In this document: piece after piece, positions 1-64,000 of the stretch | Numbering within the stretch: the first letter of the stretch is position 1 | Layout: every line of letters begins with the position of its first letter | Assembly: GCF_000143415.4 (NCBI RefSeq) | Contig: NW_003314263.1 | Location: 4,157,628-4,221,627 of the forward strand | Direction: 5' to 3' | Length of the DNA: 64,000 nucleotides | Origin: Selaginella moellendorffii | Taxonomy: Eukaryota > Plantae > Lycopodiophyta | Notes under the pieces: generated by a model | The model's database searches: none | The model's input: only the letters and a program-made list of their open reading frames with translations | What the model was told of the DNA's origin: nothing | Position numbers and translations under genes: made by a program

Positions 1-730
1 AGGATAGGAGAAAAAGACTAGTGGCTAAGAAAAGAGCCATGGGAATCATGGGGAAGAATCCGAATGGCAAAGTTAAGCCGAAAACACTAATGTGTTGGGT
101 GCTAACGGATTGTGGGAAAGGCAATGTTTCCCCAAGGATGGATTCTCAACCGCTCCGATTTGGCGAAAGTGGATGCTCTAAAGGGGGGAGTGGTAAGGTA
201 GCCAAATAATAGGGCCGTGGGCAGCCCTAGCACCAATTATGATAAGTTCTTTACTTGAGGGTACCATCATCCTCTCTTCGTTATCGTGCCACCTTTAGGC
301 ACTAAGTTCCAGTTCCTAGGATAGGGAAGTGGAATTGCACCATGTGCAACGTAAGGTGTTGGAGACACCTAGGAAATTGATTCGGAGAAGTTAAAATTAA
401 AAGTTCCAAAGTGCAAAGGTTATGTCAATAGAATTGAGACTACTCAAGTATGAGTAGTGGGAATTGAGTTAGAGAAAATCTCTCTAATAGGTTTAGCAAG
501 AACTAAACCAATAAACAGAAAGAACCACCACAAGTGGTCCAATCAGTCTCCAAGTTGGAGAGACTATCCTCCTTAGAGGATGGACAAGGCATGGTGAGCC
601 TTCGGGGTCAAACCATAGACAAATGTTGGCCAGGTGCCAAGGATGAGAATGGTAATACCTGCGGGTGTTACTTTATAAAAGGGTTTACCGTTCAATGAGG
701 ACATCGAACTTCATCTATGGGTGGTGGAGT
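1..730 (+). mobile_element. Degenerate 3' internal region of an LTR retrotransposon, ending in a purine-rich PPT-like tract
   Basis: Stop-riddled sequence ending ...GGGTGGTGGAGT immediately before the LTR at 731. Confidence 0.5.
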
Positions 731-2391
731 TGTGAGACACAAAATCCCTAAGCCTCAAAGTGGAGCTGGACAGGGTGCCACGTGGTAGTGGCCGAAGCGA
801 AAGCCAAACGAGCGTAACACGTTTGGACTAAAAGCTCCGACTTGGAAGGTCGAGAGTGGGAGTGGAACTCCCAACAAAGGGCTCAAGGAACAAGCACGAA
901 GCGAGCAATAAGCGAGGCTCCAAAAAGGGACCCAAAAAGGACCAACACATGACACGTGGAAGAGTCCGAGATGGACCGAGACGGAGTCCAAGATGGAGTC
1001 CGAGGTGGAGTCCGAGATGGAGTCCGAGATGGAGTCCGAGGTGGAGTCTGAGATAGAGTCCGAGATGGAGTCTAAAGTGGAGTCCGAGATGGAGTCCGAG
1101 ATGGACCGAGACGGAGTCCGAGATGGAGTCCGAGATGGAGTCCAAGATGGACCCGAGATGGAATCCGAGATGGAGTCCGAGAAGGACCCGAGATGAAGTC
1201 CAAGGTCGAGACCGAGACCGGGACCAAGACCGAGACCGGGACCGAGACCAAGACCGAGACCGAGACCGGGACCGGGACCGAGACCGAGACCGGGACCGAG
1301 ACCGAGACCGAGGCGGAGGCCGAGACCGAGCCCGAGTCCGAGTCCGAGCCTGAGTCCGAGTCCGAGTCCGAGTCCCAGTCCGAGTTCGAGTCTGAGAGGG
1401 TGAAAGCCCAAAGCGTTCGTCTCCTAGACCCTGGAGGGTTTAGTGAGCTCCAAAAGTATAATAAGGGGGAGAACTGCAATGGAGCCAGTTTGGCCAGGAA
1501 AGGCCAGTTTGGCCCAGGAAGGCCAGACCCAGTGTTGGGTGATGAGCTGACCACTGGGAAGTCCAAGACTAGAGTGAACATGGACCAACAAGCGAGGTAG
1601 CTTGGTGAAGTGTTCAAGATCCGGCTCTAGTTCCCCGGGAGATCGACTGGCCGATGCTCCCAGTCCAAGTGTGGGTGGCACTACCTACTTGGATACTAGG
1701 CGTGGCTCAGTGGAACCTCGCTCTAAACCCATGGCTAGAGCACCCAATGGCGGAAGGCAGGGAGAGTACCCAGGTGGCTCGCGTAAGGCCACGGTGTTCC
1801 GAAGTGTTGTCCCAAAGTCCCAGACTGTGGAAAGGAAAAGGAGCAGTCCTTTGGTGTGGTGGCCAAGGATATGGTCACGTGGTGAGGAAGTCCCAGAGGA
1901 CCATGGGACTTAATGGTCGGGCCTGTGGGCCTCAATCTAGTGGCAGTGTTGGCAAACTCGGCCAAAGGCAAAAAGGGACTTAGTGGGGACTAACAGAGGG
2001 ATATTGGGGAAGGCTGTTCCCTTTGTTGGTGGGCATCCTAAGGATGCTAAGGAGTGGATCTGGGATGACCACTCATGGATGGTTGGCCCAGTCTTGGAGA
2101 GACAAGACTGTGTTGTAAGTGGTATTGGACTACCAATGCAGCAAAGGTGATTGGGCATGGCCTTAGCGTAACAGGTTGCTATGTCGGTGGTACCTTTGAG
2201 TGTCGGTCATGGGATCGAACACATGGAGCACTTGGACCAGGTGCAAGGGTTGAGTGGCATGGATGCCATTCTTGGGGCTAGCAAGTCCCAAGTCCTGAAT
2301 TGGATTTATAGAGGTTGTGAATGAGACTCCTCCAAATGGTCGGAGGTGTGGTTAAGTGACTAAAGTAGAATGGAAAAATTAGTCGCTTACA
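731..2391 (+). mobile_element. LTR (~1.66 kb, TG...CA), probably the 3' LTR of an element extending left of the window
   Basis: Starts TGTGAGACAC and ends GTCGCTTACA. Colinear with the copy at 19063-21058 over its whole length. Confidence 0.85.
960..1397. repeat. Tandem 12-mer (GAGATGGAGTCC)n then 6-mer (GAGACC/GAGTCC)n arrays inside the LTR
   Basis: Directly visible. It generates the spurious MESE/ETET/SDSI ORFs. Confidence 0.9.
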
Positions 2392-3949
2392 ATGTTGTTC
2401 TAGACTGTGTAACAAAAATGTCATAGGAGTGAGAGAAAGCTCGAATTTGTTTCACCGAGATGGATCCAGGGATAACACTATTGCCAGTGGGAATGATTGC
2501 ATAACTAAAATATTTTTAAATAAAATTAAAGTTACATTGTAAATATAAAAAGTTTAATAAATTTCTAAATATCATTTTACTAAAAAAATATAATAATTTA
2601 GTGTATATGCAATAATTTATTTAAAAATTATTTTAAATAAGTAAACATAACATCATATAAGTAATTAAAATTTACACAAAGAATAAGTTCTATTTTTGGA
2701 ATAAAAGGATATCATATAAATAAAGATATTTGTAAAGTTATTCTAATAACTTTAAGACTGCCATATAATTTTAGATATAGATGAAACGTTGGTCACGGAA
2801 GCAGAAGATTCGGGGTATGTATATCACGTAGCTGTGTCTTGTTTGATTTTCGGCCTTCTGCATAGCTTATTTGCTTTTCTCTGAAAAACAAATCAAGATT
2901 AAGTTATTTTTTACTAAATTACAACTAAGATAATTTATTGAGGAAATCATATAGTGGGTTTAAATATATAATATAATATCTCACAATAAATTGATAAATA
3001 GAAAATTATAAACATAATAATGTGAATCAATTTAACAAAGAAAAAACTAAAATTTATTATTAGTGCTTTCAGATTACATTTCTTTTACTTTAGTGAAGAG
3101 TAGAGAAAATGTTATTCTCACATAAAACTTATTTTAGAAATTATATATTATTGTCAAATTTTATAAAATGTAAATAAATTGCAATTTATGTGTTTTTTTA
3201 ATCAAACTTTCAATTTCTTCTTAGAAGATAGTATTAAAGATAGTAAAGGTATTTTTTATTATTTATGAATGTAATATTTAAGTAAACATTTTTATTTATA
3301 TGAGTTCACCAGTATTTTACTCAAAATAATAGATATATTTCTTTAACTCTAGTTGGAATAGTAAAAATATAATTTCTATATAAGAAATCTCATTTTAGAA
3401 TTATATTATTTTCAATATATTTCTTCTAAATTATTTAATTTTTCATTCAAAAATACTAAAAAATATTACTCTTATAAAAATATATAATGAAAGAGCAAGA
3501 AAACTTGAAGCATATAGTATAAAAATACTACTTATAGATCGAGAGAGAGTAAGGAAACTGGATGCATATAGTATAAAAATACTACTCACAAATTGAGAGA
3601 GAGAGAGAGAGCAAAGAACTAAAATTAATTTAATTTAATTAAATAATTTATACTATAATTATTTGTTTACAATTTATTAATTAATTATTATTTTATTAAT
3701 TTTTTTGTTTGCTTTAGGGTGTGGTAGTGAATATACCTAGACTATGTTTGGATATTCTAGGATATGCTACCATCTAATGGTTGGTATTCATTTAGATTAG
3801 TCTTGTATTTATAATTTATAAACTATCCTTATGATTAATATTATTTAAGATTAATATTATATTATAAATTATAAATATGCTTCTAATTCTTGATTAATAA
3901 GATTATAGTTTGTAATAATCATGAGCTTGTGAGGTCTTTTAGAGCATGA

Positions 3950-4350
3950 GCCAAAAAAACACTGTAACTTACAATGCATTGATTGGGGTTTACATTCAAA
4001 CTATCAATGATTAATACTTGTGCTTGTATGGGGAATTTGCCACAAGCCAAGTCTCTTCTCTCCCAAATCATGGGAGACACTAGCAAACAAAAACACTATA
4101 GAAGCTTGTTAAGTTTCATGTACATTTGGTGTGGAGTCTTGAGTGCTTCCATACTAGTGTTCCAGGATCTGTGGATGGAACCATCATGACATCATATCCT
4201 AGAACTTGATCCTCTCTTGCCACACTCAGAATGGAAGAAGTGAGAAGTCTTTGGAGCTGTTTTGGGAGATGAGGCTAAATGGATCTTGTCAAGCGGCTGT
4301 ATTTCATCTCAATAGGGTGCATTATTCCATCCCTATAGTAGAGACAATGT
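3950..4350 (+). pseudogene. Degenerate PLS-type PPR gene fragment
   Basis: INTCACMGNLPQAKSL...SLLSFMYIWCGVLSASILVF resembles PPR L/S motifs (AC..LG.L...; MY.KCG.L..A..VF). Stops are present. Confidence 0.4.
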
Positions 4351-4649
4351 TGTTCTAGGGCATATTCTCAAATATAAACCCTAAACCTTCTTTTCACAAT
4401 GCAATGCATGTCTATGAAGGTCTAAGATCGAATTGTTTTTTACTTGGTTTACAAAATGGGTTTGTGTTTTTGGCTCTATACCTTAACCCTAAGTTGGGTA
4501 AATGCATAAGTTGACAGATTTTAATGTTTAAAGGTTATTTTTTTCAAAGTTTTTTCTCCCGATTCTTCAAAGTGAAGTCTAGTTTATTTTGGCTCTTTTT
4601 ACTAGCATAAATTAACTAGAGGTATGTCAGTGCTATGGATATTATTCAG

Positions 4650-7600
4650 TCAAGAATTTGTCAACCAAAACAAATTCTTATGAAGGTTTGGTTTTACTCT
4701 GTATTCTTTAGTTTTTCTTTTTTATTTCTTTTTGGTTTTGTAGTTTCACAAGAAATGAGGAAAAATTTGACCATTTATGATCTATTTGTTTCTTATTACA
4801 TGTATTGTTATTTATTATTTGTATGTATCCTTCTTTCTCCATTATTGTTTGAAGTGGTTTTACTTCTTCTTTTTGATAGTTAATATTGAATTATCTTGTA
4901 ATTATATTGGTTTTTTATTATCTATTTTTTGTATATATTTTTGTAGTTTTTTTAATATTTGTATAATTGTTCCAGTTTTTCTATGTAAATTTATTATTTG
5001 TAATTTTTTAAAAAACATTTCTAGTGATATATATGACATTGCTATTGTTTCTGTTTTTAAATGTTTAATTTTTCTGATTTATAGTCATTTGTATGAAAGA
5101 TTGCTATATATGGGGGTTGCTCATGTATATATGATTTATATTTATTAATATATAAATCCTCATGTTTTGTGTTCTTACGTCTTCCATATATATTATATCT
5201 GATGTTAATAATTGTGTATCACTCTTCTTGATGTGCAGTAATAGATGTTGTGTTTAAAACATGTATAATTTTTTGGTTAGCTGTTTTTTATTCTTGTTAA
5301 TCTATTAAATCAATTTGCCATGGTGCTTCTATTGTCATTCATATTATTTTCTTACCTGCATCTTTATTAATTTTAATATGTTTATGTTCAATTGGTCAAT
5401 ATAAATGTATCCCTTTTAGTGTTTGTGTTCTTGACAATGCTATGTCCTGAATATTTGGTTTTCTATGGGTCATATCCTAATTTAGTGTTGATCCTTGTGC
5501 TCTATGTATTGTTCTTCCTGCACATGGTTATATTGGAAATTGAAATCTACTTTTCGGTTTTTGTAATATTTACTATTCTTGTTTTTTTTTTTTATTGATA
5601 TCCAGGTTTTTTCATTATTTATCATTACTATTATATTTTATTTAGCTCTTGTTTTTTCACCTGTTTTATATCTGAGAATTCTTTCCATATTATTTTTCTT
5701 CTTCAATCTGGGTTACCTCCATGTGCTCCATTTACTAATCCATATTTTGTTGCTATATTTTGTGTTATTTCAAATGCCATTTTCCTTTTCAAATGTAATA
5801 TCTTATGTAGTCCTTGTATTTTTCTTGTATTATCTGATAGCCTAAAATATGTAGGACAGAAATTTCTATGTTTGTCTTGTGCTTCTATAATTATATCTAT
5901 ACCTTGTCTCTTACTTATGAATTAGTTGCAAGTATAGAATAATATATAATGTATTTTTTGGAGGCTTCTTTATGTATATATTCTGGCTCTATATCTGTTT
6001 GTTCTCCTATTTTTATTTTATTTAAAGATTTTTTAAAGATTGTATTTTCTTTTTGCCTCATTATTCCAATGAGTTCATAAATTTGAAATTGTTTTTCCAT
6101 GGATGGTGTATGGAGATATCATTTTCAGGTCTATATGTTTTTGTTGCATAAATTGGTGCTTCAATTGTAGGATTTAATTGATAGAAATCACTTGTAAAAA
6201 TACAATCCATCTCAGCAAAATCTATTTCATATGTTATTTTGAAATTTATATCTTGTAACATTTTTATACTTACCATTGATATTTCGTCTATTACTAAGCA
6301 TTTTATTGTTGAAAACTGTCTCTTATATTTATCTAATGTGTCATTTGTTAATACTGTTTGACATATGCTGTTGTTGCTTAATATGCATTCATATACATCA
6401 TGTACATTTTTTTAAGATCTTCTTTTGTAAATTTTTATGTAAGATTAATCTTTCAAAAGCCATCTTTTTTGGATATTTTTCTTTACTAAAGTTTATATAT
6501 TTGTTGTTTTCTTTAATGTTTTCATGTTGTTACTTCTTTTTGAGTTATATATTCAGTTGTTCTCTTTGCTAATGTTAAGTCCTCTAATTCTTCTAGTCTT
6601 TGCATATATTTTTCAATTAGTCTTGGTATTGCTATGTTTGTATTCTTGCATTTTTGCAAAGTCTTGTTTCATTTTTAAACGTTTTATTCATTGTTATTGT
6701 GGTTTGGTACCAATGAACTTTACAGTTCTAAACATGTGATGAAATAAGATTGACAATATTAAAAATGTGTTTATTGAATTAGCATTTCTCTACCATGTAT
6801 GAAGCTATTTTCTAATAACCAAACTTTGTTAAATGTATCTATTCATTCTCCTTGGCAAATTTCAAAATATAGTTGATAATTTTTTTTTCAAATACAGTGC
6901 CTAATTTGTCATTAAATATATTTGTGTTTATGTCTTTTGGTTTTTATTTATAAAACATTTTTGTATTTGTTAATGTGGATCTTATTATAATTTTATTTTG
7001 CTCATATGTTATTCCTATTATACTTAAATATTCATCAAAGTCTAAAAATGTTTAGATTTATAGATTTATTTTCTAGTATAGTTTTTATTCTTTTATAAAT
7101 TATTCCATAAGCATCCTTTTCATGATGTATAATGTCTTTGATAGGCTCTAAGATTTTTGTTTGTGGCATTGGAGGAATTGGGTAATTAAATTTATAATTT
7201 ATATTTTTATATTTTTTATATATTTTTCTATGTTTGCGAGTTTAAACATCCATTATACTATCTGGTACTTTGGCTTAATTAGTACATATATTTTTTGTTA
7301 ACATATTTTTAATTTGTTCTAATCTTTATGTTGGAATTTCTTACCATATTAGTGCATGTTCATGTGGTGTACCACATAGCAGATGTTTTATGTGCATATT
7401 ATCATATTATAGTTATTGGATCAGCTCTTCATATTTTATATATTTTAATTTAAATTTAAATTTTTCTATGTCTTCTTTTTGTAATTTATCTATATTTAAA
7501 TCTTTTAAATATTTATTAATGGTTCTTAATGTCTTTATGAAAATTAAGAGTTAAGAAAACTGTTGGTGGTCCTAATTGTCTTATCATGACAAATGCATCT

Positions 7601-9000
7601 ATTTTTAATGCTTCTAAATTATCTGGTGATAATTTTTAGATTTTCAAATCTCTAAAACCTATGCTTGACTTTATTATTTATCCATATTTTCATTTTCAAA
7701 CACAAATTTTGATGTGGCTTTCCTTCCTTCATAAGTAGATTTTCTTAATCTAAAACCTGCATTTTGATTAACAAATTTGATTTCTATTTATACAGCTGTT
7801 GTTAATATATGTTCAATATATTGTGCAAATTTTCTATCTTCATTCATTAATTCCCATTGAATTATTTCTTGGTATGTATATTTACTTTTTATGTCTAATA
7901 GTCTTGGTTTTCCAGCAAATAATTTTGGATATGCCATCTCTTCAGCATCTTCATCTACAAATAATCTTAATAAGTGTTGTCTTTGACCAGGTGCTATAAC
8001 TAAAACTTTATTTGTAAAAATATCAATTTGATTTGCATCTAAGAAGCTAATTACTATAGTATCTGTTGGTAATATCTCATTATTAGTGTTGCTTATTAGA
8101 TTTACACTTTCATCATCTTTAATTAATTCTTATTGTAATTCGTTTTCTAATATTATTTGTGTCTTATTATCTATATTGTCTAAATTTTGTGCTTGTTGAA
8201 ACCAGTTTTCATTTATATTAATTTTATTTTTCTTATATATTTCTGTTTCTTGTAATTTTTTATACTGTTATAAATATAATTTAGTCTGGCTGTTCCATAT
8301 TTATAATATTTTTATCATTTAATCTTTTTTCAGCTGAATTATTATTGTTTGTGTTTTTAAATGTTCTTGATAGTTTATTGAGTATTGGTTTAATATTAGT
8401 TGGGAAATTTATTATTCCTCCTTTTATGCATTGGTGCTATTGAGGTTTATTTGATATTGTTATAAATACCTAAAGGAAGCATTTTCTCTTCAATATTTTG
8501 TATATTGATCAATTTCATTTATTCTAGTATTTTTTGGACTTTTATATTTTTCTTTGTTTATCATGCATTGATTGCATGCATATTCTTGTTTTTTATTATA
8601 TTTAAACCAGAGTCTTTTACAAATTTTATAGGGATGTATCAGTATATTATATATAGCTTCATTATAAGTTTGTAGTGCTTTCATACTTTTTGTATTGTCT
8701 ATTTCATCTTCATTTTCTTGTTGCTCTTTTTCTTTTATTGTTTTTCTTTCTTTGCTTATAATTTAATATACTCTTCTTTTAAGTTTTCATCATATATTGT
8801 ACTCCTAGTTCTTTTTCTTAAAATATTTATTTTTTCATGTGTTTGTTTTGTAAGTTTCAAGTTTCTATTAGTATTTTGTCTTCTTCTGTTGTATATATAT
8901 ATATTTTTTTTTTTATAAAGTATGTTTTTCTTGTTTTTCTTTGAATATAGTAATAGTTTTTACTGCTCATTTTTATTCTTTCTCGATAAATAATATTATC
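4650..9000 (-). mobile_element. Dead Helitron of Helentron/Helitron2 type (Rep + Pif1 helicase + probable AP endonuclease)
   Basis: Minus-strand motifs: MIRQLGPPTVFLTL (~7547-7590, Rep motif 1); GTPHEHALIW (~7343-7373, HUH); IFTSDFYQLNP (~6170-6200) and IMRQKEN.IF..LNKIK.G (~6000-6065, Pif1 motifs); IITR*FNIN and QIDHKWSN (~4760-4910, EEP-like). Many stops and frameshifts; termini not located. Confidence 0.8.
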
Positions 9001-10055
9001 TAGAAACAATTTGTTGCTCTGTTAATTCAATATTATTTTAACAGGGATGAGTTGAGTTTTAGTTCTTTCACTTTTTTATTTACATATCCTTTATTTGCAT
9101 AAAAATTTTGCATTTAGAAGTTCTCTTTGTCATAATTTTGCCCTTTATACTTAAATGCCCTTATTCCTCAGATTAGTTTTCTCTAAGATTTTTTAACTGA
9201 TTTAGATTGTTTAAAGAGAATCATCAAACAATCGGACTATTTTTAGCCTTTTTTCGATATGTATTAATTCTCTATCTTTCAATCAACAGCTAATGATTTA
9301 TAATCTAGACTAGTAAAAACAATCAAAGCTCTTTTACTTACTTCTATTCTGTGAATAAATCAATGTTATTCTGTTGAAAGCCATTTATGCCCTAAAGCTA
9401 TATTAAATCTTTATTTAAATGGGCCTAAAATGGGCTTATCTCTTGGCATGATAGAAACATGAGCACAGGTACCAGATTGTTGAGAGTGGGCATATGGCGT
9501 GTAGTTGGGCATGGAGGCTCTCTGATATAAATGCGTCCTACAGGTTCCCATCCAGAGGTTTTCTTGTACCTCTTCATCTCTGCTGACATGCCAGGAAGAT
9601 CACATAAGCTTGAAGAGGATTTCTTGAGCTTAGAAATTACATGTATGGCTTCTGTCTTTTCCTTTTTGTTTCATTCAGCTGCTCGATCTCTCGAGGGGAT
9701 GGCAATGTGAATTGCTTCATTGCCTTGACCAGTGCAAGCTGATGTGCAAAAGCCTGCTTCTCACTGTCTGGTGTCCAGTACCTGCGTGAAACTTGAACAT
9801 CCCTCTTGCTCCAGGATCTCCTGCCCTCTTGCTTCACAGCCAGATCCAGTTTCGGGCCCGAGAACTTGTCCAGGACTGGAAATGGGACGCCTTCTTCCAC
9901 TTTGACGATGGTCACAAGCGGGAAGTTGAAAACGTCCTCGTGGTGATTGCCGTGAGTGATCTCTCTTGGCTCTATTGAGCGCAACATTGCCGAGCTCCCA
10001 GCTTGTCTTAGAAGACCTTGATAAAAAAACGAGAAACGCAATCAGATATCTTGAA

Positions 10056-10501
10056 CCAATCAGCTTAATGAGCTACATCTTGACTATATTTCATTCTTCC
10101 GCTGCTGTTGCTAGTGTTTAGCTATCGAGCACCAAAATAGCAACTTCAGGAAATGGGATCTGCTATAAACCCTAGCCAGGGGAGGAGATGTGGCGGTCAG
10201 GTAAGAAGCTTTACGGTTGAGAGGCATCCCAAAATGATCGCATTTTCTAGAACAGCTGCGGCTCGTCAGCTTTTCCAGAGGAGCTTGTGCAGTGGCCATG
10301 GATCATTAACAACTACTCAACCTGCACTGCGACTTGTCTTGCACTATGACAAGATCAACACATCCCTCATTCTTTTTGACAGTTCCTAGTACAGCATCGG
10401 CAGCCATGGTTGGTTGATGAAAGAATTTGGGGCCCTGCTTGCGTTAGGTACCAAATGCACCATTCACCAGCGCAAGCATTGCAATGGCTCCTACTGGAGC
10501 T
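10056..10501 (+). pseudogene. 5' fragment of the uncharacterised Cys/His-rich family gene (inverted copy of ~59095-59555)
   Basis: Near-identical to the reverse complement of 59095-59555. Carries a premature TAG at 10387-10389 and is truncated by a deletion. Confidence 0.85.
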
Positions 10502-13026
10502 GGAAACACAAAGGTATTGTAGAAAACAATGTTTGGCCAGCAAAGACAATTTCAGTGATTAACTTGGGAATCCAACTCTCAAATTGCGCTAAGGCTTCTT
10601 TACCTTTGACTTGGGCAATTTAAAGTAATTGAATAAGTTGTGTCTCACTATGTCCCCTCGTTTCCCCGCTAAATGATCTTCCATTTTAAAATATGCTGTG
10701 CACAATTGCATAAGAGCATTAAGAATTTTTTCCTGCAAAAAATTAAAAAATGAGATCATTTAAAACACTCTTATATCCACTTACCCCAAGAAATAAATAT
10801 GCAAGTTGGTGCAAAATCAACACTTTACCGTTTTCTGAAATTTCAACCGAAGACTTTTTGCATCCTCTCAAGTGCATGTTAATGGCAATAGGACTCCCCA
10901 ACGTCTCACCATCCGTGACGACTTGCCTCTTCTTCCGAGATGGCTCCTGATCACTTTCATTCTCATCACTGTCGTCGTCTATATCTCTATATGCTGGATC
11001 CTTGAGTTCGACATCAATATCTTCATCTTCATCCTCACCATCTTCACCACGCAGACTCTGCCGTTTGATTTGCGTGCAGCTACGCACAGGACGCTGGGGA
11101 GCTTCGTCCAGACCCACGTCCATGTGTTGGAGCAGTCCCTCGTCAGCCTCAGGGAGGGCCTGTGGAACTTGGCTGGGGCTGGCCTGGCTGGAGCTCGCTG
11201 CTCCTGGAACCGGAGCTTCGTCATCCCACCTGCAATGAACACAAAAAGACTGGTGATTAAAAGCAAGTGCGAAAGAGAGCATACTCCAATGCAGCTTTGG
11301 CAAGCTTCTGAGTGTTCACAGAGTAGGTGTCTCTGTTTCGAATCTGAACCGGCACGGCTTGCATTCTGTCATGGCGAAGCTCATACGTCCCATCCGGCCC
11401 TGGCATCAGCACTGGAAGCAGTGCATCGAAAGCTTCCTGGTTCCGTTGCGGTATGATCGCCACACTGCCCAGAAAGCATAAGAGCAAGTCCTCCTTCGTG
11501 ATCTGCTTTCTGTTGAGGAGAATGAAGCGGTTGAAGCAGGCGAGCCCTTTTACTTCCAGCGGTTTCCCACACAGCTTGGTCACAAAGTCCCGGAGCTTGA
11601 CAGGGTGAGTAAACTTATTGGCTTCGACGTCGTGCTTGCAACAGGCATGTACTGCCAGAAGCAGCACAATCCGCCCGACTATTTCCCCTCGAGGCCCCTC
11701 CACAACGTACGCTTGCTTGAAAACCCGCTGCGCCACCTCCAGCACCGCATTCAACTGATCTTTGTTGTCCAGTATGCGCGCGGCTGCCTCCCCCAATATA
11801 GGCTCGAACGCGTCCGCGGTGAAGACGCAGTCACGGTCGCCACTTACGTGGCTCACCGTCCGCATGTTGCCCGCCACCATGTCCTTGGCTAGTTCGGACC
11901 AGGCTACCACCTCGAGGCCAGCCGCCACCCCCAGAACGGCAATGCCCATTGCGTTTGTCAGCGATTCCTCACCGACCGGCTTCAGTCTCTCCATGGGCAT
12001 CCCCAGAAGCTTCTGCATGGCGAACGTCACAACCTCCATCCCATCTGCGCCATTGTCGAGAGTAGCACGCCACAGGGGCCGCCCCCACCTGAACAACTCC
12101 TTCGTCAGCTCTGCCAAGGGGGTGGTCGGATCCTTTGTCTTCAGCTGCAAGGACATTAGCTTCTTTGCCTGCTCGAAGTCCCACCACAAGCTCCCCACCA
12201 CCCAGATCGGCTCAAAGAACCTGGTCGAAGGAGCTCTTGCCCGGGAGCTGCGATCTTGCATTTGCGGAGGGATGACGAGGCCGAGCTTTCCGGCAGTATC
12301 TGCTACCAGTCCGAACACCTTTAAGTTGCGTGGAATGCACGAAAAAAACCTCCTGCAGGCCAGGAATGAACCGGCCACCTGTCCAAACCATGAAGACGCC
12401 TTGTCCATGCAGACAATGATCTTCTTATCGGGTACGAAAATCTTGTTGGCCGTCGTCCGGATCCAGTGAGTTAGCTTCACACCATCCCAGTCCTGTCCTG
12501 GACCGGGCTTGGACTCGCGCACCTCCTCCAGCACCTCCTCACTGAGTTTAAGGTAGCTGGAGGAACGAGCACAAAGTCAGCAAGCAAAAAGAGAAGATAG
12601 GAGAGAAGATAACCTTTTAGCCACGGCTTGGCCAAAATGTGGCTCCGACTGCTCCTTCATCCACTCCTCTGGAGATTTCTCTTTGATCTGAGTTAAAATG
12701 GCGAGAACCCATGCTGCCACGGCGCGTGGATCGTTGCTCATTTTGCTATAAATCAGCTGCTGCGCCACAGCACTTCGATCCGGGATGCCTGTAGACCCGG
12801 CCTTGAGAAAGGAGACGTACACAACGTAAAAGCCCTTGGTAGCCAGCTCTCGCATGGTCCTTGACTTTCCCCACCCAGAGCTCTGCAGCACCATCGTCCA
12901 TGCCGCAAGCCGCCCCATATCGTTGTGCCACTCGTCAAACAAGCCATTGATAACCTCTGCAACGTAGTCCAACACTTTGCAAGGATCCTGGTAAGGGCGA
13001 TTAATTGAGCAGCCAGTCACGTTCAT
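10502..13026 (-). pseudogene. 5'-truncated inverted duplicate of the Crinkler-like NTPase/nuclease gene
   Basis: ORFs 12577-13026, 11257-12534 and 10743-11303 are near-identical to 55151-57650. Walker B DEASS reads DKASS. The N-terminal ~200 codons are missing. Confidence 0.85.
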
Positions 13027-16000
13027 ATTAGTGGCTCCAGTGACAATAACTCGAGAGCACCACTGCTGTATTGGCAGTGCATTCCTCGTTGGGAAATTTC
13101 AAGCAAATACTGGATATTTTGATCGGCTCCAAAACTGTAAACACAAAATTTCAGGATTGTATCCCCACTGCAAGAATATGGCAACCATAAATTCTCTGCC
13201 TTTCATTATTAGAGCTCAACACTGAATCTCAGTAGTTTCCAATCAAAAGAACCAAAATAAATAAATCCCAGCCTTTCTGCCACTCCTGGGAATAAGAAGG
13301 GAGACCTGCAATAGGAAAACCAGGCTGTAAAACACGCAAGCACCTCCAAAAGCTCATTCATTGGAAATAAGAACAACTACTTTTTCTAGAATTCGACATA
13401 TTCTACTTTACCATAAATTACCTGGACACAGTGTCATGAGTTTAAGGTTGATTAAACCTGCAATCCTTACTATTATGTGATGAGATTACTTCATTTTCAC
13501 ATTTTTACATCTTCATTTTCCGATCCATCTTTTCTCCTACAGAAACATCAAACATCATTAAGTGATACATCAATGAGAAAGAAAAGTGCCACAAAGATAT
13601 CAGAGTCAATAACAATAAAAAGAATAGTTGTATTGATTGTGAGCCATTAGCTTGAATGCCACAGCAGTTTGTAAAAATAATCACAAGACTGGATGTGTAC
13701 TCATTTGATCGAGAAAAACATGACTTGTCATCTTTCTCTCTGAAACATACACAAAGTGAGCAAATGAAAGGAGTTGAGAATGTAAAGGCACACATACCTG
13801 GTGAGCTCGATGACACAGCAAAAGTGTCCATGCCAACATCAATCCTAGAGGCCCCACCTCGATCAGGCTGCTTGCATTATAGAATTGCTGCTGGATCATC
13901 GCTGCCATCTTCACTCGGACTGGGACTCAGCTCAAAAGTAACAATGTTTGTCGAGATAAATGCTACTTTCTTCATGAATGACAAATATCATTGATGTTAT
14001 TCAGACTGAGAAGGACCGTCTCCATTATAAAGCCACACTAATAAAAAAGAGCATAAGTGAAAGCAATGGAAAACATGAGAGCAGTACCAAGAGGAAGCAA
14101 GAACGAATGTTGGAGTTCTGTACTTGTGTTTGCAAGTGAATCCAAGCGTTCCCTTGCTGGCCTGGCATACTCACAAGAGGAGGACAACAAAAGGCCTCGT
14201 CCAGTAGTTTTATCATTGGCGCCGCCAAGGTTTCACTGCCACCAAGGCCAGCAAGCCCAATTTCCGTCCAGCTCTCGCCTAAAGAGATTGCAGGATTTTG
14301 CAACTTCTACCACATTCTGTTCATCATTTGGTTTTACTGTTACTTTGAAAGATTGAATCAGCAACTCACCACAGCTGAGAACAGTTTGAACCAGCTACGT
14401 TCTGGCACATAAGAAAATTGGTATGCTATTCAGATGGAATCACGTCAAGGATTGAGCGACTGAAACTAAGCTTTTCACCAAGGCAAGAACAAATAAAAAA
14501 TGAAATAAAATTACCAGTCCTTCCCCGGGTCAAGCAGATAAATTCTAATTGCTGACCCACTGCATTGGCCAGTGCCGGGTGCTTCCTGGCCTGAGTCGCA
14601 TGACACAAGATCAGATCACCCGAAAGAACACAAAACCTGAGGAGTTACCTGCTAATTCAGAGCTTTCTCATGGAACCCAAGGAGAGCCTCTTCCCGCAAT
14701 AGTCCACTTTCTTTTTTTATTGAAACGACCAAGGAAACAAACAGCCTCTCAAACACACTTGAGGAGAGTTACTTACCTCCTAAACCTGATCAGCTGCTGA
14801 TGGTGAACGTATCACCTGGCTCTTTTCAATCTTGGCATATGCAACTCACTGTCCTTGGCAAATAAAAAGGTTTTGCAGGATGCTCGTCAGTGCTCTGGTA
14901 TGGAGCGTTGAGCTTGTTACCACATGCAAACCAGCCAGTTCTCGCCTCTCTAGGATGTTCCTTTTGACAGAAGAATAGTACGCAATGGCCAGCTCAATCC
15001 AGGGCATTGGAATTTGAAGACATCGCAGCCAATTCTTGCATCTACAAGAACAAACAATGGAGGCTGAAGTGGAATCCAGAAAAGCTTACCTTCCATATAC
15101 CAACTTATAGCATGGAAGGAGAGTCCCGCAACCAAGTTGTGACAGAGAGAGAGAGAGAGAGTGAGCAAGCTTGCAGCTCACAATCTGCCCTAAAACCAAT
15201 AGCGCAAGCAGCATGTTGCCCTTAGCAAGCTTGGACACATCCTTGACATGTCCTTGACACATCCTTGACACACACACGCACACAGAGCGCTTACAATCTA
15301 CCTGATTGCCCTAAGAAATTTCACTTGATTTGGAGCGACATTAAAATCAAAATTGAAGCGTTGCCACCCTTTTGGCACCTGATCTTTGCCATCTATTTGA
15401 TGGCTTTGAATTTCAACCGTTAGATCATAAGCATATTCAGAAATAATATTCTAAAAATGGAATAAAAAACGCCAGATGCCATATGCCAATAGCACGTTTA
15501 AATAAGGGAGTATGATTTGACCGTTTTCACGGTCAAATTGTAACACTTTCCGTGAGAAAGTGATCAAAAGTCGCTCGGGATCCTTGGTGAGAGAAAAAGA
15601 TATCGCTCGAGGCACTCGTCTTGAGAGTGCTGGCGAGAGCATAGCTTGGGTCCTCACGCGACTTATCGGATCTACCACATATTCCAATTAATCTTTTAAA
15701 TCTAACCGTTGATCTATTTCCATCAATAGGAGCCTTCCGATCCAGCCCTAGTACAAGATTTCCCGGACCTCTTGGAAACCAGCTTGGAAACGTAGACTTG
15801 CCCTTGATCATGGAAAGAGCAACTGATTTGTAAACCTCTTATTAACAGTGATATTGATCACGAACACGACGTTGTGAGCGGCTACAAGACACTGAGTGCC
15901 ATCTTCAAGACCAAGTTCCTCCGCGAGTGCTGGCTCAAGAAGGACTTGTCGCGCTGGGTTTGTGTGCTGATCGACAACTCCTTCTTCAGCTGGATCTTGC

Positions 16001-19000
16001 TCTTGGCCTCGAGCGCGGAAAGCACTCGTACCAGACGGATGCCATACCGATGCTCTGCGATGGTAGACAATCCTTCGTTTATGTACGAGCAAGAGCTGTG
16101 TACCATTTCTGTGATCGCGAGGGCAGAGTGCTCACCCGCCTGCCGAGTCTCACGCGGAAGCGAGCTGATGGCCGAATTTGCAGCCTTCCAGGCTGTGTAC
16201 AGGAAAAACTGGCAAGAGCTTATGCCGAGAATAGGCATCTCTATCGAGAAGCTTGTCCAGAAGCACAGAAGGTGGATTTACAGCCTTCCGTACTATGCTT
16301 GGTTCTAACTGTTCTTCCTTCACATATATTTGACAAAATTATTGTTAATGGCATATGTGAAATTATCTTTGAGGAGCTGAGAGGACATTGGAAAAGATCC
16401 CACGCACAATTCCATCTTGCTGAACACTGATTGAACAGCTTACCATGAATGGGTATCAAAAGACCTGTTCTATCTTATGCTACTCAGTGGCTCGTTGTGA
16501 AAGATACTGTGTCCACAAACAGACCAGCTACGAGGCAAATTGGTTGATAAGTGATTTATTTTGGAATGTTTTTGGTCTCATGGAAGCTGATGTTTGTAGC
16601 ATATGCCCAGGCCGGTCACCTGCACTTGACAAATTGATGTAACTATCACATCAAAATCTGAGCATATTCGCAAGTACTCCAGCAAAGTTGCAAAGTTGCC
16701 TCCACGGGCACACTCTTGAAACCTACTATCATGATGATATTAGAAAATTTCTAGACAAGATTCAAGAACAAAATATTCTCTGGAATTCTCAGGTTGTCAA
16801 TTCTTCCTTGTTTCTTTTAATGTTTTGCAGTTTGATGGATTAGCAGAAATCGATTAACTTCAAAGAGTCTTATATAACAGCCAAGCACCTCGTGCCTAGT
16901 CTAGTGGAGCATGGCGCTCCTAGTTGCCCAAGCGTTCCAGGAGCAACTCTCCAAGCGAGCATTAGAGAGTCCAGCTTTCACATTTGATCGAGGTCATGCA
17001 TCATCAACTTTGGCATGCGCTTCATTGTGTCAGAAACAAGCAACAATGTGGCCTACTCCTTTCCAAGGTGATGGAGAATTTGAAAAGGAGCCAGCTCACG
17101 GCCAAGCACCTGATCCGGCATTGCTATCTCACAAGAAAGCAGACTTTATCATCAAATATAATACACTTGCAAATTGAAGGTGGAGATGTAATGTAATATA
17201 ATGCTTCAGCCTAGGCACCTCAATCCCCACTGAATGAAGTGCTTTCACCATTTGCTTGAGCTCTAGAGATGCAGCTAAGAAGTTTATAGCCCAAGCATTT
17301 ACCTGTGTAAAGGAATGAGTTTGTAAAAATCACAATAAATTATTAGACTAATGGTCTCCTTGAAACTCAAGCTTTTGCTCATTGTTATTGCTTCAATTTT
17401 GCCACTAGCATATGATCTTGGTTATGAACTCTGTTCCACCAAGCTCGACTAAATGCAGAAAAACATTTGAACCAGCAAAATCTCTTTAGACGATCCAAGA
17501 GATTAATAGTGTGAGGAAAAGCATAAGTCAATGCAAAAGTGAATACTCTTATAAAACTTCGTCATAAAATGAAATTCACATGCCCAAGAACTCTGAGACT
17601 TTTGAATAACGCTCTTTCTCTAATATCTCTTTGAAGTTCACGCATAAAATTTTAATCTCCTTTGGTGACTGACACTGAATAAAAACTTTGATTGGACAAA
17701 CATCCCTAGTTAAAATAGGATGACGTGTTAAAATTTTGGCCTAAGACAATAAGTTGAAGTTAAAGAGATTAATATACTCCTTCTTGAATCAATTCACTGT
17801 TACAACACAAAGACCATCGGAGGGATCTAGAAAAAGAATAGAAGAGAAAGATGAAAACACAGTAGGAAATAATGGAAAGACAAAAATGATAAAAGCAAAG
17901 GTAAAAAAGGGATGAAGGGGAAATAAAGTGAGAGGAATGGAAAAAATATAAAAAAATATGAAACAATGAGAAGAAGCTTTAAAATAATATTTAACATGAT
18001 TGTATTGTAACCAATCCATACTAAGAATGAGGTTAAAATTTTGACTCGACACCACTTGCAACAATTGAAGTTCTCCCACACATATAACTAGGTCCACCTC
18101 ATCTCATGCATATACATGTGTATAGTTGTTGCCATAAATAGTAAAGATTGGCTTTATAGTACAACACAATTGTAAACGGCAACATGTGGTAATAGGTTGA
18201 GCAATAAAAGAAAAACTTGAGCCTATCAACTAATATGAAGAGAATAATAAAAGATCTCTTGTTATAGAAATAGGCTTAAAAAATAAACACTGGATGAACT
18301 TATGCTAAGTGAACCCCTTGATAGTACTTTCGAAAGAAGAATGGAAGGGTCACTAACTTATTCGCATAAAGGCCTTCCACTACTTATGCAACTCCTTGTT
18401 TTTCAAAAGAATCTTTGTGTCAAGACTTTTTACCACAGTAGCACCAATAGGATATTATTAATGCCAAGGCCCCTACCCAAGAAATGAAGGACACTAATCT
18501 AGAAAACATTGATAACACCAATACATGTAGTCAATCTTATCACATACTTAATAGTAGATATCACAGCCATAATTATGTCCTTGCCCTTGTCCCTAAACAC
18601 TAGTAACAATATATTGGAACAAGACCATCTCCCACATAAAATGGTGATAAAGGACATGTAGTAAAAAGTGGAAGAGGCAACATGTTATAATATTATGTTT
18701 GTCTAAGAGTATTGTCAAAGGTGGCTAAAGTAAATGTATGCACAAGTCCCGTAAAATTTTGACAAAGTGTTAACTACAACATTCTCAACTTGATCCACTT
18801 TGATATATTTGGTTTCACATGAAACAAACTCTAGAAATAAACATTTAATTCAATCATTGACTCAGATGGCCCTTGACAAAAACAATGCAATTGTTGAAAA
18901 GCATAATCACAATTATCAATATGTCCAAATGTTAAGAGAATGCTCCAATTTACATGAGTGGCTGCACTTAAACCATTTTACCACTATAATACCATCCCTT

Positions 19001-19062
19001 GGAGACATGTAAAAAATTCATACAAATACTAAGTATCATCTAAAGAATGATAAGTAACAATT

Positions 19063-21058
19063 TGTGAGACACAAAATCCCTAGGCCCCAAAGTGGAGCCA
19101 GAAGGGTGCCACGTGGTAGTGGCTGAAGCGAAAGCCAAACAAGCGTAACATGTTTGGATTGAAAGCTCCAACTTGAAAGGTTTAGAGCGGGAGTGGAACT
19201 CCCAATGAAGTGCTCAAGGAATAAGCACGAAGTGAGCGATAAGTGAGTCTCTAGAAAAGGGACACAAGAGGACCTGAGATGGACCGAAATAGAGTCTGAG
19301 ATGGAGTCCAAGAAAGACCCCGAGATGGACCCGAGACAAACCCAAGATGGAGTCCGAGATGGACCCAAGATGGAGTTCGAGATGGACCCAAGATGGAGTC
19401 CGAGATGGACCCAAGATGGAGTCGAGATGGAGTCTAAGATGGAGTCCGAGATGGACCCGAGATGGAGTCGAGATGGAGTCCAAGATGGACCCGAGATGGA
19501 CCCGAGATGGAGTCCGAGATAGAGTCTGAGTTGGACCTGAGATGGACCTGAGATGGAGTTCGAGATGGAGTCTAAGATGGAACTGGGACTAAGACCGAGA
19601 TTGAGACCAAGTCCAAGACCAAGACCAAGTCCGAGACCGAGACCGAGATCGAGACTGAATCCGAGTCCAAGTCCGAGTCCGAATACTAATATAGACAGTT
19701 AGATGAAAGCCCAAAGCAATTGTCCTCTGGGGGGAGGGGGGGTTGGAGCCCAATGGAGCCAGTTTGGCCAAGAAAGGCTAGTTTGGCCTAGGAAGGCTGT
19801 ACCCAAGTGTTAGGTGATGAATTGACCACTGAGAAGTCCAAGACTAAAGTGAATATAGACTGACAAGTAGAGTAGCTTGGTGAAGTGTTCAAAGGCTAGC
19901 TTTAGTTCCCCTGGGAGATCAAATGGTCGATGCTCCCAGTCCAAGTGTGGGTGGTGTCAGGAATCCCCCAATTCTTGCCACATTCCTGACTCTCGCCGGA
20001 TTCCTGACTTGCAGACCACATTCCTGACTCTCGAGACACTTCTCTATTCCTGACTCTCGAGACACTTCCCTATTCCTGACTCTTGAGATACTTCCCGATT
20101 CCTGAGTCTCGAGCCACATTCCTGATGATGATGTGGCGCCTCCTCGACCTCAGCTGTATTTAGGCTGTCCTCGATCCAAGAGTGGTGGAGCTTCATCAAC
20201 CTATAGTATATATAGGTTAGCCTTGTTCCATTTCTCCACAATCTGAATCAACACCAGTCTAAGGCCTCTTCTTTGTTTTCACTAGCTTTTTCTCTTTGTC
20301 TTTAGCATTTTCCAGTCTTGATCTTGTTGGGGGTCTTGACAGGTGGCACTACCTACTTGGATACCTGGCATGGCTCAACAGAACCTCACTCTAAGCTCAT
20401 GGCTATAGCACCCAAAGGCGGAAGGCGAAGAGAGTACCCATAAGGCCCGCGTAGGGCTATAGTATTCCGAAATGTTGTCCCAAAGTCTCAGACTATGGAA
20501 AGGAAGAGGAGTAGCCCTTTGGTGTGGTGACCAAAGACACAGTCGCACAATGAGGAAGTCCTAGAGGATAGTGGGACTTAGTGGTCAGGTCTATGGGCCT
20601 TGATCAAGTGGCAATGTTGGCAAATACAACCATAGACAGGAAGGGACTTGGTAGGGACCGGAACGAAGATGTTGGGGAAGGCTATTCCCTATGTCTGCAG
20701 ACATCCTAAGGATGCAAAGGAGTGGATCTGGGATAACCACTCATGGACAGATGGCCCAGTCTTTGAGAGACGGGATTGCAATGCAAGTGGTGTTGGACCA
20801 CTGATGTGACCAAGGTTAATGGGCATGGCCTAGCGTAATGGGCTAATATGTTGGTGGTACCTTGGGGTGTCGATCATAGGATTGGACATGTGGAGCATTT
20901 AGACCAAATGCAAAGGTTGAGTGGCATAGATGCCATTCTCGGGGTTAACAAGCCCCAAGTCCTGAATTGGACTTATGGAGGTTGTGAGTGAGACTCTTCC
21001 TAATGACTGGAGCGGTGGTTAAATGACTAAAGTAGAATGAAAATACTAGTCACTTACA
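19063..21058 (+). mobile_element. Solo LTR of the same family as 731-2391
   Basis: TGTGAGAC...CACTTACA, flanked by CAATT/CAATC (5-bp TSD, one mismatch). The uninterrupted paralogous site near 32289 reads CAATC. Confidence 0.85.
19955..20341. mobile_element. 387-bp insertion (solo LTR of another family) nested in the solo LTR
   Basis: TGTCA...TGACA termini and an exact GGTGG TSD. Absent from the 731-2391 copy. Contains ~20-22-bp ATTCCTGACTCTCGAGACAC repeats. Confidence 0.85.
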
Positions 21059-22343
21059 CAATCACCATAAAGTGATTGAATCAATGATACATATTATTCT
21101 TAAAATTCTCATAAAAGAATTCTGGTGGAACATAAGGATTGGTAGTAAGTGTGGGAGGAATTGTACCATACGCTGTGAATATTGTCATCAATTAAGTTTG
21201 ATTGTTTAATTGCAATTGTATAACATTGAGCAATTGCATCAACTACTATTTTAAAGTTAGAGCTATTGCTCTATTATGAAAATGAACGAAAAAGAAAAAA
21301 AAACAAAAAAAAAAAATTAAAAAAGTTATAAGGAAGTGAGATTTAAATAATGATAAAGTTAAATCTAAACCAAAATCCTAAATCCAAGCATTTCTTAGAG
21401 ACAATCAAAGTTGCCTCTCACCTCCACCAATGTGAGTGTATAGAATATGACAATGTAGTATAGAAATGTGCATATTAATTAGCTCAAAAACCTTAGATTT
21501 TATATAAAAGTGAGTGGTTTGCTAACAGCTTTCAAAATCCCATTATGTTAATATTAACATGTTACATCATAACTATATACTTGGATTTCAAAAAATAATT
21601 ACTATAAATATTAACTTTTATTTTAAGATTACAAGGTGTAAATAATGGTATTTATAAAGTTATTTCAATACTTGTATTTTGGAACACTAAAATATAGAAT
21701 GTTGCAAACTATATATTATAATAGATTAGATGAAAGTTTTCTCTCAATATAGTATGTAGCCCATTCTTAACAGCTAAATCAACTTTTAAATTTTATTTAC
21801 TAAATTATAATTTGATACAAAATCACTTAAGCATAAAAATATGAATTATTTAACAAAATTATTTAAAAATTATAAAGTTTTATTAATGCTCACTTTTTGC
21901 AAGTAACTTATACTTCCTTAACTTTAGTTGGGAGTGCAAAACTATAAAAATAGTTTTCTTGGAATATATTAAACCTCTCATATTAAAATTATATCATTAG
22001 TTATTATTGTTGTATTCCTATGTTTTTCATTTATAAATATTACAAAATACTATCTATTAAACCTTCAGCACTATTTTTTAAAATTATTTAAATAATATTT
22101 ACTAATTTTTTTAAAATGTTGTTAGTTGTAGAAATTAATTTTTATATAGGTTCATATTTAAATTTAAATTTAAATTTTAAAAGTTAGTCAAAAGCTTTAA
22201 AATATGTAGTATTCTGGTGGATTAATTGGTATGAGAAAGCATATTAAATTACTTATATATATCTTTTTAAAATAAAATGAAATAAAACTAATAATGAATA
22301 TAAAAATAATAATATAAATTTAATATTGACATATGTATGTCAC

Positions 22344-22420
22344 TCTATATCTATATCTATATCTATATCTATCTATCTATCTATCTCTCTCTCTCTCTCT
22401 CTCTGTATATATATATATAT
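22344..22420. repeat. Compound microsatellite (ATCTAT)n/(ATCT)n/(CT)n/(AT)n
   Basis: Directly visible. Confidence 0.9.
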
Positions 22421-23241
22421 AAAAGTTTTTTTGAAATTTTTATGTCATAATAGATTATGAGGTTTTAAATTATTGTAACTATTTACAAATTCTCATCTAA
22501 TTTATGAAGGTAAAAAGTTATATTTTGATTCATCAATGATTCACATAACAAAATTTTGTTACAATACAAAAACTGAATTTAAACAGTAAATGTTTTTCAA
22601 GAAGACAAAGGATATTATGATCCACTTTTAGTTTACGTTTTAAAAATAAAAATTTAGTATTTTAATTTATCAAAACATATATATTCTACAAGTATATATA
22701 TTATTTCTAAAGATTAGTTTGGTATTAATTTTATTTTAGGGCTGCTCCCTGATGGAACGCGGCAGATTGACTGGTGCGGGGAACAACAGTCACGGCATCA
22801 GCGTCAAGTAAGAAATCTTCCACCTTTTCCCTCTTAATTTCGATCTTTTCTAGTGGCGCCTTTGATGGCGCCCCGGCCAAGTCTAGCCAAGGACGCCGCA
22901 AAGCTATGCGCTGGTACTACACTCACAAACAGTCTCTCGGGTTTGGCCCCATTCTCTCCTTTCTTTATGCCTTTAGCTCTAGTGTCAACTAGAGAGATTC
23001 CTCCGGCTGGGAATTCGAAGAGGGCGATGAATTGGAATTGAAGAATGAGGAGCCGGAGCTTGTAAAAGCCTGGATCCGGCAGGATGATCTTTTTCAAGAG
23101 CTGCTTTTGAGCTAGGGACCGGCGGGTGTAGGAACCTCGTTGATGTACAAGGTGCGGTTAAGGCACTTCACTGTGCTGGACAAGAAAACTTCTTCCTTTT
23201 GTTTTGGTGGACATAAATTCTAAGAAACTCGCAGTGCCCAT

Positions 23242-24479
23242 CTAGAAGCATGAGATATTATGCAATGAAGTGCAGTTTATTACTTTGTCAAACTCTCCAC
23301 CTGCCCTGCTCCTTGCTTTGGCGGTAAGCATGTCGACAAAGAATTCATGTACGTTGCTTTCTTCTGCCGACGCATAGTGGAGCAGGTAAGCCAAGCTCAG
23401 ATCATCTGTTCGTTCATGTTGACAGTGTAGCAGAGAGAAGGCTGGCGTTCTCGTCACCCAGACCACCACCGCACCACAAAAGGAAAACGTACATCTGACG
23501 GGATTGAATCCCGAAATCTCAAGAACCTGTTGATGCTTCGGCCAGTAGTGGCTGTTTTTAAAAGCCCCTGAAACGTCTGTGTATCTTTTCAAAGTTTCTT
23601 TTGCTATTGGCAATACAATGCATCAATACAAAGATCCTCTTCCACATCACGAGTCTTAACTGCTGGGAGAGAAACATCTAATTGTAGTCTATGCATCATT
23701 AGTCTGTCTATCTTTTGCTTCCCAAACCCAATCCTCCAAAACTTTTCATGTGCGTTTGAATGATGATCCATCTTTAATTCAGACCATGGATAAACCATAG
23801 CATTGTTAGTGCAACCCAAAAGCACGATATTTGGATTTACTTTTTGCATTGCGGCAAGTCCAACGTCATAAACTTGTATTGCATTCGTTCGTTGATGGGC
23901 ATACTTGCCATTTTGGTCCCACTGTATTGCAACCAAAGCTTGAACCAAAGTGCAATTTGCTATCATTGACAGTTCCAAAGCCCAAATTATCAAACCAAGA
24001 GCTCGGATCAAACTGTTTTCTCTCCGTAGCCTTAGTACTTCCCGATCTTGCAAATGCTCTGATTGACTAAAATAATACATTTGCAAGAAATTGATCTCTT
24101 CACCAGTAGCTGCAACACCTGAGGATTCATCATCCACCATGATGGTCCATGGAAGCTCAAAACCCAAGTTCTCCAACTTCTTTTTGTAATCCCAAGAACC
24201 AGATTCCTTTGTCATGTGAGACATAGAAAAGATATTGTAGCTACACCTTAAGCAGCAACCCTCCATGATCTGTTGCACAAGAGGTATGTTCCTACACTCT
24301 CTACCCGAGCTAAAAAAATGCATCTGCACATTGGGGATTGCATTGAGAACTGACAAGAATTCAGAACTCCCATGCATTGGTGTGTAAAAGGCATTGGCTA
24401 CATGATATACATACTTTGAATTTTCAGTTTCCCTGATTAGTGTTTCATCTAAATCTAGAATAATATAGCAATTTTGCAT
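23242..24479 (-). CDS. HAD-superfamily NIF/FCP1-like phosphatase-domain protein
   Basis: IILDLDETLI (DxDxT motif I), FFSSG (motif II), IMVDD (motif IV). A 47-nt GT-AG intron at 23650-23604 would join ORF 23242-23613 in frame. The 3' end is uncertain. Confidence 0.65.
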
Positions 24480-24529
24480 TCTGTTATACTCCCAATTTTC
24501 CTTGCTCTCTCTCTTCCTCTAGATCTAGA

Positions 24530-24609
24530 CTTTGCAAGTGATAAGCTTGCCCTAACCCTTATGGCGAATTTGCAAGTGATAAGCTTGCCCTAACCCTTAT
24601 GGCGAATTG
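24530..24609. repeat. Two tandem copies of a 38-bp unit upstream of the HAD gene
   Basis: TTGCAAGTGATAAGCTTGCCCTAACCCTTATGGCGAAT x2. Confidence 0.85.
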
Positions 24610-25644
24610 CCTTTCGTGTATTCTCAATATATTCTTTATTTCCCTTTGATATAGATTCAACCTTCCTTTCTAGAATTTCTGCCGACTTTGTAAGAAATCA
24701 GTGGCTCGAGAAATCCTAGTCCGAGATTTACCACTTCTTTGGTCAAGTCCCTGAGGCCCCCGAGACAGGAAAGTAACGACGCAGTAAAGTCTCCAAAACC
24801 ACACAACTCGAGGAAAATTGCCAACAGAAATTGCAACAGAGCAACAGCTGAGAGGAAATCGAAATGAAAGTGTTCAAAAGCGAAGCCTGATGACGGAGAG
24901 CTTGGACGACGTAACCTTTCACCTCGTTCGCATTAACTATAACACCAACAAAAAACGAATTGTGTCTTACTTGCCTTTGCGACAGAGTCCTGGATCCACC
25001 GTCGCCACTGCCTTCGAGAAACTGGAAGACGAATACAGTCAACATCAAAGGAGCCAAGACAATGCCATGATGAAGATCCCGTGGCATTAACAGGTTAGAT
25101 TTTATCCGTGCAGCCAGTGATCCCAAAGCTCATCAGCAGTGGCAGGAGACGAGAAGAAAAGCTCCACCACGAAGTTTGGAGCTCAAGATGATCAACGCCG
25201 AGCTCCAAAAGGAGAGGGAAAAACATTGGGTAGAGTGGATTCGCAAGCGTCTCCCAACAGATAGAAAAGTCTTTCTTCAAGGAGCTCATCGCTGATTTTG
25301 GATTTGGTTTTTTTTTTGGATTATATAGGTACAGTGTACCGTATAAAACGTTTGTCCTCCCAGAAATTGTCTTGGCGAGCTGGGGCATAGATTTGTTATG
25401 TGCGCGATTTTTACTGTGGCGTTTCTATGCGAACTCCTGACGCGTTTTTCTTGTTTGATCTCTATCGTGTGGTTCTCTAGAAATGATCTGTTGTTCAGGT
25501 ATTGGGAACTCAGGGAAAGCAATTTTTCTTTTTGTTATAAACTTGGTTTGTCTTCTTTTTTGGGGGGGTTGCGGATTCTAGCAGTCCTCTGGTTGCGAGA
25601 TTATTTTTGGAAATTATCTAGTCGCTTTGAGACCTGGACGCCGT

Positions 25645-25825
25645 GGGAGGCCTGCACGAGTTTATGAACTGGCCACTGCTCACGGATTCCGGTGGCTTTC
25701 AAATGGTGAGCTACCTTTCTTTTATTGCGACTCAGGTATCACTTTACACTTGGCAGACGTCAAGTGACATTTCTGTTTTAATGTTTTTTTGGATCGACTG
25801 GTTGCAGCCGCCTGTGGATGGTGTT
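25645..25825 (+). pseudogene. QTRT1: Fragment of queuine tRNA-ribosyltransferase catalytic subunit
   Basis: GGLHEFMNWP-LLTDSGGFQMVS is the TGT catalytic TDSGGFQ motif. It is followed by remnants of VSLxHLAD..VTF..PVDG with deletions. Confidence 0.75.
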
Positions 25826-26529
25826 GCGTTGCTCATTTAGCATTTCAAAATGAATCATCCAAGAAAGAGATGAAGAGCGAGAAGTATCCTTAGAGACTTC
25901 TGGTGTGAGGAGCATTTGCGCTGGGATGGATGTGCCGCTGTGGACAAGTTCCAGGGTGTACATGCTAAAAGACCATGATTTTATCTCTTTGCTAGCGCTC
26001 ATACAATTACTTTGTGAAATGCTCAAGAAGATCATAAATGCCAAAGGAAACGAGAAGAACTATGGATGATGATCACGCTTGCGACACCTTTTTTAAATTA
26101 CGAGCATCCTCTTCAGGTTTTTGGATATTTTCACTAGAACACCATCCATCGAGCAAGACTACATTTGACAGGACATCACCCCGCTTGCGAGATGTTTGTT
26201 TTTTTTCTTCTTCCTTTTAAATATTTGTTTTCGTGCACTCCGCCTTGAAATGTCTTTGTTTTCTGTTCTGACATTGTTTTCGTCCTATAATCAGGTCTAT
26301 CAGTGTACACAATGGGAAACGATGGCCAGAAATGGACAGCTCCAAAGAAAAACCAAAAGCTCTACCAAGTTTCCAAAGTTCTGCATCAACATATCTAGTA
26401 AGAATGCAACGAGAGATTCTCAGCACATCCAATTACTTGTGCTCCCCCTGGAGCCTCCAAATAGAAAGAATGGCCAAACCAAAAGAGGATTCCACACCTA
26501 CCTAAAATCCGCAGCAAAAAATCATTACC

Positions 26530-27145
26530 TGGTTTGGCCTCAGAGGTGAGCAAATGGTTCTTTAGGAAGATCATTTGCCAGTATGGGGCTCCTCACACGG
26601 TTCTTTGGGACAAAGGAAATTTTCCGAAAGATGCCTCAAATCGGCCAGGGTATAGCATCGCACCATATCAACACATTGGGTATGTGTGCAAATGGACGCT
26701 CACCACAAAGAACTTCCTGCAAAATTGGGAGCAAGCTATTCTAGGATGCTTGATGGGGTATTAGGCGACCAGGCAAGAAAATACTCCAATGATGTAGTAC
26801 ATTTGAGATCACCATATGGTTGAGGTGGATTTAGAGAGTCACAAACTCTCACATGTGTATGTATAACAATGATGATATCTTAGCTATAGAGTTTCTCTTC
26901 TTCTTTAGTTTTCAATAGGATATTCCATATAGAAGACCCATCACCAACTTGACGAAGATCCTCATCAGCAGATCTTACTGACTACATCAAGAGTAATTTT
27001 TCAAATATTGCAAGTCAAACTTAGAACATGTGCAAGTGGCATAAGTCAAGAAGTATAGAAAAGAATTTATGGATGGAGGGACCCTTGTGAAGAGAGGAGC
27101 ATCTAAATTGCCTAATATAAATATAAATAAATATAAAATTAATTA
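26530..27145 (+). mobile_element. Older gypsy integrase remnant (continues at 32858-33240), host of the 27146-32857 element
   Basis: FFRKIICQYGAPHTVLWDKG (integrase core) and WMEGPYKV (GPY/F motif). The same sequence recurs on both sides of the insert and as a ~176-bp tandem at ~32870-33180. Confidence 0.6.
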
Positions 27146-29170
27146 TGAGGTCCAAAGTGTATTGCTATGATGTTGTATATTAATATTAGCATAAAGGCGT
27201 TAGATTAGTTTTAATCTGAACCACTTACACCTGTATATAAGTTAAAGTTTTTGGGCTAATTGATATGCACATTTTGTATTTTATTTTTATATTCTGTGCA
27301 TTCACAGAACTACAAAAATTTGCATATCAATTAACCCAAAAACCTTAATTTATATACAGGAGTGAGTGGTTTGGATTAAAACCAATCTGACAGCTACTAA
27401 AATCCCACTACGCTTATATTAATATACGGCATGGTAACCACACACTTGAACCTCAATCATCCCCTCCTCTCGGAATGATGGAAAACTATCAAAGTCTTTT
27501 TATGGATGGACTAGGACTTCGAGGAACATCAGGAGGAGGCATTAATGGATTTATAGGTGGTGCCAATTGTTCTTGATCCTTTTATACAAAGCATTTCAAC
27601 TTTTGCACATGCACAATTTCTGAAGGATCGATCTATTGAACATCATGCCAAACCTTATAAACTTGTAATCCAACTTGCCGCAACATTTGATATGGTCTTT
27701 TCCACTAAGTAAGAAGCCTTTTAGATAAACCACGTATCTTAATATGAGGAAAATAGACTAATACTAAGTCATCCACTTTGTACTCTACAAATGGATAATG
27801 ATGGGAGTTATAGTGCTATTGTTGTTCAACTTATACGCAGCTTAAGTGTTCAATAGACTCTGTTTGGACAAGTAGAAGAATGCTCATTAAATATTAATCC
27901 CATGACCTAGCATCGGTAGTTCATGGCAATTGCGAAGGTAAACCTAACTCCATTGGTGATATTGAATCATAACTATATAGGAGTTTATATGGTGAAGCAC
28001 CAATAGAACTCTGCACCCCTGTAACATACACATACAGAAGAGATGGCAAATAATCATTTCAATTTGAATGCTGAAAATTCATGTACGTCACGATCATCCT
28101 TTTGAAGGTCTAAATAAACCATTTCACCAAACCTTCTGACTGTGGATAATAAGAACTCATGAAAGTGTGGCATATCCCCAACCGAGACATCAAAATATGA
28201 AATGCCTCGGCTATAAATGTAGGACTATTATCCAAAAGAATCTACTTTAGATAAGAATGCTAGAACACCACTTGATTGAAGAGGAAGTATTCAACAATAG
28301 TTGCAAATGCACTACCAAAAACATTAATTTTCACCTAGCGAGTCAAGTAATTAAAAGCAATAATAACATACTCATTGCTAGCAGTTGATCGTGGAAAAAG
28401 TCCCATCAGATTAAATACTACCAACTTAAATGGACAAGAAACTGCAATTAATTCCAATTGTTATTTTGCAACATAAGGGGGAGTATTACAAGTTTGGCAC
28501 CAAACGCAGCTATGCATATACCGGATAGCATCATGTCACATCTCTAGTGAATAGAAAAACCTACGAAGTTTCTCGGTCATACGATAATGTCCCATATGCC
28601 TATATAGAATAAAAGAATCATGGTAGGCGTGGAGAAAGCATGGAATAAAGATCGAAAACACCACCAGCCATAAATGATCATCAAAATTCATCCTCACAAA
28701 ATAAAGAAGGTTGTCCTCAATGTGATATTAAGAATATAAATGCCAAAATGGCAATCAACAAATGATGCAAGATTCTCAAACCCATCATAAAGCCTTCGAA
28801 TCCATAGCTCAATATTTTGAGCCTCATGAATCTCGTTAAAAGAAGGTAAATTTTGCTCTTTACCTTGTGGATATTGAATGTCAAATACAGTAACCACCGA
28901 CGACATAGAATCTTCGTCTAAAAAATTCACAGATATTAGAGTAATAAAGTGGTCAGAAACATGAGAAGAGAGTGAAGAAGGAAGAGGAATTCGAGAAAGG
29001 GCATCAATATCAACTATAGAACTCCCCGGGGGATGAATTACATCAAAATGATATATATGAAGCTTCAAAGCCCACTGAACAGTACGACCAACAAAGTTCT
29101 TTCGCTTCAATAATGAAATAACTATAGCATGATCACTTTTTAGTAATGTTTAAAAACCATGTTGATATAC

Positions 29171-29934
29171 TGTAAGCTCTTGAGTTTGGACTTCCCAGGA
29201 GGTCACCCAGCCCAGTACTATTCAAACCCAAGGACGCTTAACCCCAAATATCCCAAGACCCTTAACCAATTGGAAAAGGGGGTGCACTCTTGTTCATGGG
29301 CCCTTTTCCCTCTGTATTTGAACCCTTATGGATCGTCTCTCGAGTCGTTCTCTTTGGTTGCTTACAATCCACCACGCTTCCCTGCAAGTTCACGCCCTCG
29401 TGAACGGAAGCTGAGAGCCGCAGCTCTCCCGAGAGCCCCGCTCTTTTGACACCCTACCCCTCATGGGCCCTTTTCCCTCTGTATTTGAACCCTTATGGAT
29501 CGTCTCTCGAGTCGTTCTCTTTGGTTGCTTACAATCCACCACGCTTCCCTACAAGTTCACGCCCTCGTGAACGGAAGCTGAGAGCCGCAGCTCTCCCGAG
29601 AGCCCCGCTCTCTTGACACCCTACCCCTCGGGTCGAGCCCAGCGGGAGCAAACTGGACCAGCCAGATGTCAATCAACAAGTGGTGTGATTCCCTTAGCCA
29701 ACCAACAGAGTTGAACCCGAGACCGCTCCGATACCAAATGTAAGCTCTTGAGTTTGGACTTCCCGGGAGGTCACCCAGCCCAGTACTATTCAAACCCAAG
29801 GACGCTTAACCCCAAATATCCCAAGACCCTTAACCAATTGGAAAAGGGGGTGCACTCTTGTTCATGGGCCCTTTTCCCTCTGTATTTGAACCCCTATGGA
29901 TCGTCTCTCGAGTCGTTCTCTTTGGTTGCTTACA
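29171..29934 (-). mobile_element. Cassandra TRIM (non-autonomous LTR retrotransposon with 5S rRNA-derived LTR segment)
   Basis: 196-bp LTRs at 29171-29366 and 29739-29934 with 2 mismatches and TG..CA ends. TATAC TSD, PBS TGGTATCGGAGCGG (tRNA-iMet type), PPT GGGAAGCGTGGTGGAT. 5S A/C-box region at 29188-29242 and 29756-29810. Confidence 0.93.
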
Positions 29935-29995
29935 TATACATGAAGTTTGTCAAAGCCCCAAATAGCTACTAAACACTCTTGATACTTTTGATATC

Positions 29996-30291
29996 GGTCA
30001 TGCTTTATTTCGTTAAAGTGGGACTTTTCATTATCCCACTTATGGTGTGTGGCCACATGCCATTTTTATAACAACAATAAAAAATTGAAGTTTTAACTTT
30101 ATAATTTATAAATTAAAAACTTTTCATATGATTTTGTGTTATAATATTGTGAAATATAAAAAAATAAATTAAAAAACTGATAGAAATATTAATAAATATT
30201 AATTAAGTACTAGGAAATGGCATGTGGACACATGCTAATTAATGTCCCACTTTACTGAATAAGTCCCACTTTAACGAAATAAAACATGGTC
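29996..30291. mobile_element. MITE-like element with ~31-bp TIRs, inserted in the gypsy element
   Basis: GGTCATGCTTTATTTCGTTAAAGTGGGACTT ... AAGTCCCACTTTAACGAAATAAAACATGGTC around an AT-rich core. No clear TSD. Confidence 0.75.
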
Positions 30292-33200
30292 TTGGATGTG
30301 TGTTGATGCAAGAGAGTTCAAGTATGTTTGGTTAGTGCCATTTTATTGCATATATTAACCATACATTACAACCAATGAAGATGAACTACTCCACAATAGA
30401 AAAGTGAAAAGTTGAGTGTAATAATGATATGCCAAAACCAAAGGAGTCGTTAATAGATTTTTGAGATTCGTAAACACCCGTTCACAATTGTAGACTAAAT
30501 GAAAGATGATGTTAACAACTTCAACAATACTCGCAATTGTGTAGTGTGATTAGAAAGATGATTAATAAAATAATTGAGATATTGCACCTGCCTAAAAAGC
30601 ATTGCACATCATTTACACACTTCAGAATAGGGAAATTATAGATTTGTCATGATCAACTTGCAAACTTTCATGAAAAATATATTACCCAAGATAAGTTATG
30701 TCTTTGGACCTAAACACACACTTCAACCACTTCAAATTTAAATCAACTTCCCATAGCTGATCCAACACCTTACGAACATTATAAACGTTTTCCTTCTACA
30801 TCTCTTTCAAGTGGATTAAGACATTATCGATGAAGTCAACAGTCACCTCTAATATATCGCAAAGAACCTTACTCATCATCTGATAGAAAGTTATTAAAGC
30901 ATTGTTTAAATCAAATGGCATCACTAAGAATTTATACAGACTAAATAGTGTATAAAATGTAGTCTTAAAAATATCTTCTTTAGCCATTAGTATTTGCTAG
31001 TACCCAGAAACAAGATTTAACTTAGTAAACCAATGACTTCTCCCTAAACAATCCAAGAGATCAGTAGTGTGGGGAAGAAGGTACACATCCAAGATCGTCA
31101 CTTTGTTTAACGGATGATAATCGATACAAAAACAAATACTTCCATCAAACTTTGTCACAAGATGAAGTTCACAAGCCCAGGGACTTTGTGACTTTCAAAT
31201 AACACCCTTTTTTTTAACATTTTCTTAATATTTGCACATAAAATTTTGTTCTCTTTGGGTGACTAATGATGAACAGGAATCTTAATTGAACGAGCATCCC
31301 CAGTTGAAATAGGATGATATGTTGTAATCTTGGCCCTATATGACATGTCAAATTCAAAGAGATCAGCATACTCTTTCATGAGTTTGTCAACTACTACAAC
31401 ACAAAGACCATCAAAAAGATTGAAGAAGGGAAAAGAGCAATAAGACAGAAATATAAAAGGAAATAATGAATAGAAAAAAGTGATAGAAGCAAAGGTAGAA
31501 AAAGGTATAAAAGTGAGAGGAGTAAAAGAAATATAAAAAAGTATGAGACAAGGGGGAGAAGCTTCAAAATTACACTTAGCATGATTGCATTGCAACCAAT
31601 CCATACCAAGGATGAAATCAAAAGTTTGATTTGACACCACCCGCAATGACTAGCAACATCAATAAGATGTTATTAATACCAAGGTCTCCAACTTGGAAAT
31701 AGAGATTTCCACTCTAGAAAATGCCGACAATGTTAATAAGTACAACCAACTTCATCATATGCCTAGTAGTAGATATCATGGCCACAACCACGTCCTCGCC
31801 CTTGTCCTTGAACTCGGGTAGCAACAACATCAACCTCCATTAGAACAGGACCATTTCATATATAAAGTGAAACTGAAGGCTGTGGAGCAAGAAGTGGAAG
31901 AGGCAATATCTCATAATGTTGTGCCAAACAAAAAGTATTATCAATGGTGGCTAGAGTAAATATATGCATAAATCCTACAAAATCTTGATAAAGTGCTACC
32001 CACAACATTCTTAACTTGATTCATTCCAATATATTTAACTCCGTACGAAGTAAAAGGCTTCGGAAATAAACACCAAATTACATCACCAATTTAGATGACT
32101 TTTGACAAAGACGATGCAATTGTTAAAAGCATCATCATAATCGTTAGCATGTCTAAATGTGCATTTGAAAATATTTAGGAGAATGCTTTAATCTACACAA
32201 GTAGCTACACTCAAACCATTATACCACTATAGCATTGTCCTTTGGAAACATGGGAAATTTATACAAATGCTAAGCATCATCCCAAAAATGATATGTGGCA
32301 ATCATTATAAAGTTTTGCTTTTGTTGCCAATCCTTGCATTCGGTTGGAGTTCTTCCGTGGGAATTCTAGAGAGTTTGATCACTAGGAGCTATACCACATG
32401 CCACGAATACTACTATCAACTAAATTTAGTTGTTCAATTACAATCATATAGTATCAAACAATTGCACCAACTATTGCTCCAGAGTCAGAGGAGGAGGAGA
32501 CTATTGCTCTGCCATGAAGATAAATGAAAAGGAAAAGGAAAAAGAAAAAGAAAAGAAATGGAAAAAGCTAAAAGAAAAGGAAGATCTGAATGATATAAAA
32601 GTTAAATCTAAACCAAACTCCCAAATCCAAGCACTTAGGCACAATCAAAACTACCCCTCCATCTTCACCAATGTGAATGCATAGAATATAGAAATGAAAT
32701 ATAGAAATATGTATATCAATTAGCCCAAAAATCTTAGCTTATATATAAGAGCAAGTGGTCCAGATTAAAACCAATCCGATATTACCAAAATCCCACTACC
32801 AAAATCCCACTACACTAATATTAGTATATGGCATTATATTTGTACACTTGGACCTCATAAATGAAAAAGGGACCCTACAAAATTACCAGATGAAGAGAGG
32901 AGTGTACCCAAGACTTGATCATTAGATACTGCTAGAGCATCTAAACTGCCTTAGGATCAGAAATATAAATATAAATAAATATAAAACTAATGAAAATAGA
33001 AAGAAAAGTGAAAGAAGTATAGAAAAGAAGAATTCATGGATGGAAGGACCCTACAAAGTTACCAGGTGAAGAGAGGAGCATACCCAAGACTTCATCATTA
33101 GATACTGCTAGAGCATCTAAACCGCCTTTAGGATCAGAAATATAAATAGAAATAAATACAAAACTAATGAAAATAGAAAAGTGGAAAGGCAGAAAGGGAG

Positions 33201-33299
33201 AGAAAAGAGTGGGAAAAATAGAGAGGTAAGAGGGGAGGGCAACAAGTCACTCGCATGCTGGCATATGGCATTAGCAACAAGTGGCACTTTCTTCTCTCA

Positions 33300-35100
33300 C
33301 AGTTAGCTTTCCCTAATATTCACAATGGTGAATCGTTGAAAGGTGGCACTTTAAATGCATATTGGGTGTGACTTCAAGAGATTGGGCAAGGAGGAGCAAC
33401 ACCTTGGTGAAGATTTAACAGCTGCAGCATGATTAAATGGAAGAGCCAGTGGTCATCTCCTCTGATAATGAAAAGACTCTTGCTAAAGAATCTCTTATCA
33501 AGTTCACTCAACGTCCTCCCACTCTTTTGTGCTGGATTCCAGTAAGGGGATCTCAGAGCAATGTGTAGCATTCATTATTGAGGAGACGTTCTGTGCACTA
33601 GGAGATTGGTTAAGTGACCGTAGCCAGCATTGCCACCGAAGACATGTGAGGCTGAGGGCAAGAGCAAGCAGTCTGAGGTAAAGAGTGCATGAGGAGATTC
33701 CTTGACATGGGATTAGCAATCTGGATACTAGAAGAGGCAAGTTCCCTTGTAGCATCAGCTTATCCATGACTGCAACAAAGGATGATGATCCTTCAACCCC
33801 AAATTGTGGACTTGGAAGCAAAGGTAAGTGTTTCCACCTTGGTTTAGAGTAGAAAAGGTGAGTGTTCTTGTGTTTGGGAGAATAAGCTTGGGTTAAAGAA
33901 AGAGTTAAGAGTGCAAGGAAAGACTAAAAGAAGAGGGGAAAAACATAGGAAGAAAACCATAAAAGGAAAGAGGATAAAAGGAGAAGCAAGGAAAGAAAGA
34001 GGACATGACATAGAGGTGTGAGACCAATGGAGTGTGATGTAATAAGCAATAGAAGAAGCTTGGATTTTCTCTTGTGTTTTGGCTTAACAGGTCAACCACA
34101 GTCAAGTGAAATTTGAGGTCAGGATATTTCAGGAGTTCTGGGGCACCCCCTCATGGGTGATAAGATTTGGGAGCAGCACCCAAGTGATTGGTGTGGTGGT
34201 GACCAACTGAGTGACTCCTCTCACATATGGTAAGGGGCATAAGATGGAGGTCACTGAGATCCTGAGCAAGGCATGGCAAGTTCTCAAGAACGATCTCAAG
34301 GACAAGTACAAGACCCTTGAAGTTGAGAAATTTTGTTTCATGAGTGAGTGCTTGTGGCTTGATCATGAAGGTATTATGTATGACTATGAGGTGTACCTTC
34401 AGGAATGCAACAGGATGTGATTGCAGGGGAAATACTTGGTCAAAGTTAGTGGATACATGCTTTTGGCATGGTTGGGAAAACATGTCTAAGGTGGGTATCT
34501 TGCCCCAAGAGGTGGTCATCCAGAAACTTTAAAAGCGGAGATACAGAGGATTCAGGAGGAAGAGGACATGGCTGTATGGGGCATGGATGAAGACTGACAC
34601 TTTAAGTGGATTTATGAGATGTAGATACTGGCATGGGCATCTTGCATGAAGATGAGGTGTTTTGATCATGTGATTTCCAGTATGTTGATGGAAAATGGGT
34701 GTTTGAAGCGTTGTCTTGACCAAGAGGAGGCCCGAGAGGAAGCTCACCTGGATGGATCCAAAAGTTGGAGTAGCAGTTTACATTTATTCAGGTGAAGGAA
34801 TATTTGGCAACTAAGAGAGTATGTGATGAGCAGATTGAGAAGATGTATAAGGGAAAGTGCCAGATAAAGATGGCGAAGGATGGAAAGGAGTTCAAGTAGA
34901 AAATGCTAGAGACAAAGGTTCTCCTAGATGCGGAAGGCAAAGATGAAGGGAGTTGGGCTTAGTGCGTAGCAGCAGTTCGGACTGAGTGTTGCAGCTACTG
35001 ATAGGGATGTCTGTGGAAGGCTTTGGAAATGAAGAAGGGTATGGAGTGTTTTGTTCTTTGTGAGCATCTTGAGTGTAGCTTGGATTGGAATACATTTATG
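33300..35100 (+). mobile_element. Probable degenerate non-LTR (LINE) remnant
   Basis: Purine-rich, stop-riddled pseudo-coding sequence. LNGRASG resembles the LINE RT 'VNG..S' region. Weak evidence. Confidence 0.3.
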
Positions 35101-35362
35101 TTCATTCTTTGAACATGAATTCTTTTATTTGAATAGCAAATGTGTTTCCATCAGTGTCCCAAGTAGCTCAAAGTGCATATGCAAAACTGAGTGATGTGAG
35201 TGCACTTGTTTTGCGTCAATGAGGCTGCCACTAGCAACAAAGAGTGACCAAACTGTTTCAGCAAGGGATTAAGGAATCATTGCCAAGCTGACGTGACAAG
35301 ATATTCTATGTCAAGTGGCTTCCCCTGGGACATTCGTGTTTGGAGCTTTTGGGCGATGGAGA

Positions 35363-37378
35363 ATGATCAAAGGAAGAAGCATTTACGTGTTGCTGGACGA
35401 GCTCAAGAGGTGTAGATCGCTGGAAAGAGGCAAGCAGCTTTACAGCCAAGTGATGGATGCCGGCTTGCGACCGAGCTCACACTCGGCCATCTTGCTGCTC
35501 AATCTCTACTCCAAGTGTGGATTCATCGACGAGGCCCGTTTTATCTTCGATCGATTGCCGTGTCACGGTGTGGTCTCCTGGACATTGCTTATCTCTGGCT
35601 ACACAGAGAATGGAAGGCCCGACTTGGCCCTCGAGCTCTTCTCGTCGTGCTTGCAAGCGAGTCGTGGAAAGTGGGAGCCAAACGCTCGGACCTTTGTGGC
35701 GGCGCTCACGGCCTGCTCGATGCTGCTGGATAGGTCAAAGCTGGTCAAGACGGAATGCCTCGAAAAGGCACGATGGATCCACTCGCAAGCGAAGAGCAAA
35801 GGCTGCGATCATGATCTCTTCGTCGCCAACACGCTGGTGGCTTTGTACGCAAAGTGTGGGAGCTTGATCGAGTCTCGGGGAGTCTTTGATCGGATGAAAA
35901 CTCGCTGCATCGTGTCGTGGACTGCGCTGATGCTGGCATTTGCCGAGAATGGGGACGGGGAGATGGCAATGAAGCTCTACTCTCGAGTTCTCCTCGAGGG
36001 GCTTGGGCTCGATGGTCGAGTTTTTGTTGCTGCCTTGATGGCTTGTGGCATCTTGGCAGCTCTTGAGGATGGATTGGAGCTCCCAAGCAATGGAAGCGTC
36101 GTGAAACTCAAGTCCCTGGGAAGAACGATGGCGATCCATGATCAAGCCTCGATCACTGGCCATCTTTTTGATGATATCTTCGTCGCAAACGCGCTCATCG
36201 ACGCTTACTCCAAGTGTGGAACCATGGCTGATGCCACTCGTGTCTTTGGATCCATGCAATGCCACGATGTTGTGTCCTGGACGTCCCTCATACTTGGATT
36301 CGTGGAGGCCGGAGAGATGGAACTCGCCCTCCAAACTTTCGATCTCATGAAAGTTGGCCGACTTTGTGTTCCAAATGCCCGGACTTTCGTGGCCGTGCTC
36401 AAGGCGTGTTCTTGCATGGGCAAAGACGATGGCGAGAGATTGAAATTTCTGGAAAAGGGTCGTGAGATCCACTTGGAAGCGTCGTCCAGGGGCTGCGACA
36501 CGGATATTTACGTAGCAACAACTTTGGTGGCGATGTATGCTTCGTGTGGATCTCTTTCCCAAGCTCGATCCATCTTTGAGTCGATTGCTTCTCGGAGCAT
36601 TGTCTCCTGGAATGTGATGATCGCGGGGTGTGTCGAGAATGGAGAGAACCTCGAGGCTCTAGAGTTGCTCCAAAGGATGAAGAAGAATAATGGATTGATC
36701 ATACGTCCCAGCGCTCAAACTTTCATAGCGGCACTCGAGGCGTGCGCTGCGTCGACGAGCTTTGGAGCTGGAGTGGAGCTCCACGGCGAGATTTGTAGAG
36801 CCGGGATGGAAGACGAGCACTGCGTGGCCACCTCCCTGGTGAATTTCTATGGAAAGTGTGGGAACGTGATCAAAGCCCAGCAAGCTTTCGATTCATTGAG
36901 CTCGAGGAAGATCGACACGGCAGCGTGGTCGTCGCTCATCGCCGGATACAGTCGACTCGGAGACGCTGGGAAAGCGTTGACTCTCTTCGAGAAAATGAAA
37001 GACGAAGGAACCAAGATGGATAACACACTTATTCTCGAAGTTCTCATGGCTTGTAGCCATGCTGGCCTGGTTGACAGAGGAAAGAACTACTTCGCTTTTT
37101 TTGGTGAAGATCATCGAGTTTGTCTCGGAATCGAGCACTACAATTGCCTGGTGGATATGCTTGGACGAGCAAATCGATTAGACGAAGCCATGGCGGTGGT
37201 GAAATCCATGCCTCTTGGCGTAAATCCAAACCTCATGACTTGGAGAACAGTGTTGGCTGCCTGTAAGAAATGGAACAACGTGGAGATGGGAAAGGAGGCC
37301 TTTGATTGTTTGATGAGGATGGATGAAAGGGAGGCAGCAAGCTACGTGATCATGGCAAACCTCCACACAATCACATAG
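35363..37378 (+). CDS. PLS-class pentatricopeptide repeat protein (E subgroup, no DYW)
   Basis: Repeated LYxKCG...A..VF..M...VVSW motifs, then ACSHAGLV, EHYNCLVDMLGRA and a truncated E domain AASYVIMAN. First ATG at 35363. Confidence 0.93.
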   Translation: MIKGRSIYVLLDELKRCRSLERGKQLYSQVMDAGLRPSSHSAILLLNLYSKCGFIDEARFIFDRLPCHGVVSWTLLISGYTENGRPDLALELFSSCLQASRGKWEPNARTFVAALTACSMLLDRSKLVKTECLEKARWIHSQAKSKGCDHDLFVANTLVALYAKCGSLIESRGVFDRMKTRCIVSWTALMLAFAENGDGEMAMKLYSRVLLEGLGLDGRVFVAALMACGILAALEDGLELPSNGSVVKLKSLGRTMAIHDQASITGHLFDDIFVANALIDAYSKCGTMADATRVFGSMQCHDVVSWTSLILGFVEAGEMELALQTFDLMKVGRLCVPNARTFVAVLKACSCMGKDDGERLKFLEKGREIHLEASSRGCDTDIYVATTLVAMYASCGSLSQARSIFESIASRSIVSWNVMIAGCVENGENLEALELLQRMKKNNGLIIRPSAQTFIAALEACAASTSFGAGVELHGEICRAGMEDEHCVATSLVNFYGKCGNVIKAQQAFDSLSSRKIDTAAWSSLIAGYSRLGDAGKALTLFEKMKDEGTKMDNTLILEVLMACSHAGLVDRGKNYFAFFGEDHRVCLGIEHYNCLVDMLGRANRLDEAMAVVKSMPLGVNPNLMTWRTVLAACKKWNNVEMGKEAFDCLMRMDEREAASYVIMANLHTIT

Positions 37379-37400
37379 TATCGATCAATCGATCATGCGC

Positions 37401-37751
37401 TCAGCCATCCTCGGATTCTTCCACCGCTTGCTCCACCCGAAGCAACACAAAACCAACGGCGACTCCCACGAGAACAAGCACGGTCATGATGGGAACAACG
37501 CGAAAGACCTCCTCCGAGACGCTGGCCTTGGCGGCCAGTGCACCACCACGCCTGGAGGAAGATTTGAGCGCTCGGGCTTGGAGCTGCGCGAATTGTTGGT
37601 CAACGCACTGCGAGCAGCCCAATCCCATGACGCTGTTGATGGCTTTGAGGCCTCCAAACGAGCTCATCCTGTGGATTTGTTTGCTGCTTCCGCTGCTTCG
37701 CGAGATTGGAATCGTGGACGCTGCTACAAAGCTCGCAGACATTGTCGCCAT
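37401..37751 (-). CDS. petM: Cytochrome b6f complex subunit 7 (PetM) precursor
   Basis: Transit peptide with FGGLKA...RGGAL, followed by EVFRVVPIMTVLVLVGVAVGFVLLRVE. Confidence 0.93.
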   Translation of the reverse strand: MATMSASFVAASTIPISRSSGSSKQIHRMSSFGGLKAINSVMGLGCSQCVDQQFAQLQARALKSSSRRGGALAAKASVSEEVFRVVPIMTVLVLVGVAVGFVLLRVEQAVEESEDG

Positions 37752-37940
37752 AGCCGGCAGCGATCGATCGATCACTCGGAGTGCTAGCTAGATCACACAA
37801 TGGAAGTTTTGGAGATCGCCCAAGAAAGAGTTCTTCGTGGTGTTCTTACCTGGTGCGTGTTCTTCCCAGCTATGGCCGCGCTTTGTGTGCTTCTAGATAG
37901 ATAGGATGATGTGAGCTTCACTGGTTGCCACGTGTCGATA

Positions 37941-39944
37941 ATGTTGGCCGCTGACGTGTGCCCTATTGCTGACGTGTACTATGCCAACAGGGCGATTGAG
38001 CGCCACGGCAAGTGCGGCAATGTGGGCATGGCGCGGCAAGTTTTCGATGCCTTGGGCGATAAAAAAAGGGACATTTTTTCATGGAATTTGATGATCCTGG
38101 CTCATGCGCGAAAGGGCGAGATCAGGGAGGCTAATATTTTGTTTGATTTGATGCCGCTGTTTGATATGCCGACTTGGAATGTCATGCTTACAGCATTTGC
38201 CAGAAGCGGGGATTTGGAACAAGCCGAAGAGACCTTTCGTCTTATGCCCGAGAAGAATTTGATATCCTGGACTGCCATGGTAACCGCGTACGCACACGTA
38301 TTAGACGCTGACAGAGCAAAAGAAGTTTTCGATCAGATGCCGCAAGTGAATCTCGTGTCATGGACTGCCATTCTTACTGCAAATGCCCAGAGAGGAGATA
38401 TTTCTGCTTGTGAAACTATTTTTGCTGGGATTCCCGAGAGAGATCTCGTGTCATGGAACGCAATGCTTGCTGCGTGTTCAGTTAAAGGCCAAGTCAAGAA
38501 ATGCAACGCAATCTTTCTGCTTATGCCACAGCACGATCTTGTGTCCTGGACGACAATGCTTGCAGTGAATGCCCACAATGGGCCTAGCATTGAAGACTGC
38601 AAGCGTGCGTTTGACAAGAGCCCGCAGCACAACCTCATCTCCTACAACGCGATGCTTTCGGCGTATTCACTCCACGGCTACGTGCTCGAAGCGGAGCGTT
38701 TGTTCTTCCACTCGATGCCGGAGAGAAACCTTGTGTCTTGGAACACAATGCTTGCAGTTTACACTCACAATGGACACACAGCCAAGGCTTTAGAATTGTT
38801 CCACTCAATCCCAATCCACGACCAAGTCTCATTCACGCTCGTCATCTCCCTTCTCGGAGACATGGCCTTAGAGTGCAGCAACCGCAAGGAATCGTGGGAG
38901 CTCCTCTCGCGGGCCAAGGACATGTTTGATCACGCAATGCCACACTACACGCTCATCGCTTGCAATGCCATGCTCTCTGCGTATGCCCGAAACGGGCAGC
39001 TCGAAGAAGCCCGGAGGATCTTCTCAGAGCTCCAGGAGCGCGACGTCGTCGCCTGGAACTCGATGCTCTCGGCATTCTTGATGTCCGGGAGCTTGGACGA
39101 GGTGAAGAAGACGTACGACGACATGCCATGCAGGAGCCTCGTTTCCAACACCACAATGCTGGATGCCTACGTTCAAAACGGCCGCTTCGAGGAAGCCAAA
39201 AGCTTGTTCGACGCGAGAATGCCACAGCACAACACTGCCTCTTGGAACGCAATGCTATCAGCGTATGCCCACAATCGCTACCTGGAACAGACGAAAGCCT
39301 TGCTGGCTCAGATGCCCGAAGCCAATCTCGTGTCTTGGAACACTCTTCTTTTCGCATATGCCCAAGAAGGGCATATGGGGAAAGCCAAGACGTTCTTCGA
39401 CAGGATGCCGGAGTGGAGTGTTGTGTCGTGGGGATCACTGCTCGCCACCTTAGTAACTTACAAGAAAACCAAGTTCCAAGACGAGCAGCTGGTGTCAAAC
39501 TGGACAGCACTAAATCTGTTTACAGGATGGATGCATTTGAGCAGCACCCCTCCGGACAAGGTTTGCTTCGTCTCGGCTCTTGTGTCTTGCAGCCATGCCG
39601 GAAAGGTCTACAATGGCCGGGCTTGCTTCGTTTCGATGCAAGCGGACTTTGGGATCAAGCCCAACAAGCGGCACTACTCTTGCATCCTGGACGTGCTTGT
39701 TCGCGCTGGATATCTTGCCCAGGCATGCGATCTCATGTCAAGCATGCCCTTTGTTCCAGACATTGTAGATTGGGTGTGTGTTTTGGGAGGCTTTGAGTCG
39801 AGTAGCGATGTCGTCAAGTTGAGAGGAGCAAATGCCGCTAGCGAAATTGTTAGAAACGTTATCGATCTCAAGCCTTTAGGTGGAGCTGCATACATCTTGC
39901 TCTCAAACATGCACATTCTCACTTCTTCCCCGCCTAGATGCTAA
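37941..39944 (+). CDS. PLS-class PPR protein with long S-motif run (E subgroup)
   Basis: Many 31-aa S motifs (F..MP...VSWNAML.AYA..G), then SCSHAG, HYSCILDVLVRAG and AAYILLSN. Confidence 0.92.
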   Translation: MLAADVCPIADVYYANRAIERHGKCGNVGMARQVFDALGDKKRDIFSWNLMILAHARKGEIREANILFDLMPLFDMPTWNVMLTAFARSGDLEQAEETFRLMPEKNLISWTAMVTAYAHVLDADRAKEVFDQMPQVNLVSWTAILTANAQRGDISACETIFAGIPERDLVSWNAMLAACSVKGQVKKCNAIFLLMPQHDLVSWTTMLAVNAHNGPSIEDCKRAFDKSPQHNLISYNAMLSAYSLHGYVLEAERLFFHSMPERNLVSWNTMLAVYTHNGHTAKALELFHSIPIHDQVSFTLVISLLGDMALECSNRKESWELLSRAKDMFDHAMPHYTLIACNAMLSAYARNGQLEEARRIFSELQERDVVAWNSMLSAFLMSGSLDEVKKTYDDMPCRSLVSNTTMLDAYVQNGRFEEAKSLFDARMPQHNTASWNAMLSAYAHNRYLEQTKALLAQMPEANLVSWNTLLFAYAQEGHMGKAKTFFDRMPEWSVVSWGSLLATLVTYKKTKFQDEQLVSNWTALNLFTGWMHLSSTPPDKVCFVSALVSCSHAGKVYNGRACFVSMQADFGIKPNKRHYSCILDVLVRAGYLAQACDLMSSMPFVPDIVDWVCVLGGFESSSDVVKLRGANAASEIVRNVIDLKPLGGAAYILLSNMHILTSSPPRC

Positions 39945-40751
39945 GAATATTCTAGATCCCAGAATAGTTTTTTCTCTTTTGAAAAGTTAAAATCTAACCC
40001 GTTAACAAAGTAGAATACATTGATTCGCTAGCGGCCTTTTAGGGTTTCTAGAAATGGCAAGGAGCTTAACAGGACCTTTAGAAAATCTAGGCAATGGGAA
40101 AAGTAAAGAATATTCGTGTGGCCCCTCCTGGGCTCCTCGGACCATTGGTTCGCGGAAGGAACCCTTGGTGTATTGTATTGGAGAACCGATGGATAACAGA
40201 GCTGGAGCAAAGAGCTGTCGGCATGTCTGCGTTGAGCGGTTGCGATTGTCTCTGCGCCCTCTGGATCCAACGACCAGTACCTGCTCTCCATCCGACGCAC
40301 GAGTGCGTGCCACGCACGCGGGCCCCGTCTGGACGGCGTGGATTGCCGGACGCTTGACAAGGAGCTCAATGTGGTGCATGGTTTTTGGGAGAAACGGGAC
40401 AGTGTGGTGAGGAGCCTCTTTGTCCTCTTTCTCCTCTCTCCTCTCCTCTCCCCCTCCATCGCATTAGGGATCGCGCTATCCCTTCCGCTGGGGCGCTGGC
40501 GCCATGAATCGCAGGCGCGTCGCTCCAGATTTTGGATACAATGCAGGGGTGCGCCGCGAATCCCATCCAGATTTGGGCAAGGCAATGCGGTGGATGATCT
40601 TCAAGGCGATCGATCTAGCTCCATTGGGAGAGGCGGCGAGGATTTGAAGCATCTGGATCGCGTATTATGCAAGCATCGAGCTCCGGCGCCGCGAAATATC
40701 ACTGTGGATAGGCAGAGTAGCTCAGGATAGGGATTTCGGGCGTCCGGCATC

Positions 40752-43365
40752 ATGCCTCCCAGTAGAAGAAGCTCATCGGCGTCCCTCCTCCAGCAGCGCG
40801 GCAAGGGAGGCACGGGCAAGCACGGCGGCACCCACATTCTAGCTACATTGTTTGCGCTCCTCGTCACAGCTCCACTCGTCTTCCTGGCAGTGCGTTTCAG
40901 CAGCTTTGGCTCAGCTTTGAGTAAGTCTCTTCTTTTCCTTCTCTCGCAAATGGCTAATGACTACAGAGTGTTCTAGACGCCAAGGATTTTTTCGATGTAA
41001 GTTATGGTTATACCTCTACCTATGATTGATTTAATTCTAACTCTTTGTGTTTGATTTTCCAGCAAAGCCATGGTGCTGAGAGTGCTCGCAAGCTGACGGG
41101 ACAAGATCATCAAATGGAGAGCTTTCTTCCCGAGGAGGTAAATGTTCTCGAGAGAACGCGCCTTTTGTGAACGCAATTTATCTCGGGTTGTCGGTTGCAG
41201 GTTCTGAGCGTCATTCTGGCCAATTCAGACGACCCAGATCGGATACTGAGGCTCAAAGCTGTAAAGGATACACCGTCTTCTTTAGTACAAGAGCATGATG
41301 ACCAGCAGCTTAAGTTTGAGAACGATAGTCTTCAGGTTTGTTTTATTCTTGTTGGTGAAGTCATCAATTCTAACGCATCTCTTTGGAGCAGGAAGGACAG
41401 GAAGGAGAGATTACAAACGGGACACCCTCTGTTACTTCCGATTCGTTCAACTCGTCGGAAACGGGTCAAGGTAATTAGCTAGCTGGCAGGAAAACGAAAA
41501 TGGGTGTTTAAGAGGTTTGTATGTTACAGGAAAGAGCGGATTGCTTCTACAAGATGTGCATTACCGGGAGCAGCCGCCAGAGGTATGGAGTTGATTGTGA
41601 GCACCGAACTTGAGTTCTTTCTACACACGCAGCATATCAAACTACGCAGGGAAAAGGAGCGACTGCTGCAGCTCACCAAGCACGATGAGAAAGAGAACGC
41701 GCAACTAGAGGCCGAAGCCATCGAGCGAACTAAAGCTGTGTCGAGGAACATCATGGGGAAGTACAGCATTTGGAGGCGCGAAGACAACGAGAACTCGGAC
41801 AACCTTGTTCGGCTGATGCGAGAGCAACTGATTATGGCCAGAGTGTATGCAAGCATTGCTCAGTCTCGCAACAACTTGAGGCTCCTTCGGGATTTGAAAC
41901 TGCGGATAAGGGAGACCACACGTGCGTTGGGAGACGCTAATCTGGATTCTGATCTCTCTCGTAGGTAATTTTCTTTCTTCTTTCGCAGCACAGCAATTCT
42001 CTAACATGTTTCACTGCTGCAGTGCACACGAGAGGATCAGAACCATGGGGCAGACATTGACGCAAGCTCGCAGTGAACTATATGACTGCGGACTGATTGT
42101 AAGGAAGTTGCGTGCTACGTTACAGTCTTCCCAGGAGTACGCCCAAACATTGAAGAAGCAAAGCACGTTTCTCAGTCAGCTCGCGGCTAAGACCATTCCA
42201 AAGGCTCTCCATTGCCTTTCGCTTCGCCTAAACGTGGAGTACTACACACTTCCTCCCGAGAAGCGCGAATTCCCATCACAAGAAAAGCTCGACGATCCAA
42301 CGCTCTTTCACTACTCACTTTTCTCCGACAACATTCTTGCGGCATCGGTGGTAGTTAGCTCCACAGTACGGCATGCACAGGTTCGATGACTCCAGTACTA
42401 TATAGCGACTTAACGATTTTCCGCTTTTCAGGAACCGCATAAGCATGTCATTCACGTTGTCACGGACAGGCTCAACTACGGCGCCATGCGCATGTGGTTT
42501 CTCGCCAATCCGCCTGGGAAGGCCACCATTGAAGTCCAAAACATTGACGACTTCAAGTGGCTCAACTCATCCTACTGCCCGGTTCTTCGACAGCTAGAAT
42601 CCGCTGCCATGAAGGACTACTACTTCAAGCCCGATCATCCAACGTCCGTTTCCTCGGGGTCATCCAATCTCAAGTACAGGAATCCAAAGTACCTCTCCAT
42701 GCTCAACCACCTGCGCTTCTACTTGCCGCAAATCTATCCCAAGCTGGACAAGATACTCTTCCTGGACGATGACATCGTTGTCCAGAAGGACCTCACCGGC
42801 CTGTGGAGCATAGACCTGCAAGGCAAAGTGAACGGTGCTGTCGAGACCTGCGGCGCCAGCTTCCATCGCTTCGACAAGTACTTGAACTTCTCCAACCCGC
42901 ACATCGCCAGGAACTTCAACCCGGACGCGTGTGGCTGGGCGTACGGGATGAACGTCTTCGATCTCAAAGAGTGGAAGCGGCGCGACATAACGGGGATCTA
43001 CCACAAGTGGCAGAACATGGTAATGGCTTTAGGATCGATATCTATCTTTTGCCTCGTGTTTGACAAGAGGTTTTGCTTTTGCTTTCCAGAACGAGGACAG
43101 GCTGCTGTGGAAGCTCGGAACGCTACCCCCTGGCCTCATCACCTTCTACAACTTGACGCATCCATTGGACAAGTCGTGGCACGTCCTGGGATTGGGCTAC
43201 AATCCAAGCATCGACAAAGCGGACATGGATGCAGCCGCGGTGGTGCATTACAACGGCAATCTCAAGCCATGGCTGGACATTGGGCTTTCGAGATACAAGT
43301 CGTACTGGACGAGGTACGTGAGCTACGATCACCCATACCTGCAGCAGTGTAACATCAACCATTGA
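40752..43365 (+). CDS. GAUT1: Galacturonosyltransferase (GT8, GAUT1-like), multi-exon
   Basis: N-terminal TM segment; GKYSIWRRE; QLAAKTIPKALHCLSLRL; FSDNILAASVVV; LKYRNPKYLSMLNHLRFYLP; LFLDDDIVVQKDL; WKLGTLPPGL; HYNGNLKPWL. GT-AG introns. Confidence 0.92.
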
Positions 43366-43971
43366 GCTTGCGGGGCGGGCATACACCACACTTTCCAAGC
43401 GTGCATATTGGAAGTGAATATTGGATTTTTTTTTTTTTTCTACTTGGCAAAGGTATGGTTCCCTTTGTTTCTTCATATCCATTCGATTCTCTTGCGGGAA
43501 AAGCAAAAAAAGAAGCTAACTGTACAGCTCTGCGCGTCGAGAAAACGATGCCACCTTGCTTTAATTTGGAAGCTCTGCTCTCTCTTTTATCCTCGTAGAA
43601 GATGTTTGTGAACTGCAAAAAGAGTGACAAGTGCATATGATAGATCACAGTGAGATTATTTGTCATGCTCCCCATCTATAACTGATTAATCACATGATAA
43701 TGAAAACAGTAGACATGTCTTACTGCATAACAGCACATGGTTATGAGCTACATTTATCATTCCAGCAATGTTTAAGAGTTTTCCTCTCTTTTAAATTTTT
43801 GTTAAACCTTAGTAACAAAAAAAGATTGTCATCTTTGCATGGTTTCACATTTTAGTTTTGTTTGGAGATCGTTTAGCTTTCTTCATTCCTCTACTTAAGC
43901 TTAGTAGTTAAAAATAACAAATTACTAGCAAAATTACTGAGCTGTACAGGGAGACTCTCGGCATATCCTTT

Positions 43972-46900
43972 TCATCGTTTGCTCCTTGCGGACTTGCTGT
44001 TAGCTCCACTCTTGTGAGCTTTGTTGTGCTGCTTCTTCCGCTTCTTCTGGATTCCCCCCAGTGCCTTGTTCACGCTCAGGCCCTCGAGCTTCTTGGTCAC
44101 CTTGAAAACGCTCTCCATTCCCTTGCGAGCCGCGGCCTTCTTCTCCCCGCGCCGGTTAAGCAATTTAGCGTCCAGGGGCCAGTACGCGTACGGCTCTAGC
44201 TTCCCGTCCCTCTTCACGTCCCCTCCAGCGCCTTTCTTGTTCACGTACTCGTCGCCCTTGTACGACCAGCCAGTGCTCCTCTTCTTTTGGTTCTCGGCGG
44301 CCACTTTGCCCCGTTTCTTAGCACCTTTTTTGCTCCTGCCAAACTCTTCTTCTTCTCCTTCCTCTTCCTCGTCTCTCGGCCGCTTGGAGGCGCGTCCTTG
44401 CTGCTGCTGCTGCTGCGGCTGCCTTTCTTCCACTATTAAACGGCCATCTGGATCAAAATCCATGTCTTCGTCGCTCTCTGCCTGGCTCTTCTTTGGCTTT
44501 CCTAGAGTTGACAGTGCCGCCCTCGTCTTTGAAACGTCAAGAAGATCCAGAGGCTCGTCCCTTCCTCGCTCGTCTTCCGGGAGCCTCCTCTTTTGCTTTG
44601 GCAGCTTCTTTGACCTGCTTTACCAGTAGTAACGCTTGCAAATGAGGGAATATGAGAGGTGAAGCTTACCTGGCAGTAGTAGCCTTGGACCTTGTGAAAG
44701 CCGTCGCACCTTCGCTCTCGTCGTCGCCATCGTTGTCCTCGTCCGAGTCAGAGAAGATGTCCGTGTGCTTCCACTTACTGCGCCTGCTAAAAACGAGTGT
44801 GACAAGTGAAAATGATATACCATCATTCTACTTACGTTGTGGTTGCACGAGTGAAGTGCGATCTCTTGTCATCCTCGCCATCAATAATTGATCTCTTTTT
44901 CTTCTCTTCGTGGTCCTTCCTCTGCAGATTCATCCGATTTAGCTAGACAAGAAACTGAATCAAGTACCTTTCGAATGTTGACGAGGTGCTTGGCATGCTC
45001 TTTGGGCATAACAGCAGAAACGGCCTCAAATCCACATTTTTTTAACAACTTCTCCAGTATCCCGCGGACCTGTTCCATTCGGTAAGCATAAAGAGCGTGC
45101 ACCAATAAAAGAACGACCTTTGCTTTAAATCTGTTCTTCGGATCTTCAGACCAAACCATCATAGCCTCCACCATTTCACTCAAACGGGGCATAAGCTCCT
45201 CTTTAGACATCATAGCAACGATTACTTTTAAAAGGCCAAGAACGGACTGCAAAATAGAAACCACCAGTTGTTCTTTTCAACAAAAGCAAAATTAAAACTA
45301 ACCTTGATTACTTCTCGACTCTTGTAGTTGCGAAGTAAATAAAATGCACTCGGAAGATATCGGTGTATCTCGCCTTTCAGCTCCGCTGGGAACTCGTACA
45401 CCATCCTTGAAATTGCACTGAGAGCCGCACTTATGACATGCGGCTCTCCAGCTGAGCCTGTTACTGCGGAACATCCCACCAACTGGGCCCAGAAACATCA
45501 AATATATGGAGTTAAAAACAAGCTGTCAATACCTTTCTAAAAAATTGGACAAGTTTCTCGTCAGAAACTTGCAACAGGCCATTCCCAATTCCAATTAAAA
45601 GCTCATAAGCTCCGTCTCTTGTTTTCTTGTTATTCTGTAAGAGAAAAGGCCAATTTGCTGCTTTAGATTGACGCTGATTAAATACCTCCTTCAGCGCAAG
45701 AACAGACTCTTTGAGAAGGAATGCTATGTAGTCGTTCGTATTCTCGTCCCCCTGCTGAAATGGCAAAAAAATTATCAACGACGAAAACTAATTGAAGATG
45801 CATCTACCTGCACGAGATGTAGAATCAACAACTGCAAGCAAGCAACCCTGTATTGTTTTGCAGAGGACTGGCATGCAGATGTAGCTTCCACGATAACTTC
45901 AAATATTTCTTGCTCTTTTGAAGAGAGAAAATCAGTATGTTCCTGTAAGTTCGAAACATAAATCTGAGCACTTGAAAACAAAATTTACCTTCAAAATACC
46001 AGCAAGAACTTTGTATCCTTTTTTCTGAACACCAGAGTCTGGATCCTAAAGGGAGATAATTAGATAATGAAGAAATAAAGGTTTTGCGTGCCCAAAACTC
46101 CCACCTGCAATGCAGGCTTTGCAACTGCGAAAAGCGCGCTCAAGCCTTTATGATCCAAACCACCAACTAGTGACAAAGCAAGATCCATAAACATGCACCT
46201 GTCCAAAATTTTAGACCATAGATGATTTCAGTAGTTATGTAACGAATTACCTTCTCTCTTTCGCATTTGTATCTTTGGTGGCTTCCAAAAGCTTCTCCAT
46301 GACCGTTCGGAAAAACTTCTGAACAGTAGCTTTGCTTGATATAGACGCAAAAGCACCAATAGCAGCCTAGCAATTCACTTGTTAAAAAAAAAAAGAGAAA
46401 ATAGATAATGCATCCTAGTACCTGTAACTCTCCCCGTTTTTCTGGTGGTGACTCGCAAAATATATTGAAAAGAAGTGGAAGAAACTTATCCGAAAACGCA
46501 GAAATGGCTGACAAGTTTGCCGAGGCAATGTCCTTGGAATAACATGCTTTTTCCTTTGCATCCAAATCCACGTCCATGCCGTCATTAGCGTCGCAGATAG
46601 ATTTGTTTTGCTTTATCAATGTCTGAGGATAAAAACGACGTCAAGCGTAGTGCACAGGAAGTAAGAAGCTTCACCTGGATGCTGGAAGAGATTACTCCTC
46701 TAAGGTCCGGATACTTTCTCATTGACTCCCCAAGAAGCTTTGCAATCACCTGGAAGCTGTCTTTGGTGTCCACAGGATAATTGCAAAAGGATGGAAGAAG
46801 AGCCCAAAGAGCTTGTGCGCATGCTTCTGCATTTTTTGCGGGCGCCCCAGAAAGCTGCAAAGAACGCTGTTTAGTACGATTCTAAAAGAAAACATATATA

Positions 46901-48643
46901 TATCAACCTCATGTGCTTTTACTGCAAGATTTTCTGCCAAAGGACCGATGGTAGTCGCGAAGTATTTGAGCCTTGCTCCAACAAGATGTTGCTTCAAGAT
47001 AGGTATCAACCAGATGCGGGCTTTGTCTAGCTGCGTGGCATCCATGTCCAATGGCAAGAGCTCCAAAAAACGTTCTGGTCCCATAGCCACAACGGCTGCT
47101 CCAAAACTATTGTGTAGCTGTAAAAGAGTATCAAACGTGAAATCTAGCGTGTAAAACTTGCCTGCTTTCGACAAGGCAAGTCCTCGTCTCTAAGTTTTTG
47201 TAGTTCGGCGAGAACTTTAACAATTCCTTTCATGAATCGAAAGGAGGCCTCACCTGGAAAAAGAAGGAATAAAATGGAATGAGCTACAGCTTTAAAAAGC
47301 GAGAGAAAGTTACCCATTTTCTGGAAAAGTGCCGAGACAACGAGCAAAGCTTTATCCCAGGCGCCGGAATATTCATAGCTCAATGACCTTTCAACGGACG
47401 AACAGATACTTTCAATAGCAACTGGATCGGTTTCTAGCTGTCTCAGCATTGCGCCATCTATGAAGCGATCTGCTAAGCCTCGGAGACACTCCGCTGCACC
47501 AAACACAACCTCTTCCTGTTCCGAAGCAAAGAGATCTGGAATACAGTAAAGGAAACTTTCGGCTCCAAGAGAAAAAAGAAAGAAAAGGAACTATACCTGT
47601 GATGGCATCGAATGGCGCCGGAAGCTGGCCGGCGCAGAGTTTAGGATCGATGGCGTACAAGTTAGACAGCCCCTGCTCTATCACATGAACTGCCGTCATG
47701 ACCTCGTCCACATCCCTGTTATCAGCCGTGACGAGGGAGAGAACAGCACGAATAACGCCCACCAATGCCGCCGATGAAACGCCCGTCCTGGATCTTCTTC
47801 CCAGAGAAAGAAGAACATTGAGTACGTTCCTGGTGACGAGTGACTGCTTCAAAGTGATGAGAAGTGTGACGCTGGGAAGCACTCTCGCGATGGTCTTGGG
47901 CGACATGGCTGGCAGAAGAAGCCGCATGGCCCCGATCATGTGTAAGAGCTTCAGAGCACCAGCGGCAGCGTCCTCGTTGCTCTTGCCTTTGGCCAGGAAA
48001 GGTGACGCGCATTCTTCGAACGACGAGGCAACTAAGTCGCTAGCTTTGTCGAGAGCCGCCGAGCCATGGAAGCTAGACAAGACTTGCGCAGCGCACAAGT
48101 AAGCGCGCCTTCGCACCTAGAGAAGCCTGCGATCAAGCTCCGGAGAAAGAAAAGAAAACGAAGCGAGCGTACCTTTGGTCTCATATCCACGCAAAACTTG
48201 AGAAGCAACTGGAACGATCCAGCCAGAGCCGGCCAGCTCGATCGATCGGCGGCGCAAAGGATGCACTCGATGCACGACAGCGCGGGCTTGGCAGTGGCAG
48301 CCGGAAGTTTTGCGTCCCCCAGCACCTTGTCCAAAACAACCAGAGCCTTTCCACTCGTGGATCGCAGCACGGAGGCGGGAAGCTTGGGAAGGAGCGTGGC
48401 CAGGAATGTGAGGAAAGCCGTGGTATCGGCTCCATCCACGGCGCCTGCATTGCATTGCTGCTCCAGCGGCGCCATGGTCGCGGCGAAATACGCCGTGGGA
48501 ATCAGCGGCAGGCCCTGCTCTTTCAGCACCTCCATCACCGCGCTTACCACCGCCAGTAGCTGCTTGTGCTCGGGCGCCGGAGAATTGTGGAAGCGATTGA
48601 GCAGCGCGCGCCCCACATCCTCCTCCTCCTCCTCCATCGCCAT
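43972..48643 (-). CDS. RRP12: RRP12-like ribosome biogenesis protein (NUC173 domain), multi-exon
   Basis: [50 protein letters not shown], and C-terminal GDVKRDGKLEPYAYWPLD. About 17 short introns. Confidence 0.93.
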
Positions 48644-48706
48644 CGCTAGGGCTCCTCAGAGGTGAGAAATTTAGGGCTTTGACAAAAACCCCACCATAAT
48701 TAGGGC

Positions 48707-48714
48707 TAGGGTTT
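48707..48714. promoter_or_regulatory. Telo-box (AAACCCTA) in the ~80-bp divergent promoter between RRP12 and the 48724 gene
   Basis: TAGGGTTT at 48707. Telo-boxes are typical of plant ribosome-biogenesis gene promoters. Confidence 0.5.
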
Positions 48715-48723
48715 TGTGGTTCT

Positions 48724-50094
48724 ATGTGGTCAGGTAAAGGTTGATGTTTTACGGAAATGATCTTACATTCTTCTACTTCACCAGCGGCAAGGGGCCAGTT
48801 AAGGCGCCATCGCTCATCTTCATGGCAGCCAGGTAAGTATTTTAAAGGTTGAGAGAGGTGATGATAGATTTCTCTTGTGGAGCAGTGGTGGCTTGCCGAT
48901 TTTTCTTGAGGAGCTTCTGTATGGGCCTTCGATCATCATCCACACCGCGGCCAGGTAAGAAAGTTGATGGAAATGATTTCAGGTTTTCTTTTTCCTTTGG
49001 AACAGTTGGTCATGGATCATCATCATGCGATACTCGGCCGGCACCGCAACTTGTTTTGCGGTACAACAGAGCCAACACTTCACTCCTTCTCTTTGGTGAC
49101 TGTTGGTACAATGGCGGTGGCCATGGTTGGTCGATGAGAGAATTCGGGGCCTTGCTTGAATCTGGACACTCCCAGACGGAGTGTACTAATCGGAATCGCA
49201 AGCACTGCGATGGTACTTACTGGAGCTGCCCCTATAGCAGGCGCGACATAGATTATGATCCAGACATGGCTCCCTCCGTAAGAGAGCTCGAGCAATGCCA
49301 GATTAGAAGCATTGAGACTACCGGCGTCCTCTCGACTTTGGAGCTCGGGCTTAGATACAACAAGTGGGATGGCGGGGCATGCATTTGGGACACAAGCGTG
49401 GAAACAGATCGTGCGAGAATAATCGAGGAACACTTGGAGATTAAGTACGAGAGAGCTGCAACAGGATGCGTGCTTGTATCCGTTCCTACGTTAGCTCTCA
49501 AGTACAAGGCGCTTAAGTGGATACTCAAGACCGACGTCACTAGCTTCCCCCTCGAATTACTTCCTGACGAGTTTATATCAAATTCGAGCACGAAGGTTCA
49601 GGAGAAGGCGATGCTCGAGCTGGCGGAGGCCGTTTTACAGGGGATAAAGAGGTATGTTATTGAAGGGATTGGCATTATGAGGAAAGCTGGTTTGTTTTTT
49701 TCCAGGTGTGTTATTGTGGATCTCCGAGGGATTGGAACAATGAGAAAAGTTGGTTTGTTTTTTCCTGGTGCGACGGTGGATAAGATGCTCGAGTATATCG
49801 GCAAAGAGCCTGTCCCAGTTGGGGAATTCCTCAAAGAAGACGACTGGAAGGAGCTCGGTGTTGAGAATGTTGGCAGAGAGGAAGTAGTCTGCTTCACCAT
49901 CGATTTGGAGTGGACTGTGGAGCTGTTACTGGAATTCAAAGTTGACAAATCAATCGTAAGTACCCTCTAGAATCGTTGTATCTAAACTTCTTGCGTTTGG
50001 GCAGGGGGTAGGAACAGGCCTCTTCCCTCCCCGTTCGGAGCCATCAACTGAGCAACCGAGTTCGCCATGGCAATTACTTCTGGAAACCATCTAG
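48724..50094 (+). CDS. Uncharacterised Cys/His-rich protein, possibly organelle-targeted (paralog of 58200-59415)
   Basis: ATG TGG TCA G|gt start, three short 5' introns and long ORF 48849-49970. Aligns to the paralog (GHGWxMxEFGALL, KHCxxxYWSCPYS, DYDPDM, LKYKAL, FPLE). A last intron at ~49956 is inferred. Confidence 0.7.
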
Positions 50095-51324
50095 TGACAG
50101 AGGTAAAAATGTGATAATGGGCTCGTTGTTGGAGGACGTACATAACACATCACCATAGAGTTCTATGTATCATTCTTCATTCTTAGTGACACAGTTTGAC
50201 GCATTATGGAAAACGATTTTGCTGTAATTTAGATGCGGACTTCCCGAATGAGGATTTCTCCACGCCGCCAAAGAGAACGTACAAGGCCCCTGGCAGCTGT
50301 GTTCTTCCGGATGGCTCTTGCAAGTGGAACTCGATCTACGAGCATCTGGCTTAAAACCAAAACTAATCTATTGTCTATTCAAACCTTTATGGAGGTAAAA
50401 CTCTTCAATATATGCTCCTAGCAAACCAAATTGGACAAAAAACTGGCTGAGTGCCAATGTGTGCTAGCACTCGTGATCCTTAGTCACCTCGTACTTCTAT
50501 TCAAAGAAGAAACACGAGTCGTCGATCAAGCTCCACTTCCTGGAGCCCGGTCTTGTAAGTCGGCTCATCTCGTACACTTGTTCGTGCCGTCTGAAAGCTT
50601 AAACTCGGGCATCGGTCCCTTGTGGATCCTGTTTCGAGCAGCAGCTCCTCCTCCTCTGGATGAAGCTCCTGGTTGCTGGAGATTGCGACGACGGGGGAGG
50701 AGAAGAGGAAGACGCGTAAGGATTTGCTGGCGATGGCGATGGCGATGGGGATGGAGAAGGATTTGGTGGCGTTTGAGAGCTTGATGGTGCAGCTGATGGA
50801 GCGCCAAAGCCACAAGAACTCGCTCTCCTCCTTAAATACTGAGATCATCTGTGGTTTAATATTTTCATAAAGGTGGGAGCGGGAGCACTGCTGCAACTAG
50901 CCCGCAGGCGGCAGCCCCTGGAGCGGCTCCAAGTTTTGACTCAGGTATAAAGTCTTGGAGTATGGTTTGGTTTCTAATGTTGTTGACGCTGGTAATCGCA
51001 GCAGAGAGTTCTGGATCTAATGCGGGACCGTCAGTTTCCGCAAGTGGCTCTGGTGTTGAAACGGCAGCTTCAGTAGGATCTAGTAGTTCGTCAGCTGGCG
51101 AGCCGATGCTGGTAGTATCATCGTCAACTTCGCCAGCTTTAACCGGATCATCACTATCAACACCAGCTTCTGGAGAATCCACACTAGCGTCGTTGTTGGC
51201 TGGATCGTTTACTCCAATGCCATCGTCCGCTTCGACTGGATCAAGCACGCCAGGCCAAACTTCGAGCTCGTCCGCTCAGACTGGATCAAGCTCAGCACTA
51301 CCTGGCACTGGAACTGGATATGGC

Positions 51325-51975
51325 GATTACCTTGTCTCTTTCGCATATGTATGTTTCGTGGCTTTCAAAAGTTTCTCCATGACCGTTCGGAATTGTTACT
51401 ACTAGAAAGACAAAGAAGATGCATCCTAGTACCTGTAACTCTCCCCGTTTTTCTGGTGGTGAATCACAAAAAATATTGAAAAGAAGAGGAAGAAACTTAT
51501 CCGAAAACGCAGAAATGGCTGACAAGTTTGCCCGATGCAATGTCCTTGGAATAACATGCTTTTTCCTTTTGTTTTGCTTTTCCAATATCTAAGGATAAAA
51601 ACTCGTCAAGCGTAGTTCACAGGAAGTAAGAAGCTTCACCTGGATGCTGGAAGAGATCACTCCTCTAAGATCTTCCTCAAGAAGCTTTGCAATCACCTTG
51701 TCCACAGGATAATTGCAAAAGGATGGAAGAAGAGCCCAAAGATCAAGCTCCGGAGAAAGAAAAGAAAACGAGGCGAGCGTACCTTTGGTCTCATATCCAC
51801 GCAAAACTTGAGAAGCAGCTCGATCGATCGGCGGCGCAAAGGATACACTCGATGCGTGGCAGAAAACAACAACCAGAGCCTTTTCACTCGTGGATCGCAG
51901 CACGGAGGCGGGAAGCTTGGGAAGGAACGCGGCCAGGAATGTGAGGAAAGCCGTCTGAAATTTAGGGTTTATACA
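51325..51975 (-). pseudogene. Multiply deleted partial copy of RRP12 5' half
   Basis: Patchwork of blocks matching 46246-46810, 48131-48421 and 48664-48690, including intron sequence. Confidence 0.9.
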
Positions 51976-52002
51976 ACAACCGGGATTTTAGGGTTCTTGA
52001 GG

Positions 52003-53691
52003 ATGGAGGAGGAGGCGATGGAGGCGATGGAGGTGAGCTTCAATGTGGGGCGCTGCAGCGCGCCGGACGTTCCCGTGGCGCACGGTGGCGCCGCGGCGGC
52101 GGAGTCGGCGCTGGCGGTGGTGGATCCTCTCCAGAAGCGAGTGACCTTCAACCCTAGGTACGAGCAGATGTGGGCGCCCATGGAGGGGCCGATCCACCCC
52201 TATAACAAGGACGGCCTCTCGCGGGGGATGAAGAACCACGCGCTGGGCGTGGTGGAGGACTCGTCCATCTCTCCTTTCACCTTCGACGAGCAGTACCACA
52301 CATTCCAGGCGTTTGGCTATGCCGCGGATACCTCGGCTCCAAATGGTGCCAATTTGATCGGCGACCCGGACAAGATCAAGGACAATGCCGGGCTCACAGT
52401 CTTCAACATCCCACAGCACGAGCTCAAGAAGAGGAAGGCCGAGGGGCGGCTGGAGAGGGTCCAGGAGCTCGAGGGTGGCCTGGATCCTTCCTCGGACGAG
52501 TGGCTGGCCAAATCCATCACGAGCCCCTGGGCCGGTACGCGCAAGGGGATCCAGGTGGAGATGACCGACGAGCAAAAGATGTATGCCGAGGAGCACGCCA
52601 AGAAGAAGCTCGCCAGGGAGGCCCGAGAGGCCGGTATCAAGCCCGAGGTGCCGGACTCCACCGAGTTCCATGGCGACGAGCACGTCGACTACCAGGGGCG
52701 CTCTTGGGTCGTTCCTCCGGCGGATGTCAAGGCCGCAAACGATCGATGCTTCTTCCCCAAGCGCTGCATCCATACGTGGGTCGGGCACAAGGGGAATGTG
52801 ATGACGATCCAGTTCTTTCCAAAGTATGGCCACCTCCTGCTCTCCGGGAGCAGCGACCACCAGGTGAAGATCTGGGACGTGCACAACCACAGGAAGTGCG
52901 TGAGGACGTACAAGGGGCACAGCGCCACTGTTCGTCACGTTTCCTTCAGCAACGACGGGCTCAAGTTCCTGAGCGTGAGCTACGACACCAAGATCAAACT
53001 TTGGGACACGGAGACGGGCAAGGTGATCTCGTCCTTCACCACCGGGAAGACGCCTTACGTCGCCAAGCTGCACCCGGACGATGACAAGCAGAACGTGTTG
53101 ATGGTGGCGATGAAGGACAAGAAGGTTGTGCAGTGGGACGTGGACAGCGGCAAGATCACGCAGGAGTATGACCAGCACCTGGACGCCGTGAACACCATCA
53201 CGTTTGTGGACAACAACCGGAGGTTCATCACGTCCAGCGACGACAGGTCCCTCCGCGTGTGGGAGTTTGGGATCCCGGTGGTGATCAAGTACATCAGCGA
53301 GCCGCATATGCACTCGATGCCCAGCATCGCGGTTCATCCAAACGGCAAGTTCTTCGCGGCGCAGAGCATGGACAACCAGATCCTCGTCTACGACACCAAG
53401 GAGCGCTTCCGGCTCAACAAGAAGAGGTTCCACGGCCACGTAACCGGGCTGGGCTGCCAGGTGAACTTCTCCCCCGACGGCAAGTATGTCATCTCGGGGG
53501 ATGGATCGGGGCGGTGCTGGTTCTGGGACTGGAAGACCACCAAAGTTCTCCACAAGCTGCACTGTTTCAAGCGGGTTTGCCTGGGCTGCGAGTGGCATCC
53601 ACTGGAGCAGAGTAAAGTCGCCACCTGCGGCTGGGAGGATGGTAGGAACGCTGGGAAGGACGGAGTTGGCATCATCAAGTACTGGGACTGA
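52003..53691 (+). CDS. CDC40: Pre-mRNA processing factor 17 / CDC40 (WD40), intronless
   Basis: [79 protein letters not shown]. Confidence 0.95.
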
Positions 53692-53825
53692 GCAACGTGT
53701 AGTTATAATTTATAGCTCTCTCAAGGGTAACCGTGAAAGACGTGGAAGCCGAGCTCTCAGTTCCTCCGTGTTGGGCTCCGATCTAGGCAAAGTATGAAGT
53801 TCTTACTTCGTGTAAACGGCTTACA

Positions 53826-53867
53826 CGGTCTTCGGTCTTCGGTCTTCGGTCTTCGGTCTGCGGTCTC
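53826..53867. repeat. 7-bp tandem repeat (CGGTCTT)n
   Basis: About 6 copies, directly visible. Confidence 0.85.
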
Positions 53868-54506
53868 AAACTCTGACCGTTGAAAAGACAATCTCGACCG
53901 ATTCCTTGAGGCGGTGCCACTGGACTGCGCGGCCGCTTACCTTCCATTTTGATGTCCAGGCAGAGAGATCCTCCAAGTCACTATTGGGCTAGATGAGACT
54001 TTTGGAGTGAAATTCAACCTGCCCGAGGGTTTCCATGAGCCATTGTTTAGTTCACTCTATAGTGCAAGAGTTGTATTCATATTTCCTTGATAATTCAGGT
54101 TGTGGCCAAGGAAAGACGTTTATTTTTTAGTTCTTTCCCAGTGAGAAAGTGCTGATTTGGGTCTTTTGTTGTACAAAATCGAGAATTAGGCTCATGTCAC
54201 ATTTGTTTTGGATTCTAACCTCAAGCAGGCATGAGTTTTAGGGAAGAACAAATTGGAAAGCCTTGATCAATAAGATCATGTTAGGGCGTGGCCACTTAAA
54301 GAGTATGAAAGTGAAAGAGAGTCCGATTCCTAGAATATTCTTTATCTTATTGCGAGAATCTTCCAAAGTTTAATGAGATTAATGTGGGAATATCTCAAGG
54401 GTCCAAGAAAAGGTTAACTTTTTTTAAAACTGTTTTTCCCACACCAAGTTTAAACTGGGTAACCGAGGGTTTATACGGCACTACCTGGTAGAACTTTCGG
54501 CCGGCG

Positions 54507-57500
54507 ATGGCGGACTCCGGTGGCAATGGGGACGGCGGCGATGGGAGTTTGACGGTGCGAATCTTGCGGTTCGATCAACCTTGTGACCGGCGCCGATACC
54601 CCAACACTATCTCGGCGGAGGAGCTGAGCAAGGAGCATGGCGACGGCACTCTTGCGCCCTCACGCGACGTGTATGTTTGTGGTATGTAAACTCAAACGAG
54701 GGGAGGGAGCCGGCCAGGGCGTTGGCGCTGAGATCGAGGATCTGGATCTTGTTGGCGAAGAGATTGTTGGCGGCGTCGTCTGCCTATCTTGTGTCTCATG
54801 CCTCTCTCACGCAGCACTTCCTGCAAGCCAGCGCGACGCTCTTGAGAAACTGGCCCGGGGTATGCCCCCGTTTGATCCGTCACTGCCAATATCTCGAGAG
54901 AACCTCTTCGCATGGCTCATCACCAACGTCGTCCCTTGGGACGATCCTCTTAAACGCCTTGCAGTCGATCTGGCTGGATTATTGTTGATAGCCGATCGGG
55001 AATGGATGGAAGGGCTGCTCACAGCGATTCAAAACACCGGGGACTCGTCGAGGCCTCTCTCGGCCGTGCTTGAGTATGCATCTCCAACCACAGTACGTCC
55101 AAAAGTTGACTATCCACTGAGTGTCAAGGAGGTGCTACAGGTGGCCTGGGATCGCCCTTACCAGGATCCTTGCAAAGTGTTGGACTACGTTGCAGAGGTT
55201 ATCAATGGCTTGTTTGACGAGTGGCACAACGATATGGGGCAGCTTGCGGCATGGACGATGGTGCTGCAGAGCTCTGGGTGGGGAAAGTCAAGGACCATGC
55301 GAGAGCTGGCTACCAAGGGCTTTTACGTAGTGTACGTCTCCTTTCTCAAGGTCGGGTCTACAGGCATCCCGGATCGAAGTGCTGTGGCGCAGCAGCTGAT
55401 TGATAGCAAAATGAGCAACGATCCACGCGCCGTGGCAGCATGGGTTCTTGCCATTTTAACTCAGATCAAAGAGAAATCTCCAGAGGAGTGGATGAAGGAG
55501 CAGTCGGAGCCACATTTTGGCCAAGCCGTGGCTAAAAGGTTCTTAGCCACTATCTTCTCTCCTATCTTCTCTTTTTGCTTGCTGACTTTGTGCTGCTGGT
55601 GCTCGTTCCTCCAGCTACCTTAAACTCAGTGGGGAGGTGCTGGAGGAGGTGCGCGAGTCCAAGCCCGGTCCAGGACAGGACTGGGATGGTGTGAAGCTAA
55701 CTCACTGGATCCGGACGACGGCCAACCAGATTTTCGTACCCGATAAGAAGATCATTGTCTGCATGGACGAGGCCTCTTCATGGTTTGGACAGGTGGCCGG
55801 TTCATTCCTGGCCTGCAGGAGGTTTTTTTCGTGCATTCCGCGCAACTTAAAGGTGTTCGGACTGGTAGCAGATACTGCCGGAAAGCTCGGCCTCGTCATC
55901 CCTCCGCAAATGCAAGATCGCAGCTCCCGGGCAAGAGCTCCTTCGACCAGGTTCTTTGAGCCGATCTGGGTGGTGGGGAGCTTGTGGTGGGACTTCGAGC
56001 AGGCAAAGAAGCTAATGTCCTTGCAGCTGAAGACAAAGGATCCGACCACCCCCTTGGCAGAGCTGACGAAGGAGTTGTTCAGGTGGGGGCGGCCCCTGTG
56101 GCGTGCTACTCTCGACAATGGCGCAGATGGGATGGAGGTTGTGACGTTCGCCATGCAGAAGCTTCTGGGGATGCCCATGGAGAGACTGAAGCCGGGCGGT
56201 GAGGAATCACTGACAAACGCAATGGGCATTGCCGTTCTCGGGGTGGCGGCTGGCCTCGAGGTGGTAGCCTGGTCCGAACTAGCCAAGGACATGGTGGCGG
56301 GCAACATGCGGACGGTGAGCCACGTAAGTGGCGACCGTGACTGCGTCTTCACCGCGGACGCGTTCGAGCCTATATTGGGGGAGGCAGCCGCGCGCATACT
56401 GGACAACAAAGATCAGTTGAATGCGGTGCTGGAGGTGGCGCAGCGGGTTTTCAAGCAAGCGTACGTTGTGGAGGGGCCTCGAGGGGAAATAGTTGGGCGG
56501 ATTGTGCTGCTTCTGGCAGTACATGCCTGTTGCAAGCACGTCGTCGAAGCCAATAAGTTTACTCACCCTGTCAAGCTCCGGGACTTTGTGACCAAGCTGT
56601 GTGGGAAACCGCTGGAAGTAAAAGGGCTCGTCTGCTTCAACCGCTTCATTCTCCTCAACAGAAAGCAGATCACCAAGGAGGACTTGCTCTTATGCTTTCT
56701 GGGCAGTGTGGCGATCATACCGCAACGGAACCAGGAAGCTTACGATACACTGCTTCCAGTGCTGATGCCAGGGCCGGATGGGACGTATGAGCTTCGCCAT
56801 GACAGAATGCAAGCCGTGCCGGTTCAGATTCGAAACAGAGACACCTACTCTGTGAACACTCAGAAGCTTGCCAAGGCTGCATTGGAGTATGCTCTCTTTC
56901 TCACTTGCATTTAATCACGACTCTTTTTGTGTTCATTGCAGGTGGGATGACGAAGCTCCGGTTCTAGGAGCAGCCAGCTCCAGCCAGGCCAGCCGCAGCC
57001 AAGTTCCACAGGTCCTCCCTGAGGCTGACGTGGATCCGGACGAAGCTCCCCAGCGCCCTGTGCGTAGCTGCACGCAAATCAAACGGCAGAGTCCGCGTGG
57101 TGAAGATGGTGATGACGTCGAGGATGAAGATGAAGATAGTGACGACAAACTCAAGGATCCAACATATAGAGATATAGACGATGACAGTGATGAGAATGAA
57201 AGTGATCAGGAGGAGCCATCTCGGAAGAAGAGGCGAGTTGTCACGGATGGTGAGACGTTGGGGAGTCCTATTGCCATCTACATGCACTTGAGAGGACGCA
57301 AAAAGTCTTCGGTTGAAATTTCAGAAGATGGTAGAGTGTTAATTCTACACCAACTGGCATATTTGTTTCTTGGGGTAAGTGGGTAGAAGAGTGTTTTAAT
57401 GAGCTCATTTTATAATTTTTTGCAGGAAAAGATTCTTAATGCTCTTATGCAATTGTGCACAGCATATTTTAAAATGGAAGATCATTTAGTGGGGAAACGA

Positions 57501-57829
57501 GGTGACATAGTGAGACACAACTTGTTCAATTACTTTAAATTGCCCAAGCCAAAGGTAAAGAAGCCTTAGCGCAATTTGAGAGTTGTTGATTCCCAAGTTA
57601 ATCACTGAAATTGTCTTTGCTGACCAAACATTGTTTTCTACAATACCTTTCTGTTTTATGTTTGTCTTGTGTTTTAACACAGGCTGCTGTGGACCAAGTC
57701 CTCGTGACCAGCAAGCCGAAGACTTGTCTCGAGAAGGTTGAAAGTGTGTCCACTCGGAACCAAAGGCTCGTCCTCAATCTGATTTTCCGAATCAAAGTCC
57801 ACCAGCTCTGTCTTGTCGTTCCCTGCTAA
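54507..57829 (+). CDS. Crinkler (CR)-like P-loop NTPase + restriction-endonuclease-fold protein with acidic C-terminal region
   Basis: Walker A QSSGWGKSR, Walker B IIVCMDEA, GRPLW, EPILGEAA, GPRGEIVGRIVLLLA, CFNRF, PQRNQEAYD.LLPV, VQIRN. Intron 55539-55614 joins ORFs 54637 and 55637 in frame. The first junction and last exons are uncertain. Confidence 0.7.
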
Positions 57830-58199
57830 GCATCCCAAAGCTGTGGGAGAATGCAGCAAAAAGAACAAGAATTCTTGCTGCTGCAAGATATTGCCAATAG
57901 GGACAGGCACCGTTCCCTTACTTGTTCAAACTCTCGTACCATCTGAGAATTTTTTTGTCATGTCAAAGCAAAGCCTAGTAAACACCTTGGATGAGAAGCA
58001 GCAGCCGGGGATTGGCGATGGCACCACATTCTCTCTGGAGTTCTTCGTCTTGACTTTCGTAAAGCTCATGATCTTGTGCCAGAGATTTGTCCCTTGATCC
58101 CCATCTTAGTTTCCAGCCTCCTCGGTGTGAAAGTTCTCGTGTTTTGCTCCATATTTTGGTGTACATTCTAAGATGATGTTTAAAGTGGACCTCAATACA

Positions 58200-59415
58200 A
58201 ACTCTTGCAGGGGATTTAGAATGCATCACGCGGCACCTCAGAAGAAACGCATTCATCCAAATACCTATATGATGATGGTTCAGGAAGCCTACGAAGAGAG
58301 GCAGCAATACTTACGGCTGATTTTTCGAAGTCGTTCGCGAACAGTAGCACTATTTCCATGGTCCAGACCAAGTCGTTTATGAAGCATGCCACTGTGTTTA
58401 TGTTGATGTCACCAACCCCAAGCGCCTCCCAGTCATCTTTGTTAGAGACGTTAGAGACGGTGATCGCTGTGATTACTAAGGAGCAAGCCCCGGGCCTGGC
58501 TGGGGAATTCCTCGCAGCTTATCCACAGTAGCACCAGGTAGAAACAACCCCACCTTTTTCATGATCCCAATGCCCCGGAGATCCACTACAACACATCTCC
58601 TGATCCCCTGCAGCACCGCCTCACCCAACTCAAGTATGGCATCTTTTTCCTTCAGCCTCGTATTGGAGCTGGCCGCATTCGTCACAAACTCGTGTGGCAA
58701 AATCTCCAGCGGGAAGTTGTTGCAAAAATCGCGCTCAAGGTTCCATTGCAATGCCTTGTACTTGAGTGCCTTTGAAGGAACCGAGAGTAGCACACAATTT
58801 GTAGGGACCCTGTTATGCCAGATGTCCAAACATTCCTCAGATAATCTTGCGCAATTTATCTCCTTGTTACGCCACGCGTGCATAAACTCCTTATATTCCT
58901 TGGATAATTTTGCACGATCTATCTCTCGATCTTCATCGCTGATCACCACCGAGTCCGTCTTGTATCTGATACCAAGCTCGAAAGTAGAAAGGCAGCCGGT
59001 GGCCTCGATGCTCTCAATCTGGCAAGGCATGAGCTCAGTCACGGACGGTGGCATGTCCGGGTCGTAGTCTAAGTCAGGGCGGCTATACGGGCAGCTCCAG
59101 TAGGAGCTATTGCAATGCTTGCGCTGGTGAATGGTGCATTTGGTACCTCGGTGAGCCAACGCAAGCAGGGCCCCAAATTCTTTCATCAACCAACCATGGC
59201 TGCCGATGCTGTAATAGGAACTGTCAAAAAGAATGAGGGATGTGTTGATCTTGTCATAGTGCAAGACAAGTCGCGGTGCAGGTTGAGTAGTTGTTAATGA
59301 TCCATGGCCACTGCACAAGCTCCTCTGGAAAAGCTGACGAGCCGCAGCTGTTCTAGAAAATGCGATCATTTTGGATAGCCTCTCAACCGTAAAGCTTCTT
59401 ACCTGACCGCCACAT
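58200..59415 (-). pseudogene. Uncharacterised Cys/His-rich family gene disrupted by a micro-inversion
   Basis: ATG TGG CGG TCA G|gt at 59415 and ORF 58476-59369. The homologous tail KDDWEALGV...CFINDLVWTME continues out of frame beyond inverted 58441-58513. Confidence 0.7.
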
Positions 59416-59659
59416 CTCCTCCCCTGGCTAGGGTTTATAGCAGATCCCTACAGGATATTTCCTGAAGTTGCTATTTTGGTGCTCAATAGCTAAACAGTAG
59501 CAACAGCAGCCGAAGAATGAAATATATTCAAGATGTAGCTCATTAAGATGATTGCAAATTCAAAAGTGCAGCCTCTCCGTACAAACATGGCTGGATGACC
59601 GTTATCAATTTTGAAAATTGTTAATCATGTCTTGCTCTCTAGCCTTGCAAATTAACAGC

Positions 59660-60100
59660 CCAAAGCTTTGCCACTGCTGTCAACACATCCTTTTGGAGGA
59701 GGACAAGCCAGTTTCTCAGCTCATAGAGCTCACTCTCCCAATCCCTTGCCTTGTACATGGACATATCTTTGGTCAACTCCTCGTGAAAAAGTGGACCTGG
59801 AATCTCATGATATCTGGAATGCTCATCAAAGGCGAGCGGAATAGTATACCTCACTCTGAGAAGTCTCTTATTGTGAGAATAAACGCGCAAGTCCGGCGAC
59901 ACATATCGGCTTTAACTTTGCTCGAGCTCTCGAGACTCCAATGCCCAAAACGTTAACGTCTTTCTCTCTGAAAATTTTCCTCAAGAAGAAGCACTTGAGC
60001 GTCGAGTATCTCCACTGATGTCCACACTCTTGTCAAACGCTTTCACGGACATAATCTCCCTTGCCAATGATCTCCAGGCGCCAATCAACGTTCAATCTAC
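59660..60100 (-). pseudogene. Multiply deleted tandem copy of the extended UBC gene
   Basis: Ordered blocks match ~60466-61700 (YKARDW, SELYELR, YSHNK.LL, PLA.D.H, LKCFFLRK) with many deletions. Confidence 0.8.
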
Positions 60101-60371
60101 ATTTTTCTGACTTTTCATGCTCCTTTCCCATACAACATCTCTTAAAGCAGAGTGCGCGAGACTGCTCAATAGATGAGACCCAACGCTGGGCCGGCATTGA
60201 CCCCTACAACCAAGCATACTCCCTACTTATGTGTATATATTCCCTTGACCCAAGGATATATATAGAAGATGTAATTAGGATAGACTAAAAGTCTTGAGGT
60301 GTCAGCAAACATTCTACAGCTGACGGCTGATGGAATCTTTACCATTGACTAAAATTGACGTGATTTGACTT

Positions 60372-62381
60372 TTATTGAGATGGATGGATATTCTTGGATT
60401 TACCTTTTTTTGGTGGCCTGAGAGTTTCATCTCCTGGAAAGAAACTCTTTTGTGGAACTGGATATTTGCCACAGTTGTTGACCCATCCTTGTGGAGGAGG
60501 ACAAGTCGGTTCCACAGCTCTTCTTAACTCATAAAGCTCACTTTGGGTATACCTTAGGACGTGGTACCCTCGTTTCTCACTGGATTCAATAGATTTCTTG
60601 AGCAATCTCACCAATTGCCACTTCCAGCCGCTGTCAAATTCCAGCCCAAAAATCCTGAAGTAAACGTCCCAATCCCTTGCCTTGTACACATCTTTCATCA
60701 ATCGCATCAGCTTCTTGGTCATGGCTTCGGATGGAAACCCATATCTCTGGTCAAACTCCTCCGTTGACCTTGTCATGTTGAAAAAGTTGACCTGGAACAG
60801 GATCAGTTTCATGGATGTCTTGCAAGCTTGGAATGTTTGCCTGATTCGCAGCTCAGAGGGATAGTTCTCCGGCTCAATGTACGCCAGATGTGGGAAGTCT
60901 TTCAGGCACCATAGCACCCTTCTGGTAAGGGATTCGCCCAGAAACATCTTGGAGACCTGTGGCTTTTCTTTGTCTTTGGGTTGCCATTCAACATCCTTAG
61001 TAACTAGCAAGTAAGTGAGGAACTCCCCAAGGTCTGGGACTGCATTCTTTCCTCGGAGTTCTATGTTGTCGATGAAATCTTGAACTTTCTGTTGTATAAG
61101 GTTTGCCAACTCTTGGTCGTCCCTCACCAGCTTAGAAAACAAGTGATAGAGAAGGCAATATCCTTCCAGGGCAAACTCTGATGCCTTCATAAGCTGGTGG
61201 CTGGATCCACTACTCTTCAAGAAAGATGCCTTGTGCCGATCACAAGACTGCACAAGCCTGAGCACCATCAAGTTCATCATCACTGGAAGAGTTTCGAGCA
61301 CGACTTGAGGGCTCCATGTTTTGACATGCACCAGGTTCATAAGCGAGCTCTGCATTAAACCCTTAGCACGCTTGAAGTGCTCATCATCTAAGGCGAGCGG
61401 AAGGAAATACTGGAAGCTCACTCCGAGAAGGCTCTTGTTGTGAGAATAAACGCTGAAAGACTCATGAGAGAGCACGTCCAGCGACACAACTGTCGGCTTT
61501 AACTTGTTCAAGCTGTCGAGGTTGACTCCAATGCCCAAGACGACGTCTTTCTCTCTGAAAGTTTTCCGCAAGAAGAAGCACTTGAGCCGCCTTTCAAGAA
61601 GTCGAGTGTATATCTCCACACTCTTGTCAAACGCTTTTACGGACATAATCTCCCGGTCATCGAGCTTGTCAATGATCTCCATGCGGCAATCAACGTTCAA
61701 CCTCTCACACATCATATCTACGACATTTTTTAACGCTGGCTTTCCATGCTGCTTTCGTTTTGGCCGCGCCAAAGCCTCCAACGGCAAAACATCCTCGTCA
61801 CCATCAACATCTAACCCCAAAACCCCAAACAAATTTGTGTCCTCCTTCTTTTCTATCTCCTTGCACTTGATAACTGCCGTATCCACTGCCGAGAAACTCA
61901 CATTGAATCCACACTTTGGACACCGGTAACGTTCTACAAGCGGTTTCAAGCCTCGGGGACCTAAATACATCTTCGAGTAAGACTGTAGATTCACGTTGCC
62001 GCCACCATCTGACTGCTCAATATTGTCGCTTGAGAAGAGGCTCAAGAGCTGAAGAAAGACATAGCCAAGCAAGTAGCCTGGAGTATAACCCCCGAAAAAC
62101 TGGTGATTAAGAATATCGCAGCAGATCCAAGACCCAATGACGTTTGGGTGAGGCACCGGTGTCTGGATGGTTACCTTTGGGGGATCCGTTGGATACTTTG
62201 CCGGTATCTTGACATCCAGGTGGAGCTTCAAGCCCTGATAAGGGCCGCAAAGAGGTGACAAAACCAAGCACATCCGCTGCATGTCTTGCTCATCCACAAC
62301 AACGTCAATGCCCTTCAATGGCTCCTTGGCCAGATCCTTGAGATCACGGTGTAGCCGAACTTTCCATGGCGGCGTTGCCAT
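60372..62381 (-). CDS. Ubiquitin-conjugating (E2/UBC) domain protein with ~500-aa C-terminal extension, intronless
   Basis: RLHRDL, GPYQG, YPTDPPKV, HPNV, and ICCDIL with the catalytic Cys. 669-aa uninterrupted ORF. Confidence 0.88.
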   Translation of the reverse strand: MATPPWKVRLHRDLKDLAKEPLKGIDVVVDEQDMQRMCLVLSPLCGPYQGLKLHLDVKIPAKYPTDPPKVTIQTPVPHPNVIGSWICCDILNHQFFGGYTPGYLLGYVFLQLLSLFSSDNIEQSDGGGNVNLQSYSKMYLGPRGLKPLVERYRCPKCGFNVSFSAVDTAVIKCKEIEKKEDTNLFGVLGLDVDGDEDVLPLEALARPKRKQHGKPALKNVVDMMCERLNVDCRMEIIDKLDDREIMSVKAFDKSVEIYTRLLERRLKCFFLRKTFREKDVVLGIGVNLDSLNKLKPTVVSLDVLSHESFSVYSHNKSLLGVSFQYFLPLALDDEHFKRAKGLMQSSLMNLVHVKTWSPQVVLETLPVMMNLMVLRLVQSCDRHKASFLKSSGSSHQLMKASEFALEGYCLLYHLFSKLVRDDQELANLIQQKVQDFIDNIELRGKNAVPDLGEFLTYLLVTKDVEWQPKDKEKPQVSKMFLGESLTRRVLWCLKDFPHLAYIEPENYPSELRIRQTFQACKTSMKLILFQVNFFNMTRSTEEFDQRYGFPSEAMTKKLMRLMKDVYKARDWDVYFRIFGLEFDSGWKWQLVRLLKKSIESSEKRGYHVLRYTQSELYELRRAVEPTCPPPQGWVNNCGKYPVPQKSFFPGDETLRPPKKGKSKNIHPSQ

Positions 62382-62475
62382 GGTTAGGGCTTAAGAAGGT
62401 TTAGGGTATGGGGTTTATGATATCCAAAGGTTTGATATGAATATAAACATTAAGATGAAATCATCCCTATGCCTT

Positions 62476-62547
62476 GCCTTTGTAGCTCAGTGGTAGAGCG
62501 CCAGTCTTGTAAACTGGAGGTCCAGAGTTCGATCCTCTGCGGAGGCA
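62476..62547 (+). tRNA. trnT-UGU: tRNA-Thr(UGU)
   Basis: Acceptor GCCTTTG/CGGAGGC+A; D-arm GCTCAGTGGTAGAGC; anticodon arm CCAGT-CTTGTAA-ACTGG; T-loop GTTCGAT; followed by a T-run Pol III terminator. Confidence 0.96.
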
Positions 62548-62695
62548 ATTTTTATCGCATTTTTAGACTTTCCCGCCAATCCACGTGTCAAGCAAAGAGC
62601 ATTCTTAAATTTTTTATCCTTGGCCCTTATAAAAGAAGAGCGCAGTGGATCAGAAAATTAGGGTTCTTGGGCGGCATTGTTTTGGATTTCCAGAG

Positions 62696-63350
62696 ATGAT
62701 GCGTCGGGCGATCAATCGGGGCAACAGCGCCGCTGTGCCGGCCACTGTAGCGGCATCGGCAACATTTGTGAGTAATCCAATCCCTCCTGTCGGGCTTCCT
62801 CTCTCCCTCGATCTAGTGCTTCTCTGCTAGCAAATTGGGGGGATTTTGCCTGGAATCGCTGCATGCCGGGGCTGGATTTGTTTGCCCGGAGAAATCAGAC
62901 TGTCCGTTTTGCCCCCTCTATATGCAGATGTGCTCCAGATTTCGCTATGGCGCATTGTGGTTGAGTGACCTTGGATGGGTACGACCCCCTTGCATTGCAT
63001 GGCCTCCCACCAAAGCGTGTTTGCCTGGTCAATTCTCCTAGATCTCTCTTGTTCTTCCTTTCTTGCCTCTCTAAACCCGATCTTCTTCTTTTTCTTAGAT
63101 GAGGTTCTTCAAGCCGTGCGCCGCGTCTAGCGCCCAGCAAGCGGCGGGCAGCACTCCAAGCTCCTCGGACAAGGAGCCATCGTCGAGAGAGGGCTTCGTG
63201 CACACCCCATCGCTGGAGAAGGAGATGAAGACCAAGGACATCTTCAATGCCGCCAAGCGCAAGGAAGCGGAGGCCGCCGCCGCCGCCGCCGCCGAGAAGA
63301 GCAAGGAACGAGCCGGCGCTGCGGCCTATGGTACTGCGCAGCACAAGTAG
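62696..63350 (+). CDS. Small Ala/Lys/Glu-rich hydrophilic protein (107 aa, two exons; LEA-like, possibly mitochondrial)
   Basis: Exon 62696-62767 ends at a GTGAGT donor. A polypyrimidine-TAG acceptor precedes 63099. The join is phase 0. Confidence 0.55.
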
Positions 63351-64000
63351 GAGGATTGGGCGTCGCTCTGGCGCACAGTCCCACAGGTTTGGAGTGATTT
63401 CCTTCGCTCGTTTGATATCGACGAAAACAGGTAGAACTCTAGTACTGCTCTCTTTCTTTCTAGGTGGTGGTGGTGGAATCATTTAGGTGGTGAAGCTCGG
63501 CTCAGCTCACCGCAAGGATTGTCTCTCTCGATCGATCTCTGCGAGCTAGAGAGGCACAAGAAAAGAGAAAAACTTAAAAAGAGTGGATTTGTATATGTAT
63601 AGCTCCTGTTTTTGGGACTTGGGATCAATCAATCAGTAGACTTTGGTGGATGATGAACTTTTCTTTCTACAGTCGTATCGTACTACATCAAGATCGAATC
63701 TATCTCTATTATTTGATCGAGCTATGAAAGTTTCGGTATCTATCACTCACGGATCACGCACTACAGTGGCTTTTGCTCGCTCTCTCTCCAGCGTTGTCAA
63801 TCAGTGTGTCTGGAATGGAGGCATCAATAATGTCGTGTCGTGTGGATGTAGACATGCGCAGATTTACATGATTGATTGACTGGCTCTTGCGATTAGAAAA
63901 AATCAAGGACGAGAATGATTTTTTTTTTGCTTTTGTTTCACAAGCTCGAGGCTCTTCTCTCTCATTCAGTCTATTTACATGTTGGCCAGAAGAACAAGAA

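What the first reader, a model, noticed from the sequence alone, without database searches (positions are those of the whole stretch)
49650..49765. Apparent recent intron birth by tandem duplication of an AGGT-bounded exon segment
Seen: the unit AGGT(A/G)TGTTATTG...GGGATTGG...ATGAG.AAAG.TGGTTTGTTTTTTCC occurs twice in tandem. The first copy reads AG|GTATGT...TTTGTTTTTTTCCAG|GT, a 54-nt GT-AG segment (49652-49705) with a strong donor and polypyrimidine tract. Removing it restores KRCVIVDLRGIG, matching the unduplicated paralog (RRCVVVDLRGIG). The first copy has lost 9 nt while the second keeps the conserved DLR. Established: duplication of AGGT-containing exon sequence is a classic proposed intron-gain mechanism with few clear natural examples. 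Inference: this is one.
Basis: partly seen in the sequence, partly recalled or inferred. Interest (0 to 1): 0.75.

Follow-up and report, generated by a model that had tools for sequence, protein, structure and literature searches.

The report
Intron candidate made by exon duplication
In a Selaginella-only gene of unknown function, a 54-base decayed tandem copy of the next exon's start looks like a short intron and is already annotated as one; this is a tidy example of a known way introns arise, but no transcript evidence was available to show it is spliced.

Summary
Window 49650-49703 is a decayed tandem copy of 49704-49765: 46 of 52 aligned bases are identical, with a 9-nt deletion and one extra T, and the match lies about 15 SD above shuffles.

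The window is Selaginella moellendorffii. The gene is SELMODRAFT_404745, and its GenBank model already treats 49652-49705 (54 nt, AG|GTATGT...TTTGTTTTTTTCCAG|GT) as an intron.

**For an intron made by duplication:**
- Removing the 54 nt makes the protein colinear with all of its relatives, every one from this species. None carries the extra 18 residues.
- The paralog at 58.5 kb has continuous DNA at this site.
- The upstream copy has lost four family-invariant residues (C, D, L, R). It scores 27 bits worse against a family profile than the downstream copy.
- Its length, AT content and splice signals match neighbouring 51-57-nt introns.

This fits Rogers' AGGT tandem-duplication model.

**Caveats:**
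- The segment is in frame and stop-free.
- No transcript data could be reached.
- No RefSeq protein for this locus was retrieved.
- The other haplotype's DNA could not be fetched.
- "Recent" is doubtful. The copies differ by 11.5%, against 5% amino-acid difference between the two allelic gene models.
- The mechanism is well documented; a 2012 review counts 188 events.

Verdict: probably a real intron born by duplication (about 0.55), a new member of a known kind, of moderate-to-low interest.

The parts
48921..48954 (+). Exon 1 of SELMODRAFT_404745 as in the JGI model. The allele model P0001 starts at the upstream ATG at 48861.
   Evidence: Exact mapping of P0009 to the window; alignment with P0001.
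48955..49005 (+). Intron 1: 51 nt, GTAAGA...ACAG, in frame and stop-free. The paralog has a 55-nt intron at the corresponding place (59402-59348).
   Evidence: no similarity to the flanking exons.
49006..49651 (+). Exon 2, ending ...GGG ATA AAG AG|
49650..49703 (+). Copy 1 of the duplicated unit, decayed. Derived changes: Cys to Tyr, a 9-nt deletion that removes D-L-R, Val to Ala, and one extra T.
49652..49705 (+). Candidate intron: 54 nt, phase 2, AG|GTATGT...TTTGTTTTTTTCCAG|GT, 37% GC and 41% T. Annotated as an intron in EFJ36192.1.
49704..49765 (+). Copy 2 of the unit, conserved. It encodes R-CVIVDLRGIGTMRKVGLFFP, the most conserved motif of the family.
49706..49955 (+). Exon 3.
49956..50011 (+). 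Intron 3: 56 nt, GTAAGT...GGTAG.
   Evidence: the same junction is implied by P0001.
50012..50102 (+). Exon 4, following the structure of the allele model P0001. The JGI model P0009 instead runs on to 50137 and is probably mis-fused downstream.
   Evidence: Reading against P0001.
50233..50354 (+). Last exon in the P0001-like structure, with the TAA stop at 50352-50354. The reading frame is intact across all five exons.
   Evidence: tblastn of P0001 residues 364-405 onto 50232-50351 at 95%; ORF list.
58530..58600 (-). Single-copy, intron-free equivalent of the unit in the paralog (LOC112341366 / SELMODRAFT_404747). Here the Arg codon is AGA, so there is no AGGT.

Best explanation
A 62-nt (or possibly 63-nt) stretch of exon was duplicated in tandem. 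It ran from the Arg-Cys codons AGG TGT to the Gly-Leu-Phe-Phe-Pro codons GGT TTG TTT TTT CC. The gene is a Selaginella moellendorffii-specific gene of unknown function, SELMODRAFT_404745. The unit begins with AG|GT and ends in a T-rich run. The duplication therefore placed a 5' splice site (AG|GTGTGT, now GTATGT) one unit upstream of a ready-made pyrimidine tract and 3' site (TTTGTTTTTTCC-AG|GT). Splicing from the first GT to the second AG removes exactly one unit and restores the original mRNA. [quoted passage not shown] Once freed from coding constraint, the upstream copy lost 9 nt, gained a T and collected substitutions, while the downstream copy kept the conserved motif. Shown here: the duplication, the splice signals, colinearity with relatives after removal, and decay of one copy only. 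Inferred: that the spliceosome actually removes the segment, wholly or in part. Because the segment is now in frame and stop-free, retaining it would only add 18 residues, so splicing need not be complete.
For: - **Duplication:** it is real and unique to this site.
- **Organism and gene:** identified. The GenBank model EFJ36192.1 maps exactly to the window with 49652-49705 as an intron.
- **Relatives:** there are 12 further clusters at 50% identity among 1.84 billion proteins, all from S. moellendorffii, plus close copies. Where the motif region is present it occurs once; none has the extra 18 residues.
- **Paralog:** its DNA is continuous at this site.
- **Profile scores:** against a family profile built without the sister allele, the spliced form scores 325.8 bits as one colinear domain. 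A form keeping only copy 1 scores 298.8 bits. The unspliced form is split into two domains.
- **Decay of copy 1:** it lost the invariant C, D, L and R.
- **Polarity:** with the paralog as outgroup, most changes are derived in copy 1, including G to A at donor position +3.
- **Composition and length:** the segment is 54 nt, 37% GC and 41% T, against 47-51% GC in the flanking exons. Neighbouring introns are 51, 55, 56 and 57 nt.
- **Rarity of the signals:** a strict, post hoc signal pattern occurs twice in the window on both strands, against 0.15 expected.
- **Period:** a 62-nt period would shift the frame if retained, yet the downstream exons are intact.
Against:
- No RefSeq (XP) protein was retrieved for this locus or its allele, although several paralogs have one. 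The gene may be poorly expressed or silent.
- The segment is in frame with no stop, so it could be translated.
- There is no clear CTRAY branch point (read).
- The JGI model may be homology-driven, so it is not independent evidence.
- The exonic copy 2 is equally T-rich (39% T), so composition alone does not separate intron from exon here.
Confidence: 0.55

Rival explanations
1. The 54 nt are a retained in-frame coding duplication. They are translated as an 18-residue insertion (YVIEGIGIMRKAGLFFSR) ahead of the conserved motif, and the annotated intron is an artefact of homology-guided gene prediction.
For: The segment is in frame and has no stop. Internal exon duplications are common and mostly stay exonic (Gao & Lynch 2009, as cited in PMC4974935). 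The +1 T restores a multiple of 3, as selection on a translated insert would favour. The allele P0001 carries another small in-frame tandem duplication (DKMLDKML) three codons downstream, so in-frame slippage products are tolerated in this region.
Against: Copy 1 lost four residues that are invariant across the nine aligned family members, and costs 27 bits against the family profile. The splice signals are near consensus and the length is typical for local introns. A low-confidence model (mean pLDDT 35.6; 50-78 in this region) places the unit as a beta-hairpin, so a partial extra hairpin would sit next to the conserved one. This last point is weak evidence.
Confidence: 0.18
2. The gene is silent or decaying. 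It would be one of many degenerate copies of a lineage-specific family, so the question of splicing has no functional meaning.
For: The family is confined to S. moellendorffii, and many of its models are truncated or fragmentary. No RefSeq protein was retrieved for this locus or its allele. The surrounding region is full of rearranged segmental copies. The neighbouring paralog appears broken after the motif.
Against: The reading frame is intact across five exons up to the same stop as in the allele model. The allele models are 95% identical with no disabling change. Motif residues are invariant among paralogs only about 35% identical, which indicates past purifying selection.
Confidence: 0.22
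3. The acceptor AG was not present when the duplication arose. Slippage between the two GGTG repeats 62 nt apart gave a ...CCT|GGTG junction, and a later T-to-A change created the AG. This would be stepwise intronization of a duplicated segment rather than one-step intron birth.
For: GGTG occurs at the start of the unit (49705-08) and immediately after it (49767-70), 62 nt apart. This is the usual signature of microhomology-mediated tandem duplication.
Against: It needs one more substitution than the AGGT-bounded reading. A 62-nt insert that is not spliced would shift the frame. The two readings cannot be separated from this sequence alone.
Confidence: 0.05

Closest known systems
Vertebrate ATP2A1 intron created by a segmental duplication (Hellsten et al. 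2011, PMC3265369)
   Same: A tandem duplication of an AGGT-containing exon segment supplied the donor, acceptor and pyrimidine tract. Splicing restores the unduplicated coding sequence.
   Different: That case is about 500 million years old, is shared by jawed vertebrates, and was re-enacted experimentally in the paralog ATP2A2. The present case is young enough for both copies to align at 88%, sits in an orphan gene, and has no splicing evidence.
Fission-yeast SPOG_01682 and SOCG_00815 (Zhu & Niu 2013, as summarised in PMC4974935)
   Same: Tandem copies of a short AGGT-containing exon segment, with an intron spanning whole repeat units.
   Different: Those units are 24 bp, in several copies, and are backed by ESTs. 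Here there is one extra copy of about 62 nt and no transcript data.
Potato RdRp intron gain by tandem duplication (Ma, Lan & Niu 2016, PMC4974935)
   Same: A plant example of an intron born from a tandem duplication, with the source sequence still recognisable.
   Different: In potato the duplication spanned an existing intron-exon boundary and inherited that intron's 3' signals. Here the unit is purely exonic and all signals come from codons.
Genome-wide internal gene duplications that create introns (Gao & Lynch 2009; 188 tandem-duplication events tabulated in PMC3443670)
   Same: The same class of event, described as prevalent in Arabidopsis, rice, nematodes, flies, mammals and Cryptococcus.
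   Different: Many catalogued events are imprecise and use latent sites. This one would be precise. I found no lycophyte example in the papers searched.

Membership tests
[quoted passage not shown] | A head-to-tail duplication of a segment that was exonic. | tested here: met
   The copies align at 46 of 52 bases, z about 15-16. The unit is coding in all relatives.
[quoted passage not shown] | Each copy carries AGGT, so that the GT of copy 1 and the AG of copy 2 bound one unit. | tested here: met
   AG|GT at 49650-53 and 49704-07. The intron in model P0009 uses exactly these sites.
[quoted passage not shown] | Removing the segment restores the ancestral coding sequence. | tested here: met
   The spliced form is colinear with the family profile at 325.8 bits as one domain. 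The unspliced form splits into two domains. See also the alignments.
[quoted passage not shown] | Relatives lack an intron at this position, so it is a gain and not a loss elsewhere. | tested here: inconclusive
   The in-window paralog has continuous DNA at this site. For the other members only proteins were available. DNA of the other haplotype could not be fetched.
[quoted passage not shown] | The segment is removed from transcripts. | not testable with these tools
   No RNA data were available. The fragment search and the metagenome scan were both blank.
U2-type GT-AG spliceosomal intron of this genome | Consensus donor, pyrimidine tract and acceptor, with length and AT content in the local range. 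| tested here: met
   AG|GTATGT and TTTGTTTTTTTCCAG|GT; 54 nt against local introns of 51-57 nt; 63% AT against 49-53% in the flanking exons.
U2-type GT-AG spliceosomal intron of this genome | A recognisable branch point (CTRAY-like) 18-40 nt upstream of the AG. | tested here: inconclusive
   No clear match by eye. To my knowledge plant branch sites are loosely defined.
Translated in-frame internal duplication | Open frame through the insert. | tested here: met
   54 nt with no stop.
Translated in-frame internal duplication | Both copies kept under protein-level constraint. | tested here: not met
   Copy 1 lost the invariant C, D, L and R, and scores 27 bits lower than copy 2.

The most novel reading that the evidence does not exclude
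This is an intron caught at an intermediate stage. The duplicated segment is spliced in only part of the transcripts. Its present in-frame, stop-free state (-9 nt, +1 T) was favoured because it makes retention harmless. If so, this locus, possibly polymorphic between the two haplotypes, would show how a duplication-born intron passes from optional to constitutive.
Probability: 0.2. Interest if true: 0.55.

Novelty: new member of a known kind. Interest (0 to 1): 0.35.

Why it matters
For most recently gained introns the source sequence cannot be identified (PMC4974935). Cases where both the parent exon and the derived intron are still readable are therefore useful for teaching and for splicing experiments. 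This one is compact at 54 nt, and all of its splice signals trace back to ordinary codons (Arg-Cys and Gly-Leu-Phe-Phe-Pro). It comes from a lycophyte, a lineage for which I found no such example in the papers searched. It adds no new mechanism, and it sits in an orphan gene of unknown function and uncertain expression.

Tried and rejected
- **Tandem Repeats Finder:** gave no row for the pair. A direct alignment was used instead.
- **Protein function:** Pfam found nothing. A PDB profile search gave only E of about 0.4-0.6 to CKS1. ESM Atlas hits were at chance level, 0.83. The protein stays unassigned.
- **Structure:** AlphaFold2 on the 9-sequence family alignment gave mean pLDDT 35.6, too poor for a fold search. 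A second model with the 18 residues included was judged uninformative and was not run.
- **Short ORF fragments:** a 132-residue query across the site, meant to catch transcript-derived ORFs, returned nothing.
- **Metagenome scan:** an exact scan for the spliced or unduplicated junction returned nothing.
- **Earlier scan notes:** no relatives and no similar finding.
- **Literature:** no paper names these genes. Banks et al. 2011 was not held.
- **Introner or transposon origin:** rejected. The 54 nt have no other copy in the window apart from the adjacent exon and the paralog's exon.
- **Spliced sequences:** The spliced form was represented by database proteins P0009 and P0001. Joined strings were built from the window file only inside a local script, for profile scoring.

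Full report
**What is in the sequence**

The stretch 49650-49765 reads AGGTATGTTATTGAAGGGATTGG...TTTGTTTTTTTCC, followed directly by AGGTGTGTTATTGTGGATCTCCGAGGGATTGG...TTTGTTTTTTCC.
- Aligned globally, copy 1 (49650-49703, 54 nt) and copy 2 (49704-49765, 62 nt) share 46 of 52 aligned bases. Copy 1 lacks 9 nt and has one extra T in the T-run.
- The local alignment score is 55. Shuffles of copy 2 give 14.3 +/- 2.7, with a maximum of 34 in 2000.
- The 54-nt segment scored against the 150 nt downstream gives z = 16. Five other introns of this gene and its paralog give z of 2.4 or less against their flanks.
- Tandem Repeats Finder missed the pair, which is unsurprising for two diverged copies with an indel.
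- GT at 49652 and AG at 49704-05 bound 54 nt. The segment is in frame (phase 2) and has no stop codon.

**Organism and gene**

- The open frame has no Pfam domain.
- A word-based protein search found only Selaginella moellendorffii proteins.
- The in-window paralog on the minus strand (58479-59415) matches RefSeq XP_024517084 (LOC112341366) at 99.7-100%, so the window is S. moellendorffii.
- The cluster of the best hit holds two GenBank proteins. EFJ18618.1 (SELMODRAFT_419806, P0001) lies on a 1.63-Mb scaffold. EFJ36192.1 (SELMODRAFT_404745, P0009) lies on the same 4.46-Mb scaffold as the paralog.
- P0009 maps exactly onto the window. Its exons are 48921-48954, 49006-49651, 49706-49955 and 50012 onward. 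The published JGI model therefore already treats 49652-49705 as an intron.
- P0001 is 95% identical to P0009 over 338 aligned residues. It most likely represents the second haplotype. The assembly is known to hold two haplotypes (PMC3095285; PMC3442193).
- With the P0001-like 3' end (exon 50012-50102, last exon 50233-50354), the window gene has an intact frame across five exons.
- The 3' half of P0009 (exons 5-7) looks like a mis-fusion into neighbouring repeats.

**The family**

- A profile of nine members, searched against 1.84 billion representative proteins, found 13 clusters. All are from S. moellendorffii.
- PDB and ESM Atlas gave nothing above chance.
- An AlphaFold2 model was poor, with mean pLDDT 35.6. 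Function is therefore unknown.
- The duplicated unit encodes the most conserved part of the family. C, V, D, L, R, G, I, G, K, G, L and F are invariant across the nine aligned members.
- In every member that retains this region the motif occurs once; none carries an extra 18 residues.
- The paralog's DNA is continuous through it.

**Which copy decayed**

With the paralog as outgroup, most changes are derived in copy 1:
- G to A, making GTGTGT into GTATGT (Cys to Tyr if translated);
- the 9-nt deletion that removes D-L-R;
- AGA to AGG and GTT to GCT;
- the extra T.

Copy 2 shows essentially one amino-acid change (Ile to Thr). I scored three forms against a family profile built without the sister allele:

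| Form | Result |
|---|---|
| Spliced | 325.8 bits, one colinear domain |
| Only copy 1 kept | 298.8 bits |
| Unspliced | Split into two domains that repeat profile positions 223-243 |

The joined strings for this scoring were built from the window file inside the script. No joined sequence went to a search tool.

**Does it look like an intron of this genome?**

- The donor is AG|GTATGT and the acceptor is TTTGTTTTTTTCCAG|GT.
- It is 54 nt long, 37% GC and 41% T. The flanking exons are 47-51% GC.
- Neighbouring annotated introns are 51, 55, 56 and 57 nt. Selaginella introns are reported to be short (PMC3442193, citing Banks et al. 2011).
- A strict signal pattern, chosen after seeing the candidate, matches only this site and one other on both strands of the window. 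The chance expectation is 0.15.
- There is no clear branch-point motif.
- The exonic copy 2 is just as T-rich (39%). The intron-like composition was therefore already present in the Gly-Leu-Phe-Phe-Pro codons.

**Mechanism**

The unit starts with the Arg-Cys codons AGG TGT and ends in GGT TTG TTT TTT CC. A tandem duplication places GT one unit upstream of a pyrimidine tract plus AG. Splicing between them removes one unit exactly, which is Rogers' model.

The period measured from copy 2 is 62 nt. If retained, the fresh duplication would have shifted the frame, which mildly favours splicing from the outset. A 63-nt in-frame unit with two later substitutions at the junction cannot be excluded.

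GGTG lies at the start of the unit and just after it, 62 nt apart. Slippage at this microhomology is therefore possible. In that reading the acceptor AG needed one later T-to-A change.

**Age**

The copies differ at 6 of 52 aligned sites (11.5%) plus two indels. The focal gene and the paralog differ at 29% of aligned bases. The two allelic protein models differ at 5% of residues.

I estimate, as an inference, that allelic nucleotide divergence is about 3%. A duplication younger than the allele split would then give at most about 1.6 differences in 52 nt. Six is unlikely under that assumption. The event is therefore younger than the paralog split but probably older than the haplotype split. "Recent" holds only loosely.

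**What is missing**

There is no evidence of splicing or even of transcription.
- No RefSeq protein for this locus or its allele appeared in searches covering 73-610 residues, although several paralogs have XP entries.
- A metagenome scan for the spliced junction was blank.

**Comparison with what is known**

- Intron gain by tandem duplication was shown in vivo for ATP2A1/ATP2A2 (PMC3265369).
- It has EST-backed cases in fission yeast and a potato case (PMC4974935).
- A 2012 review tabulates 188 events in seven genera and calls the mechanism prevalent (PMC3443670).
- No paper found names these Selaginella genes.

The finding is therefore a neat new member of a known kind, not a new mechanism.

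**Weights**

| Reading | Weight |
|---|---|
| Spliced intron born by duplication | about 0.55 |
| Silent or decaying gene | about 0.22 |
| Translated 18-residue insertion | about 0.18 |
| Stepwise creation of the acceptor | about 0.05 |

Noticed in passing
window 10057-13001 versus 59554-59092 and 57656-55151: An inverted, chimeric segmental copy at 94-95% identity. It includes a 92-residue fragment 93% identical to the paralog's N-terminus at 10234-10509.
   Followed up: partly
window 51350-51954 versus 46270-48421: Seven pieces of the region holding the minus-strand RRP12-like ORFs (my reading of the ORF translations, not tested) recur almost contiguously at 91-100% identity. A 44-nt stretch (46558-46601) and 1.3 kb (46811-48130) are absent from the copy. 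It looks like a patchwork, processed or captured gene fragment. The JGI model SELMODRAFT_404745 runs into it, so its 3' exons are probably a mis-fusion.
   Followed up: partly
protein P0001 (SELMODRAFT_419806), aligned to window about 49778-49789: The allele model reads DKMLDKMLEYIG where the window reads DKMLEYIG. This implies a separate four-codon (12-nt) tandem duplication three codons after the unit, which suggests the region is prone to slippage.
   Followed up: no
window 58437-58534 (-): The two annotations of the paralog disagree. RefSeq reads through to a stop at 58479. The JGI model splices 98 nt from a donor (CCTG|GTGCTA) that sits at the exact equivalent of the right edge of the duplicated unit, and rejoins the conserved DDWEALGV exon. 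Without that splice the paralog is truncated.
   Followed up: partly
window 26455-26501 (-): This is the only other site in the window that matches the strict short-intron signal pattern (AG|GTAGGT, 47 nt, pyrimidine-rich 3' end, AG|G). I did not check whether it lies in a gene.
   Followed up: no
window 48955-49005: Intron 1 of the focal gene (51 nt) is also in frame and stop-free, so a purely ORF-based reading adds 17 spurious residues. Unlike the 54-nt segment, it shows no similarity to its flanks.
   Followed up: yes
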